From positions 1 through 64,000 of IMG/VR virus record IMGVR_UViG_3300022744_000002: a DNA stretch of 64,000 nt. The stretch is one strand, 5' to 3'. This document shows, piece after piece, positions 1 through 64,000 of the stretch (positions within the stretch are counted from its first letter, which is position 1; each line of letters starts with the position of its first letter). The notes under the pieces were generated by a model that saw nothing but the letters and a program-made list of their open reading frames with translations, searched no databases and was not told the origin of the DNA. The position numbers and the translations under genes are program-made. The DNA comes from a virus.

Positions 1-1
1 C

Positions 2-2509
2 GCGGTCACCGTCGTCTCCCACTCGGGTGTCTACACCCTGGAGTTCGACGACAACTTCCGTGGTGCTCGGCGCTACAACGACAAGGCCGGGCGCATGCAT
101 GCGCGCTACGCCCAGCTCCTCGATGCGGTCAAGAGCCAGGACGTCCAGTTGGGTGACATCTCCCCCTCCCGCAAGCAGGAGATGCGTGAGGAGGCCGCGG
201 CCCTGAGCGGCATGGACCCCAACGACGACGGCATTGAGAGCACCCCCGCCTTCAAGAAGCTGCGCACGCGTGAGCGCAACCATCCCACCCTGTCCAAGGC
301 CGACCAGCGCGCCGCGGCCATCCAGGCGCTGAACGAGTCCCCCAAGCTCACCGGGGAGTACCGCAACTTCGATGACTGGGCCCAGCAGAACGACAACGAC
401 GACCCCTTCGAGGCGGCCCGTCAGTTGGGGGCTCAGGTCGAGGTCACCCGGGCTGTGCGCACGGCCGAGCTCACCAACGCCGAGAACCTCAACCCGCTGT
501 CCCTCAACGGACGGGGCTACGGCAAGGCACTGAAGGCCCTGCAGGACCAGTTCCCGTACTACATCGCCAAGGCCGAGTACATCGCGCCCGGATCGGGCCG
601 ATACGACAGTGGGTACGTCAAGCCGCGGTTCATCCGGCCGGCTGACGCCCTCGCGGGGTACTACGACGAGTCCATCGAGGGCAAGGGCAAGCTGCACGCC
701 GACCGAACGAACTACCAGAACTTCTCCATCATCGGCTCGCCCGCGCACCCCAAGAGCAACCCCGGCGCCCAGGCACCCAAGTGGGACTACATCCCTGAGC
801 GGGATCAGGAGAGGAAGGAAGCCAAGGAGGAGGCTGCTCCTCCGGCCGAGACTCCTACTGCACCCACCCGCGAGCGGCCCTCACCGGAGTCCTCCGACTT
901 CGACAAGTACGCCAAGGTCGATGCCCGGATGGACCTCGTGCGCGCGCTGCGTGACTCGGGGGTCTACGGGGAGAACATGCCTAATCCCGGTGTCGAGCCC
1001 AACGAGGCCGACCGCAAGGCGTGGTCGATCATCCTCGACGACGATCTGGACACCATGGAGGACCGGATCGCCACCGACGCGGTTTACGCGGCCAAGCTCG
1101 ACCGGCAGCTCAAGGACGTGCGGGACAACAAGGGCATCGACGTCGATCCCAAGTTCTGGAAGGCCTTCGACAACCCCGGAGGGGTCAACAAGGTCGTGGC
1201 CGTCCCGAGCAACCCCGTGCAGTTGCTGCGGGGCATCGGCAAGGTCTCCTACGACTTCCCCAACGTCAAGCTGGGGATGCCCACCGAGACCTATGACCGG
1301 CTCATCGAGGCGCTGCTGCGCCGGGGCGAGCTGGGGACCATCGGCGCCACCCAGGAGACCCCGACGTGGATCTCCCCGGAGAAGTCCTACGACGAGGTGG
1401 CCCCGGCCATCAAGGAGTACGCCGGCAAGCTGCAGAACGTGGCCCAGCAGATCAACCAGTACAAGCAGAACCAGCGACTGGACATGCCCCGCGGCTGGAG
1501 TGACGAGCGGTTGAGCGCTGAGGCATCCTCCTTGGCGCAACTCTCCCAGGCCTTCCAGATGAGGGATGCCGGACGAGCAGAAGATATCCCCGAGGCGGAG
1601 GAAGAAGCCCCAAAAGCTGAAGCCCCCGATCAGGGGGCGGTCGTTGACTACCAGGAGAAGCTCCTCGCCGCAGCCGCCCCGCATCAGGAGAAGATCCACT
1701 CCATGATCGGCATGACGGACGTGGCCGACGAGGTGGACAAGCTGGTGGCCCAGGCAGTCATCGGCAAGGCGCGGGAGAAGGCGGGCCTGAAGGTCGATCC
1801 CCGCCCCATGCACCTGGTGTTCACCGGCAACCCGGGCACAGGCAAGACCACTGTGGCCGAGATCATCGCGCCGCTGTATGCCGACCTCGGGCTGATCGAG
1901 AAGCCCACCGTGAAGACCCTGACCAAGTCGGAGATCATCGGCCCCTACGCCAACCAGGTCGAGGAGCACACCCGCAAGGTGCTCAACGAGAACGCGGGCG
2001 GGGTCATCATCATCGACGAGGCCTACACGCTGGAGAACGACGCGGAGGGCAGGAAGGCCATCGAGGAGATGGTCCCCATGCTCACCAAGGAGCTCAGCGG
2101 CACCGTAGTGATCCTCGCGGGCTACCCCGGGCGCATGCAGCAGTTCATGGAGGTCAACGAGGGGCTGGGCAGGCGCTTCCCCAAGACAGTGAAGTTCCGG
2201 GACTACAGCGCCGACGAGATGCGCGAGATCGCCGAGTCCATGCTCGAGCAGCGCCAGTACACCGCCACCCGCCCCGCGGTGAAGAACGCCCTCATCGACG
2301 CCGTCACCAAGCTGGCCGAGCGCCCCAACAACGGCAACGGTGGCGGGGTCAGCAACCTCATCAACCACGCCCGGGACGCTCAGGAGGTCCGGCTGATGAA
2401 GGTCAAGGACCCCACTCCCAAGCAGCTGAGCGAGCTCACGGCCGGTGACATCAAGTACGCCATGATGGCGATGGGTCTTGAGCCCAAGGCACGGAAGAAG
2501 GCTGCGTGA
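2..2509 (+). CDS. Large head-module protein (5' partial) with C-terminal CbxX/SpoVK/EccA-type AAA+ ATPase domain
   Basis: Frame stays open from the window edge to the first ATG at 95, so the gene probably starts upstream. Walker A GNPGTGKT (~1826-1849), Walker B IIIDEAY (~2006-2026), LAGYP and GRRF motifs. Stop overlaps the GTG start of the next gene. Confidence 0.75.
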   Translation, partial: AVTVVSHSGVYTLEFDDNFRGARRYNDKAGRMHARYAQLLDAVKSQDVQLGDISPSRKQEMREEAAALSGMDPNDDGIESTPAFKKLRTRERNHPTLSKADQRAAAIQALNESPKLTGEYRNFDDWAQQNDNDDPFEAARQLGAQVEVTRAVRTAELTNAENLNPLSLNGRGYGKALKALQDQFPYYIAKAEYIAPGSGRYDSGYVKPRFIRPADALAGYYDESIEGKGKLHADRTNYQNFSIIGSPAHPKSNPGAQAPKWDYIPERDQERKEAKEEAAPPAETPTAPTRERPSPESSDFDKYAKVDARMDLVRALRDSGVYGENMPNPGVEPNEADRKAWSIILDDDLDTMEDRIATDAVYAAKLDRQLKDVRDNKGIDVDPKFWKAFDNPGGVNKVVAVPSNPVQLLRGIGKVSYDFPNVKLGMPTETYDRLIEALLRRGELGTIGATQETPTWISPEKSYDEVAPAIKEYAGKLQNVAQQINQYKQNQRLDMPRGWSDERLSAEASSLAQLSQAFQMRDAGRAEDIPEAEEEAPKAEAPDQGAVVDYQEKLLAAAAPHQEKIHSMIGMTDVADEVDKLVAQAVIGKAREKAGLKVDPRPMHLVFTGNPGTGKTTVAEIIAPLYADLGLIEKPTVKTLTKSEIIGPYANQVEEHTRKVLNENAGGVIIIDEAYTLENDAEGRKAIEEMVPMLTKELSGTVVILAGYPGRMQQFMEVNEGLGRRFPKTVKFRDYSADEMREIAESMLEQRQYTATRPAVKNALIDAVTKLAERPNNGNGGGVSNLINHARDAQEVRLMKVKDPTPKQLSELTAGDIKYAMMAMGLEPKARKKAA

Positions 2510-4686
2510 GCCTTCAGCCCGAGGAGATCCTGCGCGACCCGTCCGAGGCCTTCCTCCACCAGCCCGGGTTCCTCGAGGGTGCGCCGGCGCCCATCGAGCA
2601 GCCGGTGGAGCAGCACCCGGACTTCGCCAAGATCGCCGTGGGGATCGCTGCCGCGCTGGTGATCCTGCGGCTGGTGATGAAGCACGAGCTGGGCAAGACC
2701 GATGCTCAGACCCCCGAGGAGATCCAGGCGGCCGCCCATCGGATCTACCGCAGGATCTTCCCCGCGTGGCTGCAGGCGTCTGTGCCGGCCATCACCCAGG
2801 CCTACCGGCTGGGGTCCACCCACTCGGTGTCCTACGCCGAGCTGGAGAAGATGGCGACGGACTACGCGACCGAGCTGGGCGACTTCGTCAACGACTCCTC
2901 CATCCTCGCCCTGACCGACGCCTTTAACGCGCAGGTCAACGCGGGCTGGTCCGAGCGGCTGGCATGGCAGCGCGCGCGTGAGGCCTACGGGCTGGACAGC
3001 GTCCAGATGCGCTCCTACGTCAAGGGCCTCATGGCGCAGGACAAAGAGGGCTACACCACCGACCCGGTGCCTGCTGCGGCCCGCTCCGCGGTCGATCGCG
3101 CCTTCCTCATCCGGGCGGACCGGATCGGCACCAATGAGGCGTTCAAGGCCTCTCAGGTGGGCCGGAACATGGTCTGGATCATGCTGGCCTCGGCCGGTGA
3201 GCTTCCCCCGGGCACGATGAAGAAGTGGGTCACCGCTGAGGACGAGCGGGTGTGTGGGGTGTGTGGGCCGCTGGATCAGGTGACCATCCCCCTGCACCAG
3301 CGCTTCGAGACCCTCGGTGGGGAGAAGTTCTACGCCCCCGGTGTCCACCCCAACTGTCGGTGCGAGCTGGAGATCGTCTACCCCGACCTGGGCAACGACG
3401 TCGTCAAGGCCATGCCCGGCGACCCCTACAACCGCAACGCTGAGGGGGAGTTTGCTTCGCGGGAGGAGCGCAAGGGGGTCGCGCGAGTGAAGGGCGTGGC
3501 ACGCGAGGGCGTGGCTCGGGAGGGAGTCTCCCGCGAGGGCGTGAACCGTGAGGCCACTGGAGTTGTGCGCGAAGCTGCGGGGGGCAACCGCTCGGCGGGC
3601 GTGAACCGGTCGGTCGCCGGGGTCAACCGGGCCACCGATGTCGCCGGGGTCAACCGCGAGACGTGGCAGCAGGCGGACGCGCTCATGGCCCAGCAGCGGG
3701 AGTTGCTGGCCGAGTCGGAGAAGAAGCTGGCCTCCACCCGCTCACGCGCGCTGTCCCAGCGGGAGAACGCGACCTTCACCCGAGAGTTCCGTCCCGACGA
3801 TCCCCAGATGCACACCACCACGGCATTCATGCCGGCCGATGGGTTCATCAAGGCCATGAGGCTGAACCGCAAGGCCGTCCTCACCCGCGGCACTCCCATC
3901 ACTATTGGCACCCAGGACGAGCACGGCTTCCATGGGGTGCAGGCCTTTCATCAGTCACCCGACACCGAGGCCGATCTGGAGACCAGCCCGGCCTTTGCCT
4001 CGGCCTTCGCCTCCTACTTGGACACCTTGGGCAGCGACATCATCGAGCGCCACAAGGTCTCACGGGAGAGCCGTCCCAAGGGCATGAGCGACTACGAGAA
4101 GTTCGGGGACAACCCCAGCCTCGCGGAGTTCGGCAACCAGCGTCGGATGCTGGCGAACCGGTCCAAGCGGGATCTGATGGTCCTGGTCTCTAACGCCAAG
4201 AGCACCTCCGAGGGCCGTGAGGCCATCCGTAACTCCCAGCTCGAGGACTACGACTGGTTGTTCGAGTCCGAGCCCAACGACCTCGCTAACGAGGTCATGT
4301 GGGCGCTGGCGTCCGAGCGGGACCTGTACGACCACGAGGCCAGCCAGGGTCGTCTTCGAGGAACGCCGTGGAACGACGAGGTTGATCGTCTGGGCGGCGA
4401 GGTGAACGACGACGACGTTGAGTTCGGGATGGCCGGGGTCGAGGGAGCACGCGAGCGGTTCGGCGTCCAGCCCATCTTCTTCGCCTTTCCCGAGTGGTAT
4501 GGCGTGCGCGAGGGCGAGCCGGACACGGACAACCCGGTGTGGGTCGAGGGCGACTACCAGGTCATGGACGTCTCACCGCCCCAGACCATCCCCGACGACC
4601 TCCTCGATGACATGGATGCGCGGGAGATCATGAACCATGCCGTCATCGTGACGCTGGGCCGAGTTCAACCACCAAGGGGTGAGTGA
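2506..4686 (+). CDS. MuF / SPP1 gp7-like head morphogenesis protein with long C-terminal extension
   Basis: WVTAEDERVCGVCGPLD and GVHPNCRCE motifs (~3226-3366) are the conserved signature of the MuF family. It lies upstream of the protease-like, scaffold and capsid genes. About 400 aa of unassigned sequence follow the core. Confidence 0.8.
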   Translation: MSLQPEEILRDPSEAFLHQPGFLEGAPAPIEQPVEQHPDFAKIAVGIAAALVILRLVMKHELGKTDAQTPEEIQAAAHRIYRRIFPAWLQASVPAITQAYRLGSTHSVSYAELEKMATDYATELGDFVNDSSILALTDAFNAQVNAGWSERLAWQRAREAYGLDSVQMRSYVKGLMAQDKEGYTTDPVPAAARSAVDRAFLIRADRIGTNEAFKASQVGRNMVWIMLASAGELPPGTMKKWVTAEDERVCGVCGPLDQVTIPLHQRFETLGGEKFYAPGVHPNCRCELEIVYPDLGNDVVKAMPGDPYNRNAEGEFASREERKGVARVKGVAREGVAREGVSREGVNREATGVVREAAGGNRSAGVNRSVAGVNRATDVAGVNRETWQQADALMAQQRELLAESEKKLASTRSRALSQRENATFTREFRPDDPQMHTTTAFMPADGFIKAMRLNRKAVLTRGTPITIGTQDEHGFHGVQAFHQSPDTEADLETSPAFASAFASYLDTLGSDIIERHKVSRESRPKGMSDYEKFGDNPSLAEFGNQRRMLANRSKRDLMVLVSNAKSTSEGREAIRNSQLEDYDWLFESEPNDLANEVMWALASERDLYDHEASQGRLRGTPWNDEVDRLGGEVNDDDVEFGMAGVEGARERFGVQPIFFAFPEWYGVREGEPDTDNPVWVEGDYQVMDVSPPQTIPDDLLDDMDAREIMNHAVIVTLGRVQPPRGE
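3475..3660 (+). repeat. Imperfect 15-nt tandem repeats inside the MuF-like gene (peptide GV[ASN]RE-like, about 12 units)
   Basis: Read directly from the sequence: GVARVKGVAREGVAREGVSREGVNRE...AGVNRSVAGVNRATDVAGVNRE. Confidence 0.8.
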
Positions 4687-4689
4687 CTG

Positions 4690-5892
4690 ATGCGCGACGA
4701 TAGGACCATGGAAACACTCGACGTCGTCGTGGCTGGACTGTTCGGCGACGCCGTCGATCCCCGCGAGCTGCGGGACGTCATCGCCAAGGCCAACGACTCC
4801 TCGGAGATGCACGTCAAGACGGCCGGGGTCGAGCCCAAGTCCGTCCAGCTCAAGCACAAGCGACAGGCTCAGGTGGGGCTGGCCTCCAACGTGCTGGGCC
4901 TGACGGCGGGCGTGGCGGCCACCGCCGCGGCTGTCCGCAACCCGGCGCTGAAGCGACCGATGATGGAGAACGCTGGTCCGGTCGTACGCCGACTGGCTCC
5001 CTACCTCAAGACCAATGCTGGCCGAGCCCGGCTGATCCGCACCGGCGCCATTGGGGCGCTGGGGCTGCAGGCGGCCAACACGGGCGGCGACGTCATCGCC
5101 AACCGGGTGCTCAACCGGGAGTCCAAGAAGGACGTGAGCAAGGCCCTGACGGACATCCTGCTCGAGCGCCAGCAGGGTCGGGTCACCACCGAGCAGGCCA
5201 TCGCTCTGGCCTCGGACATCGTGTCCAAGGTCGTCACGCCGGACTCCAAGGCCATCCACGACGCCGTGGATGCGATCGCACCGGCCATCCCGTCCAAGAA
5301 GGTCCAGCTGGGTCTGAAGGCGGCCAAGGGCATCCAGCAGGGCGCGCAGGCGGCGGCGCCGGCTGTCCAGCAGGGCGCCAAGGGCGGCAAGAAGATCCTG
5401 GGCTTCGCCAAGAAGGCAGTGGCCCAGCCCATCACCCCGAACATCCCCGACCCCGTGGCCAAGTCCGGTCCCGCCGTGACGTGGAGCGGGGAGATCTCCA
5501 AGATGGACACGGACAAACGTCAGGTGTTCGGCTTCGCCCTCGTCACGCACGTGGACGGGGAGCCGGTGATCGATCGGCAGGGGGACTACACCCCGCTCGA
5601 GGAGATCGAGAAGAGTGCGTACACCTACGTCATCGAGTCCCGCAAGGGCGGGGACATGCACCGCAGGGACGGCGAGAACCCCCTGCACACCTCTGACTTG
5701 ATCGAGTCCTTCGTCATCACCCCGGAGAAGCTCTCCAAGATGGGGCTGGCCGAGGATGCGCTCCCGCATGGCTGGTGGGTTGGCTTCAAGGTCAACGACG
5801 ACCAGCAGTGGGACGACGTCAAGACCGGTAAGCGAACGTCCTTCTCCATTCACGGCAGCGGACGGCGCGTCGAGAAGATGATGGGAGTCTGA
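4690..5892 (+). CDS. XkdF-like (putative prohead protease family) domain protein with N-terminal extension
   Basis: The C-terminal half (KRQVFGFALV...DRQGD...EKSAYTYV...GGDMH...FSIHG) resembles the XkdF phage family. It sits between the MuF-like and scaffold genes. Confidence 0.6.
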   Translation: MRDDRTMETLDVVVAGLFGDAVDPRELRDVIAKANDSSEMHVKTAGVEPKSVQLKHKRQAQVGLASNVLGLTAGVAATAAAVRNPALKRPMMENAGPVVRRLAPYLKTNAGRARLIRTGAIGALGLQAANTGGDVIANRVLNRESKKDVSKALTDILLERQQGRVTTEQAIALASDIVSKVVTPDSKAIHDAVDAIAPAIPSKKVQLGLKAAKGIQQGAQAAAPAVQQGAKGGKKILGFAKKAVAQPITPNIPDPVAKSGPAVTWSGEISKMDTDKRQVFGFALVTHVDGEPVIDRQGDYTPLEEIEKSAYTYVIESRKGGDMHRRDGENPLHTSDLIESFVITPEKLSKMGLAEDALPHGWWVGFKVNDDQQWDDVKTGKRTSFSIHGSGRRVEKMMGV

Positions 5893-5893
5893 G

Positions 5894-6220
5894 ATGAAGG
5901 ACGCATTCGGCGTGGACCGCGAGGTGGTCTCCAAGAAGATCGTTCCTCTCTCCGCCAAGGAGAAGAAGGAATACAAGATGACCGGTGGTGAGAAGGCTGC
6001 TACTGCCGGGCTTACTGCCGCGGCGGGAGCGGGCGGATTCGCTGCTGGCTTGCACGGCCTGAACTCCAAGCCCGGCGCCATTGGCGCAGCCGTAGGAGCA
6101 GGTGGCATTCTCGGTGTAGGCGTGATCGGACAGCGTCGCAGGAAGCGCGTCAACGCTCTACGCGCCTCACAGGGCAAGAGCCCGCGTAGCTTCTGGACCG
6201 GTCAGCCGAAGAAGGCCTAG
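5894..6220 (+). CDS. Hypothetical Gly/Ala-rich basic protein starting MKDAFGV
   Basis: ORF packed between neighbours (1-nt gap upstream, 1-nt overlap downstream). Hydrophobic Gly/Ala stretch followed by an RRRKR tail. Confidence 0.5.
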   Translation: MKDAFGVDREVVSKKIVPLSAKEKKEYKMTGGEKAATAGLTAAAGAGGFAAGLHGLNSKPGAIGAAVGAGGILGVGVIGQRRRKRVNALRASQGKSPRSFWTGQPKKA

Positions 6221-7152
6221 TGTCCGCCGACCTCGCCCACAAGAAGCGCATCCAGGCCGGTCTCAGCCTCGCTGGGGCAGGACTAGGGCTCGCTGCGCTC
6301 GGAACCAAGGGCGGGGCCGTCGCTACCCGCCAGACCCTCAAGAGGGTCCCTGAGGTGGCACGCCGGCTCAAGCTGACCCCCAAGGTCGCGGAGAAGGCGG
6401 ACAAGACCTCGCTGGGTCTGGTCACGACGGCCTCGGGTCTGGGAGGCGCGAGCGGGATCCACTTCGCCGCCCTCCAGCGCGAGGAAGCCAAGAAGGAGGA
6501 CAGGGTGGCCAAGAACGCCTTTGGGGTTAGTAAGGCCGAGCAGTACGGCGCTGACCGTCGATCCTTTGTCAAGCGGGAGAAGGAGCAGCCCTACCTCGGC
6601 GGGCGCTTCGATGAGGCCAATGCCAGTCAGCTGGCCCGCCCCGTTCCCCAGCGCCACCTCAAGCTCGTGGGACCTGCTGCGCGCCCGCCCGCGCGCAAGC
6701 CCGGTGGGTTCGACCCCGAATCCCGGCGCCAGACCCGGATGAAGGCCGAGGAGGCTGGGCTGGGTGGTGCGGCCGCGGTGACCGCAGGATCCACCGGCAC
6801 CAAGGTGTATCGGACTGCACTGGCCTCGCGGGCCGTCAAGGACTCATCCACAAGGACACTGCGACTGGCCCGCAAGCGGGACGCCAACGCTCTGGCCGCG
6901 TGGACGCACAACGGAGCTACGCCCCAGAACAAGCAGATGGCCGCCCACCACGCCAAGAAGGCCCTCGGCTACGCCAAGGCCGCCCAGCGCTCTGAGGGCA
7001 AGACGCTGGCCTACCGCGCGCTGCGGCGCCAGCACGGCCGCGGGGCCGTTGTCTCCGCCGCCACCACCGGTGCGCTCGTCGCGGGAGCGGCCGGCGTCCA
7101 CCACATGCGTCAGCACCAGGGCAAGAAGTACACCGACTGGTGGGACGACTAG
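6220..7152 (+). CDS. Hypothetical basic Ala/Gly-rich protein (possible internal virion protein)
   Basis: 310-aa ORF in the head module. Contains an internal KNAFGV motif related to the N-termini of 5894 and 62918. No recognisable catalytic motif. Confidence 0.5.
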   Translation: MSADLAHKKRIQAGLSLAGAGLGLAALGTKGGAVATRQTLKRVPEVARRLKLTPKVAEKADKTSLGLVTTASGLGGASGIHFAALQREEAKKEDRVAKNAFGVSKAEQYGADRRSFVKREKEQPYLGGRFDEANASQLARPVPQRHLKLVGPAARPPARKPGGFDPESRRQTRMKAEEAGLGGAAAVTAGSTGTKVYRTALASRAVKDSSTRTLRLARKRDANALAAWTHNGATPQNKQMAAHHAKKALGYAKAAQRSEGKTLAYRALRRQHGRGAVVSAATTGALVAGAAGVHHMRQHQGKKYTDWWDD

Positions 7153-7159
7153 AGAAAAA

Positions 7160-7204
7160 GTTTTCCTCATCTGAGGAAAACCCTGCTTGCGCGCCGTGCA
7201 AGCA
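7160..7204 (+). other. Two adjacent hairpins (AT-rich perfect 10-bp palindrome, then a GC hairpin) upstream of the scaffold gene
   Basis: GTTTTCCTCA-tc-TGAGGAAAAC at 7160-7181, then GCTTGC-gcgccgt-GCAAGC at 7185-7203. Confidence 0.4.
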
Positions 7205-7224
7205 TGGAACGACAGGAGGCGAAC

Positions 7225-8007
7225 GTGGCAACTCGCAGGGTCAAGGAACTGACCAACATCGAGATCGATGAGGTTTCGCTGGTGGATGTACCCGCTAACC
7301 AGCACGCGAGGGTCGCAATCGCCAAGCGGGCTTCCGAGGAGGACATTGTGCCCGAAAAGATCTACAACGAGAATGGCGAGCTCCTTGACGCCACCCTTCT
7401 GGAGCCTGGTGACACTGTCTTCGATGCTGAGGGCAATGCATTCGAGGTTGTCCTGGAGGATGGCGACGATGCAGCCGCCGAGCACGAAGACGAGCGTGAG
7501 CTCGTGGGTGTCGGCAAGTCCTTCGCTGACGAGGTTCGCGAGAGCCTGAGCAAGGCCTTCACTGACATCGAGCGCGATGAGGTCATCGCCAAGGCCCTGG
7601 GCCAGGTCGATGTTCTCTCCAAGCGCCTGGAGGAGGCCGAGAAGATCGCCAAGAGCGAGCGCGACCTGCGCCTGCTGGGTGAGTACGTCGAGGTCGCCAA
7701 GGGATACAACATCCCCACCGACCCCAACACCCTGGGCCCGGTTCTCCAGCGCATGGCCGAGACGATGTCCTACGAGGACTGCTCGGTCATCCACAAGGCG
7801 CTCTCCAGCGCCGGCTCGGCTCTGTTCGCTGAGGTCGGCACCATCGGTGGTGGCGACAACAACGACGTCATGACTCAGGTGGACGCCTTCCTCGAGCAGG
7901 CCGTCTCCAAGTCAGAGTCGATCTCCAAGGCCGCCAAGGTCGAGGAGTTCTTCGCCACCAACCCAGATGCGTACGACCAGTACCGTCTCGACCAGCTCAA
8001 CCGCTAG
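7225..8007 (+). CDS. Capsid scaffolding protein (putative)
   Basis: Acidic, helix-prone ORF immediately upstream of the decoration-like and capsid genes. GTG at 7225 has AGGAGG 6 nt upstream, and the track ATG at 7204 is an alternative start. Confidence 0.55.
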   Translation: MATRRVKELTNIEIDEVSLVDVPANQHARVAIAKRASEEDIVPEKIYNENGELLDATLLEPGDTVFDAEGNAFEVVLEDGDDAAAEHEDERELVGVGKSFADEVRESLSKAFTDIERDEVIAKALGQVDVLSKRLEEAEKIAKSERDLRLLGEYVEVAKGYNIPTDPNTLGPVLQRMAETMSYEDCSVIHKALSSAGSALFAEVGTIGGGDNNDVMTQVDAFLEQAVSKSESISKAAKVEEFFATNPDAYDQYRLDQLNR

Positions 8008-8023
8008 AGGGAGGTAGACACAG

Positions 8024-8443
8024 ATGGCAACCTACGAAGAGTCCATCCGCTCCATCACCCTTGATGCCGCGGCTGGCCTGGCGAAGTACACGGGCGTTCC
8101 GGGGCTCCCCGGATCGGCCAGCCCGAACTCGGGCAACCAGTACCGCTTCGTCGTGGTGTCGGGCGCGCATGAGTGCGACCTGGCCAAGCACGACAGCACG
8201 TACCCGATCGGCGTCGTCCAGAACAAGCCCCAGGTGACCGGGGCCGCCGCCACCGTCGCGATCCGGGGTATCACCCTGGTGGAGTGCGGTGGGGACATCG
8301 ACGCCGGTGAAGCCGTTGTCGTCATCGGTGAGGCGGGGCTTGCTGCCGCCTACGGTGAGGGCGGCGCAGGCACGGTCGTCGTCGGAATCGCTGTTGGCAG
8401 CGCAGTCTCGGGCAAGCTCTGCCCGGTCCTGCTGAAGATCTGA
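8024..8443 (+). CDS. DUF2190-like head decoration / cement protein (putative)
   Basis: 139-aa Gly/Ala/Val-rich beta-type protein directly upstream of the major capsid gene. The call rests on overall resemblance and is weaker than a motif match. Confidence 0.45.
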   Translation: MATYEESIRSITLDAAAGLAKYTGVPGLPGSASPNSGNQYRFVVVSGAHECDLAKHDSTYPIGVVQNKPQVTGAAATVAIRGITLVECGGDIDAGEAVVVIGEAGLAAAYGEGGAGTVVVGIAVGSAVSGKLCPVLLKI

Positions 8444-8458
8444 GGGGAGTAAGAGACA

Positions 8459-9460
8459 ATGCCGAACCCAACCCAGAGCGATCTTCACGTCAACGTCCCA
8501 CTGACGAACGTCTCGGTCGCATGGATCCCGAACGCTGGCGACTACATCTGCCAGAAGATCTTTCCGAAGGTCCCTGTGCAGAAGCAGTCGGACCTCTACT
8601 GGAAGTGGAGCAAGTCCGACTGGCGTCGTACCGACGTCGTCAAGCGCGCACCCGGCACTGAGAGCGCTGGGGTCGGTTGGAACTACACGACCGACAGCTA
8701 CTACGCGCACGTGTACGCGGTCCACCGCGACATCGACGACCAGGTCCGCGCCAACGCCGACTCCAACTTCTCGCTGGACTCGGACTCCACGAAGTTCCTG
8801 ACCAACCAGATGCTCCTCAAGCGGGAGCTCGACTGGGTCAGCACCTACTTCAAGGACTCGGTGTGGAGCACGCACTATCACGGTGTCAACACCAACCCCA
8901 CGACCGGCCAGTTCCTCCAGTGGAACGACGCCGCGTCTGACCCGATCAAGGACATGGCCGCGTGGAAGCTTGCCTACAAGCTCCTCACTGGCTACGACCC
9001 CTCGTTCGTGGTCATGGGCGCCGACGTTGTCCGTGAGCTGAAGAGCCACCCGGACATCATCGACCGCATCAAGTACACCCAGCGTGGCGTCGTCACGATG
9101 GACCTGCTCGCCTCGCTCTTCGAGGTCCCGCAGATCCTCGTCCCGCTCGCCTCGCAGGTGGACGACGATGCCCGTATCAACGACGCCGTCGCGCAGGATG
9201 CTGCTGCGACCTACTCGTTCCTCGCGGACACCAAGTCGATGCTGATGGGCTTCGCCCCGCCGAACCCGTCGCTGCTCGTCCCCTCGTGCGGCTACACCTT
9301 CGTGTGGAGCGGCTACCACGGTGGCAACGCCGAGGGCATCCGGATGAAGTCCTTCCGGATGGAGCACATCGCCTCGGATCGCCTCGAGTGCGAGATGACG
9401 TACGACATGAAGGTCGTCGCACCCGACATGGGCGTGTTCTTCAACACGGTCGTGGCGTAG
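8459..9460 (+). CDS. Major capsid protein (lambda gpE-like family)
   Basis: 333 aa with an N-terminus and length typical of the capsid-E family (VPLTNVSVAW...KRAPGTE...). It follows scaffold and decoration-like genes and is followed by a hairpin. Confidence 0.8.
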   Translation: MPNPTQSDLHVNVPLTNVSVAWIPNAGDYICQKIFPKVPVQKQSDLYWKWSKSDWRRTDVVKRAPGTESAGVGWNYTTDSYYAHVYAVHRDIDDQVRANADSNFSLDSDSTKFLTNQMLLKRELDWVSTYFKDSVWSTHYHGVNTNPTTGQFLQWNDAASDPIKDMAAWKLAYKLLTGYDPSFVVMGADVVRELKSHPDIIDRIKYTQRGVVTMDLLASLFEVPQILVPLASQVDDDARINDAVAQDAAATYSFLADTKSMLMGFAPPNPSLLVPSCGYTFVWSGYHGGNAEGIRMKSFRMEHIASDRLECEMTYDMKVVAPDMGVFFNTVVA

Positions 9461-9479
9461 CAGTAGATCGGACCCATGA

Positions 9480-9520
9480 GGGGGCTGGTGGGCATCAGCC
9501 TGTCAGCCCCCTCAGTTCTT
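9480..9520 (+). terminator. Hairpin downstream of the major capsid gene (possible partial terminator)
   Basis: GGGGGCTG (9480-9487) pairs with CAGCCCCC (9504-9511), with an inner GGC/GCC pairing, followed by TCAGTTCTT. Confidence 0.4.
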
Positions 9521-9536
9521 GAGAGGACAAGTGGTC

Positions 9537-10226
9537 ATGGCCACGAAGTACTTTGCCCGCAAGCCCATCACCCACAAGGGCACCCACTACAAGGGTGGCG
9601 ACGAGATCACCGGCTTCACCGGCTGGTGGCGCTACTGGCAGTTCCTGCGCTACGGCTACGTCAACAAGGTGGACACGGCCGGTGCTCCCGTGATCGACTC
9701 GATCGTTCCCGGTGACACCATCTTGACCCTCGTGGTCACTGAGCCCACCGAGGTCGGCGGCGACCCGTTCACCAACTTCGAGTACAAGCTCGATTCGGGC
9801 GCGTGGACCCCGTTCGACCCCGCGGACACGGACACCCCGTTCACCATCACCGGCCTGACCAACGGACAGACCTACGCGGTGCGCGTGCGGGCCGACAACG
9901 CGGCCGGTCAGGGCATCCAGTCCAACTCGGTCAACGGCACCCCCAGGACCGTCCCTGAGGCTCCTGCAGACTTGGTGGCTACCCCGGGCGATGGCCAGCT
10001 GTCGATCGCCTTCACGGCTGGTGGCAATGGTGGCTCAGCCATCACCAACTACCAGTACCGGGTGGCCCCGAGCACGACCTACATCCCCTTCGACCCGGCC
10101 GATACCACTTCTCCGGTGGTTGTCACTGGTCTGGAGAACGACGTCGAGGTCCAGGTCTACATCCGGGCCGTCAACGCCGCAGGCGCGGGCCCCGGCGCTA
10201 GTGTCACTGCCACCCCGACCGTCTAG
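9537..10226 (+). CDS. Protein with two tandem FN3 (Ig-like) domains
   Basis: Two FN3-like repeats (EYKLDSGAWTPF...YAVRVRADNAAGQG and PEAPADLVATPGDGQLSIAF...VQVYIRAVNAAGAG). ATG at 9537 follows GAGAGG. Confidence 0.7.
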   Translation: MATKYFARKPITHKGTHYKGGDEITGFTGWWRYWQFLRYGYVNKVDTAGAPVIDSIVPGDTILTLVVTEPTEVGGDPFTNFEYKLDSGAWTPFDPADTDTPFTITGLTNGQTYAVRVRADNAAGQGIQSNSVNGTPRTVPEAPADLVATPGDGQLSIAFTAGGNGGSAITNYQYRVAPSTTYIPFDPADTTSPVVVTGLENDVEVQVYIRAVNAAGAGPGASVTATPTV

Positions 10227-10234
10227 GAGTCCAG

Positions 10235-10459
10235 ATGCCCTACATCTGCCGCAAGCCCTTCACCTTCATGGGACATCGCTACGAGCCTGGCGAGGAGATC
10301 GTGGACTACCCCACGGCCTACAACAAGGCCGAGGCCTTCACCCGCAACGGCTTCATCGTCCTGGTGCCCGAGCAGGCGGTCGAGGAGACGGTGGTCGCGC
10401 CGGTCGAGACACCCAAGAAGCGTTCCCGCAAGCCCACGCTGGTCACAGCCGAGGGGTAA
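10235..10459 (+). CDS. Hypothetical protein (N-terminus paralogous to the N-terminus of the FN3 protein)
   Basis: CRKPFTFMGHRYEPGEEIVDY compared with ARKPITHKGTHYKGGDEITGF in the upstream gene. Confidence 0.5.
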   Translation: MPYICRKPFTFMGHRYEPGEEIVDYPTAYNKAEAFTRNGFIVLVPEQAVEETVVAPVETPKKRSRKPTLVTAEG

Positions 10460-10461
10460 CT

Positions 10462-10941
10462 ATGACGTGGTCCTACAGTGGCGATCCTGCTGATGGGGGA
10501 GTGGACGAGATCCGCTTCCTCGTCCAGGACACGGACGCCGCTGACCAGCTGATCACCAACGAGGAGATCGAGTACATCATCGCGGTGTGGACTCCGGTCT
10601 ACGGCTCCCCGCTGATGTACGCCTCTATGGTGGCCGAGGCCATCGCTGCCAAGTTCACCCGCGAGGTGGCCTACTCCGCCGATGGCGTCAGCGTGGGCGT
10701 GCAGGACCTTCAGGACAAGTACAACGCCCTGGCGGCCTCCCTGCGTGACCAGTACAAGCAGTACGACATCGGTGGCGGGCCGGACGTCTACGGCGTCATC
10801 TTCGACCAGAACCCCGATCCCACCATCAAGCCCACCCTGTGGGCAGTGGGGATGCACGACAATAACCGCGCTGGCTCTCAGGACCGCCCCACGAGCTACG
10901 TGAACTACGAGCAGGGTGGGGACCAGGGAGTTCCCTACTGA
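10462..10941 (+). CDS. Head-tail adaptor/connector-like protein
   Basis: The internal ATG at 10462 lies 3 nt after the previous stop. The motif EIRFLVQDTD...LITNEEIEYII is typical of phage connector/adaptor proteins I have seen, and the position agrees. Confidence 0.5.
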   Translation: MTWSYSGDPADGGVDEIRFLVQDTDAADQLITNEEIEYIIAVWTPVYGSPLMYASMVAEAIAAKFTREVAYSADGVSVGVQDLQDKYNALAASLRDQYKQYDIGGGPDVYGVIFDQNPDPTIKPTLWAVGMHDNNRAGSQDRPTSYVNYEQGGDQGVPY

Positions 10942-11366
10942 TGCCCCGGACCGTGTCTGCACGCTCCAAGGCCTACGTCCGGAGGGCGGCCGAGGCCCAG
11001 TTCGACTGCCAGATCGTCATCTGGCGCAACCAGGAGAAGACCTTCAACACCACCACGGGCGCCTACACGCCTTCGAGCGTCGAGGTCTACCGGGGCAAGG
11101 CGCGGATCTGGGAGCTCGATGACGCCGGGATGCTAGCGGTGGGCGAGGCCACCTACCCCCTGCGCGCGACCTACTGCTCCATCCCGTGGAACCACGAGCC
11201 CGTCCCGCACAACGACGACACCATCGAGGTGCTCGAGATGGCTGACGACCCGGACTTGCCCGGGCGCACCTTCCGCGTGATGGCGGTCGATGGTGGCGGT
11301 CACATGCGCTCCACGCGCCGGATGCATATCACCGGCATCGTTGAGAATGCGCACTTCCATGGCTAA
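10941..11366 (+). CDS. Head closure / head-tail joining protein (putative)
   Basis: Position in the connector gene row. Start overlaps the previous stop (TGATG). Confidence 0.45.
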   Translation: MPRTVSARSKAYVRRAAEAQFDCQIVIWRNQEKTFNTTTGAYTPSSVEVYRGKARIWELDDAGMLAVGEATYPLRATYCSIPWNHEPVPHNDDTIEVLEMADDPDLPGRTFRVMAVDGGGHMRSTRRMHITGIVENAHFHG

Positions 11367-11844
11367 CGCCGCGACTGCCGATCTGGTGTCCCTGGCAGCT
11401 GACCTGTCGGCGGCCAGTGGCGACTCACTGATGATCAGCGCCGAGAAGATCATCAAGGACGCAGCCCAGAAGATCCAGGCCACCGCGCAGGCCAATGCCC
11501 CCTTCAAGAGCGGGAAGCTGCGCGCATCCATCCGGATCCGCTATGTCGGCCCCCTGACGGCCATCATCGGCCCCAGCGTGGACTACGGGGTCTATCAGGA
11601 GTTCGGCACCGGCACCCGGGGCGAGTTCCCCACCGGGGTGTATGAGATCCGGCCGCGTAACGCGAAGGTGCTGTCGTGGACCTCGAATGGCAAGCGCCGG
11701 TTCGCCAAGGTCGTTCATCATCCAGGCATCAAGCCGCACCCGTTCATGCGGCCGGCCTTCGAGCAGGTGCTGGGAGATGACGTTGTCTCTGCGCTGGCTG
11801 ACGCGGGTCTGGCCGCCATCACGAGAGGCCCGGGTGCGAAGTGA
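11359..11844 (+). CDS. HK97 gp10-like tail/neck component
   Basis: AAQKIQATAQANAPFKSGKLRASI... matches the gp10-family pattern. The ATG at 11359 overlaps the previous stop, and 11347 is an alternative start. Confidence 0.55.
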   Translation: MANAATADLVSLAADLSAASGDSLMISAEKIIKDAAQKIQATAQANAPFKSGKLRASIRIRYVGPLTAIIGPSVDYGVYQEFGTGTRGEFPTGVYEIRPRNAKVLSWTSNGKRRFAKVVHHPGIKPHPFMRPAFEQVLGDDVVSALADAGLAAITRGPGAK

Positions 11845-12287
11845 TCGAGCGTAGGCTTCTGACGGCGGCTGTGGTGGAGGCAGCCGCCACTACCGGGATC
11901 CCGATCGGTCTTGCGCACGCGGCCGATGGGGGAGGCTGGCAGGGGCAGCCCAACCTCGACACCTCGGACTTCGTCCCCTACGGCGTGGTCACCCCCAACA
12001 CGGCCACCAACGCCACCGGCCCGATGGGCGATCCCCAGGCCGATCGGCAGATCCCCTACTCCGTCGCCGCCTTTGGAGTGAAGGCCGAGCAGGTCGAGTG
12101 GGTGGCCGACAAGCTGAGGGCGGCGATCGAGGCCCTCAAGAAGACCGACGTCCATCTGGGCGACGGCGTCTACAGGATTCAGCAGGTGCGGACCGACGTC
12201 ATCGGTGGACTGCAGCGTGTTGATGCGACCGAGCCCCCGTACTGGGGCCAGGTCGATGTACTGACCCTCTGGCTCACCCGGGCCTGA
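11841..12287 (+). CDS. Tail terminator / tail completion protein (putative)
   Basis: Last gene before the major tail gene. GTGA overlap with the previous gene. Confidence 0.45.
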   Translation: MIERRLLTAAVVEAAATTGIPIGLAHAADGGGWQGQPNLDTSDFVPYGVVTPNTATNATGPMGDPQADRQIPYSVAAFGVKAEQVEWVADKLRAAIEALKKTDVHLGDGVYRIQQVRTDVIGGLQRVDATEPPYWGQVDVLTLWLTRA

Positions 12288-12330
12288 TTGACGAGGGTGA
12301 AACCATGAAACCAGCAGCAACAACGACACA

Positions 12331-12366
12331 GGAGGACCCATCATGGGCCGCGTAATCCCCAATGAG
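12331..12366 (+). repeat. Copy A of the duplicated RBS plus first 8 codons (MGRVIPNE)
   Basis: GGAGGACCCATCATGGGCCGCGTAATCCCCAATGAG. Confidence 0.9.
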
Positions 12367-12840
12367 AGGGAGAAGGCCGAGTCCGGCCCGAAGCCCGCTC
12401 AGAGGGAAAGCATTGCCCAAGAGGAGCGCAGGCTACGGGTCAAAGCGCAGCGTCGCGAGTACTACGAGAAGAACCGTGAGCGCATCCTGGAGAAGAACGC
12501 GGAGTGGAAAGCGAAGGCGCGGACGATCGGCTGGTCCCGTACCGACAACAACCACTACCTCGGGTACAAGTACGGCATCACGCTGGACGAGTACGAAGAA
12601 ATGCTGGCAGGACAGAACGGAGTCTGCGCATCCTGCGGGACGCCACCGGCTGGCAGGAAGTTGGCTGTCGATCACGACCATGAGACTGGTGTGATCCGTG
12701 GTCTGCTGTGCCAGCCATGCAATACGGCCCTCGGGCTGCTGCAAGAGTCACCCGATCGCGTAGCGTCCCTTCTGGCGTACGCGCTTTCTCACGAGAATGT
12801 GCTGCTAGCACAAGATAGGAGCCCATCATGGGCAGAGTGA
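12343..12840 (+). CDS. Recombination endonuclease VII family (HNH-like) homing endonuclease
   Basis: CASCG...LAVDHDHETGVIRGLLCQPCNTALG is the endonuclease VII signature. It interrupts an otherwise canonical tail gene row. Confidence 0.85.
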   Translation: MGRVIPNEREKAESGPKPAQRESIAQEERRLRVKAQRREYYEKNRERILEKNAEWKAKARTIGWSRTDNNHYLGYKYGITLDEYEEMLAGQNGVCASCGTPPAGRKLAVDHDHETGVIRGLLCQPCNTALGLLQESPDRVASLLAYALSHENVLLAQDRSPSWAE

Positions 12841-12851
12841 TACCAAACGAG
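12817..12851 (+). repeat. Copy B of the duplicated RBS plus first 8 codons (MGRVIPNE), synonymously recoded
   Basis: AGGAGCCCATCATGGGCAGAGTGATACCAAACGAG. Confidence 0.9.
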
Positions 12852-13610
12852 CAGACCTGGGTTGGGTTTGCCGCTTCCATCGCCAGTGCTGAGCTCGTCC
12901 CCACCGAGGAAGAGATCAACGGCGCCACCGACCTGACTCCGTTCCTGATGAGCCTGAACGCCTCGTCCCAGGGCAACGTCGTACCGACTCCGTCGTTCGA
13001 CACCCTGTTCGAGACGTCCATCGTCGGAACCTCGCAGGCCACCTTCACCGCTGACTTCTACCGCGACGCCGTGGCAGATACCGCGTGGGAGTCCTTCCCG
13101 CGTGGAACGGCCGGCTACGTGATCGTCTCCCGCTTCGGCGGCTCTGGCCCCGACCAGATCCCCCGCAATGGCGACACGGTCGAGGTGTGGCCGATCAACG
13201 TCGTGTCCCGCACTGCGGCTAACATGCAGAACAACGCCGTGCAGACCTTCACCATCACCTGCTCGGTGAACGTGGCCCCGAACGAGGCCGCGGTCGTTAC
13301 CGGCGCAGTTGCTGGTACCCCGAGCGCCCCGCGCAACGTCGTCGGCACGGCCACCGCAGCCACCACGGCCACCATCGACTTCGACGCCCCGACCTACGTC
13401 GGTGCGGGCCTCACGGCTCCGTACTACGCGGTCTACAAGTCGGCCAGCTCAGGCGGCTCGTACACGCTGTGCACGGCCACCATCGTCGGCACCACGGCGC
13501 AGGTCACCGGCCTCACCACGGCCACGACCAGCTACTTCAAGGTGCTGGCGCACAATGCTGCTGGTGATGGCCCGCTGTCCGCAGCGAGCACCGCAGTCAC
13601 CCAGCCCTAA
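12828..13610 (+). CDS. Major tail protein with C-terminal FN3/Ig-like domain
   Basis: Lies between the tail terminator-like gene and the chaperone pair. The C-terminal region (PSAPRNV...YFKVLAHNAAGDGPLS) looks FN3-like. Confidence 0.7.
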   Translation: MGRVIPNEQTWVGFAASIASAELVPTEEEINGATDLTPFLMSLNASSQGNVVPTPSFDTLFETSIVGTSQATFTADFYRDAVADTAWESFPRGTAGYVIVSRFGGSGPDQIPRNGDTVEVWPINVVSRTAANMQNNAVQTFTITCSVNVAPNEAAVVTGAVAGTPSAPRNVVGTATAATTATIDFDAPTYVGAGLTAPYYAVYKSASSGGSYTLCTATIVGTTAQVTGLTTATTSYFKVLAHNAAGDGPLSAASTAVTQP

Positions 13611-13627
13611 CCCAAAGGAGTGCCTGA

Positions 13628-14098
13628 ATGCCCACTCAGGACGACACCATCGAAGTGACCACCGAGGCCGAGGATTACACCCCCAACCGGGCGTCTCGTC
13701 GGTCAAAGAAGCCTGGTGCAGGAGGTCGGGCCACGCTCGACCTCCTGCGCAACAAGCGCCCGCGCGAGCGGGAGATCTCCCTCAAGATCCCCGGCACCGA
13801 AGGGGACACCGAAGCGACCTTCCTGTTCCGGTCCATCGGAGCCAAGGAGTGGGAGCTCCTGGTGGGCAAGCACAAGCCCACCAACGCCCAGCGTGCGGAC
13901 GGCCAGCCCTTCAACATCGACACCTTTCCGCCAGCCCTGCTCGCGCGCGTGTGCGTGGAGCCTCAGCTGACGGAGGACGACTGGATGGAGATCTGGACCT
14001 CCCCGGACTGGAACCGCGGGGAGATCTCGGACTTCTACCAAGCGGCCGTTGACCTGTGCACCACGGGCTTCGATGTCCCTTTCAGCGCGAGCGTCTGA
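13628..14098 (+). CDS. Tail assembly chaperone (G-type, zero-frame product)
   Basis: Directly upstream of the tape measure. A slippery heptamer lies 13 nt before its stop, and an overlapping -1 ORF follows. Confidence 0.8.
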   Translation: MPTQDDTIEVTTEAEDYTPNRASRRSKKPGAGGRATLDLLRNKRPREREISLKIPGTEGDTEATFLFRSIGAKEWELLVGKHKPTNAQRADGQPFNIDTFPPALLARVCVEPQLTEDDWMEIWTSPDWNRGEISDFYQAAVDLCTTGFDVPFSASV

Positions 14099-14448
14099 GG
14101 TACGACTCCTCCCTCTACATGGAGATGTCGTACTGCTTCGACCACGGCATCCCGCATAGCGAGTTCCTCGACTGGGAACCGGAGGATCGGGCGAAGACGC
14201 TGGCCTTCATGCTGGAGAAGTCCTCCCGGTGCGAGTTGTGCGGCACGGCAGAATGGGAATGGGACGCCGACCGGCGCGCCTATGAGCCAGTGGAGAAGTT
14301 CTGCATGGGCTGCTACCTCAAGCACATGGCGAGCGAGGGGGCCGGGCAACTCCCCGGCACCACCATTGCCATGGAGCCGACCAGGACCCAGCAGTCCGCG
14401 CAGCGCCATCAGAAGATGAAGCGCGAGGCCCTCGACCGTGGCCGATGA
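13628..14448 (+). CDS. Tail assembly chaperone, -1 frameshift fusion product (GT-type)
   Basis: After a -1 slip at 14077-14083 the reading continues from 14083 (..DVPFQRERLRYDSS..) to the stop at 14448, which overlaps the tape measure start. Confidence 0.7.
14077..14083 (+). promoter_or_regulatory. Programmed -1 ribosomal frameshift slippery heptamer C_CCT_TTC
   Basis: X_XXY_YYZ pattern in the correct zero frame (codons GTC CCT TTC). The -1 frame is open to 14448. Confidence 0.7.
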
Positions 14449-17400
14449 GACCAGGACTGCCAATGTCCAGCTGACCGCCAACGTCGATCAGTACCAGCAG
14501 GCGACGGCGCAGGCCGCGCGCAGCACCAACGTCATGACCGACTCGGTCAACAGGCTGGTCTCCGCGCTGGACGGCATCACCAAGCGGGTGGGCAAGAAGC
14601 TCCTCCTCTTCTCCGCCGCTGACGCCGCGGCCATGGCGGCCTACACGGCGCTGGCCGCCAAGCACGAGAAGCAGCTGAGCAGCCTTTCGGCCACCACAGC
14701 CGTCCTAGGCAAGTCCAACGCCGTCTACCGCAAGGGCATCGAGGACATCGCCCGGCAGCTCCCGGTCACCGGGGAGCAGGTCACCCGACTGATCACCCAG
14801 ATCACCAAGCTGGGGGTGACGTCCGAGCGCCAGGCGCTGGCGATGTCCAAGACCTTCATCAACCTGTCCGCGGCCACCGGCGAGAACATCGACTCCCTCG
14901 CCCAGTCGATGATCGAGCTATCCCGGCAGATGGGCACCCTCAACGGGTCCGACCTGTCCGGCTTCGCCGACTCCCTGACCACCGTGGCCACCAAGGCCGG
15001 TGTCAGCGCCACCGGAGTGCTGCAGTTCGCCCAGGCGATCGCCCCGATGGCGCGCGCCGCGGGGATCGGCCAGAAGGAGGTCATCGGCATCGCCACGGCC
15101 TTCTCCAAGGCCGGCGCCGATGGGTTCGCCGCGGCGAACACCTTCAACACGATGATCTCGGACATCACCCGTCAGGTGATGAACGGCTCTCCCCAGCTCG
15201 CCAAGTACTCCAACGTCGTGGGGATGACGGTCGATCAGTTCAAGGGGCTGTCCTCGGCCGACCGTCTGGTGGCCGTCTTCGATGCCGTCAACAAGGCAGG
15301 TCCGGACTCCATCCGCATCCTGGACCGCCTGGGCTTCGACGGTATCCGCGCGGCCAAGTCCATCCAGGCCGTCGCCGCTGAGCAGGGTGGCCTGCGTGCG
15401 GCCATCGAGGACTCGGTCAAGGCCTTCGGCAACGGCAAGACCCAGACGGGCGCTGAGGCGGCCTTTGGCGGGCTCGAGGACCAGATGGTCCTGTTCCGCA
15501 ACAACCTCGAGCAGATCGCGGTGGCCATCGGTGAGAAGCTCGTCCCGGTCGCCACCGCCTTCATGGGGGTCATGAACAAGACCCTCGACGTGGTCAACCA
15601 GCTCGCAGGGCCCCTGTTGAACGTGGCGGGTCTAATCGGCGGGCTGCTGGCGCCGGTCGCGGCCGCCGTTGGCACCCTGATGACCGCCCTGGGGCCGCTG
15701 AGCACCGTCATGATGGCGATGACGCTGTTCCGGCTGTCGCCCATGCGCGCGGGCCTGCAGGGCATCAAGGAGGGCATGAGTGCCTCCACGGCAGCCGCCT
15801 ACGGCACCCAGTACATCCCGACGACTCAGGCTGGCCGGCACCAGGCCGGGCTGCTGGGTGGACCGCTCAAGGGCTACCAGGCCGCACCATTCGCGGCCGG
15901 CCAGTGGCTGGGCTCGCGCCTGCCCATCGGCACTCCGGGTGTCCCCAACGCCATGGGGCAGATGGCTCTGCGCTCAGGCATCGGCGCAGCCGAACTAGCG
16001 CAGTCTTGGTATATCAACCCCACTCGGCAGATGATCGCCAACGCGGGCATGCGCGATCCCTTCCAGCGCTACAGCGCCACAGGTGAGGCACTGGACAAGG
16101 CATGGGCGCGGTCGCAGACCATCGGTGGATCCATCAGCACGGCCCTGCACGACCCCTACTCGTTCCTCATGAGCCGCGGTGGCCCAGCAACAGAGCCCGG
16201 TGCTCCCGCTGCACCGGCCTTCGACGCCAAGGCAGCCCGGGATCGGGCACGGGCGGCCGCCGAGTCTGCCTTCCGCGGCTCTGGTGGCGGCGACGAAGGA
16301 GTCCGGGCAGCTCGCACCGCCTACAAGGCTGAGATGGACGCGGCCAATGCTCTGCGCAACGTCACCACCGAGGCCGGCAAGGCGGCTGCAGCCACCGGCA
16401 CCCACGTGCGAACGCTGGGGGAGTTCGGCACCGCTGTGCGCAAGACGGCCGTCTCGGCCGCGGGCATCCCGTTCGCCTACGGACGGATGGGCGCGGGTCT
16501 GGCCGCCGAGGGAGCCATGAAGGCCGGTGGCGGGCTGCTGTCCATGCTCGGCGGGATGGTGGGGCTGGGTGCCCCGGCCGGAGCAGTGATTGCTGGAGTG
16601 GGCGGGCTGGCCTATGGGCTCAAGCAGTCCCAGGACGAGTCCCGCAAGAACATCATCAGCGACGAGACCATGCTCAACCTCACGCCGACCAACGCGGCGC
16701 TGGGCTTGGCGACCGAGTCACTCAAGGGCTTCACCTATCAGGTGCGCTCGGCCGAGCGATCTGCTGGCGACCTCAAGACCGTCACCCAGGCCATGAAGCT
16801 GACCTCTGGGGAGATCAGGAAGGCCCTAGGCGGGGGAGAGCCAGTAGACCAGCGGGTCAAGTGGCTGGACTCGCAGGAGTCCGCTGTGGCCTTCCTGAAG
16901 GCCATGGGGACGATGAGTCCGGAGGCCGCGCGCTCGCTGGCCTCGGACATGGTCAAGCAGTTCGGTCGCGAGGGTGGCCAGCGCATCACCGACATGTACC
17001 TGAACTCGGGGATGGACAAGTACACCCAGAACCCTGCCGAGATCGCTCGGCCGTTGTACGCCACGGGAGTGCGTGCGCAGGAAGCGGGCATCACGGGCTT
17101 CCTGCGGATGATGCCCGGCCTCAACCGGATCATCCCCAACGACTCCAACATGGAGGAGGCGGTCAAGACCGCGTGGGTGGCGTCTCAGCAGAACGTCGGG
17201 GACGTTGCCGCCAAGTACGGAGAGCAGCCGGCCGCCCGCAAGGAACTCGCCAACGTCTTCTCGCTGATGTCCGAGGCCTACAAGAGCCAGGACGCCTCGC
17301 GGTACACCTCCACGGCCGGCGACCAGATGCAGGGGTACAAGGTGGGCTCGGCGCAGATCGTCGAGCAGTCCATCAAGCAGTTCGAGTCCAAGTACGGCGA

Positions 17401-19264
17401 TCTGGGCCTACGGCAGAACCCGGACAACCTCCAGGACTTCTACAAGGAGCTGTTCCGCGGCCGTAACACCTCGCAGGGCGCGGTCAACTTCCGTGATGCC
17501 GCGCGGCAGGCGGGGCTGTCGTACGAGGACTTTGCCAGCCTCAACCCCGACCAGCAACAGATCAACGCTGTGCGTCTTCAGCGCGGGAGCATGAGCGCCT
17601 TCGAGCAGAAGGTGCGCGGCACGAACATCGGCACCTACGCCCGGAACACCCAGTCGGTGCTGGACGTCACCGAGGGCACCAAGATCGGCGATGTCGAGGC
17701 GATCGGCAAGGCCGTCACCGGCATGGTTGCCGAGGTCACCAAGGGTGGCCGGGACTTCTCCTCGGTGACGTACGAGTTCCAGAAGCTCAAGCAGTCCATC
17801 AACGACGTCAACGACCCGCTCTACCAGCTCGCTGATGCCGCCCAGCAGATCGCCACCGCTCAGGGGATGGCTGCCGCCAATCGGCGTGGCGGGCCCATCG
17901 CGAGCATTGGCTTCCAGTACAACACCGCGGTCCAGAAGCTCGCCAACATGGCACCTGGGGACGCGGGGATCGGCGCTGCGACGGCAGAGTTGGAGTCGGC
18001 CAAGCAGGCGGCTGAGGATCAGGGCAAGGCCTACCTGCTGGCGATCAACCAGACCAACCTGTCGGTCCAGCGCGCCACCGACGACCATCACCGGCAGATG
18101 CTGCTGGCCCAGCAGGAGTTCGCCCGCAGCATGAAGCGCTCGGTCGAGGACTTCGCCAAGACCTTCTACGACCCCTTTACTCGGGTGTTCAGCCGGGGCA
18201 GCGTGGGGTCCAACGTCCTGATCACCAATCTCAAGGACCAGAACGAGAAGGTCGGCCAGCAGATGAAGAACCTGGCCTACCTGCGCAAGAAGGGGCTGTC
18301 CCAGCAGGCCATCGACACCCTTCAGCTGACCGACCCATCCAAGTGGGCGCAGGTCCAGCGGATGGTGGACGAGGGCGGCGGAGACATCCGGGGCATCAAC
18401 GCCGAGGTGGGCAAGCGCCTGCCGCTGGCCAAGGAGTCCCTGGACTCCCAGCAGAGCACCCGGCGCGCGGTGGAGGACAACAACCGCACCCGCAAGGAGA
18501 CCGAGTTCCAGTTCCGCAAATCCCTGTACCGCACGGCTGAGGACTTCGACCTCTACATGACGGTCATCTCGGGAGACTTCGAGACGACCATGAAGAAGGT
18601 CAACAAGGGGCTCGACACCTTGTCCAACCTGACCGGTACCAACTTCAAGTGGGAGTTCCAGGGTCGGCTGATGGATCTGCTCAAGCTGCCGGACATCGGT
18701 AAGCCTGGGGTCGGCAACGTCACCCCCGCAGCCATGAACGCCCTGCCGGTGGGTGGCAAGGCGCTGTTCTCTCCGGGCATGACGACTCCGCTGGGGGTGG
18801 CCATCTCCCCGCAGGTCATCAAGGGCAGTCAGGGCTACACCGTGCGCGCACCCAGTGGCAAGCAAGTGCGCCTCCCCTACGGCTGGATGAACTGGTCGGC
18901 GGAGGAGAAGCAGCAGTGGTACTGGACCAATGTGGACTCCAGCGAGCAGGAGAAGCCAAAGCCAAAGGTGCCGATTAGGGCAGCTAGCGGAGATGGCTCA
19001 GTGGGAGTGACGGAGCAGGGATCCGCTCACGTCAACTCGGCTATCACCTTCGCCGCAGCTGCCACCGCTGCTCAGGCCAAGCGCTATCGCACCTCGGGAT
19101 ACAACTCCAAGGTCACCTACCAGGGCGATGGGACGACGGTGGTCACCAACCACAACAACACGTTCCAGGTGGCCCAGATCGTCGCGCACGACGTCAACGA
19201 CATGAGCCGACAACTGGCGGCCAAGGCCAAGCAGCAGCGGCAACGACAGGGCGCCAACGCCTGA
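14438..19264 (+). CDS. Tail tape measure protein
   Basis: 1608-aa ORF right after the chaperone pair. Ala/Gly/Gln-rich with hydrophobic Gly/Ala segments (LAGPLLNVAGLIGGLLAPVAAAVGTL). The call rests on size and position. Confidence 0.85.
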   Translation: MADETRTANVQLTANVDQYQQATAQAARSTNVMTDSVNRLVSALDGITKRVGKKLLLFSAADAAAMAAYTALAAKHEKQLSSLSATTAVLGKSNAVYRKGIEDIARQLPVTGEQVTRLITQITKLGVTSERQALAMSKTFINLSAATGENIDSLAQSMIELSRQMGTLNGSDLSGFADSLTTVATKAGVSATGVLQFAQAIAPMARAAGIGQKEVIGIATAFSKAGADGFAAANTFNTMISDITRQVMNGSPQLAKYSNVVGMTVDQFKGLSSADRLVAVFDAVNKAGPDSIRILDRLGFDGIRAAKSIQAVAAEQGGLRAAIEDSVKAFGNGKTQTGAEAAFGGLEDQMVLFRNNLEQIAVAIGEKLVPVATAFMGVMNKTLDVVNQLAGPLLNVAGLIGGLLAPVAAAVGTLMTALGPLSTVMMAMTLFRLSPMRAGLQGIKEGMSASTAAAYGTQYIPTTQAGRHQAGLLGGPLKGYQAAPFAAGQWLGSRLPIGTPGVPNAMGQMALRSGIGAAELAQSWYINPTRQMIANAGMRDPFQRYSATGEALDKAWARSQTIGGSISTALHDPYSFLMSRGGPATEPGAPAAPAFDAKAARDRARAAAESAFRGSGGGDEGVRAARTAYKAEMDAANALRNVTTEAGKAAAATGTHVRTLGEFGTAVRKTAVSAAGIPFAYGRMGAGLAAEGAMKAGGGLLSMLGGMVGLGAPAGAVIAGVGGLAYGLKQSQDESRKNIISDETMLNLTPTNAALGLATESLKGFTYQVRSAERSAGDLKTVTQAMKLTSGEIRKALGGGEPVDQRVKWLDSQESAVAFLKAMGTMSPEAARSLASDMVKQFGREGGQRITDMYLNSGMDKYTQNPAEIARPLYATGVRAQEAGITGFLRMMPGLNRIIPNDSNMEEAVKTAWVASQQNVGDVAAKYGEQPAARKELANVFSLMSEAYKSQDASRYTSTAGDQMQGYKVGSAQIVEQSIKQFESKYGDLGLRQNPDNLQDFYKELFRGRNTSQGAVNFRDAARQAGLSYEDFASLNPDQQQINAVRLQRGSMSAFEQKVRGTNIGTYARNTQSVLDVTEGTKIGDVEAIGKAVTGMVAEVTKGGRDFSSVTYEFQKLKQSINDVNDPLYQLADAAQQIATAQGMAAANRRGGPIASIGFQYNTAVQKLANMAPGDAGIGAATAELESAKQAAEDQGKAYLLAINQTNLSVQRATDDHHRQMLLAQQEFARSMKRSVEDFAKTFYDPFTRVFSRGSVGSNVLITNLKDQNEKVGQQMKNLAYLRKKGLSQQAIDTLQLTDPSKWAQVQRMVDEGGGDIRGINAEVGKRLPLAKESLDSQQSTRRAVEDNNRTRKETEFQFRKSLYRTAEDFDLYMTVISGDFETTMKKVNKGLDTLSNLTGTNFKWEFQGRLMDLLKLPDIGKPGVGNVTPAAMNALPVGGKALFSPGMTTPLGVAISPQVIKGSQGYTVRAPSGKQVRLPYGWMNWSAEEKQQWYWTNVDSSEQEKPKPKVPIRAASGDGSVGVTEQGSAHVNSAITFAAAATAAQAKRYRTSGYNSKVTYQGDGTTVVTNHNNTFQVAQIVAHDVNDMSRQLAAKAKQQRQRQGANA

Positions 19265-19294
19265 CCCCCCCAGAAACGCAAAAAGGTCCGGTTT

Positions 19295-19316
19295 AGCCCT
19301 CCCCGAAGGGAGGGCT
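19295..19316. terminator. 9-bp GC hairpin with CGAA loop between convergent operons
   Basis: AGCCCTCCC-cgaa-GGGAGGGCT, flanked by A-runs on the + strand. Confidence 0.6.
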
Positions 19317-19349
19317 GGCCTGTCAGGGCAAAAAGAAGGGCCGGAGTAA

Positions 19350-19375
19350 GGGGCCAGCCCCGAAGGACTGGCCCC
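19350..19375. terminator. Second hairpin between convergent operons
   Basis: GGGGCCAG...CTGGCCCC 8-bp stem around a CCGAAGG-containing loop. Confidence 0.5.
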
Positions 19376-19381
19376 ACCCGA

Positions 19382-19591
19382 TTACTTGATTTTCGTGATG
19401 TGTGCGTGCTTCGGGCAGAAATCGAGCGGTCCGTCATATCGATGGATCAGATGACCATCTGGCCATGCAACCACCCAGCCTTGCTCCTTCAGCTTCGCCC
19501 GGACAGCCGCTGCTGTTTTGTCATGAGGAGACTCGCCAAGTGCCATGCACTTATCTTCGTCACACGCGATAGCGATCCAGTGGATGATCAT
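19382..19591 (-). CDS. Small hypothetical protein (69 aa, Cys/His-containing)
   Basis: Internal ATG at 19591 chosen because it makes an ATGA overlap with the upstream ORF. The longer N-terminus in the track is Arg/Pro-rich filler. Confidence 0.55.
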   Translation of the reverse strand: MIIHWIAIACDEDKCMALGESPHDKTAAAVRAKLKEQGWVVAWPDGHLIHRYDGPLDFCPKHAHITKIK

Positions 19592-19725
19592 CCGACATCT
19601 GAGCAGTGGTGCTCGCCGTTCTCGTCGAACGCCACGATGCGGCACTCGCACTCCGCAGGGATGCCGAACAGGACGTTGATGAGGTCGCGCTCGTAGGTCT
19701 CGCCGACCTTGAGGTACTCCTCCAT
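19588..19725 (-). CDS. Small hypothetical protein (45 aa)
   Basis: ATG at 19725 is preceded by GGAAGGAGG. Overlaps both neighbours. Confidence 0.5.
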   Translation of the reverse strand: MEEYLKVGETYERDLINVLFGIPAECECRIVAFDENGEHHCSDVG

Positions 19726-19976
19726 CAGTCCTCCTTCCACTGGTGGCGCTGGCCGCTGTGACGCGGGCCACGCTGGCAGCGGACCTTGACCCCGTTGATG
19801 GTCCTGGTCTTGGTGCACTGCTGGCGCTTGCGTGCGGGCTGCTCCTCGCTGATCAGCTCGATGACGTCGTCAGCCAGGTCCTCGGCCCACGAAGTGCCGG
19901 GGACCCGTGCCAACAACGCGTAGACATCCGGTACCCGGGAGACCGGGACCGGCATCATCACGTAGAACTCGCTCAT
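19725..19976 (-). CDS. Small hypothetical protein (83 aa) with basic C-terminus
   Basis: Internal ATG at 19976 (MSEFYVMMPV...). Tight packing with neighbours. Confidence 0.55.
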   Translation of the reverse strand: MSEFYVMMPVPVSRVPDVYALLARVPGTSWAEDLADDVIELISEEQPARKRQQCTKTRTINGVKVRCQRGPRHSGQRHQWKED

Positions 19977-20122
19977 TTGCTCTCCCTCGTGTCGGGCTTC
20001 GGCGGTGCCGAGGCCGGTTTCTCCTTGCCGCCGCCCAGCGTGGGCAGCCCTTCGGTCTTGCTCCCGCCTTTGGGTACCGGGTGGGGGTGGTGCGGCTGAC
20101 TTGTCCACACGGACTTGCTCAT
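19973..20122 (-). CDS. Small hypothetical Pro/Gly/Lys-rich protein (49 aa)
   Basis: ATG at 20122 is preceded by GGAGG. ATGA overlap downstream. Confidence 0.45.
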   Translation of the reverse strand: MSKSVWTSQPHHPHPVPKGGSKTEGLPTLGGGKEKPASAPPKPDTRESK

Positions 20123-20313
20123 CGATCCTCCATGCTGAATCCGTAGGCCATGACGACCTCGGGGTTGATGACCGAGCCGTAGCAGCACTTGCAGTACAGC
20201 CCGGAGCCGTCTCCCCAGAAGGAGACCGGCGCATGGCAGCATGCGCTGATCTCCTCGGGGCTGGTGGTTGTCTCGGTGTAGGCGTCGTACCCGTGTGGGC
20301 AGGGGCTAGGCAT
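20119..20313 (-). CDS. Small Cys-rich protein (64 aa)
   Basis: MPSPCPHGY...ACCHAPVSFWGDGSGLYCKCCYG. Start and stop overlaps with both neighbours. Confidence 0.55.
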   Translation of the reverse strand: MPSPCPHGYDAYTETTTSPEEISACCHAPVSFWGDGSGLYCKCCYGSVINPEVVMAYGFSMEDR

Positions 20314-20504
20314 CACGCCGCCTTGTGGATGAGGTCGTTGATGCACACGTAGTCGCGCGACTCCCCGTCTTTCCACGGCTTGCCGCAGACAGCGCATCCC
20401 TTGTAGCCACCAGGACCGCTGCACCTGTCGTGGACGTAGCCCGTGTCCTTCGGCTTCTCCTCCAGGCACTTGGCGCAGAACTCGTACTCCCTGCGATTGC
20501 TCAT
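20313..20504 (-). CDS. Small zinc-ribbon-like protein (63 aa)
   Basis: CAKC ... CAVC pairs. ATGA-type overlaps. Confidence 0.6.
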   Translation of the reverse strand: MSNRREYEFCAKCLEEKPKDTGYVHDRCSGPGGYKGCAVCGKPWKDGESRDYVCINDLIHKAA

Positions 20505-21250
20505 GGCTTCTCCTTATGTCCTCTGTCCGCGCACTCGCACGTCCAGGTCTTGCCCTCGTACGAGCCAGTTGGCTTGCACTCGCTGTGATGGCCGGTGATA
20601 CACCATCCGCAGGTGGTCAAGATGGCCTCCTTGGCTGCGCCTTCCTCGCGCAGGTCGTCGATGTCCTCCCACGCAGCCGGCGCTGGCCAGCCCCGTGCGA
20701 TGGCGTGGTTAACGGCCCGGATGGACGGGCCGCGGGTGCCGGAGAGCTCCTCGTACAGCGCCCTGATGTCGGACGCCGTCTTCTGGGTCACGAACAGCCT
20801 GCGGCCGTTGGTGATGCCAGAGAGGTTAGCCACCGACCACCCCAGCCGCTCCGCGAGAAGGGACTGGGTCCAGCCGATGGCCACGAGGGCCTGTAGGCGC
20901 CGCTGAGAGCCCAGGATGGGCACCAGCGAGTGTGGAGCCAGCGTGTCCGCCTGGACCCGCAGGAGGGCCTCCTGAGTCGCGGGAGTGACCCTCTTGGCGG
21001 GCTTGCTCTTATCCAGACCGAGCAGGCGGGCAACGATGGTCTGGGAGACGCCAGAGCGCCGGGCAATCTCCCGGCGCCCCAGCCCCTCCATCTGCAGGCC
21101 CATGACGTGGGCACGGGACGGGCCTGCATCGACCAGATTGGGCTTCCACCCGCACCTGGCCGTGGCGTTGACGTACTCCCGGTTGGCCTTGCGACAGGGC
21201 TCGCACTTGCAGCCGCCCTTGTAGCAGGACCTCGTCCCGTGCTGGCGCAT
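20501..21250 (-). CDS. Helix-turn-helix DNA-binding protein with Cys-rich N- and C-termini
   Basis: N-terminal GTRSCYKGGCKCEPCRKANREY motif common in actinophage HTH proteins. HTH-like GRREIARRSGVSQTIVARLLG. The internal ATG at 21250 overlaps the upstream stop. Confidence 0.65.
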   Translation of the reverse strand: MRQHGTRSCYKGGCKCEPCRKANREYVNATARCGWKPNLVDAGPSRAHVMGLQMEGLGRREIARRSGVSQTIVARLLGLDKSKPAKRVTPATQEALLRVQADTLAPHSLVPILGSQRRLQALVAIGWTQSLLAERLGWSVANLSGITNGRRLFVTQKTASDIRALYEELSGTRGPSIRAVNHAIARGWPAPAAWEDIDDLREEGAAKEAILTTCGWCITGHHSECKPTGSYEGKTWTCECADRGHKEKP

Positions 21251-21588
21251 CAGTTCACCAGCTCCCACTCGAACGCGATGGTGCCGAGCATCTGCTCCTG
21301 CTCCTCGATCGCGTCCTCCTCGGTCCGGCCCTCGGTGATGAGCTTGACCATGTAGTTCCGCTCCACCGTGACCATCTCGGGCGGGTCGGTGGCGAGTACG
21401 CCGTCCTGTCTGAATCCGCTCATTCCTGGCATCCCTTCTGCCTCGTACTCGTGGACCAGAGCCCAGTACTGCTTCTCGGTCCACTCCTCGGGTTGTGGGC
21501 CATGCCGCTGCACGACCCACTGCACGAACGCCGGCACCGTGATGGCCGACGCACGCACGTTGATGACGTCGAAGTTCTGCTCGCTCAT
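21250..21588 (-). CDS. Hypothetical acidic protein (112 aa)
   Basis: ATG at 21588 is preceded by GGAGGAG. The track N-terminal extension is Arg/Gly/Pro-rich. Confidence 0.55.
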   Translation of the reverse strand: MSEQNFDVINVRASAITVPAFVQWVVQRHGPQPEEWTEKQYWALVHEYEAEGMPGMSGFRQDGVLATDPPEMVTVERNYMVKLITEGRTEEDAIEEQEQMLGTIAFEWELVN

Positions 21589-21671
21589 GCGAACTCCTCC
21601 GGTGGCTCCTCGGGGTCCTCGATGCTCATGAGGACCTCTTCGCTGTAGCTGATGAGGTACTGGGGCTCCAT
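21585..21671 (-). CDS. Very small acidic ORF (28 aa, MEPQYLISYSEEVLMSIEDPEEPPEEFA)
   Basis: Fills the gap exactly, with a start/stop overlap to both neighbours. Too short for the ORF track. Confidence 0.3.
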   Translation of the reverse strand: MEPQYLISYSEEVLMSIEDPEEPPEEFA

Positions 21672-22039
21672 CAGATGCTCGCCTTCGACCAGTACATCCG
21701 GATCTCGTCCTCTTCGACGATGACGGCCAGATGCGTGGCGCCTGTCGGGCTCTCATGGGGCTGGGGCAGCTCGTCGCAGAAGTCGTCCCCGCCTACAGCA
21801 GCGCGGGAGGCGTCCCAGATCTCGGAGAACTTCTCCATGTCGTCCTTGGGCGAGACCTCCTCGTCCAGGTAGAACCCGTCCTCGAGGTACCCGCAGGCCA
21901 TATCGAGTGGCCCATCGGGGTTCTTGGTGGCGTCCCAGCAGATGAGGTAGACCCCGGTGTCCTTGGCGATGGACACCGTGACACCGTGGCTCCACATCCG
22001 CTCGACGTCGTCCTTCTTGAACAGCACAGGCTCAGGCAT
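21671..22039 (-). CDS. Hypothetical protein (122 aa)
   Basis: Internal ATG at 22039 (MPEPVLFKKDD...) overlaps the stop of the upstream ORF by 8 nt. Confidence 0.55.
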   Translation of the reverse strand: MPEPVLFKKDDVERMWSHGVTVSIAKDTGVYLICWDATKNPDGPLDMACGYLEDGFYLDEEVSPKDDMEKFSEIWDASRAAVGGDDFCDELPQPHESPTGATHLAVIVEEDEIRMYWSKASI

Positions 22040-22658
22040 GCTCGGCCTCCATCGTGTCGATGTACGTCTCGACGTTCTTGGCCCAGTCGAAGATCTCCTC
22101 GTCGGACCACGTCGAGAAGGAGTAGAACGGCATGAGGGCGATGCGCGTGATCCCGTAGTACCCGTCGCGCAGGACGTCGGGGTGCTTCGCCCACAGGCCG
22201 TACTTCGGGGGCTCGTTGCGGAACCCCCGGTAGACCTCGAAGCAGTCGGCATCGAGGTCGATGTTGTAGCCCCACTCGCAGAACAGCGAGTCGAACCCGA
22301 AGGCCGGTAGACCGGTCTCAGGATCGTTCTCGGTGAGCATGTAGCCCGCGTCGAGGATGGCGGGCAGGCTGCCCTGCGTCTCCCGCAGCAGGCAGTACCA
22401 GTCATCGAGTGACTGGTTGCCCACGCTGAGGTTTGTGAACCGACGCAGGTTGGCCTTGTCCACGTCCGTGGGCGGGGTCTTGCCGTCGATGCACTTGAGG
22501 TTACGTACCCGGTTGGCCAGGGCGTCTCGACCGTCCAGCGCGTTGCGGATGAACGTCAGCGTCGTGACTCCCAGCTCGGTGGGGTAGGAGTCGTGATGGT
22601 TGTACGTCATCTTGGGCACATCGTCCACGGTGAACCCGACCAGCCCCCTAGTGCTCAT
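22032..22658 (-). CDS. Hypothetical protein (208 aa)
   Basis: Clean ORF with normal amino-acid composition. No motif recognised. Confidence 0.6.
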   Translation of the reverse strand: MSTRGLVGFTVDDVPKMTYNHHDSYPTELGVTTLTFIRNALDGRDALANRVRNLKCIDGKTPPTDVDKANLRRFTNLSVGNQSLDDWYCLLRETQGSLPAILDAGYMLTENDPETGLPAFGFDSLFCEWGYNIDLDADCFEVYRGFRNEPPKYGLWAKHPDVLRDGYYGITRIALMPFYSFSTWSDEEIFDWAKNVETYIDTMEAEHA

Positions 22659-22815
22659 GGCTTCCCTCCGCCATGTCGCGGGCCATCGAGTCCAGCGTGG
22701 CGGTCACGCGGTCCATGGCCTTGGTGAGGTCATCCGCCTTGCGGATGAGGACCTCGATGATCTGGGATTGCTTGTTGACCGTGTTGATGAGCTTGGTGAT
22801 GTCGTAGTCGCTCAT
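22648..22815 (-). CDS. Small helical hypothetical protein (55 aa)
   Basis: MSDYDITKLINTVNKQSQIIEVLIRKADDL... GGAGGAG RBS. ATGA overlap with the upstream ORF. Below the track length cutoff. Confidence 0.5.
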   Translation of the reverse strand: MSDYDITKLINTVNKQSQIIEVLIRKADDLTKAMDRVTATLDSMARDMAEGSHEH

Positions 22816-23060
22816 GTGGTGCTCTCCTCCGTGTAGTTGGGATCCAGCCCCACGAACTCGTACTCGGCTCCCCGGACGACGTGGGTCATCTCAGCTCGCT
22901 GCTCGTCGGTGATCTCCGAGCAGCGGATTTGCTTGTAGAGCAGCCCGGAGAAGGTGACTTCTTCAGGCGGGGGCCATTCCAGGCCTAGCGTGACCAGCGG
23001 GATGTTGACGTCGCCGGCCACCAGCGTGGGCAGCCGGACGAAGTCGTCGTCGTAGGTCAT
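22812..23060 (-). CDS. Hypothetical protein (82 aa)
   Basis: ORF track. Overlapping start and stop codons with neighbours. Confidence 0.55.
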   Translation of the reverse strand: MTYDDDFVRLPTLVAGDVNIPLVTLGLEWPPPEEVTFSGLLYKQIRCSEITDEQRAEMTHVVRGAEYEFVGLDPNYTEESTT

Positions 23061-23311
23061 GTGGTGCTCCCTCCACGTGCTTGGTAGTCAGCGATGGCAG
23101 CGCTGAGGCTGATGAAGTAGTGCCCGGTGTGGCAGTTCCATTCCTCGGCCAGCTCGCTCTGGCGCGATACTGACCAAGTGACGAATGGGTCAGGGGATTC
23201 GGGCCAGACGAACAGCCCCACCCCCTCGGTAGGACGTCGGATGGACCACGTCACGGACAGGCACATGGCCCCGTTGGGCATGGTCCACCCGATCTCTGAC
23301 AGTGGCTTCAT
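23057..23311 (-). CDS. Hypothetical protein (84 aa)
   Basis: ORF track. Preceded by a hairpin and an AGGGAGA RBS. Confidence 0.55.
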   Translation of the reverse strand: MKPLSEIGWTMPNGAMCLSVTWSIRRPTEGVGLFVWPESPDPFVTWSVSRQSELAEEWNCHTGHYFISLSAAIADYQARGGSTT

Positions 23312-23330
23312 GTGTCTCCCTTCTTAGGCA

Positions 23331-23354
23331 AGGGCGGGGACCGAAGCCCCCGCC
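23331..23354 (-). terminator. GC hairpin between 23362 and 23311 genes
   Basis: GGGCGGGG-accgaagc-CCCCGCCC. Confidence 0.4.
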
Positions 23355-23361
23355 CCAGTGG

Positions 23362-24057
23362 CTAGTACTCGCGGATCGACGTGTTGTCGAACCCGTTGTT
23401 GGTGACCTCCGAGTACAGCTTCTCGGAGACGAACTCGTCGGGGTCGGTGAACTCGTCCCCGTCCGAGTCTCGCCAGTTCTCCGTGTCGGTGAGGTCGTCG
23501 CCCTCGTACACGTAGACATCGGCGTAGGTGTAGACGGTGCCTTCGATCCGGACTCGCCTGGACACGAGCACCTTTCGCAGGGGCAGCTGCACCCCATAGC
23601 GACGGCTGAGGATGCCGTTCAGGTTCTCCACCTCGTCGTCGTAGGTGGAGCAGTAGCCGTGGTTGGTGGCCACCTCGATGAGGTGCTCACCGATAGCTGT
23701 GGTGACGTCCTGCGGCTTGTCCAGCAGGTCGCGGACCTGCTGGCGGAAGGTCTCCAGCTGGGCCGTGAGGTCCTTGATCTGCTGGTCCCGAGGATCGGCT
23801 GGCTCGGTGTCCTCCAAGACCTCCCACTGCTCGAAGTACCACGTGGTGTCGATGAAGTCAGTAGACCCCTCGCTGTACTTGTAGCGGAAGTTGCCCGTGG
23901 GCAGGCCACGATGATCCCCGTCCACGGAGATCACGGTCGTCTCCAGTGACTCGATGATGTGGCCCATAGCATCCCCACCTTCAAGGATTCCGGGGATCTC
24001 GATCGCGCGGACGCGCTTGCCGACCAACGTCTGGTCGGCGATTGTTGCGGTGCTCAT
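23362..24057 (-). CDS. Hypothetical protein (231 aa)
   Basis: Clean ORF with an acidic C-terminal part. No motif recognised. Confidence 0.6.
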   Translation of the reverse strand: MSTATIADQTLVGKRVRAIEIPGILEGGDAMGHIIESLETTVISVDGDHRGLPTGNFRYKYSEGSTDFIDTTWYFEQWEVLEDTEPADPRDQQIKDLTAQLETFRQQVRDLLDKPQDVTTAIGEHLIEVATNHGYCSTYDDEVENLNGILSRRYGVQLPLRKVLVSRRVRIEGTVYTYADVYVYEGDDLTDTENWRDSDGDEFTDPDEFVSEKLYSEVTNNGFDNTSIREY

Positions 24058-24080
24058 AAGTGCTCCCTCTCATGGGTAAC

Positions 24081-24121
24081 GAAAATGGGTGAGGCCCCCG
24101 GCATGATGAACCGGGGGCCTC
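24081..24121 (-). terminator. Intrinsic terminator downstream of the transglycosylase-like gene
   Basis: 11-bp stem GAGGCCCCCGG/CCGGGGGCCTC followed on the minus strand by ACCCATTTTC. Confidence 0.6.
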
Positions 24122-24145
24122 GTGGGCGATCTGTGTTGCTCGTTC

Positions 24146-24502
24146 CTAGGTGCCATTTCCGCAGTGGGTGCCACGCCAATTACCGTGGCCGTGCCACTTG
24201 ACCGCTAGCAGGGCTACTTCCCACTGCACGGACGCAGGGGCGTGGCTCGCGTGTCGGTACTTCCTCGCGCCCGGGACATGGGCGGCATAGTGCCTCCAGG
24301 TCCCATCAATCATCTGGAAAATCCCGCTCGCAGTGGATCGTGGATTTTCCGCCTTTGTCGGGTTCTTGGTATTACCCGACTCGTGATGAGCGACACAGCG
24401 CAAAAACGAAACCGCAGCCGATGGCGCTGAGCGCGAGGGCTGCGGTATCCGGTCTGCGCTGGGTAGCGCGAGGGCGGCTGTCATCATCAGAGCGTCTAGC
24501 AC
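24146..24502 (-). CDS. SLT/Rpf-like lytic transglycosylase domain protein with weakly hydrophobic N-terminus
   Basis: CVAHHESGN...ASGIFQMIDGTW matches the catalytic Glu-Ser ... G-[LIF]-xQ ... W pattern of transglycosylase-like domains. N-terminal LDALMMTAALALPSA. Confidence 0.65.
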   Translation of the reverse strand: MLDALMMTAALALPSADRIPQPSRSAPSAAVSFLRCVAHHESGNTKNPTKAENPRSTASGIFQMIDGTWRHYAAHVPGARKYRHASHAPASVQWEVALLAVKWHGHGNWRGTHCGNGT

Positions 24503-24520
24503 ATGCTCGTCCTTCCTTGC

Positions 24521-24551
24521 GGCAATAAGAACTGCGGGGACTGGTCCCCGC
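24521..24551 (-). terminator. Hairpin plus T-rich tract upstream of the transglycosylase-like gene
   Basis: GCGGGGA-ctgg-TCCCCGC followed on the minus strand by AGTTCTTATTGCC. Confidence 0.5.
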
Positions 24552-24571
24552 CATACCCCGAAGGGTGCCCT

Positions 24572-24805
24572 CTACTCGAGGGACTCGCCTGCAACCTTGA
24601 AGTTGTTCCAGGCAGATCTAGGGTAGGACGCATCCCGCTCGCGTTGCTCAGCGAGAACGCGACGGGCCCGCTCTTCCTCGTACTTGGTCCGCCACTCGAA
24701 GGACTGCTTCGAGCCCTTGTCCATGCCGATCCAGTAGCAGACGAACCCGGTCGCGAAGCCGACGACGCCCATGGCGAACCACAGGAACTGCATGGAGACG
24801 GTCAT
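24572..24805 (-). CDS. Small membrane protein (77 aa, one TM helix, charged C-terminus)
   Basis: The internal ATG at 24805 makes an ATGA overlap with the upstream ORF. FLWFAMGVVGFATGFVCYWIG hydrophobic segment. Confidence 0.55.
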   Translation of the reverse strand: MTVSMQFLWFAMGVVGFATGFVCYWIGMDKGSKQSFEWRTKYEEERARRVLAEQRERDASYPRSAWNNFKVAGESLE

Positions 24806-25329
24806 CTCGGGATCCCATTCCGATCGCGCCACTGGGCGATCCACTGATTGAACAGGCTAACGAAATGCGGGTCGTGTTGCAGCGCGTCGATGCGGCACTC
24901 AGCCGTGGCCATCGCCCCGAACTCCTCGCGGGTGATCTCCATGAGGTTGAGTGCGTGCCAGTCGTGCGGGTCACCGCTCTCAACTGGCCACCCAGTGGCA
25001 TCGACACCACCGGGTGGGTTGTAGTGGCCGTCCCATGCCTCGCAGGGGAGCATGCCGCGTTTGACACTGCCGTGCTCCCCGAACCAGATGGGGGCCTCCT
25101 CGGGGTACTTGCCCCCGAGGATCTGCTCCTCGCTCAGCACGTGGATGATCGCCAGCAGGCGCTGGTGGGGGAAGCCGTCCAAGCAGAAGGCGAAGTGCTC
25201 CAGGCCGTCGCACATGTTGCGCTGGCCTTCGTTCAGTGCTGCTAGGGCGTCCTTGGCGTTCCGTCGCTCGAAGGCGAACATCTCCTCGAGGCTGTCGAAC
25301 CCCACGACGCCGTCGCCGTAGTCCTTCAT
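24802..25329 (-). CDS. Hypothetical protein (175 aa)
   Basis: ATG at 25329 (MKDYGDG...) follows GGGAGA. The track start at 25353 is a TTG alternative. Confidence 0.55.
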   Translation of the reverse strand: MKDYGDGVVGFDSLEEMFAFERRNAKDALAALNEGQRNMCDGLEHFAFCLDGFPHQRLLAIIHVLSEEQILGGKYPEEAPIWFGEHGSVKRGMLPCEAWDGHYNPPGGVDATGWPVESGDPHDWHALNLMEITREEFGAMATAECRIDALQHDPHFVSLFNQWIAQWRDRNGIPR

Positions 25330-25349
25330 GATCGTCTCCCTCTCGTTAA

Positions 25350-25643
25350 TCAACTAGGAACTGGTTCCGAACCCGCCCACAGGAAGACCGCTGCACGCAG
25401 CAGTTGATCACCTATGGTCATCGCCCTTGCCCCGTGAACGGGCGAGAGCAGGAAGAACAGAGCGGCTGCGCCCAGGACGAGAGCAGACAGCCGATCAGAG
25501 AGCCATGCGATTGCTGGCTCGCGGATGAAGATCTCTCCCTCGCGGCTGACCACCACGTCCTGCGTGGAGAGCCGATTGATGGTGGCGATGATGTTGGCAG
25601 CGATGCGTGCCAGCACGGCCTTGACGGCCGGTATGAACCCCAC
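25350..25643 (-). CDS. Membrane protein (97 aa)
   Basis: GTG start preceded by GGAGG. Hydrophobic segments (LSALVLGAAALFFLLSPV). Confidence 0.55.
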   Translation of the reverse strand: MGFIPAVKAVLARIAANIIATINRLSTQDVVVSREGEIFIREPAIAWLSDRLSALVLGAAALFFLLSPVHGARAMTIGDQLLRAAVFLWAGSEPVPS

Positions 25644-25652
25644 AGGGGCCTC

Positions 25653-25958
25653 CTAGTTGAAGTAGAAGTTGTAGATGGCGCCTGATGGCCCCGTCACGGT
25701 GGTGTGCGGAACCTCAAGGGGAAGCAGTGCTGAGTCCAGGCATCCGGCGATGTAGGAGGCAGCGACGGCGTTGCTGATGACGGTGGTGAGACTCTCGTCC
25801 GTGATCCCCTCGGGGGAGAGGTCCTCGGCCGTCTTGGTGAATGCCCAGGTGGCGTAGGCGTTGGCTACTTCCTGCACTGTCACGGCATTGATGTAATCGG
25901 GGAGCTCGACGTCACCCAAGGCCATAGCCAGAGCGTCGTTGAGGTTGGTGTCGTCCAT
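25653..25958 (-). CDS. Hypothetical acidic protein (101 aa)
   Basis: ORF track. Normal composition. Confidence 0.55.
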   Translation of the reverse strand: MDDTNLNDALAMALGDVELPDYINAVTVQEVANAYATWAFTKTAEDLSPEGITDESLTTVISNAVAASYIAGCLDSALLPLEVPHTTVTGPSGAIYNFYFN

Positions 25959-25979
25959 GTGTCCTCCTTGTTGTGGGAG

Positions 25980-26016
25980 CCGGGGCGAGGCGAGGGAGAC
26001 GTGAACCCCGCCCCGG
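25980..26016 (-). terminator. GC hairpin between 26033 and 25958 genes
   Basis: CCGGGGCG (25980-25987) pairs with CGCCCCGG (26009-26016). Confidence 0.35.
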
Positions 26017-26032
26017 TCCCGGCTTCAGTGGG

Positions 26033-26719
26033 TCATGCTTCCGCGCCGGCGAAAGCCGACTTGGGCATCCGCGCCGGACGGCGCTTGCGCTGCTTGGGGG
26101 TCGCGTGACCCTTGCCGCCATCGTGCACGGTGAACTTAGGGGGATCGACCTTGTCGGCGAAGACCGGATGCTGGGCATCCATCCGCGCCTCCTTGGCTTC
26201 CTGCCCCTTGGCGAAGTACACCTGGGAGATGGTGCTGTAGAAGAAGTACCGCGGGGTCCACAACAGCCCATAGCCGACCCAATCAGTCTTCAGGCAGTCG
26301 TCGCCACGCAGGGCGAGATACGGCGTCCTGACGACCAGGGCGAGGCCCTGCGCGACCTTGTAGGCCAGCAGGGCAGCTGCCAACGAGATGAGGACGATAA
26401 CCGTCATCATGGCGAGCAGCAGCAGGTAGACGCCGTACGCCAGCAGTAGTACTGCGGTGACGGCCATCTTGAGGACATACAGCAGGCCTAGACCGATCCA
26501 CTTGGGGACGGCCAGGGCGTAGCGGAGGGCCTTGCGGAAGCGACCCTCGACGTCGGTCGTCGGGGTCTCGTTATCGCCCACGTTGCGGACGAAGGCAGCC
26601 TTGACGGCTGCCGCGGCCTTGCGCATCTTGGCCGCGAATGCTGCGGCGTATCGCTTGAGCGCACCCTGGCTGGGCTGCTCGACGGACTCGGTGGTCGAGT
26701 CGGTCGTGGTCTCGGTCAT
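26033..26719 (-). CDS. Multi-pass membrane protein (228 aa)
   Basis: Long hydrophobic core (IGLGLLYVLKMAVTAVLLLAYGVYLLLLAMMTVIVLISLAAALLAY). Confidence 0.6.
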   Translation of the reverse strand: MTETTTDSTTESVEQPSQGALKRYAAAFAAKMRKAAAAVKAAFVRNVGDNETPTTDVEGRFRKALRYALAVPKWIGLGLLYVLKMAVTAVLLLAYGVYLLLLAMMTVIVLISLAAALLAYKVAQGLALVVRTPYLALRGDDCLKTDWVGYGLLWTPRYFFYSTISQVYFAKGQEAKEARMDAQHPVFADKVDPPKFTVHDGGKGHATPKQRKRRPARMPKSAFAGAEA

Positions 26720-26741
26720 GACGACCCTTTCGTGGTAGGTA

Positions 26742-26909
26742 CTACTTGAACCAGGAGCGGATGACTCCTGCGATCGTCAGGAGAATGGCTCCTGCGATCA
26801 GGAACGGGGCCATGAGCCCCGAGAGGACCACCAGCCACATGGGCGCGGTGATCACCAGCAGGATGAGGAGGCAGCCGACTGCTGCCCCGTTGTTGCTGGA
26901 CTGACGCAT
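26742..26909 (-). CDS. Small two-TM membrane protein (55 aa)
   Basis: MRQSSNNGAAVGCLLILLVITAPMWLVVLSGLMAPFLIAGAILLTIAGVIRSWFK. GGAG RBS. Preferred over the overlapping Arg/Pro-rich track ORF 26716..26919. Confidence 0.5.
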   Translation of the reverse strand: MRQSSNNGAAVGCLLILLVITAPMWLVVLSGLMAPFLIAGAILLTIAGVIRSWFK

Positions 26910-26923
26910 GGCTTCTCACTCTC

Positions 26924-27421
26924 CTAACCAGTGCGGTAGCGGCCTCCGTAGAGGCTGCACCTCCAGACCTTGAAGGGCTGGAGAACGGGGTTGAGCACGT
27001 CCGTGCCCAATCGGGTGTAGGTAGCCCGGGTGAGCTCCTGAGTGATCTCTAGGGCGATGCGGGTGACGTTCTCGGGGTCCGCAATGTCCTTCTTGGGATC
27101 GGGGTCACCAAGCCAGTTGCTGTCCCCGGCCACCGACTCCCTGACCCAGTCGAGGATCTCACCGAGGTCATAGTGGGTGTCGAACTCCGGGTCGTCGTCG
27201 TTGAACTCGGCGATGACGTCGTCCCAGTCCACGTACATGTCCCAGGACAGCACCCAGACGTCGCTCTCGTCGAACTCCGCTGAGTCGTGCAGCCACTCGT
27301 TGATGATTTCCCAAAGGCCCCACTTGGACAGCGCGACCTCGAGCATGTTGTCCGCGTGATTGGGGCGGAAGTCGGGCGGGCAGATGGAGATGATGCCCGC
27401 GTGATTCAGTTCGTATCCCAC
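26924..27421 (-). CDS. Hypothetical acidic protein (165 aa)
   Basis: GTG start preceded by GGGAGG. Trp/Asp-rich. Confidence 0.55.
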   Translation of the reverse strand: MGYELNHAGIISICPPDFRPNHADNMLEVALSKWGLWEIINEWLHDSAEFDESDVWVLSWDMYVDWDDVIAEFNDDDPEFDTHYDLGEILDWVRESVAGDSNWLGDPDPKKDIADPENVTRIALEITQELTRATYTRLGTDVLNPVLQPFKVWRCSLYGGRYRTG

Positions 27422-27440
27422 GGCACCTCCCTAGATAGGA

Positions 27441-27472
27441 ACAGCCCCCAGAGGTGGGCCTCTGGGGGCTGT
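27441..27472 (-). terminator. Perfect 14-bp hairpin in the leader between promoter P3 and gene 26924..27421
   Basis: ACAGCCCCCAGAGG-tggg-CCTCTGGGGGCTGT. Confidence 0.5.
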
Positions 27473-27493
27473 CGGGCACAGCTATCGCAGTGC

Positions 27494-27530
27494 GGGTTCT
27501 ATTATCCCACACTTTAGGACTTTGGATCAA
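27494..27530 (-). promoter_or_regulatory. Promoter P3 (extended -10 type), leftward
   Basis: Minus strand reads TTGATC-18 nt-TGgGATAAT. It shares the AAAGTGTG element with P1 and P2. Confidence 0.45.
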
Positions 27531-27694
27531 GTCCGATGGACGGTCTGCCACGCGTGCGGGAGGTGCCCGCCGTTGCGCAGCCACTCGTCGCCGGCCTGGA
27601 GCAGGTCAGCGACGCGCTGGTAGTCGATCAGCTCTCCGGCCAGCCCTCGGCCGACCAAGTCCCGGATCTCGGCGTAGCAGGCTTCGATATCCAT
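27527..27694 (-). CDS. Small hypothetical protein (55 aa)
   Basis: MDIEACYAEIRDLVGRGLAGELIDYQRVADLL... Starts right after the stop of the upstream small ORF. Below the track cutoff. Confidence 0.45.
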   Translation of the reverse strand: MDIEACYAEIRDLVGRGLAGELIDYQRVADLLQAGDEWLRNGGHLPHAWQTVHRT

Positions 27695-27847
27695 CTACAT
27701 CAGTCCCATCGTTATCAGTGGTGAGACGCACCCTTCTGGGCAGCGTCCGTCTTGCTCGATCGTGTGGCCGTGCGGGCAGATGAGGCAACTGTCCAAGCCG
27801 TACCCATCCGTTTCCCACCCCTCGGGCAGGATCTCTTCGAGGTCCAT
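27695..27847 (-). CDS. Small zinc-ribbon-like protein (50 aa)
   Basis: MDLEEILPEGWETDGYGLDSCLICPHGHTIEQDGRCPEGC... ATG directly abuts the TAG of the upstream gene. Confidence 0.45.
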   Translation of the reverse strand: MDLEEILPEGWETDGYGLDSCLICPHGHTIEQDGRCPEGCVSPLITMGLM

Positions 27848-28774
27848 CTACTTGCTCCCTCCCGTGCCGTAGCGGCACGCATCGCGGGTCAGCGCCTGCA
27901 TGGATTCGGTCCATGCGGACGGGTGAAGACCCGAACTCAGTGACAGCCGGACCAGATTGGCCAGGCCGTAATCGGGGTCGGCCTCCTGGGCGAAGTCCAG
28001 AGCCACCAGGGCTCGAGCACCGTCACCCAGCTGCCAGGCGCTGATCGCCGCGCAGGTGGCTGCGGGAGCCACATCCTGCGGGTGCAGGGTCCGGCAGATG
28101 GCCGAGAACAGGTCGTAGGCTTTCTGCTGCTTGTCGGTGCGGACTGCCTCCCACAAGACGGTGTCGCGGACCCGGATGTCGAACAGTGCGCAGCCCAGCT
28201 CGCGCAGGACAGGCGCCGTACGCGGAGCGCGAGACATAGCCTTGGCGAGGCGGGAGAGGTACTGGTCCCGCTCCTCCTCGTTCAGTCGCGTGGGGTCCAG
28301 TCGTACGGTCCCCACCGGCCGGCAATCGTTCTTGAGCTGCTCGCGGTCCAGCAGCGGGGCGACACCCTCGATGACGAACTCCGGGGGCACCGAGGTGTCG
28401 ATGTCCCTGCCCTGAGGTGGGCAGCACTCCGGGTCATCGCACATCAGTGAGGCCCAGCGACCGTCCTTGACCCACAGGAAGTCCTTGACGTGGGTGGGGA
28501 AGGTGTCGGAGAAGTCGATCGCCTTCTGACGGTCGATCTTGCCGTAGGTGACCAGCACGACCTCATCGGGATTCTGCTGGTCCGCTGGGCCGTAGAAGGC
28601 GCGGGGATCGGCCAACGTGGGCTCAGTATCCGCGCGCTGGGTGAGGAGTACCGAACCGTCCTTGATCCAGACGGCGACGATGCTCATGGACGGCGTGAAC
28701 CCCAGTATGTAGGGGATCGACGCGACGAGTGCTCCTGGTGAACTCAGGACCACGGGGGACAGGGCGTTGGACAT
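27848..28774 (-). CDS. DUF4192-like protein (308 aa)
   Basis: The N-terminus SSPGALVASIPYILGFTPSMSIVAVW and overall layout match what I remember of the actinobacterial DUF4192 family. The internal ATG at 28774 overlaps the upstream stop. Confidence 0.55.
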   Translation of the reverse strand: MSNALSPVVLSSPGALVASIPYILGFTPSMSIVAVWIKDGSVLLTQRADTEPTLADPRAFYGPADQQNPDEVVLVTYGKIDRQKAIDFSDTFPTHVKDFLWVKDGRWASLMCDDPECCPPQGRDIDTSVPPEFVIEGVAPLLDREQLKNDCRPVGTVRLDPTRLNEEERDQYLSRLAKAMSRAPRTAPVLRELGCALFDIRVRDTVLWEAVRTDKQQKAYDLFSAICRTLHPQDVAPAATCAAISAWQLGDGARALVALDFAQEADPDYGLANLVRLSLSSGLHPSAWTESMQALTRDACRYGTGGSK

Positions 28775-29076
28775 CAGATCTCCTTGTGGGGGCAGTCGGC
28801 GGGCAGATGGCGGTTGTAGCAACCCGAGCAGTAGATGTCCTCGTCCTCCTCGTCGTCCGGCCCCTTCATGTGCTCCTCCCAGCAGGAGGGGCAGGTACCG
28901 GTGATGAGGAGCTCGCGGGCATCCGCGGACAGGGTGGGGAAGGCGTCCTGGATGAACGCCCCCTCGCGGTACTTCAGGTATCCCTCGTAGGACACCAGCA
29001 GCACGCTCTGCTTCTTGCAGAACGAGCAGGGCTTGCACTGCACCTCGACCATCTCGGTCAGGTAGGGCTCGTTCAC
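28774..29076 (-). CDS. Cys-rich (multiple CxxC) protein (100 aa)
   Basis: CKPCSFC, CPSC and CSGC motifs. Overlapping start and stop codons. Confidence 0.6.
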   Translation of the reverse strand: MNEPYLTEMVEVQCKPCSFCKKQSVLLVSYEGYLKYREGAFIQDAFPTLSADARELLITGTCPSCWEEHMKGPDDEEDEDIYCSGCYNRHLPADCPHKEI

Positions 29077-29294
29077 GACTCCTCCTCGATGAAGAGGAGC
29101 TCGCGGGTGACGAAGTCCTCAAACTTGCCACCGAAGTCGGCGACCGAGGCCACTCGTGCTCGCTCATCTTCAGTGAGGCTGGCCTGGTTGCCGCTGGTGT
29201 AGGCGTTCCACCAGACCACCCAGTCGTTGAGCGACTTAGCCAAGGCGTTGTAGCCCCGGTCGAACTCGGAGTCATTGACCTTTTTCTCATTCAT
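29073..29294 (-). CDS. Hypothetical protein (73 aa)
   Basis: ORF track. ATGA overlap downstream. Confidence 0.55.
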   Translation of the reverse strand: MNEKKVNDSEFDRGYNALAKSLNDWVVWWNAYTSGNQASLTEDERARVASVADFGGKFEDFVTRELLFIEEES

Positions 29295-29304
29295 GGTGTC
29301 TCCC

Positions 29305-29631
29305 TCACCTGTGCGTGCGGCACACGGAATCGAATGCCGCGTGGACGCCCTTCTTGGCGTCTGACGTGGATACGTTGAACTGGCTGACCAGCATCGGGCT
29401 GAGCTGGCTAGCGGTGATGGTCTGGAACGCCGGCCGGCTGGACAGCCCGTACTGGTGGTCGTTGGCGTTCCACAGCCTGCACAGGTTCGTGCGGGCGCTA
29501 GATGGCAGATCGCGGAGCGAGTCCACGACGTACCCCTTGATCTGAAGGCGATCGAAGGAGTCTGCCTGTGCTGGGGTAGCCAGCGTTAGTGTTGCTAGGA
29601 CGGTTGCCAGAACGGCGATAGTGAGCTTCAT
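29305..29631 (-). CDS. Secreted small protein (Sec signal peptide, two Cys)
   Basis: MKLTIAVLATVLATLTLATPAQA-DS is a canonical signal peptide with an AxA cleavage site. RBS GAGGGAGA. Confidence 0.65.
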   Translation of the reverse strand: MKLTIAVLATVLATLTLATPAQADSFDRLQIKGYVVDSLRDLPSSARTNLCRLWNANDHQYGLSSRPAFQTITASQLSPMLVSQFNVSTSDAKKGVHAAFDSVCRTHR

Positions 29632-29645
29632 CAGAGTCTCCCTCT

Positions 29646-29705
29646 AACGCAAAATGCCCCTGTCGTGTGACAGGGGCACCAAGGAGGGGGCCGAAGCCCC
29701 CTCCT
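29646..29705 (-). terminator. Tandem intrinsic terminators downstream of the ParB-like gene
   Basis: AGGAGGGGG-ccgaag-CCCCCTCCT (29682-29705), then GCCCCTGTC-gtgt-GACAGGGGC (29656-29677) followed on the minus strand by ATTTTGCGTT. Confidence 0.65.
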
Positions 29706-29712
29706 GGTCGTG

Positions 29713-30513
29713 CTAGGCGACAGCCAGCTTGGAGCCGTTGCCGCGCTTCCAGTTGTAGGTCTCCTCGAGGATCTTGCAGATCTCCCCGGTCGGCCGGTTG
29801 TTGCCGACAGCCCGTGCACGGGACGCAGCCAGCAGCTGCGAGACCGTGTACTTGCTGGCGACCTTCTTGATCAGGACAGCCTGATCGATGTTGGGGTCGT
29901 TCCAGTGCTTGGCCCAGAAGATGGCCAGTCCCTCGACGATGTCCCCGCGGAAGGGGTCTCCGGTCTTGCCGTAGATCTCGTACGAGGTGGACAGCGCCAT
30001 ACCGAGGAAGTATTTCTGGTCCACGATGTTGCTGCCCTTCTTCTCCAGGATCCGGTACATCAGCGAGATGCACCCCACTGTCTTGCCGTGGGACCTCGCT
30101 CCGGTGCTGAACCCGAGATCGGTGACGACCTCCTCGATGGCCAGAGCCACGGGGTTCTGCGCCTCAAGAGAGACCAGGTGGTTGGCATACGGAGCCACCG
30201 CCTTACGCCCCTTGTTGAAGCCCTGGAACATGTTCGCCTCTTCGACGGTGGTCAGGTTCTCGTAGACCTTGACGTCGAAGAGGTACTTGTAGTTGTTCTT
30301 GCGGGTGGTCATGGCCAGCCAACGCTGCTGACCATCAAGGAGGTAGATGTTCCCGTCCTTGCGGCGTGAACCCACCAAGGTGCCCACGTAGTCGTCATTC
30401 CACTCGCGAGCGAGTCGATTGACGTGAGCCACCTCCTCAGCCCGCTGGATCTTCGGGTCAACCCTCAGCTGACCAGCAGGGACCTGTTCCATCTTGTGCT
30501 TCTTTGCAGCCAT
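29713..30513 (-). CDS. ParB N-terminal (ParB/Srx nuclease-like) domain protein
   Basis: QLRVDPKIQRAEE...YLLDGQQRW motif pair typical of ParB-like nuclease domains. First gene after promoter P1. Confidence 0.65.
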   Translation of the reverse strand: MAAKKHKMEQVPAGQLRVDPKIQRAEEVAHVNRLAREWNDDYVGTLVGSRRKDGNIYLLDGQQRWLAMTTRKNNYKYLFDVKVYENLTTVEEANMFQGFNKGRKAVAPYANHLVSLEAQNPVALAIEEVVTDLGFSTGARSHGKTVGCISLMYRILEKKGSNIVDQKYFLGMALSTSYEIYGKTGDPFRGDIVEGLAIFWAKHWNDPNIDQAVLIKKVASKYTVSQLLAASRARAVGNNRPTGEICKILEETYNWKRGNGSKLAVA

Positions 30514-30668
30514 GCGGCTGTCCTCCTATGTTGCGATGAATGCCTCAGGCGAGTGCCTGAGGACTTGTCCTTCGGACCCGCGGGACGCGTTTCTCAGTCC
30601 GTGCGGGGTCATGCAAAATGCGCCAGAAGGGCCTGTGACGGGGGAGAAACAGGCACACCTCTGGCGCA

Positions 30669-30705
30669 CGTATTAATTATAGCACACTTTCACACTTAGT
30701 CTCTA
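30669..30705 (-). promoter_or_regulatory. Promoter P1 (extended -10), leftward
   Basis: Minus strand reads TAGAGA-18 nt-TGcTATAAT (TATAAT = 30676-30681). Confidence 0.5.
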
Positions 30706-30715
30706 GTGCATAGCA

Positions 30716-30745
30716 TGCAAAAAGCCCAGCGGGGGAGCTGGGCTT
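30716..30745 (-). terminator. Canonical intrinsic terminator between P2 and P1
   Basis: Minus strand reads AAGCCCAGC-tccccc-GCTGGGCTT followed by TTTGCA (a run of five T including the stem end). Confidence 0.65.
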
Positions 30746-30822
30746 AGGTCTCCTGAGGACTTGAACCTCACCCGGCGACCGGGGTGACTCTTGGAGAGAT
30801 CGGGGTCGTTTCCTTTCCCGAT
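30716..30822 (-). ncRNA. Candidate ~105-nt structured small RNA (promoter P2 to terminator)
   Basis: No ORF. Three internal hairpins, including UGAGG-UUCAAGU-CCUCA (T-arm-like), enclosed by UCUCC/GGAGA. Bounded by an extended -10 promoter and a U-tract terminator. Confidence 0.3.
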
Positions 30823-30857
30823 GCCTCTAATATAGCACACTTTGCACTAAAACTCTA
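30822..30857 (-). promoter_or_regulatory. Promoter P2 (extended -10), leftward
   Basis: Minus strand reads TAGAGT-17 nt-TGcTATATT (TATATT = 30829-30834). About 30 nt are nearly identical to P1. Confidence 0.5.
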
Positions 30858-30879
30858 GTGAGAGCGGGCAGAACTGCCC

Positions 30880-31032
30880 CTAATGGGTACAGAACACCAG
30901 CCCAGCGAAGCGGACCGTGCCCTTCTCGTGGCAGGACTCGCAGAGCGTGCCCTCCTTGGAGTCGAACACGTCATCACCAGGGAAGAGCATGCGCTCGCAG
31001 AGCGTGCACTCGGTGAACTCCGTGCCAGTCAT
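30880..31032 (-). CDS. Small zinc-ribbon-like protein (50 aa; start uncertain, track gives 31068)
   Basis: CTLC ... CESC pairs. Neither candidate start has a good RBS. Confidence 0.4.
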   Translation of the reverse strand: MTGTEFTECTLCERMLFPGDDVFDSKEGTLCESCHEKGTVRFAGLVFCTH

Positions 31033-31368
31033 GTCTCTAACTCTAAGGTAAGGGGAGCCTTCCTGCAAGACCTGACACGCTCGCTGGCGGCCCTGAGGGG
31101 CCGCTGCGCTCGCGTCTGTTCTCTAGCTCCGGGTGTCTGAAGGACAGAAACCACCCATAAGGGGATGCAGGTGCTTCGCGAGCAGAGTGCTACCTCCGAC
31201 ATTTCTCTGCAGTCGCCGCCCCTGTATGCACCACGCCGAGCAGGGGAATCACCCTCGGCACTCGTGGCTTACGGTGGCTGTAGCTGGCTCACGTTGGCTC
31301 CTGTTGTCAGGAGTGGCAGCCATCCCGTAGATTTCGGGCTGCGAGTGGCTGCACACTCGCTGGTACGT

Positions 31369-31400
31369 GCACCCGGCCTTCCCACGAAGGGGCCGGGTGC
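31369..31400 (-). terminator. Long hairpin (10-14 bp)
   Basis: GCACCCGGCC-ttcccacgaagg-GGCCGGGTGC, with an inner CCTT/AAGG extension. Confidence 0.45.
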
Positions 31401-31437
31401 AGCCATTTGTAGACCTGTTCGATTCGGGTGTCAACAG

Positions 31438-31473
31438 CACAGCCCGCCACCCGAGGCAGGGCAGCGGGCTGTG
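31438..31473 (-). terminator. 10-bp hairpin immediately after the coiled-coil gene stop
   Basis: CACAGCCCGC ... GCGGGCTGTG. Confidence 0.5.
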
Positions 31474-31480
31474 GGACCTG

Positions 31481-31912
31481 CTAGGACAGGCTGTTGAGCT
31501 CGTCCACCTGTGCCTGCACGAGGCCGGCTGCCGCGGTGTTGGCGTCCGACTGTGCCTGGAGGGCGGCCTGAGCCGCCTGCAGCGCCGCCTGAAGGTCGGC
31601 GACCTGCTGGGCGAAGGCAGCGTCGTCGGCCGTGTCTGCCGCCTCAGAGGCTGCCAGAGCCGCGGCAGCTGCGTCAGCAGCAGCCTGGGCGTTGGTAGCC
31701 ACGGTGGTGACGTCAGCCAGGATCTGTCCGATGCGATCGACCGCTGCCTCGAGGGCAGTGGTGACCTCTTCGAGAGTTGCCATGCGTGATTCCAATCTGT
31801 CTAGTCGATCATCGATGTGGTGGAGGGCATGGGATAGCAGGTCGATCTTGTGCTCCAGTGCCGTCAGATCGTGGTTGAACAACGGCTCTCCCATCTGTTG
31901 GTGCGGGATCAC
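31481..31912 (-). CDS. Ala/Gln-rich coiled-coil protein (143 aa)
   Basis: Heptad-like LEHKIDLLSHALHHIDDRLDRLESRMATLEEV and AQQVADLQAALQAAQAALQAQ. First gene of the leftward block. Confidence 0.55.
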   Translation of the reverse strand: MIPHQQMGEPLFNHDLTALEHKIDLLSHALHHIDDRLDRLESRMATLEEVTTALEAAVDRIGQILADVTTVATNAQAAADAAAAALAASEAADTADDAAFAQQVADLQAALQAAQAALQAQSDANTAAAGLVQAQVDELNSLS

Positions 31913-32148
31913 CCCGCCTGACCAGAGTAAGCCGCTGAGCGGGACACATCGATGAACGCGGTGCTAACGTCGAGGTCCGCGCTTGCTGCGGTGCTGTGAA
32001 CACGCTGGGCGGGGTCGTACGGATTTTGACACCTTTCGGCCGTCAAGGACTCCCATGACCCACCTCCACCGGCGAGGAGTACCTGCCCCGCCCAGCAGAA
32101 TCTTGCAGTAGTAGACAAGAGTATGCAGGAGGGTGTAGACAACTGCCC

Positions 32149-33402
32149 ATGACTTCGCGGCCGAACTCCGAGTCCAAACTCATCTCCGCCCTGATCAACA
32201 CCGGAGATGCGTCGGCCGCAGGGGTCTACGGCATGCGCACGGAGATGTTTTCCACCCATGGTCCGGAGTACCGCTGGGTACTCGACTACCCGGCCACCTA
32301 CAGCTGCCAGCCCACCAAGGACGCGCTGCTCACCCGCTACCCGGACTTTCCGTTCAGCGACACGGCCAACGAGGTCGGCTTCCTGTGCGACGACGTCAAG
32401 GAGCGGCACACGCTCAAGACGATGACCATCGCCGCCAAGGGGATCATGGAGTCCCTGCGGAACGGAGACTCCGAGGAGGCCTACCAGTACTTCGCCTCCG
32501 TCCAGCACTCAGCACGCGAGAACCATTACCAACTGAGGAACGTCCTCCACGACGAGGCGTTCCTCGATTCATATGACGATCCTGAAGAGCGCATCGAGAT
32601 GCCGTGGAAGACCCTCCAGCGCTGCACCGGGGGACCTGCTGACGGGGACTTCTGGGTGTTCGCCGGCCGATTGGGCAACGGCAAGAGCTGGGTGCTGATG
32701 AACGTCATCCAGAACGCCTTGATGACCGGGGAGAACGTCCTGCTGTTCAGCCTGGAGATGCCCGAGGCCCAGATGCGCTCGCGGATCCACGCCATGCTGG
32801 CCCGCCAGCTGGAGTTTGATGCTACGCATCAGGAACTGCACAAGCGGACGATCTCCACCTCCCGCTACCGCAAGCTGCTCGGGGAGATCCGAGACCACGT
32901 CCTTGGCGAGCTGATGATCTGGGACCTGTCCCACGGTCCGGTCTCCACCGCCCACGTCTCGGCCATGAGCAAGGAGTACGACGTCGCCGTGGTGGACCAC
33001 CTGGGCCTGCTGCGCACCACCGCAGGCAAGCGGGCCATCGATGACTGGCGGGAGATGGCCACCATCTCCAACACCATGAAGGAGATCGCCCAGATCAACG
33101 CCGTCCCCATCATCGCCGCGGCTCAGATCAACCGCGAGGGAGCCTCAAAGAAGGGCTGGAAGCCCCCCAGGGTGGACCAGTTGTCCCAGTCCGATGCGAT
33201 CGGGCAGGACGCCGATGTCGTGGTCACCTTGCGCCAGCGGTCGGCCTCGGTGCTGAGCTACTCCATCGAGAAGAACCGGCACGGGGAGGAGGCCTACTTC
33301 CACAGCAACTTCCAGCCGAACGTGGGCAACCTCGACGAGATCACCAAGACCAAGGCCGACGCCATCGTGGACAGCGAGATCGCTCGCTATGAGGAGGACT
33401 GA
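32149..33402 (+). CDS. dnaB: DnaB-family replicative helicase
   Basis: Walker A GRLGNGKS, Walker B VAVVDHLG, QINREG, SDAIGQDADVV. Confidence 0.85.
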   Translation: MTSRPNSESKLISALINTGDASAAGVYGMRTEMFSTHGPEYRWVLDYPATYSCQPTKDALLTRYPDFPFSDTANEVGFLCDDVKERHTLKTMTIAAKGIMESLRNGDSEEAYQYFASVQHSARENHYQLRNVLHDEAFLDSYDDPEERIEMPWKTLQRCTGGPADGDFWVFAGRLGNGKSWVLMNVIQNALMTGENVLLFSLEMPEAQMRSRIHAMLARQLEFDATHQELHKRTISTSRYRKLLGEIRDHVLGELMIWDLSHGPVSTAHVSAMSKEYDVAVVDHLGLLRTTAGKRAIDDWREMATISNTMKEIAQINAVPIIAAAQINREGASKKGWKPPRVDQLSQSDAIGQDADVVVTLRQRSASVLSYSIEKNRHGEEAYFHSNFQPNVGNLDEITKTKADAIVDSEIARYEED

Positions 33403-33593
33403 TGCGGCACGAGCACTGCAAGGTCTGGCGCTGCCACGAGGACCGCATCGAGATCGTCTGTCCGCACTGCAAGCATCGGTTCCACGAGTTCCCGGCCCTG
33501 CTCGGGGACGCGCAGCGAGCCGTCGAGTCGCAGGAGGGTCACACCCGGCTGTGCCCGGGCACCCCGTCCTGCATGAAGAGGAGTTGGCGATGA
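33402..33593 (+). CDS. Small Cys/His-rich protein (63 aa)
   Basis: CKVWRCHE...CPHCKHRFHE. ATGA overlap with the helicase stop. Confidence 0.5.
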   Translation: MRHEHCKVWRCHEDRIEIVCPHCKHRFHEFPALLGDAQRAVESQEGHTRLCPGTPSCMKRSWR

Positions 33594-33859
33594 GCACGCA
33601 ATCCAAGATGTACTGGACGATCCGTTGCGACGTCTGCGAGAACTTGCACAGCAGCGAGGGTCAGTGGGAGTACACCGTGTACGACGAGGAGGCTGACGCC
33701 CTCGACGCCGCATCGGACTCCGACTGGCGGATCTTCCCCGACATGCATGTCTGCTGCTGGTGCATCGACAAGGGCGTCGTTCCCGATGGTGCTCACGCCG
33801 ATGACCCTGACGACGTGGGCATTTGCCGTTGGTGTGGGGATGAGTGGCCCCATGAGTGA
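33590..33859 (+). CDS. Small Cys-rich protein (89 aa)
   Basis: Internal ATG at 33590 overlaps the previous stop. CDVC ... CCWC ... CRWC. Confidence 0.55.
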   Translation: MSTQSKMYWTIRCDVCENLHSSEGQWEYTVYDEEADALDAASDSDWRIFPDMHVCCWCIDKGVVPDGAHADDPDDVGICRWCGDEWPHE

Positions 33860-34160
33860 CATTCAGAGATACGCCCCCGCCAGTGACTACGGCCCGTCGT
33901 ACATGGTTCCCACTCACAAGGGCATGTACGTCCTGTACGAGGTGCATCTTGCCGCCGTCGCGGAAGCCGAGAAGCGTGGTCGCACGAAGGCGTGGGAGTC
34001 GTGCTACATCGAAGAACGAGAGCGTTGGGTCTACGAGCAGGGCCAGCGTGACGAACGCGAACGCATCAAGTCCGTGGTGCGTGCCTACACACATACATCC
34101 ATCGCGGAGAGGGTCGCTCAGATCATTGACGACTCGTATATCAAGGGAGTGGAGTCCTGA
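33852..34160 (+). CDS. Hypothetical protein, SDIQR-family paralog 1
   Basis: ATGAGTGA start/stop overlap. The N-terminus MSDIQRY and the central GQRDERE resemble 40594..40908. Confidence 0.55.
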   Translation: MSDIQRYAPASDYGPSYMVPTHKGMYVLYEVHLAAVAEAEKRGRTKAWESCYIEERERWVYEQGQRDERERIKSVVRAYTHTSIAERVAQIIDDSYIKGVES

Positions 34161-34459
34161 TGTGTGGATGTGGAATCGCTGACTGGTGCGCTGGTGGCTG
34201 CTCATGCGGCTGCGACCACGACACGCTGGAAGGTCAGCGGAGTCAGGCGCAGCACTTCGCTAGGAACTACAAGGACATGACGGAGCGTGCGATTGATGCG
34301 TTCCAGCGGGGCAAGCAGCGCACGATCAGCGATGCCGTGGCAGCGGTAGAGGCGCTTGCGCGGCGTCGGGGCGGGTCGGACGGATCACCCGCGCAGATGC
34401 TCTACGACAACGAGGTCCTTGACGCGATCGAGGGAGCAGCAGATGCACGTCACGCTTGA
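34160..34459 (+). CDS. Hypothetical protein with Cys-rich N-terminus and a DAVAAVEAL motif
   Basis: Shares a 20-nt identical stretch (GTGGCAGCGGTAGAGGCGCT) with 40594..40908. Confidence 0.55.
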   Translation: MCGCGIADWCAGGCSCGCDHDTLEGQRSQAQHFARNYKDMTERAIDAFQRGKQRTISDAVAAVEALARRRGGSDGSPAQMLYDNEVLDAIEGAADARHA

Positions 34460-35264
34460 GCAGGCCCTGAGCACCGGCCACGGACAGTGGAGGTCGTTCA
34501 CCTGCCCCTCACACGAGGACAACAACCCCTCGGCCCGGGTGAACACTGAGAGTGGCAAGTGGATCTGCATGGTCTGCGGGGCCAAGGGCACCATCGACGG
34601 CTACCAGGTGGACTACGACGCCATGCTCGAGGAGGCGTGGGCCATGCTGGGGGAAGAGTCCCTGCTCAAGCCCGAGAGCTGGCTGGACCAGTTCGACTCC
34701 GGCCCCGTCCACCACTACTGGCTGTCCCGGTTCACCGAGGACGTCTGCCGGCACTACCGGCTGGGGTGGGATGGGACCAAGGGAGAGCCGTGCTACCCCG
34801 TGCGGGCCATGAACGGCTCTCCCTTGGGGATCGTCCACCGCAACATCTCCGACCCCGGGGGCCCGAAGTACAAGTACCCCCGCAAGGTCCACACCTCCGA
34901 CCTGCTGTTCGGGGTGCCTGAGCTGGAGCAGGCCGAGGTCCTCTTCCTCGTGGAGGGCGCCATGGACGTCTGTGCTGTCAGAGAGTGCGGCCATGATGCT
35001 GTCGGGTCCTACGGGTCGCAGCTGCACCCCGAGCAGGTCCGCCAGATCGTGGCGCTGGAACCGTGCATCGTGTTCCTCGCCTACGACATGGACCGCTCGG
35101 GGCATATCGGGTCCGGCAAGGCCGAGTGGGACCTTGGACTGGCAGGGGTGCTGACGCGGCGGATCTTCTGGGACGCCGAGTACAAGGACCTTGGGATGAT
35201 GGACACTGAGTCACGTTCCGATACTTTGGCAAAGGCTCTTGCATCCAAGCACACCCATGTGTAG
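34443..35264 (+). CDS. dnaG: DnaG-type DNA primase (CHC2 zinc finger plus TOPRIM)
   Basis: CPSHEDNNPSARV...CMVCG zinc finger. TOPRIM FLVEGAMDV ... AYDMDRSG. Internal ATG at 34443. Confidence 0.8.
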   Translation: MHVTLEQALSTGHGQWRSFTCPSHEDNNPSARVNTESGKWICMVCGAKGTIDGYQVDYDAMLEEAWAMLGEESLLKPESWLDQFDSGPVHHYWLSRFTEDVCRHYRLGWDGTKGEPCYPVRAMNGSPLGIVHRNISDPGGPKYKYPRKVHTSDLLFGVPELEQAEVLFLVEGAMDVCAVRECGHDAVGSYGSQLHPEQVRQIVALEPCIVFLAYDMDRSGHIGSGKAEWDLGLAGVLTRRIFWDAEYKDLGMMDTESRSDTLAKALASKHTHV

Positions 35265-35274
35265 TGTCCTCTCC

Positions 35275-35679
35275 ATGGGAATCAATGCCGAACTTGTCAG
35301 TGAGTACCAGATCGCCAAGAGCGCCCTAGAGATCGCCAAGGAACGGTTTGCCAAGATCGAGAACGCGCTGTGCCAGGACATGCTGACCAGTCAGATCAAG
35401 ACCGACGTCGTCACCGTGGGGGACCGGGACTGGAAAGTCACTGTCGTCCAGAACGAGACCGTCAGCATCGATGCCAAGGGCTTGGAGGAGTTCCTGGGCA
35501 AGCGGAACTTCAAGAAGCTCTGCACCTACAAGATCGACCAGAAGGGCGTGGAGCACGGCATCAAGGCGCCGGATATCCCCCTGACGGCCGAGAGCGCGTC
35601 GGCCTTCGTCACCATCAACCCGAGCAAGCCCTACGTGCGGATCTCCAAGTACACAGGAGAGGGCGATGACGCAGCCTGA
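35275..35679 (+). CDS. Hypothetical protein (134 aa; N-terminal helix then beta-rich; weakly Gam-like)
   Basis: ATG at 35275 lies 11 nt after the primase stop. No firm motif. Confidence 0.45.
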   Translation: MGINAELVSEYQIAKSALEIAKERFAKIENALCQDMLTSQIKTDVVTVGDRDWKVTVVQNETVSIDAKGLEEFLGKRNFKKLCTYKIDQKGVEHGIKAPDIPLTAESASAFVTINPSKPYVRISKYTGEGDDAA

Positions 35680-36136
35680 GACGCTTACCCGCGTGGTGAC
35701 CATCGATCCGGCTACTCGGTTCGTGCGGTCATTGCCGGGCAACTACTCCATGCTGCGCGAGGCCGCGCACGCCTGCGGGGTCAGTCAGTTCACCCTCCGC
35801 AAGTTCATCGCGGACGACGTGGAGGAGTGCACGCCGAGCAAGTACACGATGTTCGGCAAGGTCAAGATCTATCTCTATACCGATGAGGACATCGCGTCGA
35901 TCAAGAAGTACCTGAAGAGCCAGGTGCAGATCTTCGACCACAATGGTCAGGCCCGCAGGATCGGCCGGCCACCGAAGTACGCCGAGGACGAGCGGCACGA
36001 CCGGGACAAGCTCCACTCCAAGAAGTGGTACTGGAACAACCGAGTCAAGCTGCTCACCGAGCGCGGAGACATCGCTGGGGCCAAGGAGGCCAAGAAGCGG
36101 GTCAAGGAGATCGACGAGGAGTTGAAGCGCAAGTGA
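35666..36136 (+). CDS. HTH (excisionase/MerR-like) DNA-binding protein with basic C-terminus
   Basis: MLREAAHACGVSQFTLRKFI helix-turn-helix-like segment. Confidence 0.5.
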   Translation: MTQPETLTRVVTIDPATRFVRSLPGNYSMLREAAHACGVSQFTLRKFIADDVEECTPSKYTMFGKVKIYLYTDEDIASIKKYLKSQVQIFDHNGQARRIGRPPKYAEDERHDRDKLHSKKWYWNNRVKLLTERGDIAGAKEAKKRVKEIDEELKRK

Positions 36137-36342
36137 CGCGCATCGAGGTAGGCATCACCCACCAGGTCTCCATCAAGGGCGACCAGTCGTGGGTCAAGCT
36201 GAGCATCACCGAGGACGTGGAGCTCAGTGACAAGCTTGGCAGGGACCTAGACGCCGCGGTGTCAGACCTGTCCGAGAAGGTGAACACACAGCTCATCAAG
36301 GTGATCGAGCAGACGGTGGAAACAGTCAACAACTACCAGTGA
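36133..36342 (+). CDS. Hypothetical protein (69 aa)
   Basis: GTGA overlap with the previous stop. Normal composition. Confidence 0.45.
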   Translation: MTRIEVGITHQVSIKGDQSWVKLSITEDVELSDKLGRDLDAAVSDLSEKVNTQLIKVIEQTVETVNNYQ

Positions 36343-36359
36343 ACAAGGAGCAATGACCA

Positions 36360-37148
36360 ATGCGATTCGGACAAAGGAAAGAAGAAGCACCCGAGGTCGG
36401 TGGCGACGGCCTGTACCTGCGTAACTTCAAGGACGGCGACACCACGGTGCGCTTCTTGGAGGAGGTCAACGACTGGATCGAGTTCCGGGAGCACTACACC
36501 CGAGACCGCCGCTCGTTCCCCTGCACGCGCGAGGAGGACTGCCCCGGCTGCACCAGCGATGACGACGAGGTGAAGCAGACGTCCCGCAAGTACGCGGTCA
36601 ACCTCCAGGTGGTCCGTGGCAACGGCTCGTACGTCGCCCCGCACCGCATCCCGGTGGGCGTCATGAAGAAGATGGAGACCCGCAGCGAGCGCAACGAGGG
36701 CACCATCCTCAGCCGCGACTTCATCATCATGCGCTCGGGCAAGAGCTTCGACACCGAGTACGACGTCGAGGCCGATGACAAGTACGAGGTCAACATCAAG
36801 GCCCTGCGCAAGGAGGGGCTGGACATCGAGGAGGTCCTCCAGGCGGCGTTCGATGAGAACGCTCCCGGGCAGGGCAAGCCGTCCCGCTTCGAGAAGGACG
36901 ACGAGGGCGACGAGGTCGTGCCTCGCTCGGCGCGCAAGCCCAAGGTCGAGGAGGACGAGTTCCCTTCTGAGGCCGAGGTCCAGAGCGACAGCGCGGATGA
37001 CTCGGACGTCGAGATCGACGAGGATGAGTTGTTCGACATGACCATCCCGCAGCTGAAGGGGCTGGCCGCCAAGGCCAAGATCGATGTCCCCGCAGGCGCG
37101 AAGAAGTCGGTCATCATCAAGCTCCTCATGGAGTCTGCTTCGGCCTAG
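36360..37148 (+). CDS. Putative ssDNA-binding protein (zinc CxxC, acidic tail, C-terminal SAP/Rho-N-like motif)
   Basis: FPCTREEDCPGC, a long acidic region, and C-terminal LFDMTIPQLKGLAAKAKIDVPAGAKKSVIIKLL. Located in the replication module. The function call is tentative. Confidence 0.45.
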   Translation: MRFGQRKEEAPEVGGDGLYLRNFKDGDTTVRFLEEVNDWIEFREHYTRDRRSFPCTREEDCPGCTSDDDEVKQTSRKYAVNLQVVRGNGSYVAPHRIPVGVMKKMETRSERNEGTILSRDFIIMRSGKSFDTEYDVEADDKYEVNIKALRKEGLDIEEVLQAAFDENAPGQGKPSRFEKDDEGDEVVPRSARKPKVEEDEFPSEAEVQSDSADDSDVEIDEDELFDMTIPQLKGLAAKAKIDVPAGAKKSVIIKLLMESASA

Positions 37149-37369
37149 CCGTGGGGCAACCCAAAAGCCTCAGTCAGCAGCACGACCCGTATTGGGGTAA
37201 GCCGTGGACGCACACCAGCGCTCCCGTAACGACGCTGTTGTAGTTGAGGATTCCGCTTAGGCAGCGGCAACCGCCTTGCACGGACACTGGGTGACAGGAC
37301 ATCGCGAACCTGCACCAGTGGTGGCCGGGCAGCCCGTTCGAGTCGGGCCAAGGCACGGAGGTACTACCC

Positions 37370-37729
37370 ATGAATCAGTTCCCTGACGAACCCGAGAAGC
37401 GTCACCACCACCCCAACCGCGGTGGATCCGCTGACGGCGCCTATGCCGTCACCTTCCGCGCGGGGACCCAGAAGCACAAACTGTTGAAGGCCTATGACGA
37501 GCTGCCTGACGGCCGCGCTCTGACCGACGACAAGGCTGCCCAGCGTGCGGGCCTGCTGCATGCCACCTACTGGATGCGCTGCTCTGAACTGCGCGAGGGC
37601 GGCTTCATCAAACAGGTCGTCATCGACGGCGTGCCGCAGGAGGGCATGGGCCTGCACGGCTCCCCGCGGATGCTCTGCCGCATCACCGCCTACGGTCGCG
37701 CCTTCCTCGAAGAGCTGGAGGAGGGGTGA
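37370..37729 (+). CDS. Winged-helix (MarR-like) DNA-binding protein
   Basis: LTDDKAAQRAGLLHATYWMRCSELREGGFI pattern. Confidence 0.45.
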   Translation: MNQFPDEPEKRHHHPNRGGSADGAYAVTFRAGTQKHKLLKAYDELPDGRALTDDKAAQRAGLLHATYWMRCSELREGGFIKQVVIDGVPQEGMGLHGSPRMLCRITAYGRAFLEELEEG

Positions 37730-40380
37730 TCTTTAACTTACATTCCCACAGCGCCTTCTCCGCTGGGGACGCGCTCCCGCAGGTCAAGGACATGGTCAAG
37801 ACCGTCAAGGGCTACGACCAGCCCGCCCTGGGTCTGACCGACCACGGCAACATGGCCGGCGCCATCCAGCTCTACACCGAGTGCCACAAGGCGGGGATCA
37901 AGCCCTTCCCCGGCACCGAGCTGTACGTTGTCCACGACCGCAACGACACCAAGGCCAAGCGGCACCACATGTGCGTGGTGGCCCACACGTCCACCGGCTA
38001 CGAGAACCTCGTGCGGCTGTCCACCCTGAGCCACGAGAACTTCTACAACAAGCCGCTGATCGACCACGCCGACCTCGCCTCGCTGTCCGAGTACGGGATG
38101 CTCAAGGGGCTGGCGGCCACGTCCGGCTGCTACTTCGGCTTCATCGCGCAGGCCGTGGTCAAGGAGGACTACACGCAGGCCCAGCAGTTGATGGGGTCCT
38201 ACTCCAAGTGGTTCGACCGCTTCTACGTCGAGCTGCAGAACCACCACATCGACCACGGCGATGGCTGGGACGATGACCAGCTGGCGGGGGAACTGCTCCT
38301 GCTGTCCCAGCGGATGGGCATCCCCGCCGTGCTCACGCAGGACTCCCACTACTGCCATCAGGACGACCAGGAGATCCACGATGCCCTCAAGCGACTCGTC
38401 TCGTTCGGTCCCGATCCCGACGACGCCACCTTCCCCGGTGACGGCTTCGGCCTTGCCACCGAGCAGTGGCTCCTCGACCACCACGATTCCGAGCGGTACG
38501 CCTACGGTGCCGAGGGACTGGCTGACCTTCTGGCAGCGCATGACCTGGGCATCCCTGAACTAGACACCTACCACTACAACATCCCCTTCACGGTCGAGGA
38601 CCCCGACGAGGTCCTGCGGCGGGCGTGCGAGCAGCGGCTGGAGGACATGAAGTTCGGTGGCAAGGGTCACAGCGACCGGATGCTGCGCCTGCAGGACGAG
38701 CTGGACATCATCAAGGACACCGGCATGGCCGGGTACCTGCTGCTGGTGGCCGAGGTCACCGACTGGTGCCGCAAGAACCAGGTGTTCTACCAAGCGCGTG
38801 GATCGGCCTCGGGCTCCATCGCCTGCTGGCTGCTGGAGATCACCCAGGAGGACCCGATCAAGTGGGGTCTGTCCTTCGAGCGGTTCATCTCTCGCGACCG
38901 CACCAAGCCCCCGGATATCGACCTCGACGTGGAGAGCGTCCGACGTCAGGATCTGATCGACTACCTGCGGGGACGGTTCTCGGTCGTCCAGATCGGGACG
39001 TGGAGCCAGTACTCACTGCACGGAGAGGACGAGGATGAGGACGGGGCAAAAGGCAGCCTTCGCGTCAAGTACTACTCTGCTGCTAGCCGGGCTGGTAAGC
39101 CTGCTGTTGATTGGGCTTCGGTCCCTCAGGAGGACAAAGACCACCTCCAGGCGCTCGCGGATATCGGCCCCTTTGCCTCGTATAGCAAGCATGCAGCGGG
39201 TCTTGTTGTCACCACGACGGCCTCGGAGCTGACCAGCCTCGTCCCGATGATGTGGATCGCCTCGTCCAAGACGATGGTGACCCAGTACGAGATGAAGGAC
39301 ATCGAGAAACTGGGGCTGGTCAAGCTCGACGTGCTCGGGCTGAAGACCCTGACCACCCTGCACTACTGCATGGACAACCTCGGCCGGAACGTCTTCGAGG
39401 GGCTGGGCTGGATCCCGCTGACCGACCAGCGGACCTACGCCACCATCGCCCGGGGAGACACCGAGGGCGTGTTCCAGCTGGAGGGCGGCTCGGCCGCGCG
39501 TGGATGTCGTCGGCTCAAGCCCACCAAGATCCGGGACATCGTCGCGGCCATGGCATTGTTCCGGCCGGCCACGATGAACTCGGGGGCCACGGACGACTAC
39601 ATCGCCCGCAAGCATGGGGAGAAGCCCACGCCCGAGCGCAACCCCATCATCGACAAGCACACCGCGCGGACCTTCGGGATCATGCTCTTCCAGGAGCAGG
39701 TCATCGCCATCCTGCGAGACCTCGGGATGACCGCTGACGACCTCACGGCCTTCCTCAAGGCGGTCAAGGCCTCCAACTCCGAGATCGGGGATGCGGGCAA
39801 GGTCATCGATGGCTACAAGGCGCGGGTGCGGGACATGGCGCTGGACGCCGACTTCTCCAGCGCCGACTGGAAGTGGCTGTGGGGAGCGATCGAGGGGTTC
39901 GCCGAGTACGGCTTCAACGAGGCCCACAGCGTGGCCTACGGGCTCACGGCGTACCGCTGCGCCTATCTGGCCACCCACCACCCTCTGGAGTTCTTCACGG
40001 CCCTGCTACGGGTCGCGGAGGGGTCTACCAAGCGCAAGGGGGACAAGTACACCAAGGAGGAGATCTACGTGCGAGCTGCCAAGGCTCGCGGCCTGAGCCT
40101 GCGGCGAGCGGACGTCAACATCTCTGGCGCCTCCTACACCGTGGACAAGCGGGGCAATGCCATCCGCAAGGGCCTGGGGTCGATCAAGGGCATCGGCGCC
40201 TCCACGGCGAACAAGATCATCGCGGCCCGTCCCCTAGACGGCTACACCTCGATGGAGGAACTGTGCCTGCTGAGTAAGGTCAGCGGGTCCGGCCCCTACC
40301 TCACCGGGGGAGACCTCCAGGTGGGGATCATCGGCAAGCTCTACGACGCCGGAGCCCTCGACGATCTGCTGGCGTCATGA
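37726..40380 (+). CDS. dnaE: DNA polymerase III alpha subunit (DnaE-type, compact 884 aa)
   Basis: PHP motifs HSHSAFS and DHGNMAG. Core motifs PPDIDLDV, LVKLDVLGLKTL, EGVFQLEG, FRPATM. GTG start overlaps the previous stop. Confidence 0.85.
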   Translation: MIFNLHSHSAFSAGDALPQVKDMVKTVKGYDQPALGLTDHGNMAGAIQLYTECHKAGIKPFPGTELYVVHDRNDTKAKRHHMCVVAHTSTGYENLVRLSTLSHENFYNKPLIDHADLASLSEYGMLKGLAATSGCYFGFIAQAVVKEDYTQAQQLMGSYSKWFDRFYVELQNHHIDHGDGWDDDQLAGELLLLSQRMGIPAVLTQDSHYCHQDDQEIHDALKRLVSFGPDPDDATFPGDGFGLATEQWLLDHHDSERYAYGAEGLADLLAAHDLGIPELDTYHYNIPFTVEDPDEVLRRACEQRLEDMKFGGKGHSDRMLRLQDELDIIKDTGMAGYLLLVAEVTDWCRKNQVFYQARGSASGSIACWLLEITQEDPIKWGLSFERFISRDRTKPPDIDLDVESVRRQDLIDYLRGRFSVVQIGTWSQYSLHGEDEDEDGAKGSLRVKYYSAASRAGKPAVDWASVPQEDKDHLQALADIGPFASYSKHAAGLVVTTTASELTSLVPMMWIASSKTMVTQYEMKDIEKLGLVKLDVLGLKTLTTLHYCMDNLGRNVFEGLGWIPLTDQRTYATIARGDTEGVFQLEGGSAARGCRRLKPTKIRDIVAAMALFRPATMNSGATDDYIARKHGEKPTPERNPIIDKHTARTFGIMLFQEQVIAILRDLGMTADDLTAFLKAVKASNSEIGDAGKVIDGYKARVRDMALDADFSSADWKWLWGAIEGFAEYGFNEAHSVAYGLTAYRCAYLATHHPLEFFTALLRVAEGSTKRKGDKYTKEEIYVRAAKARGLSLRRADVNISGASYTVDKRGNAIRKGLGSIKGIGASTANKIIAARPLDGYTSMEELCLLSKVSGSGPYLTGGDLQVGIIGKLYDAGALDDLLAS

Positions 40381-40601
40381 TCAGGCGACAGCCTCTGCCC
40401 GAGGTGCTCTATCACCTCATCAAGCATGAGGAGAACTGGACCACGCACCAGCGCAGCATGTACTGGATCAACCAGATCATCCTTCAGGTGCGCAAGGACG
40501 AGCAGCTGCGCATCCGCAAGGCCGTGCTGGAGTACTACGCCGTGGCCCCCAAGGCTGCTGAGCCGATTCTCAAGATCATCGGAGGTGGAGTCAGTGAGTG
40601 A
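40377..40601 (+). CDS. Hypothetical protein (74 aa)
   Basis: ATGA overlap with the polymerase stop. Confidence 0.55.
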   Translation: MIRRQPLPEVLYHLIKHEENWTTHQRSMYWINQIILQVRKDEQLRIRKAVLEYYAVAPKAAEPILKIIGGGVSE

Positions 40602-40908
40602 CATACAGCGTTGGGACTACGACGAGTACGGGTCGATGTTTGAGGCAGACGATGGGCCGCTCTGCTTCTACGCCGATCACGTTGCCGCCGTCGAAAACAC
40701 AATCATTCCGAACGCTTGGAATGCAGGCTGGCAGGAAGGGTTCGTCAAAGGCCAGCGGCAGGGCGAACGTGACGGTCGTGCGTGGGCGCTGGCTGACGCG
40801 GTGGCAGCGGTAGAGGCGCTGCCGATTGACGAGTTCGTCCGACTAGACCCTGCTGACGCGAAGGCAACGGTCATCGCCTCGATCAAGGGAGTAGGCAATG
40901 CCGTCTAA
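40594..40908 (+). CDS. Hypothetical protein, SDIQR-family paralog 2
   Basis: GTGAGTGA start/stop overlap mirrors 33852. VSDIQRW..., GQRQGERDGR..., DAVAAVEAL. Confidence 0.5.
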   Translation: MSDIQRWDYDEYGSMFEADDGPLCFYADHVAAVENTIIPNAWNAGWQEGFVKGQRQGERDGRAWALADAVAAVEALPIDEFVRLDPADAKATVIASIKGVGNAV

Positions 40909-41215
40909 CCGCGAACTTGACGAGTTCATGGAGGCACACCCGACCGTCCGAGTGCTGAACACCGGGCTGGGCGAGATGCCAGTCGTTCCGTTCTACGACG
41001 TGGTAGATGCGCTGGAGCGGGCCAGAGAGGAACCGCAGGACGGCGACGACTTCTGGCCCAGCCGCGTTCGGCACGCGGAACGACGGGGCTATCAGCGGGC
41101 GCTGGCTGCTGCCGTGGCAGCGATTCGCAAGCGTGGCGGTTACCACTCGTCCGAGGAGTTCGCGCAGTTGATAGAGCAAGTCGCCGCGATCAATGGAGTC
41201 AGCAATGACTGGTGA
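40898..41215 (+). CDS. Hypothetical protein (105 aa)
   Basis: ORF track. Contains GYQRALAAAVAAI, related to the DAVAAVEAL family motif. Confidence 0.55.
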   Translation: MPSNRELDEFMEAHPTVRVLNTGLGEMPVVPFYDVVDALERAREEPQDGDDFWPSRVRHAERRGYQRALAAAVAAIRKRGGYHSSEEFAQLIEQVAAINGVSNDW

Positions 41216-41447
41216 GATGTGGTCGCCCACGAGCGGCGGCAAGGAGAAGATCCAGTCGATCACCATCGCTGGCGAGACGTTCGTCCGTCCTGACTGGAAC
41301 GCCTACGAGCATGGTGTCAAGGACGCGACCGATCGACTGTGGCGTCACCTGACCACCCGCTATGCGCCCATCACGGGCAAGGGCATGACCAACGGCCCGG
41401 TGTGCGTGGACGAGGTCGTGGCGATCACGGGAGGGGAGGAAGCATGA
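41205..41447 (+). CDS. Hypothetical protein (80 aa)
   Basis: ATG at 41205 lies 6 nt after GGAG. The track start at 41193 is an alternative. Confidence 0.5.
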   Translation: MTGEMWSPTSGGKEKIQSITIAGETFVRPDWNAYEHGVKDATDRLWRHLTTRYAPITGKGMTNGPVCVDEVVAITGGEEA

Positions 41448-41611
41448 CATTCGGCAAGAAGGCCTCGGTGGCAAAGAACGATCCCGTCAAGGTGCTTGCC
41501 AAGTACGACGGCTTCTGTGTCGCGTGCGGGCTGGACATCCTCGAGGGCGAGGACTGGATCATCTTCAGCGAGTACTGGGACGCATTCGTCCATGTGGAGT
41601 GCCCGATATGA
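41444..41611 (+). CDS. Small zinc-ribbon-like protein (55 aa)
   Basis: GGAGGAAGC then ATG. CVAC ... HVEC. Confidence 0.5.
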   Translation: MTFGKKASVAKNDPVKVLAKYDGFCVACGLDILEGEDWIIFSEYWDAFVHVECPI

Positions 41612-41943
41612 AGAACATCGAGCTGGTCCGCCAGCGCTCCAACAACCAGTGCGAGGCGCTGGTCTGGATCGAGTCTGCTGAGGTCTGGGCACGCTGCGCG
41701 GCCCGTCCCGTGGAGGTCCACCACGCGCTCACTAAGGCCCGCGGTGGGACGATCCTGGACTCCATCGGGGAGACCCACCACCTCATCGCTCTGTGTCACA
41801 GATGTCACGGCTTGGCCGATGGTGGCGATGCCTACATGGGCGGGGTGCTCATGGACGGCTATGTCTCCCGCGACGGAGACTGGATCGTCTACGACGGCTC
41901 TGATCCCTATCTGTCCGAGAAGTACCCGAGGAGAGACGCATGA
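41608..41943 (+). CDS. HNH endonuclease
   Basis: CEA...VEVHHALTKARGG...HLIALCHRCHG. ATGA overlaps on both sides. Confidence 0.75.
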   Translation: MKNIELVRQRSNNQCEALVWIESAEVWARCAARPVEVHHALTKARGGTILDSIGETHHLIALCHRCHGLADGGDAYMGGVLMDGYVSRDGDWIVYDGSDPYLSEKYPRRDA

Positions 41944-42497
41944 CGCGCGGAAAGTATGGTGCTCGCGCCGAGATCAGAAGGGCCGAGGCTGAACTGACGA
42001 CCACCACAGCCACCTATCAAGCGGCTGTCGCTCGGTTAACGTCCGAGAACGCTGCTCTCATTGAGAAGCTTGCCAATCTTGATGAGCTCTATCGTAAGGA
42101 GATGCGCGCCCTCAAGGCTCGACTCAATGAGGGACTGTCACCTGAGTTAACGGCCTACCAGATCAAGGTAGATGAGCTGAGGGAGAAGCTGGACGAGGCC
42201 CGGCGCTTGCGCAGGAAGTGGGAGAAGCAGCGCGACCTAGACATTCGGATGCTCATCGCCACTCTCAGGGCTGACGGCTGGATGGGACAGGAAGCATTGG
42301 ATTGGGTTCTCTCCTGGCACACGGGAGGAGAAAAGGTGGCGGTCATCCGGCATGGATCCACCGAGCACTCCAAGTCCGCGGAGCAGGTGATAGCCATCCA
42401 GCGCGCAGAGGGGCTGCGCTCGCCCAACCCGCGGTACGAGGACAAGGAATGGCGTGCACGGTTCGAGAAGGCCTTGGCCACAGGGAGAGTCGTATGA
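41940..42497 (+). CDS. Coiled-coil protein (185 aa)
   Basis: Heptad-rich N-terminal two thirds. Confidence 0.55.
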   Translation: MTRGKYGARAEIRRAEAELTTTTATYQAAVARLTSENAALIEKLANLDELYRKEMRALKARLNEGLSPELTAYQIKVDELREKLDEARRLRRKWEKQRDLDIRMLIATLRADGWMGQEALDWVLSWHTGGEKVAVIRHGSTEHSKSAEQVIAIQRAEGLRSPNPRYEDKEWRARFEKALATGRVV

Positions 42498-42814
42498 GAA
42501 TCAAGCACCGCGTCCCCACGCAGGCGTTCGAGAAGTCCGCCGAGATCAGCGAGGAGTACCAGCGCGAGGTGGACCGAGCGACAGCCCGGCTGGAGAAGGC
42601 CTACCACCAGGCGCAGAAGCGCCTCCTAGTAGCCGAGCACAAGGCTGAGAAGCTCCAGCACTCGAAGAAGGCCAAGCCCCACGACATCAAGGTGGCGTGG
42701 GCGCTGGTCGAGCTCCGGAGGCTCGAGCTCAACAAGTACGAGCGGATGCTCATGACCTCCCCGCAGCCAGCCGCTAACCGCGGGACCAAGTCCTTTCGAC
42801 CCATCGCTCTCTAG
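42494..42814 (+). CDS. Hypothetical helical basic protein (106 aa)
   Basis: Internal ATG at 42494 overlaps the previous stop. Confidence 0.5.
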   Translation: MRIKHRVPTQAFEKSAEISEEYQREVDRATARLEKAYHQAQKRLLVAEHKAEKLQHSKKAKPHDIKVAWALVELRRLELNKYERMLMTSPQPAANRGTKSFRPIAL

Positions 42815-42823
42815 GAGAGACGC

Positions 42824-42973
42824 ATGAAGCTGAGCTATATCGACTTCGACTCTAGCGGGAAGCCGTACTGGCACGCGGAGACGAACAACGGCGACTACGA
42901 CGGGGCAGGCACGACACCCATCGACGCCGTGTGCGCAATGGTCAACCAGATGGAAAGAGAGTTGAAACTGTGA
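42824..42973 (+). CDS. Small hypothetical protein (49 aa)
   Basis: GGAGAGA RBS. MKLSYIDFDSSGKPYWHAETNNGDYDG... Below the track cutoff. Confidence 0.4.
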   Translation: MKLSYIDFDSSGKPYWHAETNNGDYDGAGTTPIDAVCAMVNQMERELKL

Positions 42974-43170
42974 TCCAGATCTACACCGCCCTGCAGATGA
43001 CCCAGGACGACCAGTCCAAGCGCGTGGGGATGGTCATGGACGCAGCCGACGCCTTTGCGCTGGCCACCATCCTGATCAACCTCGGACCACAGGACACTCC
43101 ACCGGCATGGGCTCCCTACATGACCGAGATTACCCGTCAGCTGATCGGTAGGGGCAACGCATGTCTATGA
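42970..43170 (+). CDS. Hypothetical protein (66 aa)
   Basis: GTGA overlap with the previous small ORF. Confidence 0.45.
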   Translation: MIQIYTALQMTQDDQSKRVGMVMDAADAFALATILINLGPQDTPPAWAPYMTEITRQLIGRGNACL

Positions 43171-43376
43171 CCCAAATCCCCCGGGAGTGGGGCGACCAGA
43201 AACACTTCACCGATGAGGTGCTGCGGCTGGCCGCCGTGAACGTGCCTGCCTACATCATCGCTGAGCTGCGTTCATCGTTCGAGCACTGGAAGGCCGAGAA
43301 CAACTGGCCTGAGGATGCCGAGCCCATGTGGACGATCCGCTGGACGTACCTGGAGATCACCGAGGAGCAGATGTGA
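43161..43376 (+). CDS. Hypothetical protein (71 aa)
   Basis: ORF track. Trp/Glu-rich. Confidence 0.55.
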   Translation: MSMTQIPREWGDQKHFTDEVLRLAAVNVPAYIIAELRSSFEHWKAENNWPEDAEPMWTIRWTYLEITEEQM

Positions 43377-44140
43377 GCCTCAAGTCTCAGATCAAGGCCG
43401 TCAACTCCGGCCTGCCGATCACTGTCATGCACGAGAAGTGGGTCTCGGAGAATCCCGAGCCCGTCTACTCGGTTCAGGCCAGGGCGTTCGCCACGGGTCA
43501 GTTGGCGGGCATCACGGGCTCCCAGCGCCGTCGCAAGCGCATGTTTCGGGCCTCGAGCACTCACACCTGCAAGCGCCGGCAGGTGCTGGCCTTCATCGGG
43601 CACCCTGCGCGCAAGGAGGAGATCACCTCCACGCTGGGCAACATCTTCGCCACCGGCAACTTCATGCACCTGAAGTGGCAGATGACGGGCCTGACGGCAG
43701 GTTGGCTGGCTGAGGCTGAGGTCCCGATGGACCGCGACGACCTCAATGCCGGAGGCACCGCTGACGGCGTGCTCTACACAGGTGGTGGGTTCGAGTACAA
43801 GACCATCAACGACCGCGGCTACACCTGGGTCATGACCAGCGGGATCAAGGAGGACCACCAGGAGCAGGTGGACAACTACATGTTCCTCGGGGACCTCGAC
43901 CACTACTCGATCGTCTACGAGAACAAGAACAATGGGGAGTGGCGGGAGTTCCGCAGGGAGCGCGACGAGGCGAACATGAAGCGGGTGGTCAGGCGGTTCG
44001 AGGAGCTCAATGAGTTCGTCTCCGACCGCAAGCTGCCGCCCGTGCTCGACGACTGCCGCGCGGAGACCGGGGTCAAGTTCCGGCAGTGCCCGTTCCGGGA
44101 CACCTGCCTCAAGCTGAAAATGTTTCCGAGGGCCGTGTGA
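43373..44140 (+). CDS. Cas4/RecB-family PD-(D/E)xK exonuclease with Fe-S cysteines
   Basis: N-terminal Cys (THTCKRR), nuclease core GGTADGVLYTGGGFEYKT, HQEQVDNY, C-terminal C-x10-C-x5-C. GTG at 43373 overlaps the previous stop. Confidence 0.75.
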   Translation: MSLKSQIKAVNSGLPITVMHEKWVSENPEPVYSVQARAFATGQLAGITGSQRRRKRMFRASSTHTCKRRQVLAFIGHPARKEEITSTLGNIFATGNFMHLKWQMTGLTAGWLAEAEVPMDRDDLNAGGTADGVLYTGGGFEYKTINDRGYTWVMTSGIKEDHQEQVDNYMFLGDLDHYSIVYENKNNGEWREFRRERDEANMKRVVRRFEELNEFVSDRKLPPVLDDCRAETGVKFRQCPFRDTCLKLKMFPRAV

Positions 44141-44262
44141 CACCCGAGGCCGACGTCTTCGTCATCTGCGCCATGTGCATCGCCATCGCTTGGGGTGTGG
44201 TGGCGGCAGGGATCGTTGGTTTCTACATCTGGAAGAAGGTGCGCGATGGCCGTTCGGATTAG
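44137..44262 (+). CDS. Very small single-TM ORF (41 aa)
   Basis: VTPEADVFVICAMCIAIAWGVVAAGIVGFYIWKKVRDGRSD. GTG overlaps the previous stop. Speculative. Confidence 0.25.
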   Translation: MTPEADVFVICAMCIAIAWGVVAAGIVGFYIWKKVRDGRSD

Positions 44263-44650
44263 GCGCAGCACCGAGAGGGATATCCAGTTCGGCCGCACCC
44301 TGACACAGGTGGAGACCGAGTACGGGCTGGACTCCGTGGAGCACCTGTGGGCCGAGCTCCAGGGCTACGTGGACGTGCTGCTTGGTCGCAAGGAGTCGCC
44401 CATCGACTCGCCCTACCTCAGCCTGATGGAGGTCGCCACCGCCTACTACGCCCGTGCGCAGGAGATGGACATGCGCATCCACGCGGCCGAGCGCGAGGGG
44501 ATCGTCCACCGCGGCTCCCCGCTCTACAAGTTCCGCACCGGGGAGCTCAAGGCCTTCATCGAGCTGGCCCGCAAGTGCGCGGACCTCGGCTCCCGCAGGC
44601 TCACCCAGGAGGCCCTGCTCTCCGACGCCAGAAGGATGGACTCGATCTGA
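44246..44650 (+). CDS. Hypothetical protein (134 aa)
   Basis: Internal ATG at 44246 (MAVRIRRSTERD...). No motif recognised. Confidence 0.5.
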   Translation: MAVRIRRSTERDIQFGRTLTQVETEYGLDSVEHLWAELQGYVDVLLGRKESPIDSPYLSLMEVATAYYARAQEMDMRIHAAEREGIVHRGSPLYKFRTGELKAFIELARKCADLGSRRLTQEALLSDARRMDSI

Positions 44651-44985
44651 TGCGAATCGAACTGCTGGAGAAGCGTGAGGACGGCATACACACCGTGGGG
44701 CTCTACAAGCTGGTCAGCGACTCCTTCTTCGAGATGACCAGCCTGGACCATGGGCCGAGGCTGGTCAGCGGCTACACCCTGAACTGGGAGTGGACGGGCG
44801 AGAAGCGCACCCTCACCCACATCGGCTTCTTCCCCGACATGGAGTACACCGGCGTCGTCAGCGAGCTGTCCTCTCCGCTGGAGGTCAAGAAGGGGCAGGT
44901 GGTGACCTTCCGAGCGGGGAGCATCACCATGGCCATGAACATGGACGCTGGCTCAGGAATCACCGTCATCAAGGGAGCAGCATGA
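44650..44985 (+). CDS. Hypothetical protein (111 aa)
   Basis: Internal ATG at 44650 overlaps the previous stop (TGATG). Confidence 0.5.
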   Translation: MRIELLEKREDGIHTVGLYKLVSDSFFEMTSLDHGPRLVSGYTLNWEWTGEKRTLTHIGFFPDMEYTGVVSELSSPLEVKKGQVVTFRAGSITMAMNMDAGSGITVIKGAA

Positions 44986-45743
44986 CCGAGATCTCGCACT
45001 ACAACATCGTTGTCGCCACCCCGGGAACCATGCTGACGGCCGGCTACGTGAAGTCCCTCGTGGAGACCTTCGATGCCATCCGCAATCAGGGGCTCACCTG
45101 TATGTGGCTCAACGCTGGTGGCTCCCACGTCGGGGTGACCCGCGAGCGGACGGTGTGCGGGACGGACTACGCCAACAACCGGATCGCCAAGGTCATGAAC
45201 GGGGCGTTCACCTACGACAAGCTCTTCTGGATCGACTCGGACATCTCCTGGAAGATCTCCGACTTCGCCAAGCTGTCCAACTCTGACCTCGACATCGTCT
45301 CGGGCGCCTACATGATGGCCGACCATGTCGTGGTGCTTAGCCGCCAGTCCTGGGGTGGGCTGATGCCCTACGAGGAGTTCATCACCTACAAGGAGCCCTT
45401 CGCTGTCGCGTCGGTGGGCTTCGGGTTCGTCTGCATGAAGGCCGGGGTGATGGAGTCCATCCCCAAGCCGTGGTTCGGCGCGGTGCCGGAGAACGATCGC
45501 TTCCTCGTGGGTGAGGACATCTCGTGGTGCCTGAAGGCCCGTAGGGCGGGCTACCAGATCATCGTGGACCCGAGCGTGCGGGTGGACCACTGCAAGTCGA
45601 TCATCGTGGACTGGCCGTCAGAGCCTGCTGTGGAGGTCGTTCCAGCGGAGCCAGGCCATGTCCCAGCTGAAGTGCTCGTTGACGTCCTCAGCCTGGGTGC
45701 CGGGGACCCACAGCCCGCTCCTGACGATGCCGATGGCCTCTGA
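44982..45743 (+). CDS. Glycosyltransferase family 2-like protein
   Basis: NIVVATPG N-terminus, DxD-like WIDSDISW, GEDISWC. The last ~42 codons are antisense to the end of the convergent gene. Confidence 0.55.
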   Translation: MTEISHYNIVVATPGTMLTAGYVKSLVETFDAIRNQGLTCMWLNAGGSHVGVTRERTVCGTDYANNRIAKVMNGAFTYDKLFWIDSDISWKISDFAKLSNSDLDIVSGAYMMADHVVVLSRQSWGGLMPYEEFITYKEPFAVASVGFGFVCMKAGVMESIPKPWFGAVPENDRFLVGEDISWCLKARRAGYQIIVDPSVRVDHCKSIIVDWPSEPAVEVVPAEPGHVPAEVLVDVLSLGAGDPQPAPDDADGL

Positions 45744-46541
45744 CAGGGAGTAGGCGAAGCCCTCAATGTCGGCGTCCCGCTCGTCTGGCCCCTTCATCGG
45801 CACGACCATGCCGTGCCCCAGCGAGGTCTCCGGGAGAGCGCCCTGGTCGTTGATCACCGTCAGCAGGTTGGCCGACAGTGCCTCGATCTGGACGAGGCAG
45901 GACGTCTCCTCCCAGTAGCCCGGGTAGGCGTGGATGTGCGCCTGCGCCATGTGCTTGAGCACCGTGGCATGGGGAGTCGGGCCGTAGAAGGTGAACCGGG
46001 GGTCCAGCACGACGTCCTCGATGCCCTCGAGCGCCGCGGTGTCGGGGTTGAAGTCGTTGAAGATCTGCAGCTCGAAGTCGTCGTCGATCATGTGGGCCGC
46101 GGGGATGAGGATCTCCATCCCCCGGTCCTGGGTGGAGGCGTGGATGATCCGGATCTTGCGAGGCTTGTAGTTGAACCGGGTGATGTCGTTCTCCACCGGG
46201 TGAATGGCGTTGGGGATGACCACGAACTTCTCAGGATCGACCTCGGTGGTGGCGATCATCCGCTCGCGGTGCCACTCGGATGGGACGATGACGAACTTGA
46301 GGTCCTCCAAGAACAGTGGGTCCTTGAACAGCATCCCCGCTTCCTGAGGCAGCTGGGTCAACGGGTTGTGCAGCCACAGGATGACCGGCCGGGTCTGCTG
46401 GTAGAAGTAGCTCATCTCCCCCGGGATGATCAACAGTTTGTAGTTCTGGAACTTGGGCAGGGTGGGCAGGATCCACTTGTTGACCCCGCGCGCCATGTAC
46501 TCGGTGCCGCCGTTGGCCAGGTGGTTCAGGGGGAACGTCAC
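45618..46541 (-). CDS. Glycosyltransferase (GT-B, group 1-like)
   Basis: C-terminal EETSCLVQIEALS region resembling the E-x7-E motif. Overlaps the start of... the methyltransferase stop by 4 nt. Confidence 0.55.
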   Translation of the reverse strand: MTFPLNHLANGGTEYMARGVNKWILPTLPKFQNYKLLIIPGEMSYFYQQTRPVILWLHNPLTQLPQEAGMLFKDPLFLEDLKFVIVPSEWHRERMIATTEVDPEKFVVIPNAIHPVENDITRFNYKPRKIRIIHASTQDRGMEILIPAAHMIDDDFELQIFNDFNPDTAALEGIEDVVLDPRFTFYGPTPHATVLKHMAQAHIHAYPGYWEETSCLVQIEALSANLLTVINDQGALPETSLGHGMVVPMKGPDERDADIEGFAYSLSEAIGIVRSGLWVPGTQAEDVNEHFSWDMAWLRWNDLHSRL

Positions 46542-47269
46542 ATCAGCTCCTTGATCGCGTCGGGGGAGAACGCCACCCAGTTCGAGCAGCGAAAGAAGTC
46601 GTTGTCGGTGTACTGGAAGTTGGCCCAGTTGATGCCCTCCTTGGTGAGCCGGCCGAGCTTGTAGCCCAGACCTGAGAGGTAGTCCCAGAAGTCCTTGAGG
46701 ACCACGTGCATGTCAGCGGTGGTGTAGCCGTACTCGAACTGCACGACCTCGATCTTGTTGCCGCTGAGCATCTCCTCGAAGCCATGGAGGACCTTCCAGT
46801 CCCAGCCCTCCGTGTCGATCTTGCACAGGTGGATGAGGTCGATGCCCTTGGACTTGCAGTAGCCGTCCCCGGTGACGGTGACGGCCTGCTCCATGACCGG
46901 GGGGTAGGTCAGGTCCCAGTAGTCGGTGTCGAGCAGGGTGTTGACCCCTTCGTGCCCGGGGAACCTTCGGTAGGGATAGGTATTGGACTCGTCTCCCAGC
47001 CCGAAGGCGTTGACAGTGACGTTTCCCCGCCAGCCGTAGCGCTCGTGCAATCGACTCCACATGGTCCCGGAGATCTCGAACAGGTGCGCCTCGACCAGCT
47101 GGGTGGCGTTCTCCAGCAGGAACCCGGTGTAGTCCCCGCGGTTGGCGCCGACGTCGAAGAAGACGAAGGGGTCAGCGTTCTGGCGCATGGTCAGCCAGGA
47201 CTTGATCAGCCCCTCCTCCCCGGAGTCCGCCAGCTCATAGGGGAAGTGATTATCAGGATCAGTGGGCAT
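46538..47269 (-). CDS. FkbM-family methyltransferase
   Basis: FFDVGANRGDY SAM-binding motif and CKIDTEGWD motif. Confidence 0.7.
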   Translation of the reverse strand: MPTDPDNHFPYELADSGEEGLIKSWLTMRQNADPFVFFDVGANRGDYTGFLLENATQLVEAHLFEISGTMWSRLHERYGWRGNVTVNAFGLGDESNTYPYRRFPGHEGVNTLLDTDYWDLTYPPVMEQAVTVTGDGYCKSKGIDLIHLCKIDTEGWDWKVLHGFEEMLSGNKIEVVQFEYGYTTADMHVVLKDFWDYLSGLGYKLGRLTKEGINWANFQYTDNDFFRCSNWVAFSPDAIKELM

Positions 47270-47305
47270 GGCCTGACCCTAGCGCACCTTCCACTGCGAT
47301 GAGAG

Positions 47306-47333
47306 TTGACACGGACAGTTCATCTGCTAGATT
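47306..47333 (+). promoter_or_regulatory. Consensus-like promoter for the rightward tail-fibre block
   Basis: TTGACA (47306-47311), 16-nt spacer, TAGATT (47328-47333). Confidence 0.5.
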
Positions 47334-47472
47334 CCTCCCACTGCACCAAGGACCGACTACCGGTGGCCCGCAAGGGTGGGATGTCGGAGCGAAGTTGTAG
47401 GGGTCACCTTCCCCTCACTCCTCGGGGCAGCAGGCAAGACGTCGGCCCTCGGGCACGGGTTAAGCCGAGGAC

Positions 47473-47513
47473 CGGACCGCAGCCCTTCGGGGAAGAGCGG
47501 TCCGTTTCCTTTT
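47473..47513 (+). terminator. Intrinsic terminator-like hairpin inside the leader of the tail-fibre block
   Basis: CGGACCGC (47473-47480) pairs with GCGGTCCG (47497-47504), followed by TTTCCTTTT. Confidence 0.55.
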
Positions 47514-47553
47514 GTGGCGTGACCTCCTCAGTAGCCTTGTGGTGGAGGTACCT

Positions 47554-47970
47554 ATGCCTAATCCCGCCGTCGCCACCGTGGACTTCTACTCCGAGCAGGG
47601 GTCCACGTTTCGCCGTCGCCTCTGGTACGGATGGAGCACCAAGCCGCCTGAGCAGGTGCTCTCCATTGCTGACATCGACGAGATGTACGACCTGTCCGAG
47701 TGCGAAGCCCAGATGTACGTACGGACCTATGACCGCACCACCATCGTCCAGAAGCTCACGACCGCGGACGGGTCGATCATCCTCAATGCCGTCCAGGGGT
47801 CCATCGATCTGTACGTCTCGGCTGCTGACACGGACCTGTGGCTGGACAAGAAGTACCGGCACGACCTCGAGCTGACCTATCCCCCGGTCCTGCCGGCCAC
47901 CGAAGGGGACATCATCAAGAAGTACCGGGGAACGATCTTCAATGAGCTGACCAACACCCGGGACGCCTGA
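47554..47970 (+). CDS. Hypothetical virion-associated protein (138 aa)
   Basis: ATG at 47554 lies 6 nt after GGAGG. First gene of the tail-fibre-like block. Confidence 0.55.
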   Translation: MPNPAVATVDFYSEQGSTFRRRLWYGWSTKPPEQVLSIADIDEMYDLSECEAQMYVRTYDRTTIVQKLTTADGSIILNAVQGSIDLYVSAADTDLWLDKKYRHDLELTYPPVLPATEGDIIKKYRGTIFNELTNTRDA

Positions 47971-48500
47971 TGCCCGAGATCGTCGCCGTACCTGCTCCCC
48001 AGGTCACCGACGTCTGGGTGGTCGAGAACCACGAGATCGAGTACCTGGGGCTGGAGCCCCAGCCGCCCGTCGAGCTCATCGTCGTCGAGCAGGTCGAGGT
48101 CGTGGCCCTGGTGGACACCGGCAAGGGCGATCCAGGCCCTCAGGGGCCTGTAGGGCAGTCGGTGATCCCGTTCGCCCGCGACTACCAGCTTGAGGTCACC
48201 ACGGGCGTACAGCCCTTCAGGTTCCCGTTTGCAGGCACTTTGCTGGGCATCTCGGCCTGTCTGGGCATTCCCGCCACCGGCTCCCCGGTGGTCCTCGACC
48301 TCAACATCGACGGGGTGAGCATCTTCACCGACCAGAACGACCGGCCCGCCATCCCCGCGACCGCCATCGACCTGCCCGAGATCGCCCTTAATGTCCCATT
48401 TGTGAGTGGAAATCGGCTCACAATCGACGTGGATGACATCGGTAGTACGTTTGCTGGTGAGGACCTAACCGTCTTCGTCAGGTACGAGCAAGCGGTCTAG
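47970..48500 (+). CDS. Tail-fibre-associated protein with a short collagen-like G-x-y run
   Basis: GKGDPGPQGPVGQ. ATGA overlap with the previous gene. Confidence 0.5.
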   Translation: MPEIVAVPAPQVTDVWVVENHEIEYLGLEPQPPVELIVVEQVEVVALVDTGKGDPGPQGPVGQSVIPFARDYQLEVTTGVQPFRFPFAGTLLGISACLGIPATGSPVVLDLNIDGVSIFTDQNDRPAIPATAIDLPEIALNVPFVSGNRLTIDVDDIGSTFAGEDLTVFVRYEQAV

Positions 48501-48510
48501 GAGGCCCACC

Positions 48511-48639
48511 GTGACCACTGTGAACGGCAAGGAGATCCCACCCGGCGCCCAGGTGCTCATCCTCATCCCCGAGGCATCGGGAGAGGTCACCAAGGCGGCA
48601 GACATCGCGGCCGCAGCGGCGGCGGAGACCAAGGAGTAG
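48511..48639 (+). CDS. Small hypothetical protein (42 aa)
   Basis: GTG preceded by TAGGAGG. Below the track cutoff. Confidence 0.35.
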   Translation: MTTVNGKEIPPGAQVLILIPEASGEVTKAADIAAAAAAETKE

Positions 48640-48642
48640 GCA

Positions 48643-49044
48643 ATGGCAACACTGGGCACCTCGAACTTCCTCAACAATGGCTGGCTCAACACCATCAAGA
48701 GCACCGGCACCAGCTTCAACGTGGCCGGCGCCATCGGTGTCGTCCTGCACACCGGCATTCCGGGTGCCACCGGCGCGAGCTTCGTCTCCAGTCAGTCGGA
48801 GAAGCACGCGATCACGTTCCTGTCGAGCACCCTGTCGGTACTCACCCAGACGGGCACCCCGCAGTGGACCAACTGGACCGGCACCAACGGCGAGGTCGTC
48901 AGCCACATTTCGGTGTGGGACACCTCGGGCACCGGTGGCAACTGCCTGTGGACTGCGCAGCTCTCGGCGTCCAAGACCATCAACACCGGCGACACCTTCA
49001 CGCTGTCCTCCTCCTCCCTGACGATCGCCAGCGCGTCCAACTAG
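48643..49044 (+). CDS. Small tail-fibre-region protein (133 aa, conserved LHTG.PG..G type)
   Basis: The pattern VVLHTGIPGATGA...ISVWDTSGTGGNCLW...GDTFTL resembles a family commonly found next to phage fibre genes. Confidence 0.5.
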   Translation: MATLGTSNFLNNGWLNTIKSTGTSFNVAGAIGVVLHTGIPGATGASFVSSQSEKHAITFLSSTLSVLTQTGTPQWTNWTGTNGEVVSHISVWDTSGTGGNCLWTAQLSASKTINTGDTFTLSSSSLTIASASN

Positions 49045-49094
49045 CGCGCAGGACGCTGGGCTGCCCTCCCAGCGCCCAGGAGGAGGGGTGAGTC

Positions 49095-49328
49095 GTGGCC
49101 TACGTGCATGACCCTGACTGCCCGCACACCAAGCACGCTTGCGGGTTCATCGTCCCGGTGGGGCAGGACTGCAAGTTCTGTGCGGCCATCGTGGTCTCCA
49201 AGGCTGCCGGCCGGGACGACATGCTCGCCATCCTCTCCTCGGACCCCAACCCGACCGTCGCCCTGGCGGGGGTCAACGCCGCCTCCCTGTGCATCTACAC
49301 CCTGCCGTCAGCCCTTGAGGAGATGTAG
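49095..49328 (+). CDS. Small Cys-containing protein (77 aa)
   Basis: GTG start. DCPHTKHACG...CKFC. Confidence 0.5.
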   Translation: MAYVHDPDCPHTKHACGFIVPVGQDCKFCAAIVVSKAAGRDDMLAILSSDPNPTVALAGVNAASLCIYTLPSALEEM

Positions 49329-49330
49329 CC

Positions 49331-50671
49331 GTGATCGTCCTGACCAATCTGGACAACATCCAGGTGGTGACCTCGGCGTCCGCTGACGTGGACTGGGTGA
49401 CCACCTACATCGATAACAACGCGGGGACGGTCACGCCTGGGCGCAACGCTCCCAATGCGTCGATTACGACCAACACCACGACCTCGGTTATCGCCGCACC
49501 CTCCTCGGGTGTCCAGCGGGTCGTCAAGAGCATGTACTTCCGCAACGAGCACGCCACGGTCACCACCGACCTGACCGTGGAGTACTACAACGGCACGTAC
49601 GCCAGCGGGATCATGAAGGTCACCCTGGGGCCAGGAGAGTCGCTCTCCTACGACGCTGAGGGATGGGAGCGGCGCAACGCCGCTGGGGTCCCGACGAGCG
49701 CCGCCAACCCCGGTCCCTCCGATGTGCAGACCTTCGCCAACACCGGCGACTGGACGAAGCCCACGACGTTCACCCCGAAGTTCGTCGTCGTGATGATCTG
49801 GGGTGCCGGTGGAGGTGGGGGTGCGGGCGCCTCACTGGCCTCGGCCACGGTCGCCAAGGGTGGCGGTGGAGGTGGTGGCGGCTGCTTCAAGCGCGAGACC
49901 TACCTCGCTGCTGATCTTCCCTCCACGGTGACGATCACCCTCGGCGCTCAGGGCGCTGCTGGTGCGCGTGGCGCTGCCGGTGCGGCTGGCGGTGACGGCG
50001 GTACCGGTGGCAACACGACGTTCGGCACCTACCTGACGGCCTATGGCGGCGGGGGCGGTCGTGGCGGGGCGATCTCCGCAGCCGTGACCGGTGGCGGTGG
50101 CGGGGGTGGCGGTCAGGCGGCTGGCTCGGTCGGCACGACCTCCGGTGGTGCGGGTGGACTTCCCACCGCAGCCTCCTCAGGCTGGTCTGTGCAGGGCGTG
50201 ACCGGCGCCGTGGCGACGTCCACCGTCCAGAACGGCGAGTACGGCGGCGCTGGCGGCGGCGGGATCAACAACACGCCCACCGGTGGCGCGGTCGGCGGCT
50301 CCTCTCAGTGGGGCGGGGGTGGCGGAGGCACGGGTGGCTCGCACACCTCGGCCCCGATCACGGTCGCCGCAGGAGCGGGCGGTGCCTCGGGCACGGTCAC
50401 CTCCGGTGGCGGTGGCACGGCCGGCACGGACGGCTCGAACACGGCTCCCGGTGGCGTGGGCGGCGACGGTGCTGCGGCCACGTCCGTCAAGGGCGGAGCA
50501 GGCGGTGGTGGGGGCGGTGGCACCTACCAGGCAGGCGCAGCTGGTGGCAATGGTGGCGCAGGCGGCCTCGGTGGCGGCGGAGGCGGTGGAGGTGGCGTGG
50601 GTATGAACGCTGGCCTCGGCGGCAACGGCGGTGCAGGCGGCAAGGGCTACGCGATCGTCTTCACGTACTAG
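49331..50671 (+). CDS. Glycine-rich-domain minor tail protein (446 aa)
   Basis: N-terminal globular part, then the motif FANTGDWTKPTTFTPKFVVVMIWGAGGGGG, long GGx tracts, and the ending GGKGYAIVFTY. Confidence 0.65.
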   Translation: MIVLTNLDNIQVVTSASADVDWVTTYIDNNAGTVTPGRNAPNASITTNTTTSVIAAPSSGVQRVVKSMYFRNEHATVTTDLTVEYYNGTYASGIMKVTLGPGESLSYDAEGWERRNAAGVPTSAANPGPSDVQTFANTGDWTKPTTFTPKFVVVMIWGAGGGGGAGASLASATVAKGGGGGGGGCFKRETYLAADLPSTVTITLGAQGAAGARGAAGAAGGDGGTGGNTTFGTYLTAYGGGGGRGGAISAAVTGGGGGGGGQAAGSVGTTSGGAGGLPTAASSGWSVQGVTGAVATSTVQNGEYGGAGGGGINNTPTGGAVGGSSQWGGGGGGTGGSHTSAPITVAAGAGGASGTVTSGGGGTAGTDGSNTAPGGVGGDGAAATSVKGGAGGGGGGGTYQAGAAGGNGGAGGLGGGGGGGGGVGMNAGLGGNGGAGGKGYAIVFTY

Positions 50672-50684
50672 ATAGGGGGTCGCC

Positions 50685-53600
50685 ATGAGGTTCGTTGGCG
50701 ATCCGTCTCTCTATGTCGAGGGGCTGGCAGATCTCGCCGTCGAGGGTCTGCTCGACAGCACTGTCGGTCCCAGCGTCGTCACCACCACCTACACCGAGGA
50801 CTACGCGCTCTACTTCAACCGATCGCTGCTGCTGTCGGATGCCGTGGGGCTGGGGGCCGGGGACCAGCCCTACTTCGACGACGTCATCTTCCTCACCCGG
50901 ACCGCTGGCCCCAAGGCGGCTTCGGCTAACCAGAGTGTTGCGACCACCCAGACGGCCAGCGGGATCGTCAGCAGCTCGCGTGCGACCTCCTCGGCCACAA
51001 TCACCCGCACCAACCTCTTCCCGAATCCTTCAGTTGAGGTGGGCACCACTGGGTTCTCGGGAGCCAATGCCTTTGAGCGGATAACTTCGTATCACCGATT
51101 CGGTGTGGCCGCGATGGCGTGCTACACGGTGCCGGGGCAGTCCGACACCAACATGCTCTATACGACGTCGGTCACCACGACTCAAACCGGCAACCACACC
51201 ATCTCCGTCTACGTCTTCTGCGGTTCTGGTTCCCCGATGATCGGCAAGACCATCAGCCTCACAGTGGAGGGTGGCACGGCCACCGTTACCCCTGGGGCTT
51301 CCACGCCTGCCACCTTCGTTGCTGACACCTGGGTCCGCTCCTCGCTTGTGGTGAACGTGACGGGTAACGGGACGATCCTGAGCGTCGCGCGGCTGAGCGT
51401 CGCGCCCAGCTCGCTGCCTGATTACACCTCCATGGTCGTGGATGGGTGGCTGCTGGAGACAGGCAGCGAACTCCTTCCCTACTTCGACGGCTCCGTGATC
51501 GACTCGATCAACCCCGACTCCATCGCCTGGAATGGCACAGCGCACAACTCGTCGTCCACGGTCACATACCACCCCAGCGGCTATGCGATGTACGCGACGG
51601 CGGCCGAGGGCTCTGCTACCAAGAGCCCGACAGCCAGCCTCACGGTCACCCCAACTTCTGCTGCCACGCCGCAGCTGATGAGCAAGTCCACCGGGGCTAC
51701 CCAGACTCTCTCGCCGGTTGGGGCTGCCTCAGGGACGGTTACCAGGGCCACGACAGCCGCGCTGACCGTTACTCCTACATCGGTAGCGGGGGCTACGAAC
51801 TCGAGCAGCGTCTCTGCCGCGCTGACCGTTACTCCGGTGCTTACTGCGGCCCTTGGATCACGCGCCGTCAGCGGCTCTGCTGATCAAGCGATAGCCACTA
51901 CTGGCAGCGGGACGCTGGGAGCCAACAGCAAGAGCGTTACGGCTTCCTGGACAGTCACCACCGTCACTACTGCAACACCTGCTGCTATCACGGATCAGGC
52001 CACCGCCGATCTGGTAGTCAATCCCGTTCTGGTTGCTGCAGGCGCCAAGTCAGTCAGTACAGGCGCTACAGGCATCACGATCACCACGACGGGTGCCGCT
52101 GCGCTGTCGGCCATCGTCGATACGGCTACAGCAGACCTTGTCGTCACGCCTATCGCACTGGCCGTTGGCACGTCGAACAAGAGCGCCACTGCCGCCCTAG
52201 TGGTCACTACGGCCACGACCGCCGTTCCGCTCCCCATCAGCGACAGCGCCACCGCTGACCTGAGCACCAGTCCCCTTACTGCCGCCGCTGCTCAGACGTT
52301 GTCCAAGAGTACGTCCGCTGTTCTGACTATCACGCCCGCTACAGCTGCCAGCGGGAGCCTCACCAAGGCCTCCACCGCTGCCCTAACCGTTACGCCGACC
52401 CCTGCAGCCAGCGCAAGCGCCCTCAAGTCAGCCACAGCTGCCTTCGACTTCGGCAGTGTGGGTGGTGGCGGCTCGTCCACTGTTCGTCCGGGCACATGGA
52501 CGACAGGCGGGATGTGGGTCACTCCTCCGCCCAACCCCTCGCCCACCTGGTCCACTCCGGTCTACGGCCTGCTCGAGTTCTACGACGCGGGCTACGTGGA
52601 CATGACGTTCGATACGACGTCCATCCCCGCCGACGCCACGATCACCTCGTGGAACATGTCGATCGCGATGAACGGCGACACTCTCGATGAGAGTGGCAAC
52701 AGCACATACACCTGGACCCTGTACGAGGGGACGTCAACCTTCCGCGATGGTGGGAACAGCTCAGATGGCACCACCTTCACGGCCCACGCCCTCGTAGCGC
52801 CCGCGTCCTGGCGCAGCAGTTCGCTGACATATCGCCTTGCCATCAGCAATGACGACTATGACTTCCGTGAGGGCATCTACCTCAGCGAGCCCAAGATCGC
52901 TGTGGTCTACACGGCTGCTGGCTCGGGGATCAGTGGCGCGGGCAGTGGATTTGTCACGGACTACGGGACTGTGTCGGCGACGATCACCCCCACGGTGGTG
53001 GCGGCCGGTGTAGACACAGCGTTCCGGACCGCTTCACTGACCGTTGCCCCAACAGGGACGGCAGACGGTACGTCTGTTGCACCGGCCAAGTACGGGGACG
53101 CCGATCCGCTGCTGGTCACGGTGGCTACGACAGCAATGGGTACGGTGGCCAAGTCGGCCACGGCTGCGGGGACAGCATCGGTCGTAACGGACGCAGCAGG
53201 CACCAAGTCGATCAGTGGTACCGCCGCCACGGCCACCGTGTCCTTGGTGCCTGCTGCCTCGGGCACCGCGAGCAAGAGCGCGTCGGCCGATCAGCTCGTC
53301 ACTACCAGCACCACGGTCGTCCCGCTGCCCATCACCGACAGTGCCAGCGCCAACCAGAGTGTTGTCACCGCTCAGGCGGCTGCGGGAACGGTCACCAAGA
53401 GCGCCAGCACCAGCCTGAGCGTCACTCCCAGCACGCAGGCAGCGGGCGCGGTCGCCAAGAGCGCCACGGCAACCTTGACGGTCACTCCGGTGACGCTGGC
53501 CAGCCTGGGGGCTAACTCCAGCGCAACCTCGGCTGCTTTCGTTGTCTCTACCGTTCCTGCTGCCTCGCTGGGTACGGTGAGCAAGAGCGGGACAGCTGAC

Positions 53601-55013
53601 TTTGTCGTAACGACAACCTCCACGGCTGTCCCGCTTCCGATCGCCGATGTCGCCACGGCTGACGGGACTGTCACCGCCACCCCAGCAGCGTCCGGCAGTG
53701 TCAGCAAGGCCACCACAGCCAGCGTCACGGTCACTACCACCCCGCTGGCCGGCGCCTCCAATGCGTCCTCGACTACTGCTTCGCTGACGCTGACACCGAT
53801 TACCACGGCATCTGGCGACTCGAACAAGGCCACAACGGCCAATCAGGTTGTCGCTACCACGCAGCTTGGAGCGCTGGGGGCCGACTCCAAGTCCACGACC
53901 GCTGTACTTGGAGTGACGACCTCCAGCACGGCCGTCCCCTTGCCGATCACTGACTCGGCCACCGCTGATCTGACCACCAGTCCTGAGACGCTTGCTGCGT
54001 TGGGGGTCGTCGAGAAGGCCTCGACTGCTGGGCTGGTGGTCAGTCCTTCTGTTAGCACAGGTGGTGTTGTCCAGGATCTGGCCTCCGCTGACCAGTCAGT
54101 GGCCGCCACGACTACGGCGGCGAGCACGGCGAGCAAGAGCGCCACCGCCTCCCTAGTGGTCACCACGACCTCCACAGCGCTGCCTGAGGACACCGGCAGC
54201 GCCGATCCCCTGACGGTCGCTGCGACCACAACGGCGGCTCTTGGGGTGGTCCTCAAGTCCTCCACGGCCTCCCTGAGCGTGACCACCAGCGCCTCAGCGG
54301 TGCCCCAGGAGATCACTGATGCGGCCACCGCTGATCTGGCTGTGTCAACGGCTCAGACGGCCAATGGATGGTCAAGCAAGAGCGCGACAGCCTCGTGGAC
54401 CGTCGTCACCACCACCACCTCAAGGATCGAGGAGGCGGCAGCGGCAGACGGGGCGGTCACCACCCTCACCGCTGCCTCAGGCACGGTCAGCAAGTCCTCG
54501 ACAGCCACCCAGAGTGTGTCCACCACGCCAGCTGCTGGGGGCACGAGGACCCAGTTCGCCACGGCTGCGGGGTACACCTACGCCACCGGCCAGGGCATTC
54601 CCTCGCCCATCACCGATGCCTCGGGCGCCGGGCTCTACACGATCCCGCTCACCCAGGCGACCGGCACGGTCAGCAAGAGCGCCTCAGCCGACGTCGTGGT
54701 GACCACACAGGCGCTCTCAGCAGCTCTGAAGTACGCCTACGCCACCGCTGCCCTGCTGGTGGCTCAGGAGTCCTCTGGGAGCTCTACACGGGAGGCTGTG
54801 GCCACCGCCGATCATTTGGCCGTCATCCTCACGGACGCTGGCTCCTGGTGTCTCAAGCTTGCCGAGGCGGGGCTCGAGGTCGATCCCATCCCCTGGGCTG
54901 ATGGGTACAACCTCCAGACCTGGTACGCCGAGGCCCACCAGGTGGTCGAGGTGCTGGCGGCAGCGGCCGGCCGGATGAAGACACGCGAGCACTGGGGCTA
55001 CCTGAGGCTCTAG
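50685..55013 (+). CDS. Giant repeat-containing tail fibre/spike-like protein (1442 aa)
   Basis: The N-terminal region (NLFPNPSVEVGTTGFSG...) looks like a carbohydrate-binding jelly-roll. Two long arrays of ~20-aa Thr/Ala/Ser repeats follow, then a distinct C-terminal ~70 aa. Confidence 0.65.
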   Translation: MRFVGDPSLYVEGLADLAVEGLLDSTVGPSVVTTTYTEDYALYFNRSLLLSDAVGLGAGDQPYFDDVIFLTRTAGPKAASANQSVATTQTASGIVSSSRATSSATITRTNLFPNPSVEVGTTGFSGANAFERITSYHRFGVAAMACYTVPGQSDTNMLYTTSVTTTQTGNHTISVYVFCGSGSPMIGKTISLTVEGGTATVTPGASTPATFVADTWVRSSLVVNVTGNGTILSVARLSVAPSSLPDYTSMVVDGWLLETGSELLPYFDGSVIDSINPDSIAWNGTAHNSSSTVTYHPSGYAMYATAAEGSATKSPTASLTVTPTSAATPQLMSKSTGATQTLSPVGAASGTVTRATTAALTVTPTSVAGATNSSSVSAALTVTPVLTAALGSRAVSGSADQAIATTGSGTLGANSKSVTASWTVTTVTTATPAAITDQATADLVVNPVLVAAGAKSVSTGATGITITTTGAAALSAIVDTATADLVVTPIALAVGTSNKSATAALVVTTATTAVPLPISDSATADLSTSPLTAAAAQTLSKSTSAVLTITPATAASGSLTKASTAALTVTPTPAASASALKSATAAFDFGSVGGGGSSTVRPGTWTTGGMWVTPPPNPSPTWSTPVYGLLEFYDAGYVDMTFDTTSIPADATITSWNMSIAMNGDTLDESGNSTYTWTLYEGTSTFRDGGNSSDGTTFTAHALVAPASWRSSSLTYRLAISNDDYDFREGIYLSEPKIAVVYTAAGSGISGAGSGFVTDYGTVSATITPTVVAAGVDTAFRTASLTVAPTGTADGTSVAPAKYGDADPLLVTVATTAMGTVAKSATAAGTASVVTDAAGTKSISGTAATATVSLVPAASGTASKSASADQLVTTSTTVVPLPITDSASANQSVVTAQAAAGTVTKSASTSLSVTPSTQAAGAVAKSATATLTVTPVTLASLGANSSATSAAFVVSTVPAASLGTVSKSGTADFVVTTTSTAVPLPIADVATADGTVTATPAASGSVSKATTASVTVTTTPLAGASNASSTTASLTLTPITTASGDSNKATTANQVVATTQLGALGADSKSTTAVLGVTTSSTAVPLPITDSATADLTTSPETLAALGVVEKASTAGLVVSPSVSTGGVVQDLASADQSVAATTTAASTASKSATASLVVTTTSTALPEDTGSADPLTVAATTTAALGVVLKSSTASLSVTTSASAVPQEITDAATADLAVSTAQTANGWSSKSATASWTVVTTTTSRIEEAAAADGAVTTLTAASGTVSKSSTATQSVSTTPAAGGTRTQFATAAGYTYATGQGIPSPITDASGAGLYTIPLTQATGTVSKSASADVVVTTQALSAALKYAYATAALLVAQESSGSSTREAVATADHLAVILTDAGSWCLKLAEAGLEVDPIPWADGYNLQTWYAEAHQVVEVLAAAAGRMKTREHWGYLRL
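51615..52450 (+). repeat. Repeat array 1 inside the 1442-aa gene (units like K-S-x-T-A-x-L-x-V-T-P-x6-9)
   Basis: Read from the translation. DNA copies are diverged and boundaries are approximate. Confidence 0.7.
52965..54760 (+). repeat. Repeat array 2 inside the 1442-aa gene (alternating ..VTP.. and ..TTAVPLPI[ST]D.ATADL.. units)
   Basis: Read from the translation. Boundaries are approximate. Confidence 0.7.
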
Positions 55014-55044
55014 CCAGCCCCGGGATACTGGACTAGGAGGAACG

Positions 55045-55386
55045 ATGGCAACCGCGTACATGACCAAGTTCTTGGCCGCACCCGCTGCGGACGTGACGAG
55101 CTACGGCACGCTCTACAACACCGATGGCTCCCACACGGCGGTGATCTCCTCCCTCATCATCTGCAACACCTCAGCGTCCAACGTGCTGTTTCGGATCGGG
55201 ATGGACACCACGGCAGGTACGCCCCTGGCGGCCAACGGGGAGTTCATCGCCTACGACGCCACTGTGGCGGCCAACGACACCATCACCATGGACATTGGCC
55301 TGACCATGGGCAACACCCTCTACCTGCGGTGCTCGGCAGCCTCCACAGCGGTCAACTTCATCGCCTCGGTGGCGGAGATCTCCTGA
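55045..55386 (+). CDS. Hypothetical tail-region protein (113 aa)
   Basis: ORF track. GGAGGA RBS. Confidence 0.55.
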   Translation: MATAYMTKFLAAPAADVTSYGTLYNTDGSHTAVISSLIICNTSASNVLFRIGMDTTAGTPLAANGEFIAYDATVAANDTITMDIGLTMGNTLYLRCSAASTAVNFIASVAEIS

Positions 55387-55910
55387 TGCCTGTCGAGTCC
55401 CTGAGACAGTTCAGCCAGATCGATCCGGGTCTCGTCTACGTGACCAAGGCTGACTTCTCGGCGGTCGCGTCGGTGTCGGTGAATGGGTGCTTCACCAGTG
55501 CATACGAGAACTATCGACTGATCGTCTCGTATGTGGGCACCGCTGACCACGGCCTATTCACCCGGTTGCGGGCTTCATCGTCAGATAGGACTGGTGCCGC
55601 CTACAACTGCCAGCGGTTCATCGGTGATGGTGCAGTCGTCGCCTCCACGGCATCAGACGGGCAAACCGCCCTCACCTACATCGGGCTCGGCTACGACGCA
55701 CTCAACGCCAACATCATCGACGTCTTTAAGCCTGCAGTCGCATCGTCGGCGACTTCGTTCGTGTCGTCGTGGTTCTGCAGCAACTACAACGCCATCGGGG
55801 GAAGCGGCGGCATCTACACGACCGCAGACGCGAACGATGGAATCACCTTGTACCCCCACCTCGGCACGATCACCGGCTCCCTCTACGTCTACGGCTATAG
55901 GAAGGCCTGA
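55386..55910 (+). CDS. Hypothetical tail-region protein (174 aa)
   Basis: Internal ATG at 55386 overlaps the previous stop (TGATG). Confidence 0.55.
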   Translation: MPVESLRQFSQIDPGLVYVTKADFSAVASVSVNGCFTSAYENYRLIVSYVGTADHGLFTRLRASSSDRTGAAYNCQRFIGDGAVVASTASDGQTALTYIGLGYDALNANIIDVFKPAVASSATSFVSSWFCSNYNAIGGSGGIYTTADANDGITLYPHLGTITGSLYVYGYRKA

Positions 55911-55912
55911 TC

Positions 55913-56221
55913 ATGGCTGACGTCATTGAAATCGACGCCGTCACAGGCGAGGTCATCCACCGGGACTTCACCGCCGAGGAGATCGCGCAGCGAAATGCTG
56001 ATATGGCTGCAGCCGCGATCCAAGCCGCTGCCGACGCATTGACGTCAGGCAACAAGGCCACCATCGAATCGCGGGCCATGACAGCACTGACCACCAACCG
56101 GGACTTTCTTGCTCTTGCCTCGCCCACCAACGCTGAGGCGCTTGCGCAGATCAAGGCGCTGACGCATCAGAACGTGGCGATCATCCGCCTGCTGCTGGGC
56201 GCCCTGGAGGGCGTGGACTGA
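55913..56221 (+). CDS. Hypothetical protein (102 aa, helical)
   Basis: ORF track. Tight packing. Confidence 0.55.
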   Translation: MADVIEIDAVTGEVIHRDFTAEEIAQRNADMAAAAIQAAADALTSGNKATIESRAMTALTTNRDFLALASPTNAEALAQIKALTHQNVAIIRLLLGALEGVD

Positions 56222-59200
56222 TGCCCACCTCACGGATCCGTACCGACGCATCGTTCCATACCCTCAACCCCTCACAGGCGATCAGCGCCACGGGCGGGAC
56301 GATCTCCACGTTCACTCAGAATGGGATTGACTACACCTGCCATACGTTCCTGACATCCGGCACGTTCACCGTGGCTGCGGGCACAGGATTGGTGGAGTAC
56401 CTCGTTGTCGGCGGGGGCGGCGGTTCTTGTGGAGTGAACAACACCGGAGCAGGCGGGGGTGGTGCAGGTGGTTATCTGGCAGGAACCATCGCCGTAAGCC
56501 CCGGTTCCTACTCCATCGTCGTAGGCGCAGGCGGTGTTGCAGGCGGTGTCGGGAACACCGATGCGGGCAACGGCGGGTATTCATCGTTCGGGTACCTCAC
56601 TGCTGCCGGTGGTGGTGGAAGTCTGGCTATTGCCCGTGGGCGTGACGGCGGGTCTGGTGCAGGCGGCGCCAACGGGACGTACCTACCAGGACTGGCTGTT
56701 GCGGGTAGTCAAGGAAACTCCGGAGCGCAGGGTGGATCGGGCATCACCACTGCTGGCGGCGGTGGTGGAGCCGGTGGAGCCGCGTCCGGTACCACAGGGG
56801 GAGCAGGACTGGCTAACTCCATTACCGGGGCGTCAGTCACCTATGCCGCAGGTGGTAACGGATCAACGGGGACGGTCAATGGAACAGCCAACACAGGAAA
56901 CGGTGCAAGCGGAACCAACACTGCCAGTACGGCAGCAGGAGCGACTGGTGGCTCAGGCATCGTCATCATCCGCTACCCCAACAAGCCTCGCGCCGTCCCC
57001 ACGTCAGCGATAGTCAGCGGGGCCAGCAATGCCACGTACACCAGCACCACTCCCGATGGATACCTGCAACTGCCAGGAACCAATGGCTCCTATGCGTCAG
57101 TCCCGGATGCGGCGGCACTGGACATCACCGGAGACATCGATATCCGCGTCAAAGTCGCTCTAGACACCTGGACTATCAGCGGACAGGGAAACCTTCTTGC
57201 CAAGAATGGAGCTTCAGGCAACTACTCCTACGGCATGCGACTGACAACTGCCAGCGAGATACGCATTTACTGGTCTCCTGACGGGACAACAGCAGGCACC
57301 TACATGCAATCGACTGTCAGTCTCCCAGCGCTAGCTGATGGCGCAGCTCTGTGGCTGCGGGCCACACTGGATGTGGACAACGGGTCGTCTCAAAGAGTCG
57401 CCAATTTCTACACCTCAAACGACGGTGCTACGTGGACGCAACTAGGTTCCACTGTCACGACGGCAGGTGCCACCAGCATCTACTCAGGAAACACTAATCT
57501 TGTCATCGGATCCATGTACGACGGAAACTATGCCACCGCTGGCAAGTTCTACCGTGCGCAGGTCTACAACGGCATCAACGGAACCATGGTCCTTGATGCT
57601 GATTTCTCTACCATGCCTACGGGCACCACTACCTCGTTTACTGCTAATACGGGGCAGACGGTGACGCTCACAGGATCACCAACTGTCGTGACAGGCACGA
57701 GAACCTACGACGTCTACACGTTCCTGTCCTCAGGCACGATCACGCTGGCTGCTGGTGGCATGGTGGACATGCTTGTCGTTGGCGGCGGGGGTGGTGGTGG
57801 CGGAACAGGCAACTACTACGCAGGTGGCGGTGGAGCGGGTGGAGTTCTTCTGACGTCTGGTTATCTGCCAGCCGGATCACTTACTGTCACTGTTGGAACG
57901 GGGGGCGGTGCGGGTTACGCAGATACCAACTCGTCAGGCAACGGCAAGGCAAGTTCTGTTGGCCTCTACGCCGCTCCCGGCGGTGGCGGGTGCAGTGCAG
58001 TCAACGCGGCCAACGCCGCAGGTAACAATGGTGGATCTGGCGGTGGCGGGAAGGCGACAGCCGGTACCGGTGGAGCAGGTACGCCGGGGTTCGGAAACAA
58101 CGGTGGTGTCGGTAATGGAAGCAGCAGCGGCTCTGGTGGCGGTGGCGGTGGGGCCGGTGCAGTAGGTGCTGACGGAACCACCGGAGTGGGCGGTGCAGGC
58201 GGTGTCGGTATCGCGTCCACCATCCGCGACGGTTCCACGGTCGTCTACTACGGCGGCGGTGGTGGTGGCTCGTCCACTACTGGTGGCTCGGGTGGCAATG
58301 GCGGCGGTGGAGCAGGAGCGTCAGGAACTGCTACCGGAACAGCTGGTACGGCCAACACAGGCGGTGGTGGCGGTGGCGGAAACGGCACTGGCGGAGTCGG
58401 CGGGTCAGGCATCGTCGTCATCCGCGTCCCACGAGCCACCCCTGTTGCGGGTCAGGTCGTAGCCTCAGGCGGGACAGAGTCCACCTACACCGGCAATGGC
58501 ACCAACGGCCTCAATGGGCAGAATTACAAGGTCCACACCTTCACCAGCGGGGGTTCCCTCGTCGTGAGCAACGCGGGCATGGTGGACGTACTGATCGTCG
58601 GTGGGGGCGGCGCAGGAGGAACGACGAGCAGTACCGGCGCTTCCAGTTACCGTGGCGGTGGTGGTGGAGCAGGCGGCGTTGTCACGCAGTCGATGTATAT
58701 CCCTGCCGGAACTCACACTGTGACAGTAGGTGCGGGAGGCGCGGGGGCAGCAGTCGCCTACAGCGTCTACACCGGAGGGGATAGCGCACTCGGAACACTG
58801 GTCACTGCTGCTGGTGGCGGCAGCGGCGGCGGGGTGAATGTCTACGACATGCTCGCGGAGAAGGGCGGCAGTGGCGGAGGTTCTCCAGACTCCACGTCGT
58901 ACCCGACTGTCGTAGGGCAGGGAATACTCAATCAGGGAAACCGTGGCGGATACGCGACAGGAACTATCTCCACCAACGCAGGTGGTGGTGGGGGTGCCGG
59001 GGCGGTTGGTTCGGATGGAGTGAGCGGTTCCGCAGGCGGTGCCGGTGGCGCGGGCATCACGTCCTACATCACAGGGTCGTCTGTTGCGTACGGCGGTGGT
59101 GGTGGAGGAAGCGGCAATGCCGGTGGCGCAGGCGGTAACGGCGGTGGTGGTGCAGGTGCAGCAAGTGGTACTGCTACTAGTGGAACCGCCAACACAGGTG

Positions 59201-59283
59201 GTGGCGGTGGTGGGACATACAACGGCGCTACCTCTGGCAACGGTGGCAGTGGCATCGTCATCGTGAGATACCCCATTACCTAG
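56221..59283 (+). CDS. Multi-module glycine-rich-domain tail protein with central LamG/ConA-like domain (1020 aa)
   Basis: Three glycine-rich modules begin ..TF.SSGT[FI]T[VL]AAG..V[ED][YM]L[VI]VGGGG and end GGSGIV[IV][IV]R[YV]P. The region ~57040-57640 (DGYLQLPGTNGSYASVPDAAALDITGDIDIRV...) looks like a laminin-G jelly-roll. Confidence 0.65.
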   Translation: MPTSRIRTDASFHTLNPSQAISATGGTISTFTQNGIDYTCHTFLTSGTFTVAAGTGLVEYLVVGGGGGSCGVNNTGAGGGGAGGYLAGTIAVSPGSYSIVVGAGGVAGGVGNTDAGNGGYSSFGYLTAAGGGGSLAIARGRDGGSGAGGANGTYLPGLAVAGSQGNSGAQGGSGITTAGGGGGAGGAASGTTGGAGLANSITGASVTYAAGGNGSTGTVNGTANTGNGASGTNTASTAAGATGGSGIVIIRYPNKPRAVPTSAIVSGASNATYTSTTPDGYLQLPGTNGSYASVPDAAALDITGDIDIRVKVALDTWTISGQGNLLAKNGASGNYSYGMRLTTASEIRIYWSPDGTTAGTYMQSTVSLPALADGAALWLRATLDVDNGSSQRVANFYTSNDGATWTQLGSTVTTAGATSIYSGNTNLVIGSMYDGNYATAGKFYRAQVYNGINGTMVLDADFSTMPTGTTTSFTANTGQTVTLTGSPTVVTGTRTYDVYTFLSSGTITLAAGGMVDMLVVGGGGGGGGTGNYYAGGGGAGGVLLTSGYLPAGSLTVTVGTGGGAGYADTNSSGNGKASSVGLYAAPGGGGCSAVNAANAAGNNGGSGGGGKATAGTGGAGTPGFGNNGGVGNGSSSGSGGGGGGAGAVGADGTTGVGGAGGVGIASTIRDGSTVVYYGGGGGGSSTTGGSGGNGGGGAGASGTATGTAGTANTGGGGGGGNGTGGVGGSGIVVIRVPRATPVAGQVVASGGTESTYTGNGTNGLNGQNYKVHTFTSGGSLVVSNAGMVDVLIVGGGGAGGTTSSTGASSYRGGGGGAGGVVTQSMYIPAGTHTVTVGAGGAGAAVAYSVYTGGDSALGTLVTAAGGGSGGGVNVYDMLAEKGGSGGGSPDSTSYPTVVGQGILNQGNRGGYATGTISTNAGGGGGAGAVGSDGVSGSAGGAGGAGITSYITGSSVAYGGGGGGSGNAGGAGGNGGGGAGAASGTATSGTANTGGGGGGTYNGATSGNGGSGIVIVRYPIT

Positions 59284-59308
59284 ATGACGCTACAGGGAGA
59301 ATAGGAAC

Positions 59309-59716
59309 ATGATGAGTCGGGGCGTGGAACTGCCATGGGAGATCTATGGCAGGAGGATCCGCCCCTTCTCGTTCGCTCTGATGTGCGTGACCTTCGTGGT
59401 GGGGCTGCAGTACCTCGCGCTGGGCAAGGGGCCGGGCGTCCCCTTGGCGGACACGCTGGAGGGTCTGCTGGCCTTCTCCGCAGCTGGCCTGCTTACCCTG
59501 GGCTGGCTGCACAAGAACGATGACATCCATGACTGGGGACTGCTGCTGGCGGCCGGCGTGTGGGGCGGGCGAGCAGTCCTGTATGCCCTAGAGCAGGGCG
59601 GCACAGCCCTGAGCATCTACTTCTCCCTTGGCTGGTTCATGGCGGCCATGGGGGCCTACCTCTTGGAGCGGTACGACCACAAATGGCGCTACCACCTTGT
59701 AGCGCGGAATGAGTGA
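59309..59716 (+). CDS. Multi-TM membrane protein (holin-like by position)
   Basis: Four hydrophobic segments. Follows the last tail gene. Confidence 0.45.
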   Translation: MMSRGVELPWEIYGRRIRPFSFALMCVTFVVGLQYLALGKGPGVPLADTLEGLLAFSAAGLLTLGWLHKNDDIHDWGLLLAAGVWGGRAVLYALEQGGTALSIYFSLGWFMAAMGAYLLERYDHKWRYHLVARNE

Positions 59717-59870
59717 CAGTACGTGGGGCATGATCGTCACCTTCCTGATCATCGCCGGGACACGCGTCCTTGACGCCTTTCTGCCTGAGGGCTACATGAT
59801 CCGATGGGTGAACAAGTACTTGCGCAAGAAGCCCAAGGACACGCCCAAGGACTCTGAGCAGGACTCCTGA
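59709..59870 (+). CDS. Small single-TM protein with highly charged C-terminus (holin/antiholin-like)
   Basis: MSDSTWGMIVTFLIIAGTRVLDAF...KKPKDTPKDSEQDS. ATGAGTGA overlap. Below the track cutoff. Confidence 0.4.
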   Translation: MSDSTWGMIVTFLIIAGTRVLDAFLPEGYMIRWVNKYLRKKPKDTPKDSEQDS

Positions 59871-59898
59871 GTCCACAGTGGTCTAAGGTGCCCCCAGG

Positions 59899-60387
59899 AT
59901 GAGCATCGTCTGGGGGTTTGATCTTGGAGTCAGGAGCCTCTACGCCGCCCGCCTCGATGGCGGCGGACTTGACCTCTTCTCCCGCAAGCTCGTCATCCAC
60001 AAGCAGGACCGCTGGGAGGAGCTCTACGCCCTCGCCCAGTGGATCAAGTCCCTCGGAGTTGATGGCCCTAGCTTCATCGAGGAACCACCCCTCGCGGGTG
60101 CGCGGAACCTGCAGACCTTCCTACACCTGGCACAGGTATCTGGGGTGGTCAGCGCCGCAGCACGACCGTCCATTCTCGTCCCTGTCTCGAGCTGGAAGCT
60201 GGGGACGGTAGGCCGTGGCAATGCGAGCAAGGACCAGGTTGCCGACTGGCTGCGTGCTCGTCATGCCCCGTGGTACGCCCTGTGCGGAGGGGACCAGAAC
60301 TTCATCGACGCCACCTGCATCGGGATCTACGGCCTGGGTGCGAGCGGACCTAGTGCCCAGCGACCCGTGGGTGCCCACGCCCACTGA
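59899..60387 (+). CDS. ruvC: RuvC-like Holliday junction resolvase
   Basis: FDLGVRS, FIEEPP and NFIDATCIG acidic motifs in RuvC order. Confidence 0.7.
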   Translation: MSIVWGFDLGVRSLYAARLDGGGLDLFSRKLVIHKQDRWEELYALAQWIKSLGVDGPSFIEEPPLAGARNLQTFLHLAQVSGVVSAAARPSILVPVSSWKLGTVGRGNASKDQVADWLRARHAPWYALCGGDQNFIDATCIGIYGLGASGPSAQRPVGAHAH

Positions 60388-60742
60388 GGTCCGGGACTAC
60401 AAATGGGCGCTGTTCCCTGAATGGCATGCTTCCGCTCTTTGCCGCACGATCGATAAGCCCGATGAGGTGTTCTTCGGGGAGCGGGACGACTCCCACAAGA
60501 CCTCCCTCACGGTGATCCAGATCCGTGAGGTCAAGAGCTTCTGCCGGCAATGCCCGGTCTTCCAGGACTGCCTCGAGCACGCCCTGACCACACCGGAGCG
60601 TCATGGGATCTGGGCGGGGACCTCCAAGAGGACCCGGCTGCGGATCCTTGCCCTCGTAGACTTGGGGGAAGTGACCATCACCGAGGTCATCGACGACTAC
60701 CTCGCGGGGAGGGAACGCAAGTATGAGTCCATCCGCCGCTAG
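60371..60742 (+). CDS. whiB: WhiB-family transcription regulator (start uncertain: GTG 60371 or 60353)
   Basis: Cys pattern ALC ... FCRQCPVFQDC plus the GIWAGT turn motif. Confidence 0.75.
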   Translation: MPTPTEVRDYKWALFPEWHASALCRTIDKPDEVFFGERDDSHKTSLTVIQIREVKSFCRQCPVFQDCLEHALTTPERHGIWAGTSKRTRLRILALVDLGEVTITEVIDDYLAGRERKYESIRR

Positions 60743-61220
60743 CAAGTCCCGGGCCAAGGTCAAGGACATGGAGCTCGTCCTGCCCCGTGAGGATGGGATC
60801 CGGGGATCGACCATCGACGACCCGGGCTACCGGGCCTACCAGCTCCACCTGCAGGGCAAGGACTGGGAGACAGTCGCCAAGGAGACGGGGTACCAAGACG
60901 GGTACGTCGCCCAGGTGGACGTGCGGAAGTACATCCACCGTGCCGCCCTCGAGATGGACCGAGCCAACAAGCTCGAGGTCATCGGGATCGAACTGGCGCG
61001 ACTGGACGCCCTGCAGAACGCCGTGTGGGATGACGCCATGGAGGGGGACACCAAGGCCGTCGATGCCGTGCTCAAGGTAATGAGCCATCGGGCCAAGCTC
61101 CTGGGGCTCGAGGTCATCGCCGCGGGGGCAAGCGAACTGCAGCAGGCCAAGACAGTGATCATCCAAGGGAACTCCGAGGAGTACATCAAGGCGCTGACCT
61201 TGGTTGAGTCTGATGCCTAG
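60723..61220 (+). CDS. Small terminase subunit-like protein
   Basis: HTH-like GKDWETVAKETGYQDGYVAQ and LDALQNAVWDDAMEGDTKAVDAVLKVMSHRAKLLGLE resemble actinophage small terminases. No large terminase is in the window. Confidence 0.4.
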   Translation: MSPSAASKSRAKVKDMELVLPREDGIRGSTIDDPGYRAYQLHLQGKDWETVAKETGYQDGYVAQVDVRKYIHRAALEMDRANKLEVIGIELARLDALQNAVWDDAMEGDTKAVDAVLKVMSHRAKLLGLEVIAAGASELQQAKTVIIQGNSEEYIKALTLVESDA

Positions 61221-61458
61221 AGACAAGGATGATAGGCCCGTTGATAATCTGGGGTTTATCAGACTAGGGTCTGGGTGGGTGCCACTGGAATGGGTGGTGA
61301 TGATCAAGTGCCTCAACCCCCAGGGGCAGGTGCAGTACCGCGAGCTGACCTCCAAGACGCTTCATCCGGTGGAGGCCTTGGGGATGCTCACCACCATGGG
61401 GGACACGATGCGGAACAGGTTGATGCGGGATGCCCATAACTACCGGGCGGACGAGTGA
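61204..61458 (+). CDS. Hypothetical protein (84 aa)
   Basis: ORF track. Confidence 0.5.
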   Translation: MSLMPRDKDDRPVDNLGFIRLGSGWVPLEWVVMIKCLNPQGQVQYRELTSKTLHPVEALGMLTTMGDTMRNRLMRDAHNYRADE

Positions 61459-61613
61459 TCACCAAGGTCTGCGAGCACTGCGAGGCGTTGATCGCCGTCG
61501 AGGACTGGTACTTCCACCAGCAGGCCCACATTCCTCACTTCAAGCAGATGCACCTCGACTGGTGCCAGGACGCCACCTGCCATTGGCGGGACTACACCCC
61601 TAGAGAGGACTGA
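61455..61613 (+). CDS. Small Cys/His-rich protein (52 aa)
   Basis: GTGA overlap. CEHC ... H..H ... C....C.H. Below the track cutoff. Confidence 0.4.
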   Translation: MITKVCEHCEALIAVEDWYFHQQAHIPHFKQMHLDWCQDATCHWRDYTPRED

Positions 61614-61614
61614 C

Positions 61615-61824
61615 ATGCCCACGCCAGACCTGTACCACCGCTTTCAGTACCACCCGCCGTCAACAGACCTCGTGAAGACGAACCACGAGACCATCCGGGC
61701 CGAGTGCTACCGCCTTGCCCTCATCCTCGACGCCCTGCCCGATGGGCGGGAGAAGAGCCTTGCCCTGACCAAGTTGGAAGAGGCCATGTTTTTCGCGAAT
61801 GCAGCCATCGCAAGGAACCAGTAA
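61615..61824 (+). CDS. Small helical-hairpin protein resembling the Acb2/Tad1-hairpin family (candidate nucleotide sponge)
   Basis: FQYHPP...NHETIRAECYRLALILDALPDGREKSLALTKLEEAMFFANAAIARNQ matches my memory of this widespread phage family. Confidence 0.45.
   Translation: MPTPDLYHRFQYHPPSTDLVKTNHETIRAECYRLALILDALPDGREKSLALTKLEEAMFFANAAIARNQ
61795..61824 (+). repeat. Copy C: last 9 codons plus stop (ANAAIARNQ*) of gene 61615..61824
   Basis: GCGAATGCAGCCATCGCAAGGAACCAGTAA. Confidence 0.9.
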
Positions 61825-62264
61825 TGCCACTCAACCTGACCGCTGAGCAGCGGATTGCCAAGAGCATCGTCACTGACGAGACAGGATGCTGGATCTGGCA
61901 GCGGGAGATCAATCCTGCTGGGTACGGCTGCATCAGGCTCAATAAGAAGCGTTGGCTCGTCCACAGGCTGACCTACACCCTGTTCGTGGGGGAGATCCCC
62001 GAGGGGATGGACATCGACCACCTGTGTCGCGTGAGGGACTGTTGCAACCCGAGCCACCTTGAGCCTGTGGACAGGAAGACCAACCTCATGCGCGGGGAAC
62101 ACCCCAATATGCAGGCACATCGTGAGGGGCGCTGCGCTCGTGGGCATGTGGTCAATCCAGATACAGCCTCGCCTAGGAGCGATGGCAGGCTCAAGTGCAG
62201 GGAATGCACCAATGCACGCGCCCGCGAGCGTAGGGCCAACGCCGCCATTGCGAGGAACCAGTGA
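61824..62264 (+). CDS. HNH homing endonuclease
   Basis: GCWIW...GYG N-terminal motif and DIDHLCRVRDCCNPSHLEPVDRKTNLMRG HNH core. It ends with the same 9 residues as the upstream gene. Confidence 0.8.
   Translation: MPLNLTAEQRIAKSIVTDETGCWIWQREINPAGYGCIRLNKKRWLVHRLTYTLFVGEIPEGMDIDHLCRVRDCCNPSHLEPVDRKTNLMRGEHPNMQAHREGRCARGHVVNPDTASPRSDGRLKCRECTNARARERRANAAIARNQ
62235..62264 (+). repeat. Copy D: the same 9 codons plus stop at the end of the HNH gene, synonymously different
   Basis: GCCAACGCCGCCATTGCGAGGAACCAGTGA. Confidence 0.9.
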
Positions 62265-62470
62265 CGTTCTCAGAGGCACTGGAGATCATCAAGCAAGGTG
62301 GAGTGGTCACCCGTGAGGGGTGGAACGGCAAGGGCATGTGGATCGCCCTGATGACCACCGAGGTGAGTCTGGACATGGGACGCCCCTACATCTTCATGAA
62401 GACCATTGACGACCAACTAGTTCCATGGGTGGCGTCCCAGACCGACCTGCTCGCGGAGGACTGGAAATGA
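62261..62470 (+). CDS. DUF2829-like protein (Tad2-type candidate anti-Thoeris sponge)
   Basis: MTFSEALEIIKQGGVVTREGWNGKGMWI...PYIFMKT.DDQLVPWVASQTDLLAEDW is the DUF2829 pattern as I remember it. The GTG start overlaps the HNH stop. Confidence 0.6.
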   Translation: MTFSEALEIIKQGGVVTREGWNGKGMWIALMTTEVSLDMGRPYIFMKTIDDQLVPWVASQTDLLAEDWK

Positions 62471-62844
62471 TCAAGGAGACCTGCTCGTGCGGGGCAACCA
62501 TCGAGATCCAGTCCCATGGTGGCGAGCGGGAGATCGTGGAGGAGTGGCGCAAGAGCCACCAGCACATTCCCACCAAGCCCGACTTCACCTCTGATCTGCC
62601 CAGAGACTGGCGCACCGACCCCATCCAGCCCTATCGCTCAGGCATGGTGGGGACGTACGACAAGGACTTCTTCACCCTCAACGAGGACTACGTCTACAAC
62701 GGTGAGGGTGAGCCCGTGTGGATTGGTTCCCGTCTACCCCCGACGTTCTGGGAGGACTGGGCGCGGCACTGGACCAAGCCTGTGGATCGAGGGAACGGTG
62801 GACGCACCACCGCCCACATCACGATGCCCACTAGGCCTGCGTGA
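62467..62844 (+). CDS. Hypothetical protein (125 aa)
   Basis: Internal ATG at 62467 makes an ATGA overlap. Confidence 0.5.
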   Translation: MIKETCSCGATIEIQSHGGEREIVEEWRKSHQHIPTKPDFTSDLPRDWRTDPIQPYRSGMVGTYDKDFFTLNEDYVYNGEGEPVWIGSRLPPTFWEDWARHWTKPVDRGNGGRTTAHITMPTRPA

Positions 62845-62866
62845 CGCCGCTGAGAGACTGGTCCTA

Positions 62867-62900
62867 GCCGGCAGGGTGAGGTGGGCATAGCCCTGTCGGC
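62867..62900 (+). terminator. 10-bp hairpin after gene 62467..62844
   Basis: GCCGGCAGGG ... CCCTGTCGGC (one G-U pair). Confidence 0.35.
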
Positions 62901-62917
62901 CTGACTTAGGAGGACAG

Positions 62918-63175
62918 ATGCAGGACGCATTCGGAGTAGTTCACACAGTGAGCAAGGGGATCGAGACGCTCAGCAGGTACGTCCCCAAGACCACGGGGAA
63001 GTCTGCACGCCTGCTTCTGCGCAAGAATCCAGCTGGCTCTCCCCTCACAAGGACTCAGCAGAATGTGTCCGCAGCTAATGCCGACAACGCTGTCAAGGGT
63101 CTCCAGATGAAGCATTGGACCCGTTCCCAGCGCAAGGCCAACCTCCAGCAGGCGCGAGTGAGAGTCCTCGGCTGA
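62918..63175 (+). CDS. Hypothetical basic protein starting MQDAFGV
   Basis: GGAGGA RBS. The N-terminus and 13 nt (AGGACGCATTCGG) are shared with gene 5894. Confidence 0.5.
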   Translation: MQDAFGVVHTVSKGIETLSRYVPKTTGKSARLLLRKNPAGSPLTRTQQNVSAANADNAVKGLQMKHWTRSQRKANLQQARVRVLG

Positions 63176-63558
63176 TGAAGCTCTCGCTCAGGCCCCTGAA
63201 GGCGTTGGGGGAAGGTCCAGGGGCAGCCAAGACTCCTGGCGCTGTCCTGCCCGCCTTCAAGAAGCCTGCTGCGCCATACAAGGGCTTCGTCCAGTACGAC
63301 CCGGGGCTGGCTGCCCAGAGGCAGCGCGGGGCCATGAAAGCCACCTTCGGCAAGCGCCTGCGGGTCACTGACCAGCAGCTCAAGGAGGCTGCTGCCGTCA
63401 CGGGAGGCCTAGCCACCGGCACAGGACTGGCAGCGACGGCCTACGAGCTCCATGAGCACGTCAAAGTGCAGCGGAGGCATGGGAAGACCACTCTGGTCCG
63501 CAAGGGGCTCACGGATAGCCCCACGACCCGGGAAGACAGCATCAGGGCGCACCTATGA
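63175..63558 (+). CDS. Hypothetical basic Ala/Gly-rich protein (127 aa)
   Basis: Internal ATG at 63175 overlaps the previous stop (TGATG). Confidence 0.5.
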   Translation: MKLSLRPLKALGEGPGAAKTPGAVLPAFKKPAAPYKGFVQYDPGLAAQRQRGAMKATFGKRLRVTDQQLKEAAAVTGGLATGTGLAATAYELHEHVKVQRRHGKTTLVRKGLTDSPTTREDSIRAHL

Positions 63559-64000
63559 CCGATCTCAACGTCGTTGCCAAGGTCTCTCGGGGTCAACTGG
63601 GCCTGAGCGACCTCAATGTCAACGATCACTCCTCCTATGTGCTGGCCGGCAACATGGCCTTCGGGGGAGCAGTCCAGTGGGCCCGCAAGCAGCTCGAGGT
63701 GCCCTGGGTGGATGGACAGGTCACGGTAGAGCGGCATCGACAGAACGTCACCGAGCCCCTGAGCTTCTATGTGGCCGGGCCTGACCTTGCCACGCTGGAC
63801 ACACGCCTGGGGACGCTCATCGCCGCCTTCCACCAGGACAGGTTCACCTTTCAGCTCGTTGTTGGGGGTGCCAACCATGCGTGGGACTGTGAGGCGGCCG
63901 ACATCCAGCAGGTGCTCTACGACACTGTCCACGTCCACAACAAGTACGTCACCGTGACCTTCTCGGTGCCGCATAAGCCGATACCCCTAGCCGGGGCGTT
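63555..64000 (+). CDS. Hypothetical protein, 3' partial (possibly a tail/structural component)
   Basis: ATGA overlap with the previous stop. The frame stays open to the window end (148 codons). Beta-rich sequence (LSFYVAGPDLATLDTRLGTLIAAF) reminiscent of distal-tail proteins. Confidence 0.45.
   Translation, partial: MTDLNVVAKVSRGQLGLSDLNVNDHSSYVLAGNMAFGGAVQWARKQLEVPWVDGQVTVERHRQNVTEPLSFYVAGPDLATLDTRLGTLIAAFHQDRFTFQLVVGGANHAWDCEAADIQQVLYDTVHVHNKYVTVTFSVPHKPIPLAGA

Follow-up and report, generated by a model that had tools for sequence, protein, structure and literature searches.

Within the 64,000-nt stretch of viral DNA analysed here (the window), two nuclease genes each lie between two copies of one end of a neighbouring gene. 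At site 1, an Endonuclease_7-family gene separates two versions of the start of the tail tube gene:

11841..12287, + strand: neck/tail-terminator-like gene, 148 aa, left flank of the site (tblastn of relatives)
12331-12366, + strand: copy A, the native GGAGGA RBS, spacer CCCATC and tail tube codons 1-7/8, now the translation start and N-terminus of the nuclease
12343..12840, + strand: HNH1, 165 aa, Endonuclease_7 family (beta-beta-alpha-Me; Pfam PF02945), putative free-standing homing endonuclease
12799..12811, + strand: small hairpin GTGCT-GCT-AGCAC at the 3' end of the nuclease ORF, directly upstream of the cassette RBS
12818-12851, + strand: copy B, the cassette-borne GGAG RBS, CCCATC and first 8 codons, recoded synonymously, which makes the tail tube gene intact again
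12828..13610, + strand: tail tube (major tail) gene, 260 aa, host gene of the insertion (Pfam Phage_TTP_16 and fn3)

The ORFs of HNH1 (12343-12840) and the tail tube protein (12828-13610) overlap by 13 nt. Copy A reads GGAGGACCCATC ATG GGC CGC GTA ATC CCC AAT GAG (12331-12366), copy B reads GGAG--CCCATC ATG GGC AGA GTG ATA CCA AAC GAG (12818-12851), and both encode MGRVIPNE. The 12 nt CCCATCATGGGC are the same in the two copies; beyond them five of six codons differ, by six nucleotide changes that are all synonymous and use 6 of the 8 synonymous differences possible. For six random substitutions in codons 2-8 to keep the peptide, P = 3e-5. Our rereading agrees with an earlier note on this DNA, which had described the common MGRVIPNE, the 12 identical nucleotides and the six silent differences. 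Its figure of eight shared codons holds in the window; across lineages the part common to both copies is seven codons (MGRVIPN), and the eighth codon of the window (GAG) may derive from either partner.

A six-frame scan for repeated peptides returned PIMGRVIPNE (10 residues) and ANAAIARNQ (9 residues, at site 2), each as several overlapping 7-mers, against 1-10 7-mer matches per codon shuffle, counted as 7-mers and not as runs. The duplication at site 1 is genuine and not a product of chance. An 8-residue repeat, SGQPSADQ (27635/30453), seems to be a chance match; the frames in which it falls are apparently non-coding ones of minus-strand genes. The hairpin at 12799..12811 is kept in five lineages, with 5 base pairs and no covariation.

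HNH1 matches PF02945 over residues 72-146 (E 5.6e-23, 81.1 bits, cut-off 23.6) and has intact zinc and catalytic motifs, CASCG ... VDHDHETG ... RGLLCQPCN (CxxC ... DHDH ... CxxCN), which align with residues 10-71 of T4 endonuclease VII and with Hpy99I. The four-cysteine zinc site and the catalytic Asp/His/Asn motif are kept in five lineages. True Holliday junction resolvases also belong to PF02945, and F-CphI is a homing endonuclease with activity verified by experiment. Residues 17-146 of HNH1 show 37% identity to the S-PM2 ORF that GenBank records name F-CphI: homing endonuclease. The gene is under purifying selection (dN/dS 0.14-0.30), and its GC3 is 0.73 versus ~0.88 in the adjoining genes. 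Low dN/dS, intact catalytic motifs and likeness to F-CphI make it likely that HNH1 is active; purifying selection of this strength is unusual for a purely selfish gene, and a useful function would fit too. After codon 1 the ORF has no in-frame ATG, GTG or TTG until Met87, already within the catalytic domain, and the N-terminal fusion is in frame in all six lineages with the layout. The ATG of copy A at 12343 is therefore predicted to be the sole initiation site giving whole HNH1; the earlier note had proposed initiation there. The tail tube protein keeps its N-terminal motif, x-R-[ILV]-I-P-N-E, in most of 36 relatives.

Site 2 is the mirror image of site 1 and lies between two genes with anti-defence homologues:

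61615..61824, + strand: Acb2/Tad1-like gene, 69 aa (Pfam PF24729, E 6.6e-21); its last 9 codons and stop (61795-61824) are the recoded, cassette-associated copy
61824..62264, + strand: HNH2, HNH_3 family, 146 aa (Pfam PF13392, E 7.7e-14, 51.5 bits, cut-off 24.8)
62261..62470, + strand: Tad2-like gene, right flank of the site (Pfam PF11195, E 4e-25)

The ATG of HNH2 overlaps the stop of the Acb2-like gene (TAATG), and the last 9 codons and stop of HNH2 (62235-62264) are, in frame, the native Acb2 3' end. The Acb2-like gene ends GCG AAT GCA GCC ATC GCA AGG AAC CAG TAA (61795-61824) and HNH2 ends GCC AAC GCC GCC ATT GCG AGG AAC CAG TGA (62235-62264), with six differences, all silent (P = 5.5e-5). 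The earlier note saw the same architecture here as at site 1; the recurrence is real, and the form is a C-terminal mirror image, with the native copy on the C-terminus of the nuclease, rather than a second N-terminal case.

Native and recoded gene ends

Among relatives that have no nuclease at site 1 (L002, L005-L008 and L194), the tail tube gene has a single junction 55-60 nt after the neck gene; the neck gene itself is kept in relatives with and without the nuclease and ends 55-60 nt before the native tail tube start. Copy A is identical to the single tail tube start of L006 and L007 at 24/24 coding nt and to that of L194 at 21/21, and none of the nuclease-free relatives compared (L002, L005-L008, L194) has both copies. 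Because the lone start of these relatives has the nucleotides of copy A at the same spacing, comparison with them indicates that the native tail tube start is copy A, which the nuclease has taken over, and that copy B is the replacement. A single junction carrying one of the two versions had been predicted for nuclease-free relatives, and this is what they have, the version being copy A; they thereby support the proposal that the nuclease landed in the 5' end of the tail gene, took one start for itself and left a recoded copy to restore the gene.

At site 2, the Acb2-like 3' end of nuclease-free L117 agrees with the downstream copy in 27/30 nt and with the upstream one in 23/30, so the native Acb2 3' end is the one fused to the C-terminus of HNH2. 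In L117 the Tad2-like homologue begins 12 nt after the Acb2-like stop.

The closest nuclease-free relatives at site 1 are only ~80% identical in nucleotides. The window has no nuclease-free twin in the data: the nuclease is present in each of the seven contigs whose tail tube protein is identical to that of the window, and hence genomes at short evolutionary distance show no presence/absence polymorphism. Searches of GenBank phage DNA with the site 1 locus gave no match and a search with the tail tube protein gave a lone match, in Streptomyces phage ZL12 at 29% identity; the comparisons therefore rest wholly on metagenomic contigs. One scan of metagenomes for the native start contributed just two further contigs of relevance, neither of which has the nuclease.

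The codons of copy B are odd for this phage. AGA and ATA have 0 occurrences in ~5,000 codons of its structural genes. Between lineages, codon identity at conserved residues is 0.62 in the tail tube body and 0.86 among native-type starts, versus 0.12 between native starts and copy B, and within genomes native and copy B codons agree at only 4/23 positions (binomial P = 1.5e-5). Silent-only change had been thought to exceed drift, and the codons bear this out, being absent elsewhere in the structural genes and more diverged than orthologous codons between diverged lineages; judged in this way, the recoding of copy B is not drift. Selection for an unstructured initiation region, instead of immunity, could also account for AT-rich rare codons at a gene start. 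The GC3 profile along the tail tube gene does not discriminate, as the first 30 codons of the neighbouring gene are likewise low.

Other lineages have different recodings at the position of copy B. Among the relatives in our data, none has a start of the copy B type as its ordinary allele except copy A of L198, which is of the window's copy B type, and possibly nuclease-free L002, which is altered at the same four codons. The form of copy A in L198 suggests that its history included loss of the nuclease followed by re-invasion.

Recurrence among relatives and at other genes

The layout of site 1 is found in five further lineages, with different recodings and with nucleases 38-78% identical to HNH1. 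L001 shares the layout of the window; by BLASTP/tblastn, nuclease identity to the window is 76% in L195, 80% in L198, 69% in L199-201 and 41% in L039; global alignment gives 68-76% instead, and 44% for L039. The assemblies behind these contigs are independent ones from JGI, ENA and Logan. In L038 (77%) the left junction matches and the contig ends before copy B. The remnant, that is, the native copy beside the nuclease, lacks protection at the protein level: it is changed by N7T in L199 and, at site 2, by N-to-H in L202, and is out of frame in L043.

On neck-gene identity, lineages with and without the nuclease are interspersed, as illustrated by L038 (with) and L194 (without), whose neck genes are 87% identical in nucleotides. 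Between the window and L195, identity is 60% nt / 49% aa for the neck gene, 74/73 for the nuclease and 75/76 for the tail tube gene. Patchy presence at one conserved site among relatives speaks for mobility of the nuclease gene. The layout of site 2 is found again in L202 and L204, and the GCAAGGAAYCAGTAAtg end of the Acb2-like gene also in L202; homologues of HNH2 (54-90% identity) all end RRANAA[IV]AR.

The earlier note had suggested searching for other endonuclease genes that duplicate the end codons of their neighbours, and such genes exist. In L043 a related Endonuclease_7 gene lies at the start of a kinase gene, with seven silent differences between the copies, an out-of-frame remnant and a start codon of its own; the kinase target has no relative above 33% identity. 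Related Endonuclease_7 genes with C-terminal duplications are present in L061 and L079. With 6-residue words, duplicated termini lie beside 5/51 Endonuclease_7 genes versus 6/282 shifted-window controls, and with 7-residue words beside 3/51 versus 1/282. Words of 5 residues were discarded, 13% of controls being positive, and at least 6 residues were demanded; as the 5-residue criterion is useless, the terminus duplications in L045 and L098 are merely suggestive. No such duplication is present in five cultured phages that also encode Endonuclease_7 proteins (Kumotta, Kaylissa, Stank, Klebsiella phi1_066007 and phiYeO3-12), and the layout is thus not general to the family.

Terminal replacement as the proposed explanation, its alternatives and its precedents

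We favor, with a probability of about 0.7, a model in which both nucleases are free-standing homing endonuclease genes that colonise the extreme ends of conserved phage genes by terminal replacement. In this model, the mobile unit at site 1 would run from the nuclease body through a strong RBS to the recoded first 7-8 tail tube codons, and it would be inserted after codon 7/8, such that the resident start drives the nuclease while the cassette copy rebuilds the tail tube gene. At site 2 the recoded last 9 codons and stop would complete the Acb2-like gene, and the native ones would become the C-terminus of HNH2. We infer that each enzyme cuts nuclease-free alleles within or beside the duplicated segment and that the break is repaired from a co-infecting nuclease-bearing genome, at site 1 with copy A and the neck gene as homology arm on one side and the tail tube body on the other. 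Under such a mechanism copy B must differ from the native start, as otherwise the right junction would rebuild a cleavable site; this would make the carrier self-immune. Unlike copies would also recombine less, lowering deletion. What the sequences establish is the anatomy, the identity of the native copy, the recurrence, the patchy distribution, the purifying selection on HNH1 and the abnormal codon choice of copy B; cleavage, cut site, homing and self-immunity are deductions of the model for both nucleases.

An alternative that we regard as unlikely is that the duplications are accidental scars of one-sided illegitimate repair after the transfer of a nuclease gene from a donor phage that shared homology with the recipient in the target gene only; copy B would then be the donor's neutrally diverged allele, with no selected recoding, and the duplication would not be a heritable unit. 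One-sided events with microhomology junctions do occur in T4 (PMC2988022), inserted ends in mitochondria cluster with foreign species (PMC3630166), the junctions here vary slightly by lineage (AAT|GAGAGG, AAT|AGCGAGAGG and AAC|GACAGG), and synonymous divergence between lineages is near saturation (dS 0.6-1.5). However, the junction is the same within one codon in six lineages, down to 41% nuclease identity, which argues that the layout is inherited. A neutrally diverged allele also fits poorly with a codon identity between native start and copy B far below that of the rest of the gene in the same lineages (0.12 versus 0.62), with copy B codons otherwise absent from the structural genes, and with the lack of a copy-B-type ordinary allele in any relative in the data besides copy A of L198 and possibly L002.

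It is quite improbable, in our view, that HNH1 is a domesticated useful enzyme, such as a junction resolvase or an HNH protein linked to packaging, put into the late operon by duplication of the strong tail tube initiation region, with silent differences that merely prevent recombination between the two starts. PF02945 does include T4 endonuclease VII, the dN/dS of the nuclease is as low as that of the tail tube gene, and the nuclease is predicted to be expressed from a strong late-gene initiation region. Against this, close relatives with the same structural module lack the nuclease, its GC3 is below that of the host genes, the nuclease of L043 has its own start next to an out-of-frame remnant, and the unrelated HNH_3 nuclease mirrors the layout at a gene 3' end, where no initiation region is captured. 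To the idea that the tail tube start was simply duplicated locally in tandem and then drifted neutrally, without any connection to the nuclease, we give almost no credence: short duplications occur and the copies share 12 identical nt, but it is the functional copy, under constraint, that holds all the changes while the copy free of constraint has none, the duplication is found solely where a nuclease separates the copies, and it recurs at other genes beside related nucleases. Comparison with the relatives is where this explanation already fails. An intron or intein was rejected, the tail tube ORF being complete without splicing and no Rfam family reaching its gathering threshold anywhere in the window.

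Target-site duplications of transposons are short and identical and arise from staggered transposase cuts. As in such duplications, direct repeats here flank an inserted gene; unlike them, the repeats are long (33-36 nt), unequal and of different age, one being demonstrably older, and they differ at nearly every silent position, so that this explanation was rejected too. Split genes offer another comparison. In Aeromonas phage Aeh1, nrdA is split by insertion of the endonuclease gene mobE, and in L208, a T7-like Yersinia phage, the DNA polymerase is split by an Endonuclease_7 gene. As in the window, an HNH-type nuclease lies inside essential coding sequence without intron or intein; in the split genes, the host protein becomes two polypeptides and nothing is duplicated, whereas here the host protein is whole.

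The closest precedents for terminal replacement are mobile endonuclease ORFs (mORFs) of mitochondria, which carry a foreign C-terminal copy of atp6, atp9, cox2 or nad3 while the native end stays downstream (PMC3630166). Replacement gene ends make atp6, atp9, cox2 and nad3 hybrids in Glomus, where one duplicated atp6 C-terminus differs from the sequence of a relative by synonymous changes only (PMC3630166); a mobile ORF in atp6 of Allomyces macrogynus is credited to Paquin, Laforest and Lang 1994, as cited in PMC3630166; and in Endoconidiophora endonuclease ORFs flank partially duplicated C-termini of atp6 and cob (PMC6279837). As here, the endonuclease ORF sits in a gene terminus, can be in phase with the host gene and brings a functional copy of the terminus, and the native one is left as a remnant beyond the ORF, a geometry that is exactly that of site 2. 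In the window, too, the ORF lies between a functional and a displaced copy of the terminus, the displaced one being native and the functional one more divergent, silently. The mitochondrial enzymes are of the LAGLIDADG or GIY-YIG type and belong to fungal mitochondria, and the described duplications are all C-terminal and span tens to hundreds of nt, whereas HNH-type enzymes of a phage are concerned here, with duplications of 24-36 nt. Site 1 differs further in being N-terminal, as the nuclease takes the RBS, start codon and first codons of the host gene. HNH-type enzymes, a phage genome and an N-terminal site thus indicate a shared working principle and not a shared family.

Among phages, T4 SegF and other Seg/Mob enzymes and F-CphI of S-PM2 are likewise free-standing nuclease genes beside conserved genes, with patchy distribution. 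For such enzymes, differences in target sequence protect the carrier genome and flanking markers are co-converted (PMC2988022, PMC12724721), and in T4 new sites can be reached through one-sided, microhomology-mediated break repair (PMC2988022). The described cases lie between genes, as is usual in descriptions of such genes, or in introns (PMC2988022, PMC12724721), whereas here the nucleases are inside the coding ends of essential genes and come with a spare part, a duplicated and recoded terminus that restores the gene. Full-text literature searches found no description of this layout in phages, while they did find the mitochondrial precedent and one-sided repair in T4, and the text of the T4 review (PMC2988022) contains no word beginning 'duplicat'.

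We suggest, tentatively and at somewhat less than even odds, that terminal replacement generally offers phage homing endonucleases a third route into conserved coding sequence, alongside introns and inteins, and that it leaves a readable record. If so, the junction of remnant and cassette would mark the cut site, and successive recodings, such as those of L198 copy A and L002, would record invasion, loss and re-invasion. The signature is a short peptide duplicated on the two sides of a nuclease gene, its copies saturated with silent differences; it would point to the gene that hosts the insertion, to which allele is older and to where the cut probably falls, so that sequence alone would suffice to map endonuclease targets and arms races throughout phage metagenomes. 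Lineage-specific recodings, with one allele seemingly recoded twice, would provide a natural series for the co-evolution of nuclease specificity and target escape. Terminal replacement would also account for odd annotations in which nucleases share N- or C-terminal peptides with their neighbours, and for the use of very rare codons where a highly expressed structural gene begins. Finally, the elements could drag linked genes between phages, including those for the anti-defence proteins Acb2 and Tad2; as HNH2 sits between two anti-defence genes, its homing could help such genes to spread.

The nuclease and its captured start

The ORFs of the 165-aa nuclease HNH1 and of the tail tube protein each open with a copy of the same gene start, and re-reading of the sequence agrees base by base with the description of the two copies in the earlier note. 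The features in the window are as follows.

12331-12366: copy A, GGAGGACCCATC ATG GGC CGC GTA ATC CCC AAT GAG, opening the 165-aa ORF
12343-12840: HNH1 ORF, 165 aa, Pfam Endonuclease_7 PF02945 (E 5.6e-23)
12818-12851: copy B, GGAG CCCATC ATG GGC AGA GTG ATA CCA AAC GAG, opening the 260-aa ORF
12828-13610: tail tube ORF, 260 aa, Pfam Phage_TTP_16 and a C-terminal fn3 domain

The two Pfam matches identify the 260-aa product as the tail tube protein, and the 165-aa ORF stops 13 nt within its gene. The surrounding siphovirus structural module is normal, with MuF-like, protease, capsid, DUF6093, HK97 gp10-like and 148-aa neck protein genes upstream and, 3' of the nuclease, the tail tube gene, two chaperone ORFs and the tape measure gene. 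The module opens, directly 5' of the MuF-like gene, with an 804-aa protein (95-2509) that carries an AAA+ ATPase domain at its C-terminus, an unusual occupant of that position. Because the nuclease ORF has no other in-frame start upstream of Met87, which lies within the catalytic domain, the captured tail tube start is the sole route to nuclease translation.

HNH1 looks functional, with a dN/dS of 0.14-0.30 over the whole gene (0.10-0.18 in the catalytic domain), against 0.16-0.27 for the tail tube gene. Its four-cysteine zinc site and DHDH/N motif align to T4 endonuclease VII and Hpy99I, and among GenBank phage matches it shares 37% identity with the S-PM2 ORF labelled F-CphI, a homing endonuclease in its records. 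GC3 is 0.73 in HNH1, 0.76 in the site 2 nuclease HNH2 and ~0.88 in structural genes. The 3' end of the cassette, which comprises nuclease body, ribosome-binding site and recoded gene end, is conserved and includes GTGCTGCTAGCAC (12799-12811), a small hairpin, ahead of a strong Shine-Dalgarno. Four lineages (L195, L198, L199, L038) share every nucleotide of this 5-bp hairpin (GTGCT-GCT-AGCAC), which sits at the 3' end of the nuclease ORF, though dS is near 1; it shows no covariation, and the same bases encode VLLA.

A six-frame scan for 7-residue peptides repeated within 3 kb returned, at ordinary gene boundaries, two runs made of several overlapping words, PIMGRVIPNE (10 residues, translated spacer included) and ANAAIARNQ (9 residues); codon-shuffled controls gave 1-10 single 7-mer hits per shuffle. 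Six random substitutions in codons 2-8 would preserve the peptide with P = 3e-5, and six of the eight possible silent differences between copies A and B are used. The 8-residue repeat SGQPSADQ (27635, 30453) falls in plus-strand frames of an apparently minus-strand-coded region, has dissimilar nucleotides and looks like chance. Many internal peptide repeats (AALTVTP, TAVPLPITDSA, GTANTGGGG) occur in two very large ORFs, 50685-55013 (1442 aa) and 56221-59283 (1020 aa), which probably encode repetitive tail fibre or surface proteins.

Polarity and recoding of the two copies

No DNA relatives of the locus were found among GenBank phages; relatives came from IMG/VR and other assemblies. In nuclease-free contigs (L002, L005-L008, L194 and more distant ones) the tail tube start lies 55-60 nt past the neck gene, the position of copy A in the window, and its sequence is that of copy A (ATGGGCCGCGTAATCCCCAATGAG, 24/24 identical in L006 and L007). 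Copy A is thus the resident tail tube start, and the comparison indicates that copy B arrived with, or after, the nuclease. None of the nuclease-free relatives examined carries two copies, in line with the prediction of the earlier note that they would hold a single start in one of the two versions.

The layout is inherited. Four further nuclease lineages, L195-197 (76% protein identity), L198 (80%), L199-201 (69%) and L039 (41%; all BLASTP or tblastn values), have it complete: the neck gene, then a native-type start running in frame into the nuclease, then a new Shine-Dalgarno, the second start and the tail tube, while L038 (77%) has the same left junction on a contig that stops at the nuclease 3' end. 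An assembly artefact is excluded, since samples and assemblers differ among the contigs. The peptide common to the lineages is seven residues long (MGRVIPN or MARIIPN), after which the nuclease-specific part opens D-R, S-E-R or E-R; the eighth shared codon of the window (GAG) could derive from either partner or represent 3-nt microhomology. Among other relatives, L013/L033 and L026 have an insertion of ~110-130 residues in the tail tube protein, ~20 residues from its N-terminus, and L010/L011/L014 have two tandem tail tube paralogues.

Synonymous divergence between lineages is high (dS 0.6-1.5), yet the native-type start is nearly invariant, as the codon comparison brings out.

Table. Fraction of identical codons at conserved residues
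Between lineages, tail tube body, codons 9-157: 0.62
Codons 2-7 among native-type starts, from copy A or nuclease-free genomes: 0.86
Codons 2-7 among copy B alleles: 0.36
Codons 2-7, native-type start versus copy B allele: 0.12

Within single genomes, the two copies agree at 4/23 comparable codons where 0.62 would be expected (binomial P = 1.5e-5), indicating that copy B is actively different from the native start, beyond drift. Its codons are also abnormal: AGA and ATA, both in the copy B of the window, have 0 uses in ~5,000 codons of the structural genes of this phage, and CCA, also in copy B, makes up 5% of proline codons there. With no tRNA genes encoded in the window, AGA and ATA must be read by host tRNAs. 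The rarest codons heading one of the most expressed genes are hard to explain except by pressure to diverge from the native nucleotides, to which selection for an AT-rich, unstructured initiation region offers a partial alternative. All changes are confined to the copy that still encodes the conserved tail tube N-terminus, copy A being unchanged, and altered remnants (native termini fused to a nuclease) change the protein or lose frame (N7T in L199, N-to-H in L202, out-of-frame in L043). The puzzle that every difference is synonymous, raised in the earlier note, therefore dissolves.

Indications of mobility and a proposed homing model

The distribution is patchy, nuclease-bearing and nuclease-free lineages being intermixed by neck-gene identity; the closest relative of L038 (with nuclease) is L194 (without), at 87% nt in the neck gene. 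Between the window and L195, identity (nt/aa) is 60/49% in the neck gene, 74/73% in the nuclease and 75/76% in the tail tube, so that the level of similarity shifts at the nuclease. L198 combines a native left flank with a copy A and ribosome-binding site (AGATAGGAGCCCGTC ATGGGCAGAGTGATCCCAAAC) of the copy B type of the window, and its own copy B is recoded once more (GGA CGA GTT ATA CCA AAT GAA). The simplest history would be nuclease loss leaving a recoded allele, re-invasion by a variant nuclease and further recoding, gene conversion between its two copies being an alternative. In nuclease-free L002 (4001-4045), the four tail tube start codons that copy B alleles recode are changed as well (CGG ATT ATT CCA), and the downstream codons TGG GTT GGG TTT are as in nuclease-bearing lineages; this start may be a resistant allele left after nuclease loss. 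The evidence for serial recoding is a new element relative to known systems.

We favor, at a probability of roughly 70%, a model whereby the layout is that of a homing cassette. The enzyme would cut alleles that lack the nuclease, within the duplicated segment or next to it, and break repair would use a co-infecting genome as template for the nuclease and copy B, the homology arms being copy A plus the neck gene on the left and the tail tube body on the right. Copy B would have to be recoded because an unrecoded copy together with native codons 9 onward would rebuild the full target; recoding would also make the broken left end less prone to pair with copy B and the repeats less prone to deletion. 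The cassette might most easily have originated by one-sided, microhomology-mediated break repair, which is documented in T4 intron homing (PMC2988022). The observation behind the earlier proposal of nuclease insertion into the tail gene is confirmed. The testable parts of that proposal (single-copy relatives matching copy A, polarity, recoding) are supported; its mechanistic parts are plausible.

The layout agrees with the intronless homing of free-standing phage endonucleases (PMC2988022, PMC12724721). An intron or intein was rejected, no Rfam family reaching the gathering threshold in the whole window, and the layout seems unlike a transposon target-site duplication. It shares its working principle with the mobile endonuclease ORFs of mitochondria, which bring a foreign C-terminal copy of atp6, atp9, cox2 or nad3 while the native end stays downstream (PMC3630166, citing Paquin et al. 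1994; also PMC6279837); however, enzyme class and host differ, so the phage layout is not a member of those families. Full-text literature searches and a 2023 survey of phage nuclease genes (PMC10448857) yielded no phage description of it. What is new is the phage setting, the HNH-type enzymes and the N-terminal version capturing the translation start of the host gene.

Other targets and the second site

Of 51 distinct Endonuclease_7 ORFs in viral contigs, 5 are bridged by a duplicated word of 6 or more residues, compared with 6 of 282 shifted-window controls; for 7 residues the counts are 3/51 and 1/282. Independent targets include a P-loop kinase start in L043 (ATGATCGTTGTTGGCCTGAGCGGC versus TTGATTGTCGTTGGTTTAAGTGGC) and C-terminal duplications in L061 and L079. 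None of five cultured phages checked has the terminal-duplication layout, which is recurrent, not universal. T7-like Yersinia phages show a different outcome, a DNA polymerase gene split by a related nuclease: in Yersinia phage YpP-G (L208, 14036-14470) the Endonuclease_7 gene sits within the motif RDNAKTF / IYGFLYGAG without duplication, a gene in pieces as an alternative to terminal replacement.

61824-62264: HNH2, HNH_3 family, flanked by an Acb2/Tad1-like gene and a Tad2-like gene

At this second site, the earlier note had claimed the same architecture. The duplicated gene end is there, the Acb2-like gene and HNH2 both ending ANAAIARNQ-stop with six silent differences between copies, but the arrangement is a mirror image, at the 3' end, with the native copy forming the nuclease C-terminus. 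In nuclease-free L117, from the same metagenome as L001, which shares the tail tube layout of the window, the Acb2-like gene is followed by 12 nt and then the Tad2-like gene, and its 3' end matches the downstream copy at 27/30 nt and the upstream copy at 23/30; the native end is thus now the C-terminus of HNH2, and a recoded end completes the Acb2-like gene. L202 and L204 repeat the layout with a drifted remnant, and RRANAA[IV]AR terminates every HNH2 homologue down to 54% identity. In L205 (1343-1792), a homologue of 69% identity follows a WhiB-like gene and a 66-aa ORF that is unrelated, and retains the Acb2-derived tail RRANAAVAR with no Acb2 gene at the locus; nuclease and captured remnant seem to move together.

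HNH2 lies exactly between two anti-defence families (61615-62470; Acb2/Tad1-like, Pfam E 6.6e-21; Tad2-like, 4e-25), and homing with co-conversion could spread both genes among phages. A 2026 paper (PMC13096335) connects the amplification of anti-defence loci with a T-even homing endonuclease.

Follow-up and report, generated by a model that had tools for sequence, protein, structure and literature searches.

The Seg and Mob genes of phage T4 home without introns. To our knowledge, elements of the T4 type are intergenic and show no fusion to the duplicated terminal codons of a neighbouring gene. In the mobile endonuclease ORFs (mORFs) of fungal mitochondria, which replace the 3′ end of a gene, an endonuclease ORF lies within the 3′ part of a host coding sequence whose C-terminal segment occurs twice, once as the end of the host gene and once beyond the endonuclease, with differences between the two that are mostly synonymous (PMC3630166). 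Some of these inserts have no stop codon and stay in phase, and examples include Allomyces macrogynus atp6/ORF360, atp6, atp9, cox2 and nad3 of Glomus sp., atp9 of Rhizopus and cox2 of Mortierella (PMC3630166). For phage T6, a recent report describes SegB as a homing nuclease that is linked physically and functionally to anti-defence genes and amplifies such loci (PMC13096335). Our literature search found no link between Acb2 and homing nucleases and, within its reach, no phage precedent for terminal-codon duplication.

Here we analyse a 64,000-nt stretch of viral DNA (the window), from a phage known from metagenomes only, in which an HNH nuclease gene lies between an Acb2-like and a Tad2-like gene and ends with a second version of the last nine codons of its upstream neighbour (Table 1). 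The two tails read GCGAATGCAGCCATCGCAAGGAACCAGTAA at the end of the Acb2-like gene (copy 1) and GCCAACGCCGCCATTGCGAGGAACCAGTGA at the end of the nuclease ORF (copy 2), the letters of both having been checked directly. Each translates as ANAAIARNQ followed by a stop, with 24/30 nucleotides identical; as the first-pass annotation had read them, the five sense differences all fall at third positions and are synonymous, and the remaining one lies in the stop codon (TAA versus TGA). The shared peptide ends at these nine residues, which are preceded by MFF in the Acb2-like protein and by ERR in the HNH protein. The nuclease ATG (61824..61826) overlaps the upstream TAA by one base (TAATG), which corrects the earlier placement of this ORF 1 nt beyond the stop, and the GTGA overlap claimed for the next junction is indeed present (GTG 62261..62263, TGA 62262..62264). 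Both copies contain the identical 3′ block AGGAACCAGT, within which lies a Shine-Dalgarno-like AGGA that is used by both downstream genes; in copy 1 it falls at 61813..61816, 7 nt upstream of the HNH ATG, and in copy 2 at 62253..62256, where the GTG start of the next gene is also contained. Third positions of copy 1 are skewed to A/T relative to native high-GC alleles. Across the window, a six-frame scan returned only two repeated peptides of at least nine residues, tail-fibre repeats aside: ANAAIARNQ and PIMGRVIPNE, the latter (12337/12822) likewise flanking a nuclease gene.

Table 1. Positions of the features discussed, numbered along the window
Feature	Position	Strand	Basis or description
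Endonuclease VII-type ORF	12343..12840	+	Pfam PF02945, E 5.6e-23
Recoded RBS and first eight codons, ATGGGCAGAGTGATACCAAACGAG	12816..12851	+	Rare codons AGA, ATA
Acb2/Tad1-hairpin family gene, 69 aa	61615..61824	+	Pfam PF24729, PHROG 1454, PDB 9ptq match
Mosaic segment relative to L008	61644..62841	+	Identity profile against closest HNH-less relative
Copy 1 (T1)	61795..61824	+	Final nine codons and TAA of Acb2-like gene
HNH_3 nuclease ORF, 146 aa	61824..62264	+	Pfam PF13392, PHROG 826
HNH_3 catalytic core, aa 45-87, DH...N...H motif	61956..62084	+	Pfam match, invariant columns
Copy 2 (T2)	62235..62264	+	Acb2-type tail ANAAIARNQ and TGA; translated as HNH C-terminus
Tad2-like (DUF2829) gene, 69 aa	62261..62470	+	Pfam PF11195, E 4e-25

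The upstream gene is a full-length match to its Pfam family (E 6.6e-21, profile positions 2-58 of 58, with a score of 74.7 bits where the curated cut-off is 27) and matches PDB 9ptq, 'Acb2 homolog 43', at E 1.5e-7; its product is a putative cyclic-nucleotide sponge, and the gene is the putative host or target of the HNH nuclease. The Acb2_Tad1_hairpin profile is matched through its last position, and WANA[AS]IARN forms the C-terminal end of dozens of Acb2-family homologues, which upholds the assignment of the nine-codon tail to the upstream gene. Since this ending is native to the Acb2 family, the HNH tail traces back to an Acb2 gene. Downstream lies a DUF2829-like gene, as had been suggested, whose GTG start inside copy 2 aligns with the ATG of an 80%-identical homologue in L327. 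Acb2 and Tad2 genes are adjacent in 1/80 Tad2 loci only, and a common Acb2-Tad2 island was rejected on that count.

The nuclease matches PF13392 at E 7.7e-14 and PHROG 826 at E 1e-43, and residues D65, H66, N75, H78 and N87, together with zinc-binding Cys ligands, are invariant in 36 sequences. Its AF2 model (pLDDT 93.7) finds its best PDB fold matches in I-HmuI and I-PpoI; the best Foldseek match, to I-HmuI, has a probability of 1.0 but an E of only 6e-3 and a TM of 0.39, so that the fold matches serve as support only, and a sequence search of the PDB gave no match. The evidence from Pfam, PHROG, fold and invariant catalytic residues converges on an HNH_3 nuclease gene at 61824..62264, putatively of the free-standing homing type. 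The ORF has no stop of its own ahead of the Acb2-type tail, and in the model copy 2 is the end of a predicted C-terminal helix (126-145). Against the homologue in L075, 26 codon differences are synonymous and 14 non-synonymous, indicating that the gene is under purifying selection.

The two small genes had been proposed to be adjacent originally, and the close HNH-less relative L008 bears this out: there Acb2 abuts Tad2 directly with the same junction, ...AGGAACCAGTGA, the uninterrupted sequence being ...TGGGCCAACGCTGCGATAGCGAGGAACCAGTGAACGCC.... Copy 2 matches this junction at 27/30 positions and copy 1 at 23/30, and codon choice scored against native high-GC alleles gives 17.4/21 for copy 2 and 15.4/21 for copy 1. 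Terminal-codon duplication by a homing-type nuclease, with a native-type end on the nuclease, would fit; the local insertion 27 nt before the stop that the first-pass annotation envisaged is not supported by the comparison. Within the Acb2-like gene, at its codon 10, identity to L008 drops from 97-100% to ~78%, and it returns to ~88% at 62841, a replaced stretch of ~1.2 kb and not a clean 441-nt insertion. The Acb2-HNH-Tad2-g125 block probably came in through recombination with a related phage rather than by fresh insertion. The empty-site comparison rests on diverged relatives: no exact empty-site allele was found, L008 as the closest HNH-less relative differing over 1.2 kb. Its Acb2 is 83% identical, the closest besides the window's own (next at most 71%), and the closest HNH-less Tad2, that of L327, is 80% identical. 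Look-ups with the proteins encoded in the window led only to this phage again, in identical copies, a scan with up52 returned the L008 contig again and nothing else, and a near-DNA search of GenBank phages with 2 kb and 24 kb queries gave no match.

The HNH belongs to a small, monophyletic HNH_3 clade (51-91% identity) that lies directly 3′ of an Acb2-family gene in 9/10 contexts (the window, L001/2, L003, L075/76, L077, L078, L079, L239 and L240), in most of them with a TAATG or TAGTG overlap with the Acb2 stop. Metagenome and genome scans with the clade profile added one member, L079, and the other 159 loci that they returned served as negative control for this address: near these HNH_3 homologues, at most 48% identical, an Acb2 gene was present in 0/159. 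The site is polymorphic, with HNH behind the Acb2 stop in some loci and empty Acb2 loci elsewhere. No HNH accompanies 65/67 Acb2 loci in IMG/VR; L008, L327 and L364 carry related HNH-less alleles, and HNH-bearing and HNH-less alleles are interspersed in the Acb2 tree. Between the window and L075, 362/411 nt of the HNH are identical (88%) and 28/30 of the second tail, against 96/201 (about 48%) of the Acb2 body and 31/66 (47%) downstream. These alignments indicate that the history of the HNH is discordant with that of its flanking genes, i.e. that it has spread horizontally. At a coarse level only, the HNH and Acb2 trees are roughly concordant, and the pattern is therefore in part plain co-inheritance. 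In three clade members (L077, L239 and L240) the HNH follows an Acb2 gene but has no duplicated tail; duplication is thus not needed for the association with Acb2.

Sequence comparison further indicates that the duplication event is old and that the fused tail is passed on together with the HNH ORF. ANAA[IV]AR is common to the six HNH homologues nearest to that of the window (55-91% identity), which occupy five further contexts with differing downstream genes. It is kept at the amino-acid level across these six lineages despite many synonymous changes, with 6/7 columns invariant against 42% in the HNH body (P ~0.02). L003 and L078 have in common a derived tail ending, 'ARS*', and in L001, L003 and L078 the HNH is likewise flanked by both copies, one of them completing Acb2. 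An HNH that carries the tail away from such a neighbour, a finding that would count against insertion into the adjacent gene, occurs in part, in L004, which has no Acb2 neighbour. As the tail is present in six lineages, one of them lacking that neighbour, it is unlikely to be a leftover of this genome, and the idea that this genome's original gene end was left on the HNH finds no support. In the comparison with L075, conservation begins precisely at the HNH ATG and ends at the HNH stop, tail included, while the Acb2 body and copy 1 (18/27, and a differing junction) lack it; as far as these two loci allow a test, the fused tail therefore travels with the nuclease, contrary to a cassette that brings the recoded copy. 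Copy 2 is no non-functional remnant, being in frame in the HNH, invariant at 6/7 residues and the carrier of the next gene's start signal, and its amino-acid conservation could point to a separate role at the protein level. Strong codon bias leaves high-GC Acb2 tails 85-93% identical in any pairing, and the tail comparisons span 21-30 nt, so that a tail travelling with the HNH and a resident tail are not cleanly separable for copy 2. Copy 2 may itself be chimeric, its 5′ 18 nt resembling L075 and its 3′ 12 nt L008, a pattern that is only suggestive.

We consider it reasonably probable that a homing-type HNH_3 lineage resides behind Acb2 stops, that its embedding is old, and that copy 2 has been inherited with the nuclease. 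The lineage would keep one address, directly after the stop of anti-defence genes of the Acb2/Tad1-hairpin family. Its ORF would have lodged within the final codons of an Acb2 gene in a forebear of the sub-lineage to which this phage belongs. Acb2 would thereby have retained a full, synonymously diverged tail (copy 1), and the nuclease ORF would have continued in frame across another tail of Acb2 type (copy 2) as far as a stop of that type; from then on copy 2 would have been passed down within the nuclease gene. Each copy would provide a compact coupling signal, an AGGA-N-start/stop overlap, with copy 1 driving the HNH (TAATG) and copy 2 the following gene (GTGA for Tad2 here). Because both copies supply such signals, the insertion would cost the host operon little. 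We infer that the nuclease would cut HNH-less Acb2 3′ ends and that the 21-nt ANAA[IV]AR block of copy 2 may act as right-hand homology or landing pad, with a crossover in the AGG-MAC-CAG-TGA block; the synonymous divergence might prevent self-cleavage, deletion between the repeats or both. With much less assurance, we suggest that the lineage could be specialised on the Acb2/Tad1 3′ end, using its captured codons as a portable homology arm and RBS/start module, that, by cutting alleles that lack the nuclease, it might drive co-conversion and exchange of anti-CBASS/anti-Thoeris alleles and of the neighbouring Tad2 among actinophages, and that terminal-codon capture with recoding might be general among phage nucleases.

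The arrangement could also stem from a recent local insertion 27 nt before the Acb2 stop, copy 2 then being this genome's original gene end; the corresponding cassette would consist of nine recoded codons, TAA and an HNH without stop. Copy 2 suits that role in lying closer than copy 1 to the uninterrupted junction of L008 (27/30 versus 23/30), in its native-like codon choice and the native type of its GTGA junction, and the Endonuclease VII case described below shows exactly such polarity. In their first five codons, moreover, the copies 1 of the window and L075 are closer to each other (12/15) than either is to native tails. We nevertheless regard a recent insertion as unlikely, given the tail in HNH homologues down to 55% identity elsewhere, including L004 without Acb2, the ARS* ending common to L003 and L078, the conservation between the window and L075 of HNH and copy 2 but not of copy 1 (18/27), and a difference from L008 that spans 1.2 kb without a clean insertion. 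The conservation of ANAA[IV]AR across six HNH lineages, through many synonymous changes, would equally suit a functional module, in which the HNH is a domesticated partner of Acb2 and the C-terminal peptide is kept for a protein role and not as a by-product of mobility; a common interaction or oligomerisation helix would be one such role. Persistence of the tail in L004, away from Acb2, its high-pLDDT prediction as the integral end of a long C-terminal helix and the coarse concordance of the HNH and Acb2 trees point the same way. Domestication is hard to square with the absence of the HNH from the closest relative and most Acb2 loci, with three clade members that have no tail, with 88%-identical HNH copies behind ~48%-identical Acb2 alleles, and with a homing-nuclease fold and family; we hold it to be distinctly unlikely.

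That the gene is the terminase-associated packaging or replication HNH needed by many cos phages, its position and tail incidental to mosaic recombination at a conserved translational-coupling junction, we consider very improbable. Actinophages commonly carry HNH genes, and the identical 3′ block holds the AGGA of both downstream genes, but a need for a Shine-Dalgarno sequence accounts for 4-6 nt and not for nine conserved codons. The domain, moreover, is HNH_3 (PF13392) and not the gp74-type PF01844, the neighbours are anti-defence and small early-type genes and not terminase or portal, and the HNH is absent at this site in L008; on these three points a packaging HNH of the HK97 gp74 type was rejected. 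Similarity by chance or an assembly artefact has a negligible probability and was ruled out. Given the local amino-acid composition, nine identical residues have P ~8e-11, and five random substitutions would all be silent with P = 2.5e-4; the Acb2-HNH-Tad2 stretch is 100% identical across contigs of at least five independent assemblies (ENA, JGI, Logan), and other genomes show the same arrangement.

A mirror case is present at the tail tube gene of the same genome. There, the Endonuclease VII-type ORF carries at its start the tail tube gene's native RBS and its first eight codons, 12343..12366 being 24/24 identical to the nuclease-less relatives L333 and L334, and the recoded block now heads the tail tube gene itself (12828..13610). 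At least 30 relatives carry no Endonuclease VII nuclease at this gene. Judged from these alignments, the polarity is clear: the nuclease has the native version and the host gene the recoded one. The two cases are alike in that a nuclease ORF is joined in frame with terminal codons that duplicate those of its neighbour; they differ in nuclease family (PF02945), in host gene (tail tube) and in the end concerned, which is the 5′ end (first eight codons and RBS) for Endonuclease VII and the 3′ end for the HNH, and polarity is resolved for the former. If our reading is correct, terminal-codon capture with recoding has been used twice in this genome, by unrelated nuclease families.

Phage operons leave no room to spare between genes, and terminal-codon duplication and recoding would keep both the host gene and translational coupling intact. 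The locus also links a selfish-looking element to an anti-defence family, the nuclease lineage occurring with Acb2/Tad1 sponges and, here, beside Tad2. If the nuclease homes, counter-defence alleles would be shuffled faster between phages, which would fit the evidence in a recent report that homing nucleases can serve anti-defence loci (PMC13096335). Annotators should take care that short N- or C-terminal identity between a nuclease and its neighbour marks an insertion scar, and such scars can be used to find elements of this kind and to predict their target sites.

Set against known systems, the HNH resembles T4 Seg/Mob and I-HmuI-type nucleases as a free-standing gene between conserved genes with a patchy distribution among relatives, and it shares the beta-beta-alpha-Me HNH fold with I-HmuI, its best PDB fold match. 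The locus is mosaic, with a co-conversion-like tract around the nuclease as in intronless homing. T4-type elements, as far as is known, occupy intergenic space, whereas the HNH here is fused to its neighbour's duplicated terminal codons. SegB of T6 is likewise tied to anti-defence genes; it is a GIY-YIG, tRNA-gene-associated nuclease with segmental amplification, of which the HNH locus shows no sign (PMC13096335). In design the locus resembles the mORFs, in 3′ embedding, in the duplicated terminal segment and in mostly synonymous copy differences. The mORF criterion of a foreign copy on the host gene finds points on both sides, the match to L008 (27/30 versus 23/30) and the codon choice of native alleles (17.4 versus 15.4 of 21) speaking for it, and the inheritance of the distal copy with the HNH, together with a proximal copy that the window and L075 do not share, speaking against it. 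By this analogy, terminal-codon duplication is a design known from fungal mitochondria, from which the phage case differs in details: mORFs are LAGLIDADG or GIY-YIG elements of fungal mitochondria, whereas the phage nuclease is HNH_3 with a duplicate of just nine codons, and its distal copy, unlike the silent remnant of a mORF, is translated as the nuclease C-terminus, is conserved in the lineage, and supplies the RBS and start of the next gene.

An HNH nuclease gene is placed between two putative anti-defence sponge genes, one Acb2-like and the other Tad2-like. As the first-pass annotation had noticed, the Acb2-like gene and the nuclease ORF both end in ANAAIARNQ-stop; direct reading and a scripted check of the window give 24/30 identical nucleotides between the two copies, with five sense differences that are all third-position and silent. 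The nuclease does not begin one nucleotide past the upstream stop, as had been stated, since its ATG overlaps the TAA by one base (TAATG); the GTGA overlap joining the copy 2 TGA to the GTG of the Tad2-like gene is as described. AGGA lies at workable distances in both copies, 7 nt before the HNH ATG in copy 1 and 4 nt before the Tad2 GTG in copy 2, and this GTG lines up with the ATG of the homologue in viral locus L327. Chance as the source of the match is ruled out by P ~8e-11 for nine identical residues and P = 2.5e-4 for five random substitutions all being silent, and an assembly artefact by the 100% identity of the Acb2-HNH-Tad2 stretch in contigs of five independent assemblies.

Coordinates of the duplicated tails and the genes that carry them, in the window
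Feature	Position	Assignment or sequence	Basis
Upstream gene	61615..61824	Acb2/Tad1-hairpin protein	PF24729, E 6.6e-21, match reaches last profile position
Copy 1	61795..61824	GCG AAT GCA GCC ATC GCA AGG AAC CAG TAA	Direct read and scripted check
Middle ORF	ATG 61824 to TGA 62264	HNH_3 nuclease	PF13392; PHROG 826
Copy 2	62235..62264	GCC AAC GCC GCC ATT GCG AGG AAC CAG TGA	Direct read and scripted check
Downstream gene	62261..62470	Tad2-like/DUF2829	E 4e-25
Nuclease ORF	12343..12840	Endonuclease VII-type	Family match
Tail tube gene	12828..13610	Starts with recoded copy ATGGGCAGAGTGATACCAAACGAG	

The Acb2-like protein has a solved relative, 'Acb2 homolog 43'. Catalytic and zinc-binding residues of the HNH protein are invariant across homologues, and the gene is intact and under purifying selection: against L075, the locus of its closest homologue, 26 codon differences are synonymous and 14 non-synonymous. 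Its AlphaFold model is confident (pLDDT 93.7), has a single long C-terminal helix that finishes with the tail, and finds its best solved-fold matches, weakly, in the homing nucleases I-HmuI and I-PpoI. The window is an actinophage-like genome of 64% GC, and a near-DNA search found no close relative among deposited phages. The 125-aa ORF that follows the Tad2-like gene (g125, 62467..62844) matches nothing in Pfam or PHROG and opens with a CSCGA motif conserved in its counterparts in L001, L008 and L327.

The nine residues are the native end of the upstream gene's family: Acb2 genes at ~60 loci of viruses, whether high or low in GC, close with WANA[AS]IARN plus 0-3 residues, and copy 2 therefore stems from such a gene. 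A search of 5.8 billion proteins gave just eight clusters above 50% identity to the HNH protein, all but one of them encoded directly 3' of an Acb2-family gene, the two mostly overlapping as TAATG or TAGTG; at 159 loci whose HNH_3 homologues are further removed (at most 48% identical), no Acb2 gene was nearby. The Acb2-linked nucleases form one clade in the tree. ANAA[IV]AR with a variable 1-6 further residues ends six HNH lineages (window, L075, L001, L004, L003 and L078/79) and is absent from three basal ones (L077, L239 and L240), and the downstream genes are different in every context.

Relatives with the two small genes adjacent, the comparison suggested by the first-pass annotation, do exist. 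In L008, a close relative of the window phage (97-100% identical over ~1.2 kb upstream) that lacks the HNH gene, an Acb2 gene likewise ending ANAAIARNQ abuts the Tad2-like gene at ...AGGAACCAGTGA. The HNH gene is also missing from the L327 and L364 alleles, whose tails read ANAAIARHQ-TGA. Identity to L008 drops to ~78% at Acb2 codon 10 (61644) and recovers only at ~62841, so the Acb2-HNH-Tad2-g125 block is a mosaic replacement; divergence over this whole block rules out a clean 441-nt insertion relative to L008. Both boundaries are sharp, with 97-100% identity before, ~78% or unalignable sequence between, and ~88% after. The HNH gene is absent from 65/67 IMG/VR Acb2 loci, and Acb2 and Tad2 genes are seldom direct neighbours (1/80 Tad2 loci has an Acb2 gene within 2.5 kb); the pair stands side by side in the window (61615..62470), L008 (3001..3440) and L327 (522..1012).

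Between the window and L075, identity is 362/411 nt (88%) in the HNH body and 28/30 in copy 2, against 96/201 in the Acb2 body and 31/66 downstream; the segment from HNH ATG to HNH stop is conserved and is hence the mobile segment. HNH-bearing alleles are scattered among HNH-less ones in the Acb2 tree, which agrees coarsely with the HNH tree. At the level of sequence comparison, the nuclease and tail are shown to have moved horizontally as a unit, with presence/absence polymorphism and a fixed address behind Acb2 genes. In L075/L076 (617..874), where the HNH homologue is the closest one (91% aa identity), the stop of the Acb2 ORF is gone; the ORF ends ANAAIA-SHCNGDCPCHST and extends 16 nt into the HNH gene, and a 12-nt insert makes GGAG before the HNH ATG. 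Elsewhere in the same block, L008 carries a different HNH_3-like ORF (3635..4066, 143 aa, 32% identical), between a 78-aa ORF after Tad2 and its g125 homologue, and the block thus has the look of a nuclease-gene hotspot. Another nuclease beside an Acb2 gene is an 88-aa PF01844-type HNH ORF in L364 (1400..1886), just ahead of an Acb2 gene with no HNH_3 gene behind it.

The first-pass annotation had taken copy 2 as native and copy 1 as recoded and cassette-borne; as a recent insertion in this genome itself, we consider this model improbable. Nucleotide matches lean towards its polarity: copy 2 exceeds copy 1 at the L008 junction (27/30 vs 23/30), in L364 (28/30 vs 22/30) and against nine native high-GC alleles encoding ANAAIAR (means 17.4/21 vs 15.4/21), with the same direction in L075, L001 and L003. 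Against a recent local event, copy 2 appears inherited with the nuclease, a derived ARS* ending being common to L003 and L078, and this copy has changed less than the body of the HNH protein (invariant columns 6/7 vs 42%, P ~0.02). Copy 1 is not common to the window and L075 (18/27), and its junction differs there, where the Acb2 frame extends into the HNH gene. Only the part past 'AR' (NQ, HQ, S, TDGAR) and the stop/start overlap vary with context, a pattern that fits recombination joints within AGG-MAC-CAG-TGA. All of these tail comparisons involve 21-30 nt of sequence with a strong codon bias, and we take them as suggestive.

An HNH homologue with the tail but without such a neighbour was to count against the proposed insertion, and L004 supplies this in part. 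In that locus (1195..2565) the gene of HNH clade member P0002, with tail ANAAVARTDGAR, has a small Cys-rich ORF on one side, the two sharing 52 nt, and a 259-aa ORF on the other, with no Acb2 gene nearby; the arrangement looks like a relocation event. The earlier interpretation is, overall, partly supported. An HNH insertion with terminal-codon duplication stands as the kind of event; a recent timing does not, and copy 2 is probably not this genome's own original gene end.

A 1020-aa glycine-rich ORF (56221..59283) with internally repeated segments probably encodes a receptor-binding protein or tail fibre; the region 51.6-54.0 kb contains repeated peptides too. Outside the tail-fibre repeats, a six-frame scan of the window found one further repeated peptide of such length, PIMGRVIPNE at 12337/12822, which likewise brackets a nuclease gene. 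The native start of the tail tube gene, RBS included, now heads this Endonuclease VII-type ORF and supplies its first eight codons: ATGGGCCGCGTAATCCCCAATGAG matches L333 and L334, which lack the nuclease, at 24/24 positions, and the intergenic region is still the native one. The recoded tail tube start contains AGA and ATA, which are rare codons, and a mimic RBS lies at the 3' end of the nuclease ORF. The nuclease is absent from >30 relatives; L328 (97% identical) carries it, and the cassette spans 12330..12851 in the window. Judged from these alignments, polarity is unambiguous: the nuclease has the native copy, the host gene the recoded one. Two unrelated nuclease families therefore share one design in one genome.

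We propose that the HNH nuclease would cut nuclease-less Acb2 3' ends and that the captured tail would provide right-hand homology. Recoding would prevent self-cleavage and repeat-mediated deletion, and the mosaic tract around the HNH gene may reflect co-conversion.

A recent paper ties a homing nuclease functionally to anti-defence loci (PMC13096335). Literature searches for Acb2 genes linked to homing nucleases found nothing. The main points of interest are a nuclease clade specifically tied to an anti-defence gene family and an insertion design used twice. The Acb2-linked HNH shares its lifestyle with T4-type free-standing homing nucleases, in which we know of no terminal-codon fusion. The closest described system is that of fungal mitochondrial mobile endonuclease ORFs, which insert in the 3' end of atp6, atp9, cox2 or nad3 and bring a foreign C-terminal segment, leaving the native one downstream (PMC3630166). 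In contrast to these, the Acb2-HNH case has a phage host, a nuclease of a different family and a duplicate of only nine codons, and its distal copy, besides being translated and conserved, serves as start signal for the gene that follows.

Follow-up and report, generated by a model that had tools for sequence, protein, structure and literature searches.

Here we report that an uncultured actinophage-like genome carries what we read, with a probability of about 0.65, as a small counter-defence cassette in which a predicted CBASS sponge and a predicted Thoeris sponge, once adjacent, were split by insertion of an HNH gene into the tail of the acb2-like gene. The stretch analysed (the window) comprises positions 1 to 64,000 of IMG/VR record IMGVR_UViG_3300022744_000002. 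All three open reading frames (ORFs) of the locus are present on the + strand at the positions expected: the acb2-like gene (61615..61824; 69 aa), encoding a two-helix hairpin and putative cyclic-dinucleotide sponge; a free-standing HNH homing-endonuclease gene (HEG; 61824..62264; 146 aa), inserted in the acb2-like 3' end; and the tad2-like gene (62261..62470; 69 aa), a minimal DUF2829 member predicted to act as a gcADPR (3'cADPR) sponge against Thoeris. The pair is probably complementary, covering two signalling defences (CBASS by the acb2-like and Thoeris by the tad2-like product), since the acb2-like protein is closest, among homologues with experimental data, to inhibitors of CBASS that do not inhibit Thoeris.

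The three genes form a compact unit. The ATG of the HNH gene overlaps the TAA of the acb2-like gene, and the TGA that ends the HNH gene is in turn overlapped by the GTG start of the tad2-like gene, a tight packing in which translation would be coupled. GC content by codon position (GC3 0.76-0.81, GC2 0.40-0.50) follows a coding pattern in the + strand ORFs that is absent from a 190-aa antisense ORF. At least five metagenome contigs, independent of one another, show the same three-gene order, which is therefore not an assembly artefact. A phage WhiB regulator gene lies a few genes upstream of the cassette. Among the neighbours, ORFs 61204-61458, 61455-61613 and 62467-62844 had no match in Pfam or PHROGs, ORFs 62918-63175 and 63175-63558 had none in Pfam above curated cut-offs. 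NCBIfam matched 0 of 8 proteins searched. A promoter and terminator scan did no better than with shuffled sequence, and a tRNA search found none. The phage is without a close cultured relative, as a near-identity DNA search of INPHARED returned no match and the sole match in a distant DNA search was a 141-nt stretch of Gordonia phage Jace gene 1.

The initial annotation had assigned the tad2-like protein to DUF2829 from its sequence pattern, and a profile search bears this out: residues 1-69 match positions 1-71 of 73 in PF11195 (Tad2-like, DUF2829) with 88.6 bits and E 4e-25 (Pfam curated cut-off 25), and the protein carries the motifs GWNGKGMW, PYIFMKT and LVPWVASQTDLLAEDW. Its best sequence match in the PDB is SPO1 Tad2 (E 3e-15), followed by HgmTad2 and ModTad2. 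The AF2 model (pLDDT 88) shows the Tad2 fold, an N-terminal helix with an antiparallel sheet, and matches solved Tad2 structures, SPO1 Tad2 (8smf) with TM 0.85 and E 1e-7; every one of the top 24 Foldseek matches is a Tad2, the highest TM being 0.88.

Conservation extends to the ligand pocket. Nine HgmTad2 residues from the published list of gcADPR contacts (W21, N22, G23, M76, V84, W87, S90, T92 and D93; 10.1101/2023.11.15.567273) were checked in a HMMER alignment, and all nine are identical in the tad2-like protein (W21, N22, G23, M46, V54, W56, S59, T61 and D62). W21 and W56 also correspond to W25 and W73, pocket residues of SPO1 Tad2 (10.1101/2023.05.01.538930). The nearest four tested homologues (Tad2_71, Tad2_83, Tad2_70 and Tad2_82; 46-52% identity) all inhibit type I Thoeris. 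By homology, the tad2-like protein would form a tetramer and would sequester 3'cADPR (1''-3' gcADPR), the signalling molecule of type I Thoeris, in its WNG / W-x-ASQTD pocket. While it has the PF11195 domain, fold and gcADPR pocket residues in common with the known Tad2 proteins (SPO1 gp34.65, HgmTad2/AcrIIA7 and ModTad2), it is minimal, at 69 aa versus 89-104 aa. The insertion between beta2 and the next strand measures ~11 residues, compared with 24 in SPO1 Tad2 and 41 in HgmTad2, so the cyclic-dinucleotide pocket of HgmTad2, which is a feature of the HgmTad2/SptTad2 subtype only, is absent; R31, S47, F70 and N85 of HgmTad2 have no equivalents in the alignment.

The acb2-like protein had been likened to the hairpin domain common to Acb2 and Tad1, an assignment that we uphold and refine to Acb2-type. 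Residues 12-67 match positions 2-58 of 58 in PF24729 (Acb2_Tad1_hairpin) with 74.7 bits and E 6.6e-21 (Pfam curated cut-off 27), and the protein also matches phrog_1454 (E 6e-25). Its profile aligns to residues 45-108 of CbTad1 (E 6e-4), reflecting a common C-terminal hairpin. The hairpin is nevertheless all that the protein has of Tad1, and a Tad1 identity was rejected on that ground: Tad1 proteins (about 120-140 aa) are twice as long, and their N-terminal beta-sheet domain is absent here. The AF2 model (pLDDT 90.8) is a helical hairpin with helices at 18-38 and 45-67, for which the top three PDB matches in Foldseek are all T4 Vs.4/Acb2 with cGAMP (7uq2), Tad1 coming next. The match to T4 Vs.4 (probability 0.97, TM 0.68) has a non-significant E of 0.4, as expected for a 69-aa hairpin, so the fold is weak evidence by itself.

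By alignment only (MAFFT, with Acb2_26, which is PaMx33-type), Y12 and R28 fall at the positions of PaMx33 Acb2 Y11 and K26, which respectively stack on and form a salt bridge with the cyclic dinucleotide (PMC10312549). R28 never varies across the 34 aligned homologues, all of which have Y, F, W or H at position 12; R9, F10, H13, H24, G44-R45-E46-K47, N62 and R67 are further invariants of the subfamily. Like Acb2 of PaMx33 and T4 (Vs.4), the protein combines the PF24729 domain and two long helices with a TKLEEAM(F/W)xAN motif, yet it differs from PaMx33 Acb2 in length (69 versus 94 aa), in having no C-terminal segment including P90 and in carrying Arg for K26, and a PDB sequence search with the subfamily profile reaches neither the PaMx33 nor the T4 protein. 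It is 50-56% identical to tested CBASS-inhibiting Acb2 proteins, the nearest tested being Acb2_35 (53%; actinophage-type), Acb2_4 (52%) and Acb2_44 (56%). All three inhibit 3'3'-cGAMP CBASS, Acb2_44 inhibits cUA CBASS as well, and 0/3 inhibit Thoeris (10.1101/2025.08.24.671296). A further close homologue, Acb2_38 (50% identity), inhibited 0/7 systems, and specificity varies between close homologues in the Acb2 and Tad2 families alike (10.1101/2025.08.24.671296). By analogy with Acb2 proteins, which are interlocked hexamers having three cyclic-dinucleotide pockets, the 69-aa hairpin would oligomerise and would sequester CBASS cyclic dinucleotides, most likely 3'3'-cGAMP-type signals, with aromatic Y12 and basic R28 taking the roles of Y11 and K26.

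A different ligand is suggested by the closest solved structure. The best PDB sequence match of the acb2-like protein is Acb2_43 (9PTQ; E 1.5e-7 with a single sequence, 4.5e-11 with a profile), with an LP(D/E)GREKS...TKLEEAMFFA segment in common; Acb2_43 binds 3'cADPR and inhibits Thoeris without inhibiting CBASS, and 10 Acb2 homologues inhibited type I Thoeris in the same study. Were the acb2-like protein a 3'cADPR sponge of this kind, the locus would be doubly anti-Thoeris. We consider this unlikely: the two proteins resemble each other in the C-terminal helix only (22/30 identities), and the pocket residues T4, H5, L6, V7, K19 and K55 of Acb2_43 correspond to Y12, H13, P14, P15, R28 and A63, so that only a His and a basic residue are kept and neither the beta1 segment nor K55 is conserved. 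Acb2_43 is itself without the aromatic residue that the acb2-like protein retains, and the homologues that align over the full length (Acb2_35, Acb2_4 and Acb2_44) are those that inhibit CBASS and not Thoeris. 9PTQ is missing from the Foldseek matches of the model.

It is very unlikely that anti-defence is not the main function of one protein or of both, which would instead sequester the actinobacterial housekeeping messengers c-di-AMP and c-di-GMP to reprogramme the host or serve an unrelated role. Both messengers are used by Actinobacteria, and such a role would be in keeping with the WhiB gene upstream and with the inactivity of Acb2_38 against defence systems. Moreover, c-di-AMP is bound by PaMx33 Acb2 (PMC10312549) and c-di-GMP by HgmTad2 with pM affinity (10.1101/2023.11.15.567273). 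However, HgmTad2 owes its c-di-GMP pocket to the 41-aa insertion, which in the tad2-like protein is reduced to ~11 residues, the residues that the tad2-like protein does conserve are those of the gcADPR pocket, and most tested Acb2 and Tad2 members with canonical motifs inhibit a defence system.

Between the two genes of the proposed cassette lies, as had been proposed, a homing-endonuclease gene: its product, a predicted endonuclease, matches PF13392 (HNH_3) with 51.5 bits and E 7.7e-14 (curated cut-off 24.8) and phrog_826 with E 1e-43. In a related phage contig, L006, the acb2-like and tad2-like genes overlap by 4 nt at the native junction GCCAACGCTGCGATAGCGAGGAACCAGTGA with no HNH gene between them. 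The HNH gene is thus an insertion, and the earlier suggestion that the pair was originally adjacent holds. A 28-nt direct repeat (82% identity) flanks the HNH gene on the + strand, with a spacing of 440 nt that is exactly the HNH ORF. The upstream copy (61795..61822) forms the present 3' end of the acb2-like gene, whose product ends in ...FANAAIARNQ*, and gives the HNH gene a Shine-Dalgarno-like motif, AGGA. The downstream copy (62235..62262) is the one that more closely resembles the 3' end native to acb2-like in the HEG-less relative. It retains the Shine-Dalgarno-like motif and GTGA stop/start overlap of the tad2-like gene; the last nine codons of the HNH gene are this duplicated acb2-like tail. 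The upstream copy reads GCA-AGG in 4/4 HEG-bearing loci having both repeat copies; at the same codons, HEG-less alleles have GCA in 7/60 and AGG in 17/60. The ending RRANAA[IV]AR is found in five of the eight closest HNH homologues aligned (54-90% identity). Chance in-frame read-through was rejected as the origin of the ANAAIARNQ ending of the HNH protein, since four further homologues (54-69% identity) retain this ending.

These features are consistent with a simple history. The acb2-like and tad2-like genes would once have been directly adjacent with a stop/start overlap, and the HNH gene would then have inserted ~28 nt before the acb2-like end, duplicating the tail and so leaving the acb2-like gene with a C-terminus that is intact but synonymously recoded. 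The endonuclease ORF would now run out through the old acb2-like tail, whose Shine-Dalgarno-like motif and GTGA overlap may still serve the tad2-like gene. The element resembles other free-standing HNH homing endonucleases of phages (T4 mob and seg; actinophage HNH_3) in its HNH_3 domain, its insertion between genes, its presence/absence polymorphism among close relatives, its tie to a conserved target sequence and its divergent flanks, the last consistent with co-conversion. What sets it apart is its target, the conserved 3' end of a predicted anti-defence gene, and the close of its own ORF, which repeats the last nine codons of that target in a copy that also preserves the translational coupling of the downstream gene.

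The endonuclease lineage goes with the acb2-like 3' end irrespective of the genes that follow. An Acb2-like gene stands directly upstream in 6/7 loci, namely the one analysed here and those of five of the six close HNH relatives whose contigs were retrieved, the downstream genes differing from locus to locus, whereas none occurs near 80 more distant HNH relatives (0/80), which served as a negative control. Specificity for the acb2/tad2 junction was rejected, as homologues sit behind acb2-like genes with unrelated downstream genes, and no Tad2-like gene was found in the DNA fetched for the other close-relative loci; one gene is targeted, not the pair. In a literature search, no report tied acb2 to homing endonucleases and none dealt with DUF7681.

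Synteny is common to several HEG-bearing contigs (WhiB lies upstream in L087 and L090), so part of the association may reflect common descent, but we give little credence to the HNH gene being an old, vertically inherited passenger or domesticated nuclease with the 28-nt repeat as a relic, even though it shows no compositional anomaly (its GC content is that of its surroundings), because it is present or absent between phages with ~97% identical DNA flanks, its downstream genes vary while the upstream acb2-like gene stays constant, a tailed HEG occurs without an acb2-like gene in L090, and a mosaic breakpoint falls inside the acb2-like gene.

This breakpoint opens a mosaic, hypervariable island (61644..63175, + strand) embedded in otherwise near-identical phage genomes. 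Compared with L006, DNA mismatches amount to 2.6% over 60768-61643 and to 24% from 61644 to the acb2-like end. Protein identity is 96-99% upstream, 83, 55, 42 and 49% inside the island and 91 and 88% from 63175 onward. The island takes in most of the acb2-like gene, the HNH gene, the tad2-like gene and two small ORFs (62467-62844 and 62918-63175, + strand).

It had been proposed that the endonuclease promotes co-transfer of the two sponge genes. The mosaic tract beginning inside the acb2-like gene is circumstantial evidence for this. Tentatively, and with rather less than even confidence, we suggest that the HNH sub-lineage is specialised on the highly conserved acb2-like 3' end (WANAAIAR), ends in a copy of the nine codons that close its target, and drives exchange of counter-defence alleles among actinophages through homing and co-conversion. 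Such homing and co-conversion would explain a mosaic island that starts inside the acb2-like gene. As the tail copy includes a Shine-Dalgarno-like motif and stop/start overlap, the element could insert without polar effects on the next gene; the copy could also be a portable downstream homology arm, and the alleles exchanged would be those of acb2-like and of neighbours such as tad2-like.

Adjacency of Acb2-like and Tad2-like genes is recurrent: at least five further distinct lineages of phages or prophages show it, in both gene orders. A Tad2-like gene lies within 3 kb in 7/80 IMG/VR loci and is immediately adjacent in six (five distinct lineages, both orders). The two genes are also neighbours in a cultured phage, Mycobacterium phage MalagasyRose (gp4/gp5), where they are still annotated as hypothetical proteins.

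The Acb2 and Tad2 families are already defined, with thousands of homologues catalogued, 4,204 for Acb2 and 2,783 for Tad2, actinophage ones included (10.1101/2025.08.24.671296), so the proteins of the window add members and not a new kind. As minimal 69-aa versions of both folds they are attractive for structural and biochemical work. Phages and prophages of Actinobacteria repeatedly carry the two sponge families as coupled neighbours, whichever comes first, and this provides a practical "guilt by association" anchor for finding counter-defence genes in islands of small genes. If a homing-endonuclease lineage does ride on an anti-defence gene, the mobility of a selfish element would be linked to the spread of counter-defence alleles.

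The locus comprises three genes on the plus strand: an acb2-like gene (61615-61824; 69 aa), an HNH gene (61824-62264; 146 aa) whose ATG overlaps the TAA of acb2-like, and a tad2-like gene (62261-62470; 69 aa) whose GTG overlaps the TGA of the HNH gene. In all three, GC is high at codon position 3 and low at position 2, as in real genes of this genome (GC ~61%); the long antisense ORF does not follow this pattern. Five or more independent metagenome contigs carry the same gene order. The initial annotation had noted the motifs of an Acb2/Tad1 hairpin and a DUF2829 (Tad2-like) protein and placed an endonuclease between them; the motifs were correctly identified (Pfam PF24729 Acb2_Tad1_hairpin, E 6.6e-21; PF11195 Tad2-like/DUF2829, E 4e-25) and the intervening gene is HNH_3 (E 7.7e-14), each far over the curated cut-off and in agreement with PHROGs. 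That observation is confirmed, and its interpretation as a split sponge pair is supported, with refinements. The window also encodes a major head protein, portal-like protein, DnaB-like helicase, DnaE-like polymerase, WhiB and RuvC-like resolvase, and is a phage genome without a close cultured relative: DNA searches of cultured phages returned none, and the polymerase shares ~36% identity with its Brevibacterium and Gordonia phage counterparts.

The tad2-like protein matches SPO1 Tad2 (E 3e-15), HgmTad2/AcrIIA7 and ModTad2 in sequence, and structure comparison upholds the assignment, as its AF2 model (pLDDT 88) fits SPO1 Tad2 with a TM of 0.85 and the best 24 matches in a PDB fold search are all Tad2. 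The gcADPR contacts of HgmTad2 include W21, N22, G23, M76, V84, W87, S90, T92 and D93, and W21/N22 or S90/T92/D93 mutants bind markedly less (10.1101/2023.11.15.567273). All nine are identical in the aligned tad2-like sequence (W21, N22, G23, M46, V54, W56, S59, T61, D62), where W21 and W56 also correspond to W25 and W73 of SPO1 Tad2. Residues 32-72 of HgmTad2 form an insertion that builds a separate cyclic-dinucleotide pocket (10.1101/2023.11.15.567273), whereas the tad2-like insertion is cut to about 11 residues; by this comparison the protein is a minimal Tad2 lacking that pocket. Its four nearest tested homologues among the 84 proteins surveyed by Hadary et al. (Tad2_71, Tad2_83, Tad2_70 and Tad2_82; 46-52% identity) all inhibit type I Thoeris (10.1101/2025.08.24.671296, Table S2).

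The acb2-like protein is most likely a CBASS cyclic-dinucleotide sponge, a prediction we rate above a Thoeris sponge because its full-length homologues are anti-CBASS, two ligand-binding positions hold Tyr and Arg and its likeness to a Thoeris inhibitor is partial. The tested homologues aligning over their full length, Acb2_35 (53%, actinophage-type), Acb2_4 (52%) and Acb2_44 (56%), all inhibit E. albertii 3'3'-cGAMP CBASS, Acb2_44 inhibits cUA CBASS too, and none inhibits Thoeris; Acb2_38, 50% identical to acb2-like, inhibits nothing (10.1101/2025.08.24.671296). In a MAFFT alignment Y12 and R28, the latter invariant among 34 homologues, occupy the positions of Y11 and K26, which are essential for cGAMP binding in PaMx33-type Acb2 (PMC10312549). 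The main rival reading, an Acb2_43-like Thoeris sponge, draws on the sole clear PDB sequence match (9PTQ, Acb2_43, which binds 3'cADPR and inhibits Thoeris, not CBASS). However, this likeness is confined to the C-terminal helix, and the Acb2_43 pocket residues T4, H5, L6, V7 and K55 are replaced by Y12, H13, P14, P15 and A63, so that acb2-like keeps an aromatic residue where Acb2_43 has Thr. A Tad1 identity was rejected, as only the hairpin is present. Structure comparison is partly consistent with the sponge assignment: the confident helical hairpin of the AF2 model (pLDDT 90.8) best matches T4 Vs.4/Acb2 with cGAMP and then Tad1, at E-values that are not significant, as expected at 69 residues.

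The acb2-like subfamily is large (326 matches at E <= 0.001), its organism-named matches are all from Actinobacteria (labelled 'Acb2/Tad1 domain-containing' or 'DUF7681'), and 313 sequenced phage records contain a member, including 190 from Mycobacterium phages; among these phage records nearly all sampled matches are annotated as hypothetical protein. A Tad2-like gene lies within 3 kb in 7 of 80 IMG/VR loci carrying the subfamily and is the immediate neighbour in six of these, representing five distinct lineages; it follows the Acb2-like gene in L007 and precedes it in L013, L016/L050, L017 and L058. Most adjacent genes have stop/start overlaps, and from one lineage to another the proteins share no more than 50-72% identity. 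In the cultured Mycobacterium phage MalagasyRose (L095, NC_073465.1, 707-1509), Tad2-like gp4 abuts gp5 (195 aa), which has an Acb2_Tad1_hairpin domain (E 2.4e-22) and a long C-terminal extension; neither gene product has an annotation beyond hypothetical protein. Since Tad2-like genes are scarce (found in 232 of 50,697 sequenced phage records and only a handful of actinophages), we roughly estimate this repeated immediate adjacency to be far above random placement. Phage Curiosium (L094, 774-992) also has a Tad2-like gp4, but the neighbouring ORFs scanned there include no Acb2-like gene.

Contig L006/L007, which shares 96-99% identity with the window in WhiB, the HTH protein, orf81 and orf52, belongs to a close relative. 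There tad2-like comes immediately after acb2-like (83% identical), overlapping it at GTGA, and no HNH gene intervenes, which bears out the proposal that the two sponge genes were originally adjacent; the HNH gene of the window is an insertion. On either side of it lies one copy of a 28-nt direct repeat (61795-61822 and 62235-62262; copies 82% identical), spaced by exactly the length of the HNH ORF. Each copy encodes ANAAIARNQ-stop; the downstream one is similar to the native L006 junction, and the upstream one carries synonymous differences. Because the repeat includes an AGGA Shine-Dalgarno-like motif and the stop/start overlap, we read the HNH gene and tad2-like as both remaining translationally coupled.

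The RRANAA[IV]AR C-terminus recurs in five HNH homologues (54-90% identical). Of six close relatives (51-69% identity) whose contigs were fetched, five (L087/L088, L089, L091, L092, L093) carry an Acb2-like gene immediately upstream, joined by the same stop/start junction, making six of seven loci with the window; at these five no Tad2-like gene follows, and the downstream genes differ. The exception, L090 (1343-1792; 69% identical), keeps an RRANAAVAR tail with no Acb2-like gene upstream and a ParB-like ORF next, reflecting either ectopic insertion of the element or loss of acb2-like. Among 80 more distant IMG/VR relatives taken as a control (mostly <=45% identical), none had an Acb2-like gene within 1.5 kb and none an RRANAA[IV]AR-type tail. 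The HNH lineage thus goes with acb2-like rather than with the pair. The upstream repeat copy has Ala-Arg codons GCA-AGG in all four endonuclease-bearing loci with both copies, while HEG-less alleles use GCA in 7/60 and AGG in 17/60, which suggests that the recoded tail moves together with the endonuclease gene; part of the pattern may reflect shared descent.

DNA mismatches between the window and L006 rise from 2.6% over 60768-61643 to 24% from 61644, 29 nt into acb2-like. At the protein level Acb2-like is 83% identical, Tad2-like 55% and the next two small ORFs 42% and 49%; from 63175 the figure is back at ~90%, delimiting a sharp mosaic tract (61644-63175 against L006 4030-5894; four genes after the boundary 42-83% identical). 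L006 has its own unrelated HNH gene (4617-5085; 33-36% identical to that of the window) at the 5' end of its homologue of ORF 62467-62844, with an apparent original start (ATGATCAAGGAGAC) upstream and a new start (ATGATTTCCGAAAAATGCTCC...) after it; this appears to be a second HEG insertion duplicating the gene start. The divergence jump and this second HEG therefore place the sponge genes in a recombination-prone, HEG-rich accessory island. Of the suggestion that the endonuclease promotes co-transfer of the pair, this much stands: the island fits endonuclease-driven co-conversion without proving it, and the HNH gene is tied to acb2-like alone.

The Tad2-like proteins of L006 (4207-4440) and the window (62261-62470) are only ~52-55% identical, though the phages are otherwise near-identical, and differ beside the WNG motif (GWNGAHQW and GWNGKGMW, respectively); the cause may be replacement of the allele or diversifying selection acting on ligand specificity. 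Just upstream of the cassette, the RuvC-like resolvase gene (59899-60387) overlaps the WhiB-family gene (60215/60353-60742) by tens of nt, the WhiB start being ambiguous (GTG at 60215 in the ORF list, 60353 in gene calls of matching contigs). ORF 60723-61220 (165 aa) matches phrog_645, 'RNase E', a label that looks doubtful; its sole cultured-phage DNA match, Gordonia phage Jace gene 1, is annotated either as 'RNase E' or 'helix-turn-helix DNA binding protein'. Small ORFs at 61455-61613 (no match in Pfam, PHROG or NCBIfam) and L006 4437-4619 (none in Pfam) share a C-x2-C-x11/12-H-x3-H pattern (CEHCEALIAVEDWYFHQQAH; CQDCDESGIGREEMFVHAQGH) resembling a C2H2 zinc finger, and ORF 62467-62844 (MIKETCSCGATIEIQSHGG...) has homologues in L006 and L087, family unassigned in all. 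By position, these small island ORFs are possible further counter-defence candidates.

The acb2-like and tad2-like proteins each add a new member to a known sponge family, with oligomers, ligands and defence inhibition all predicted by homology. The most original element is a putative acb2-specific homing-endonuclease lineage with a duplicated target tail, its cleavage likewise predicted from homology.
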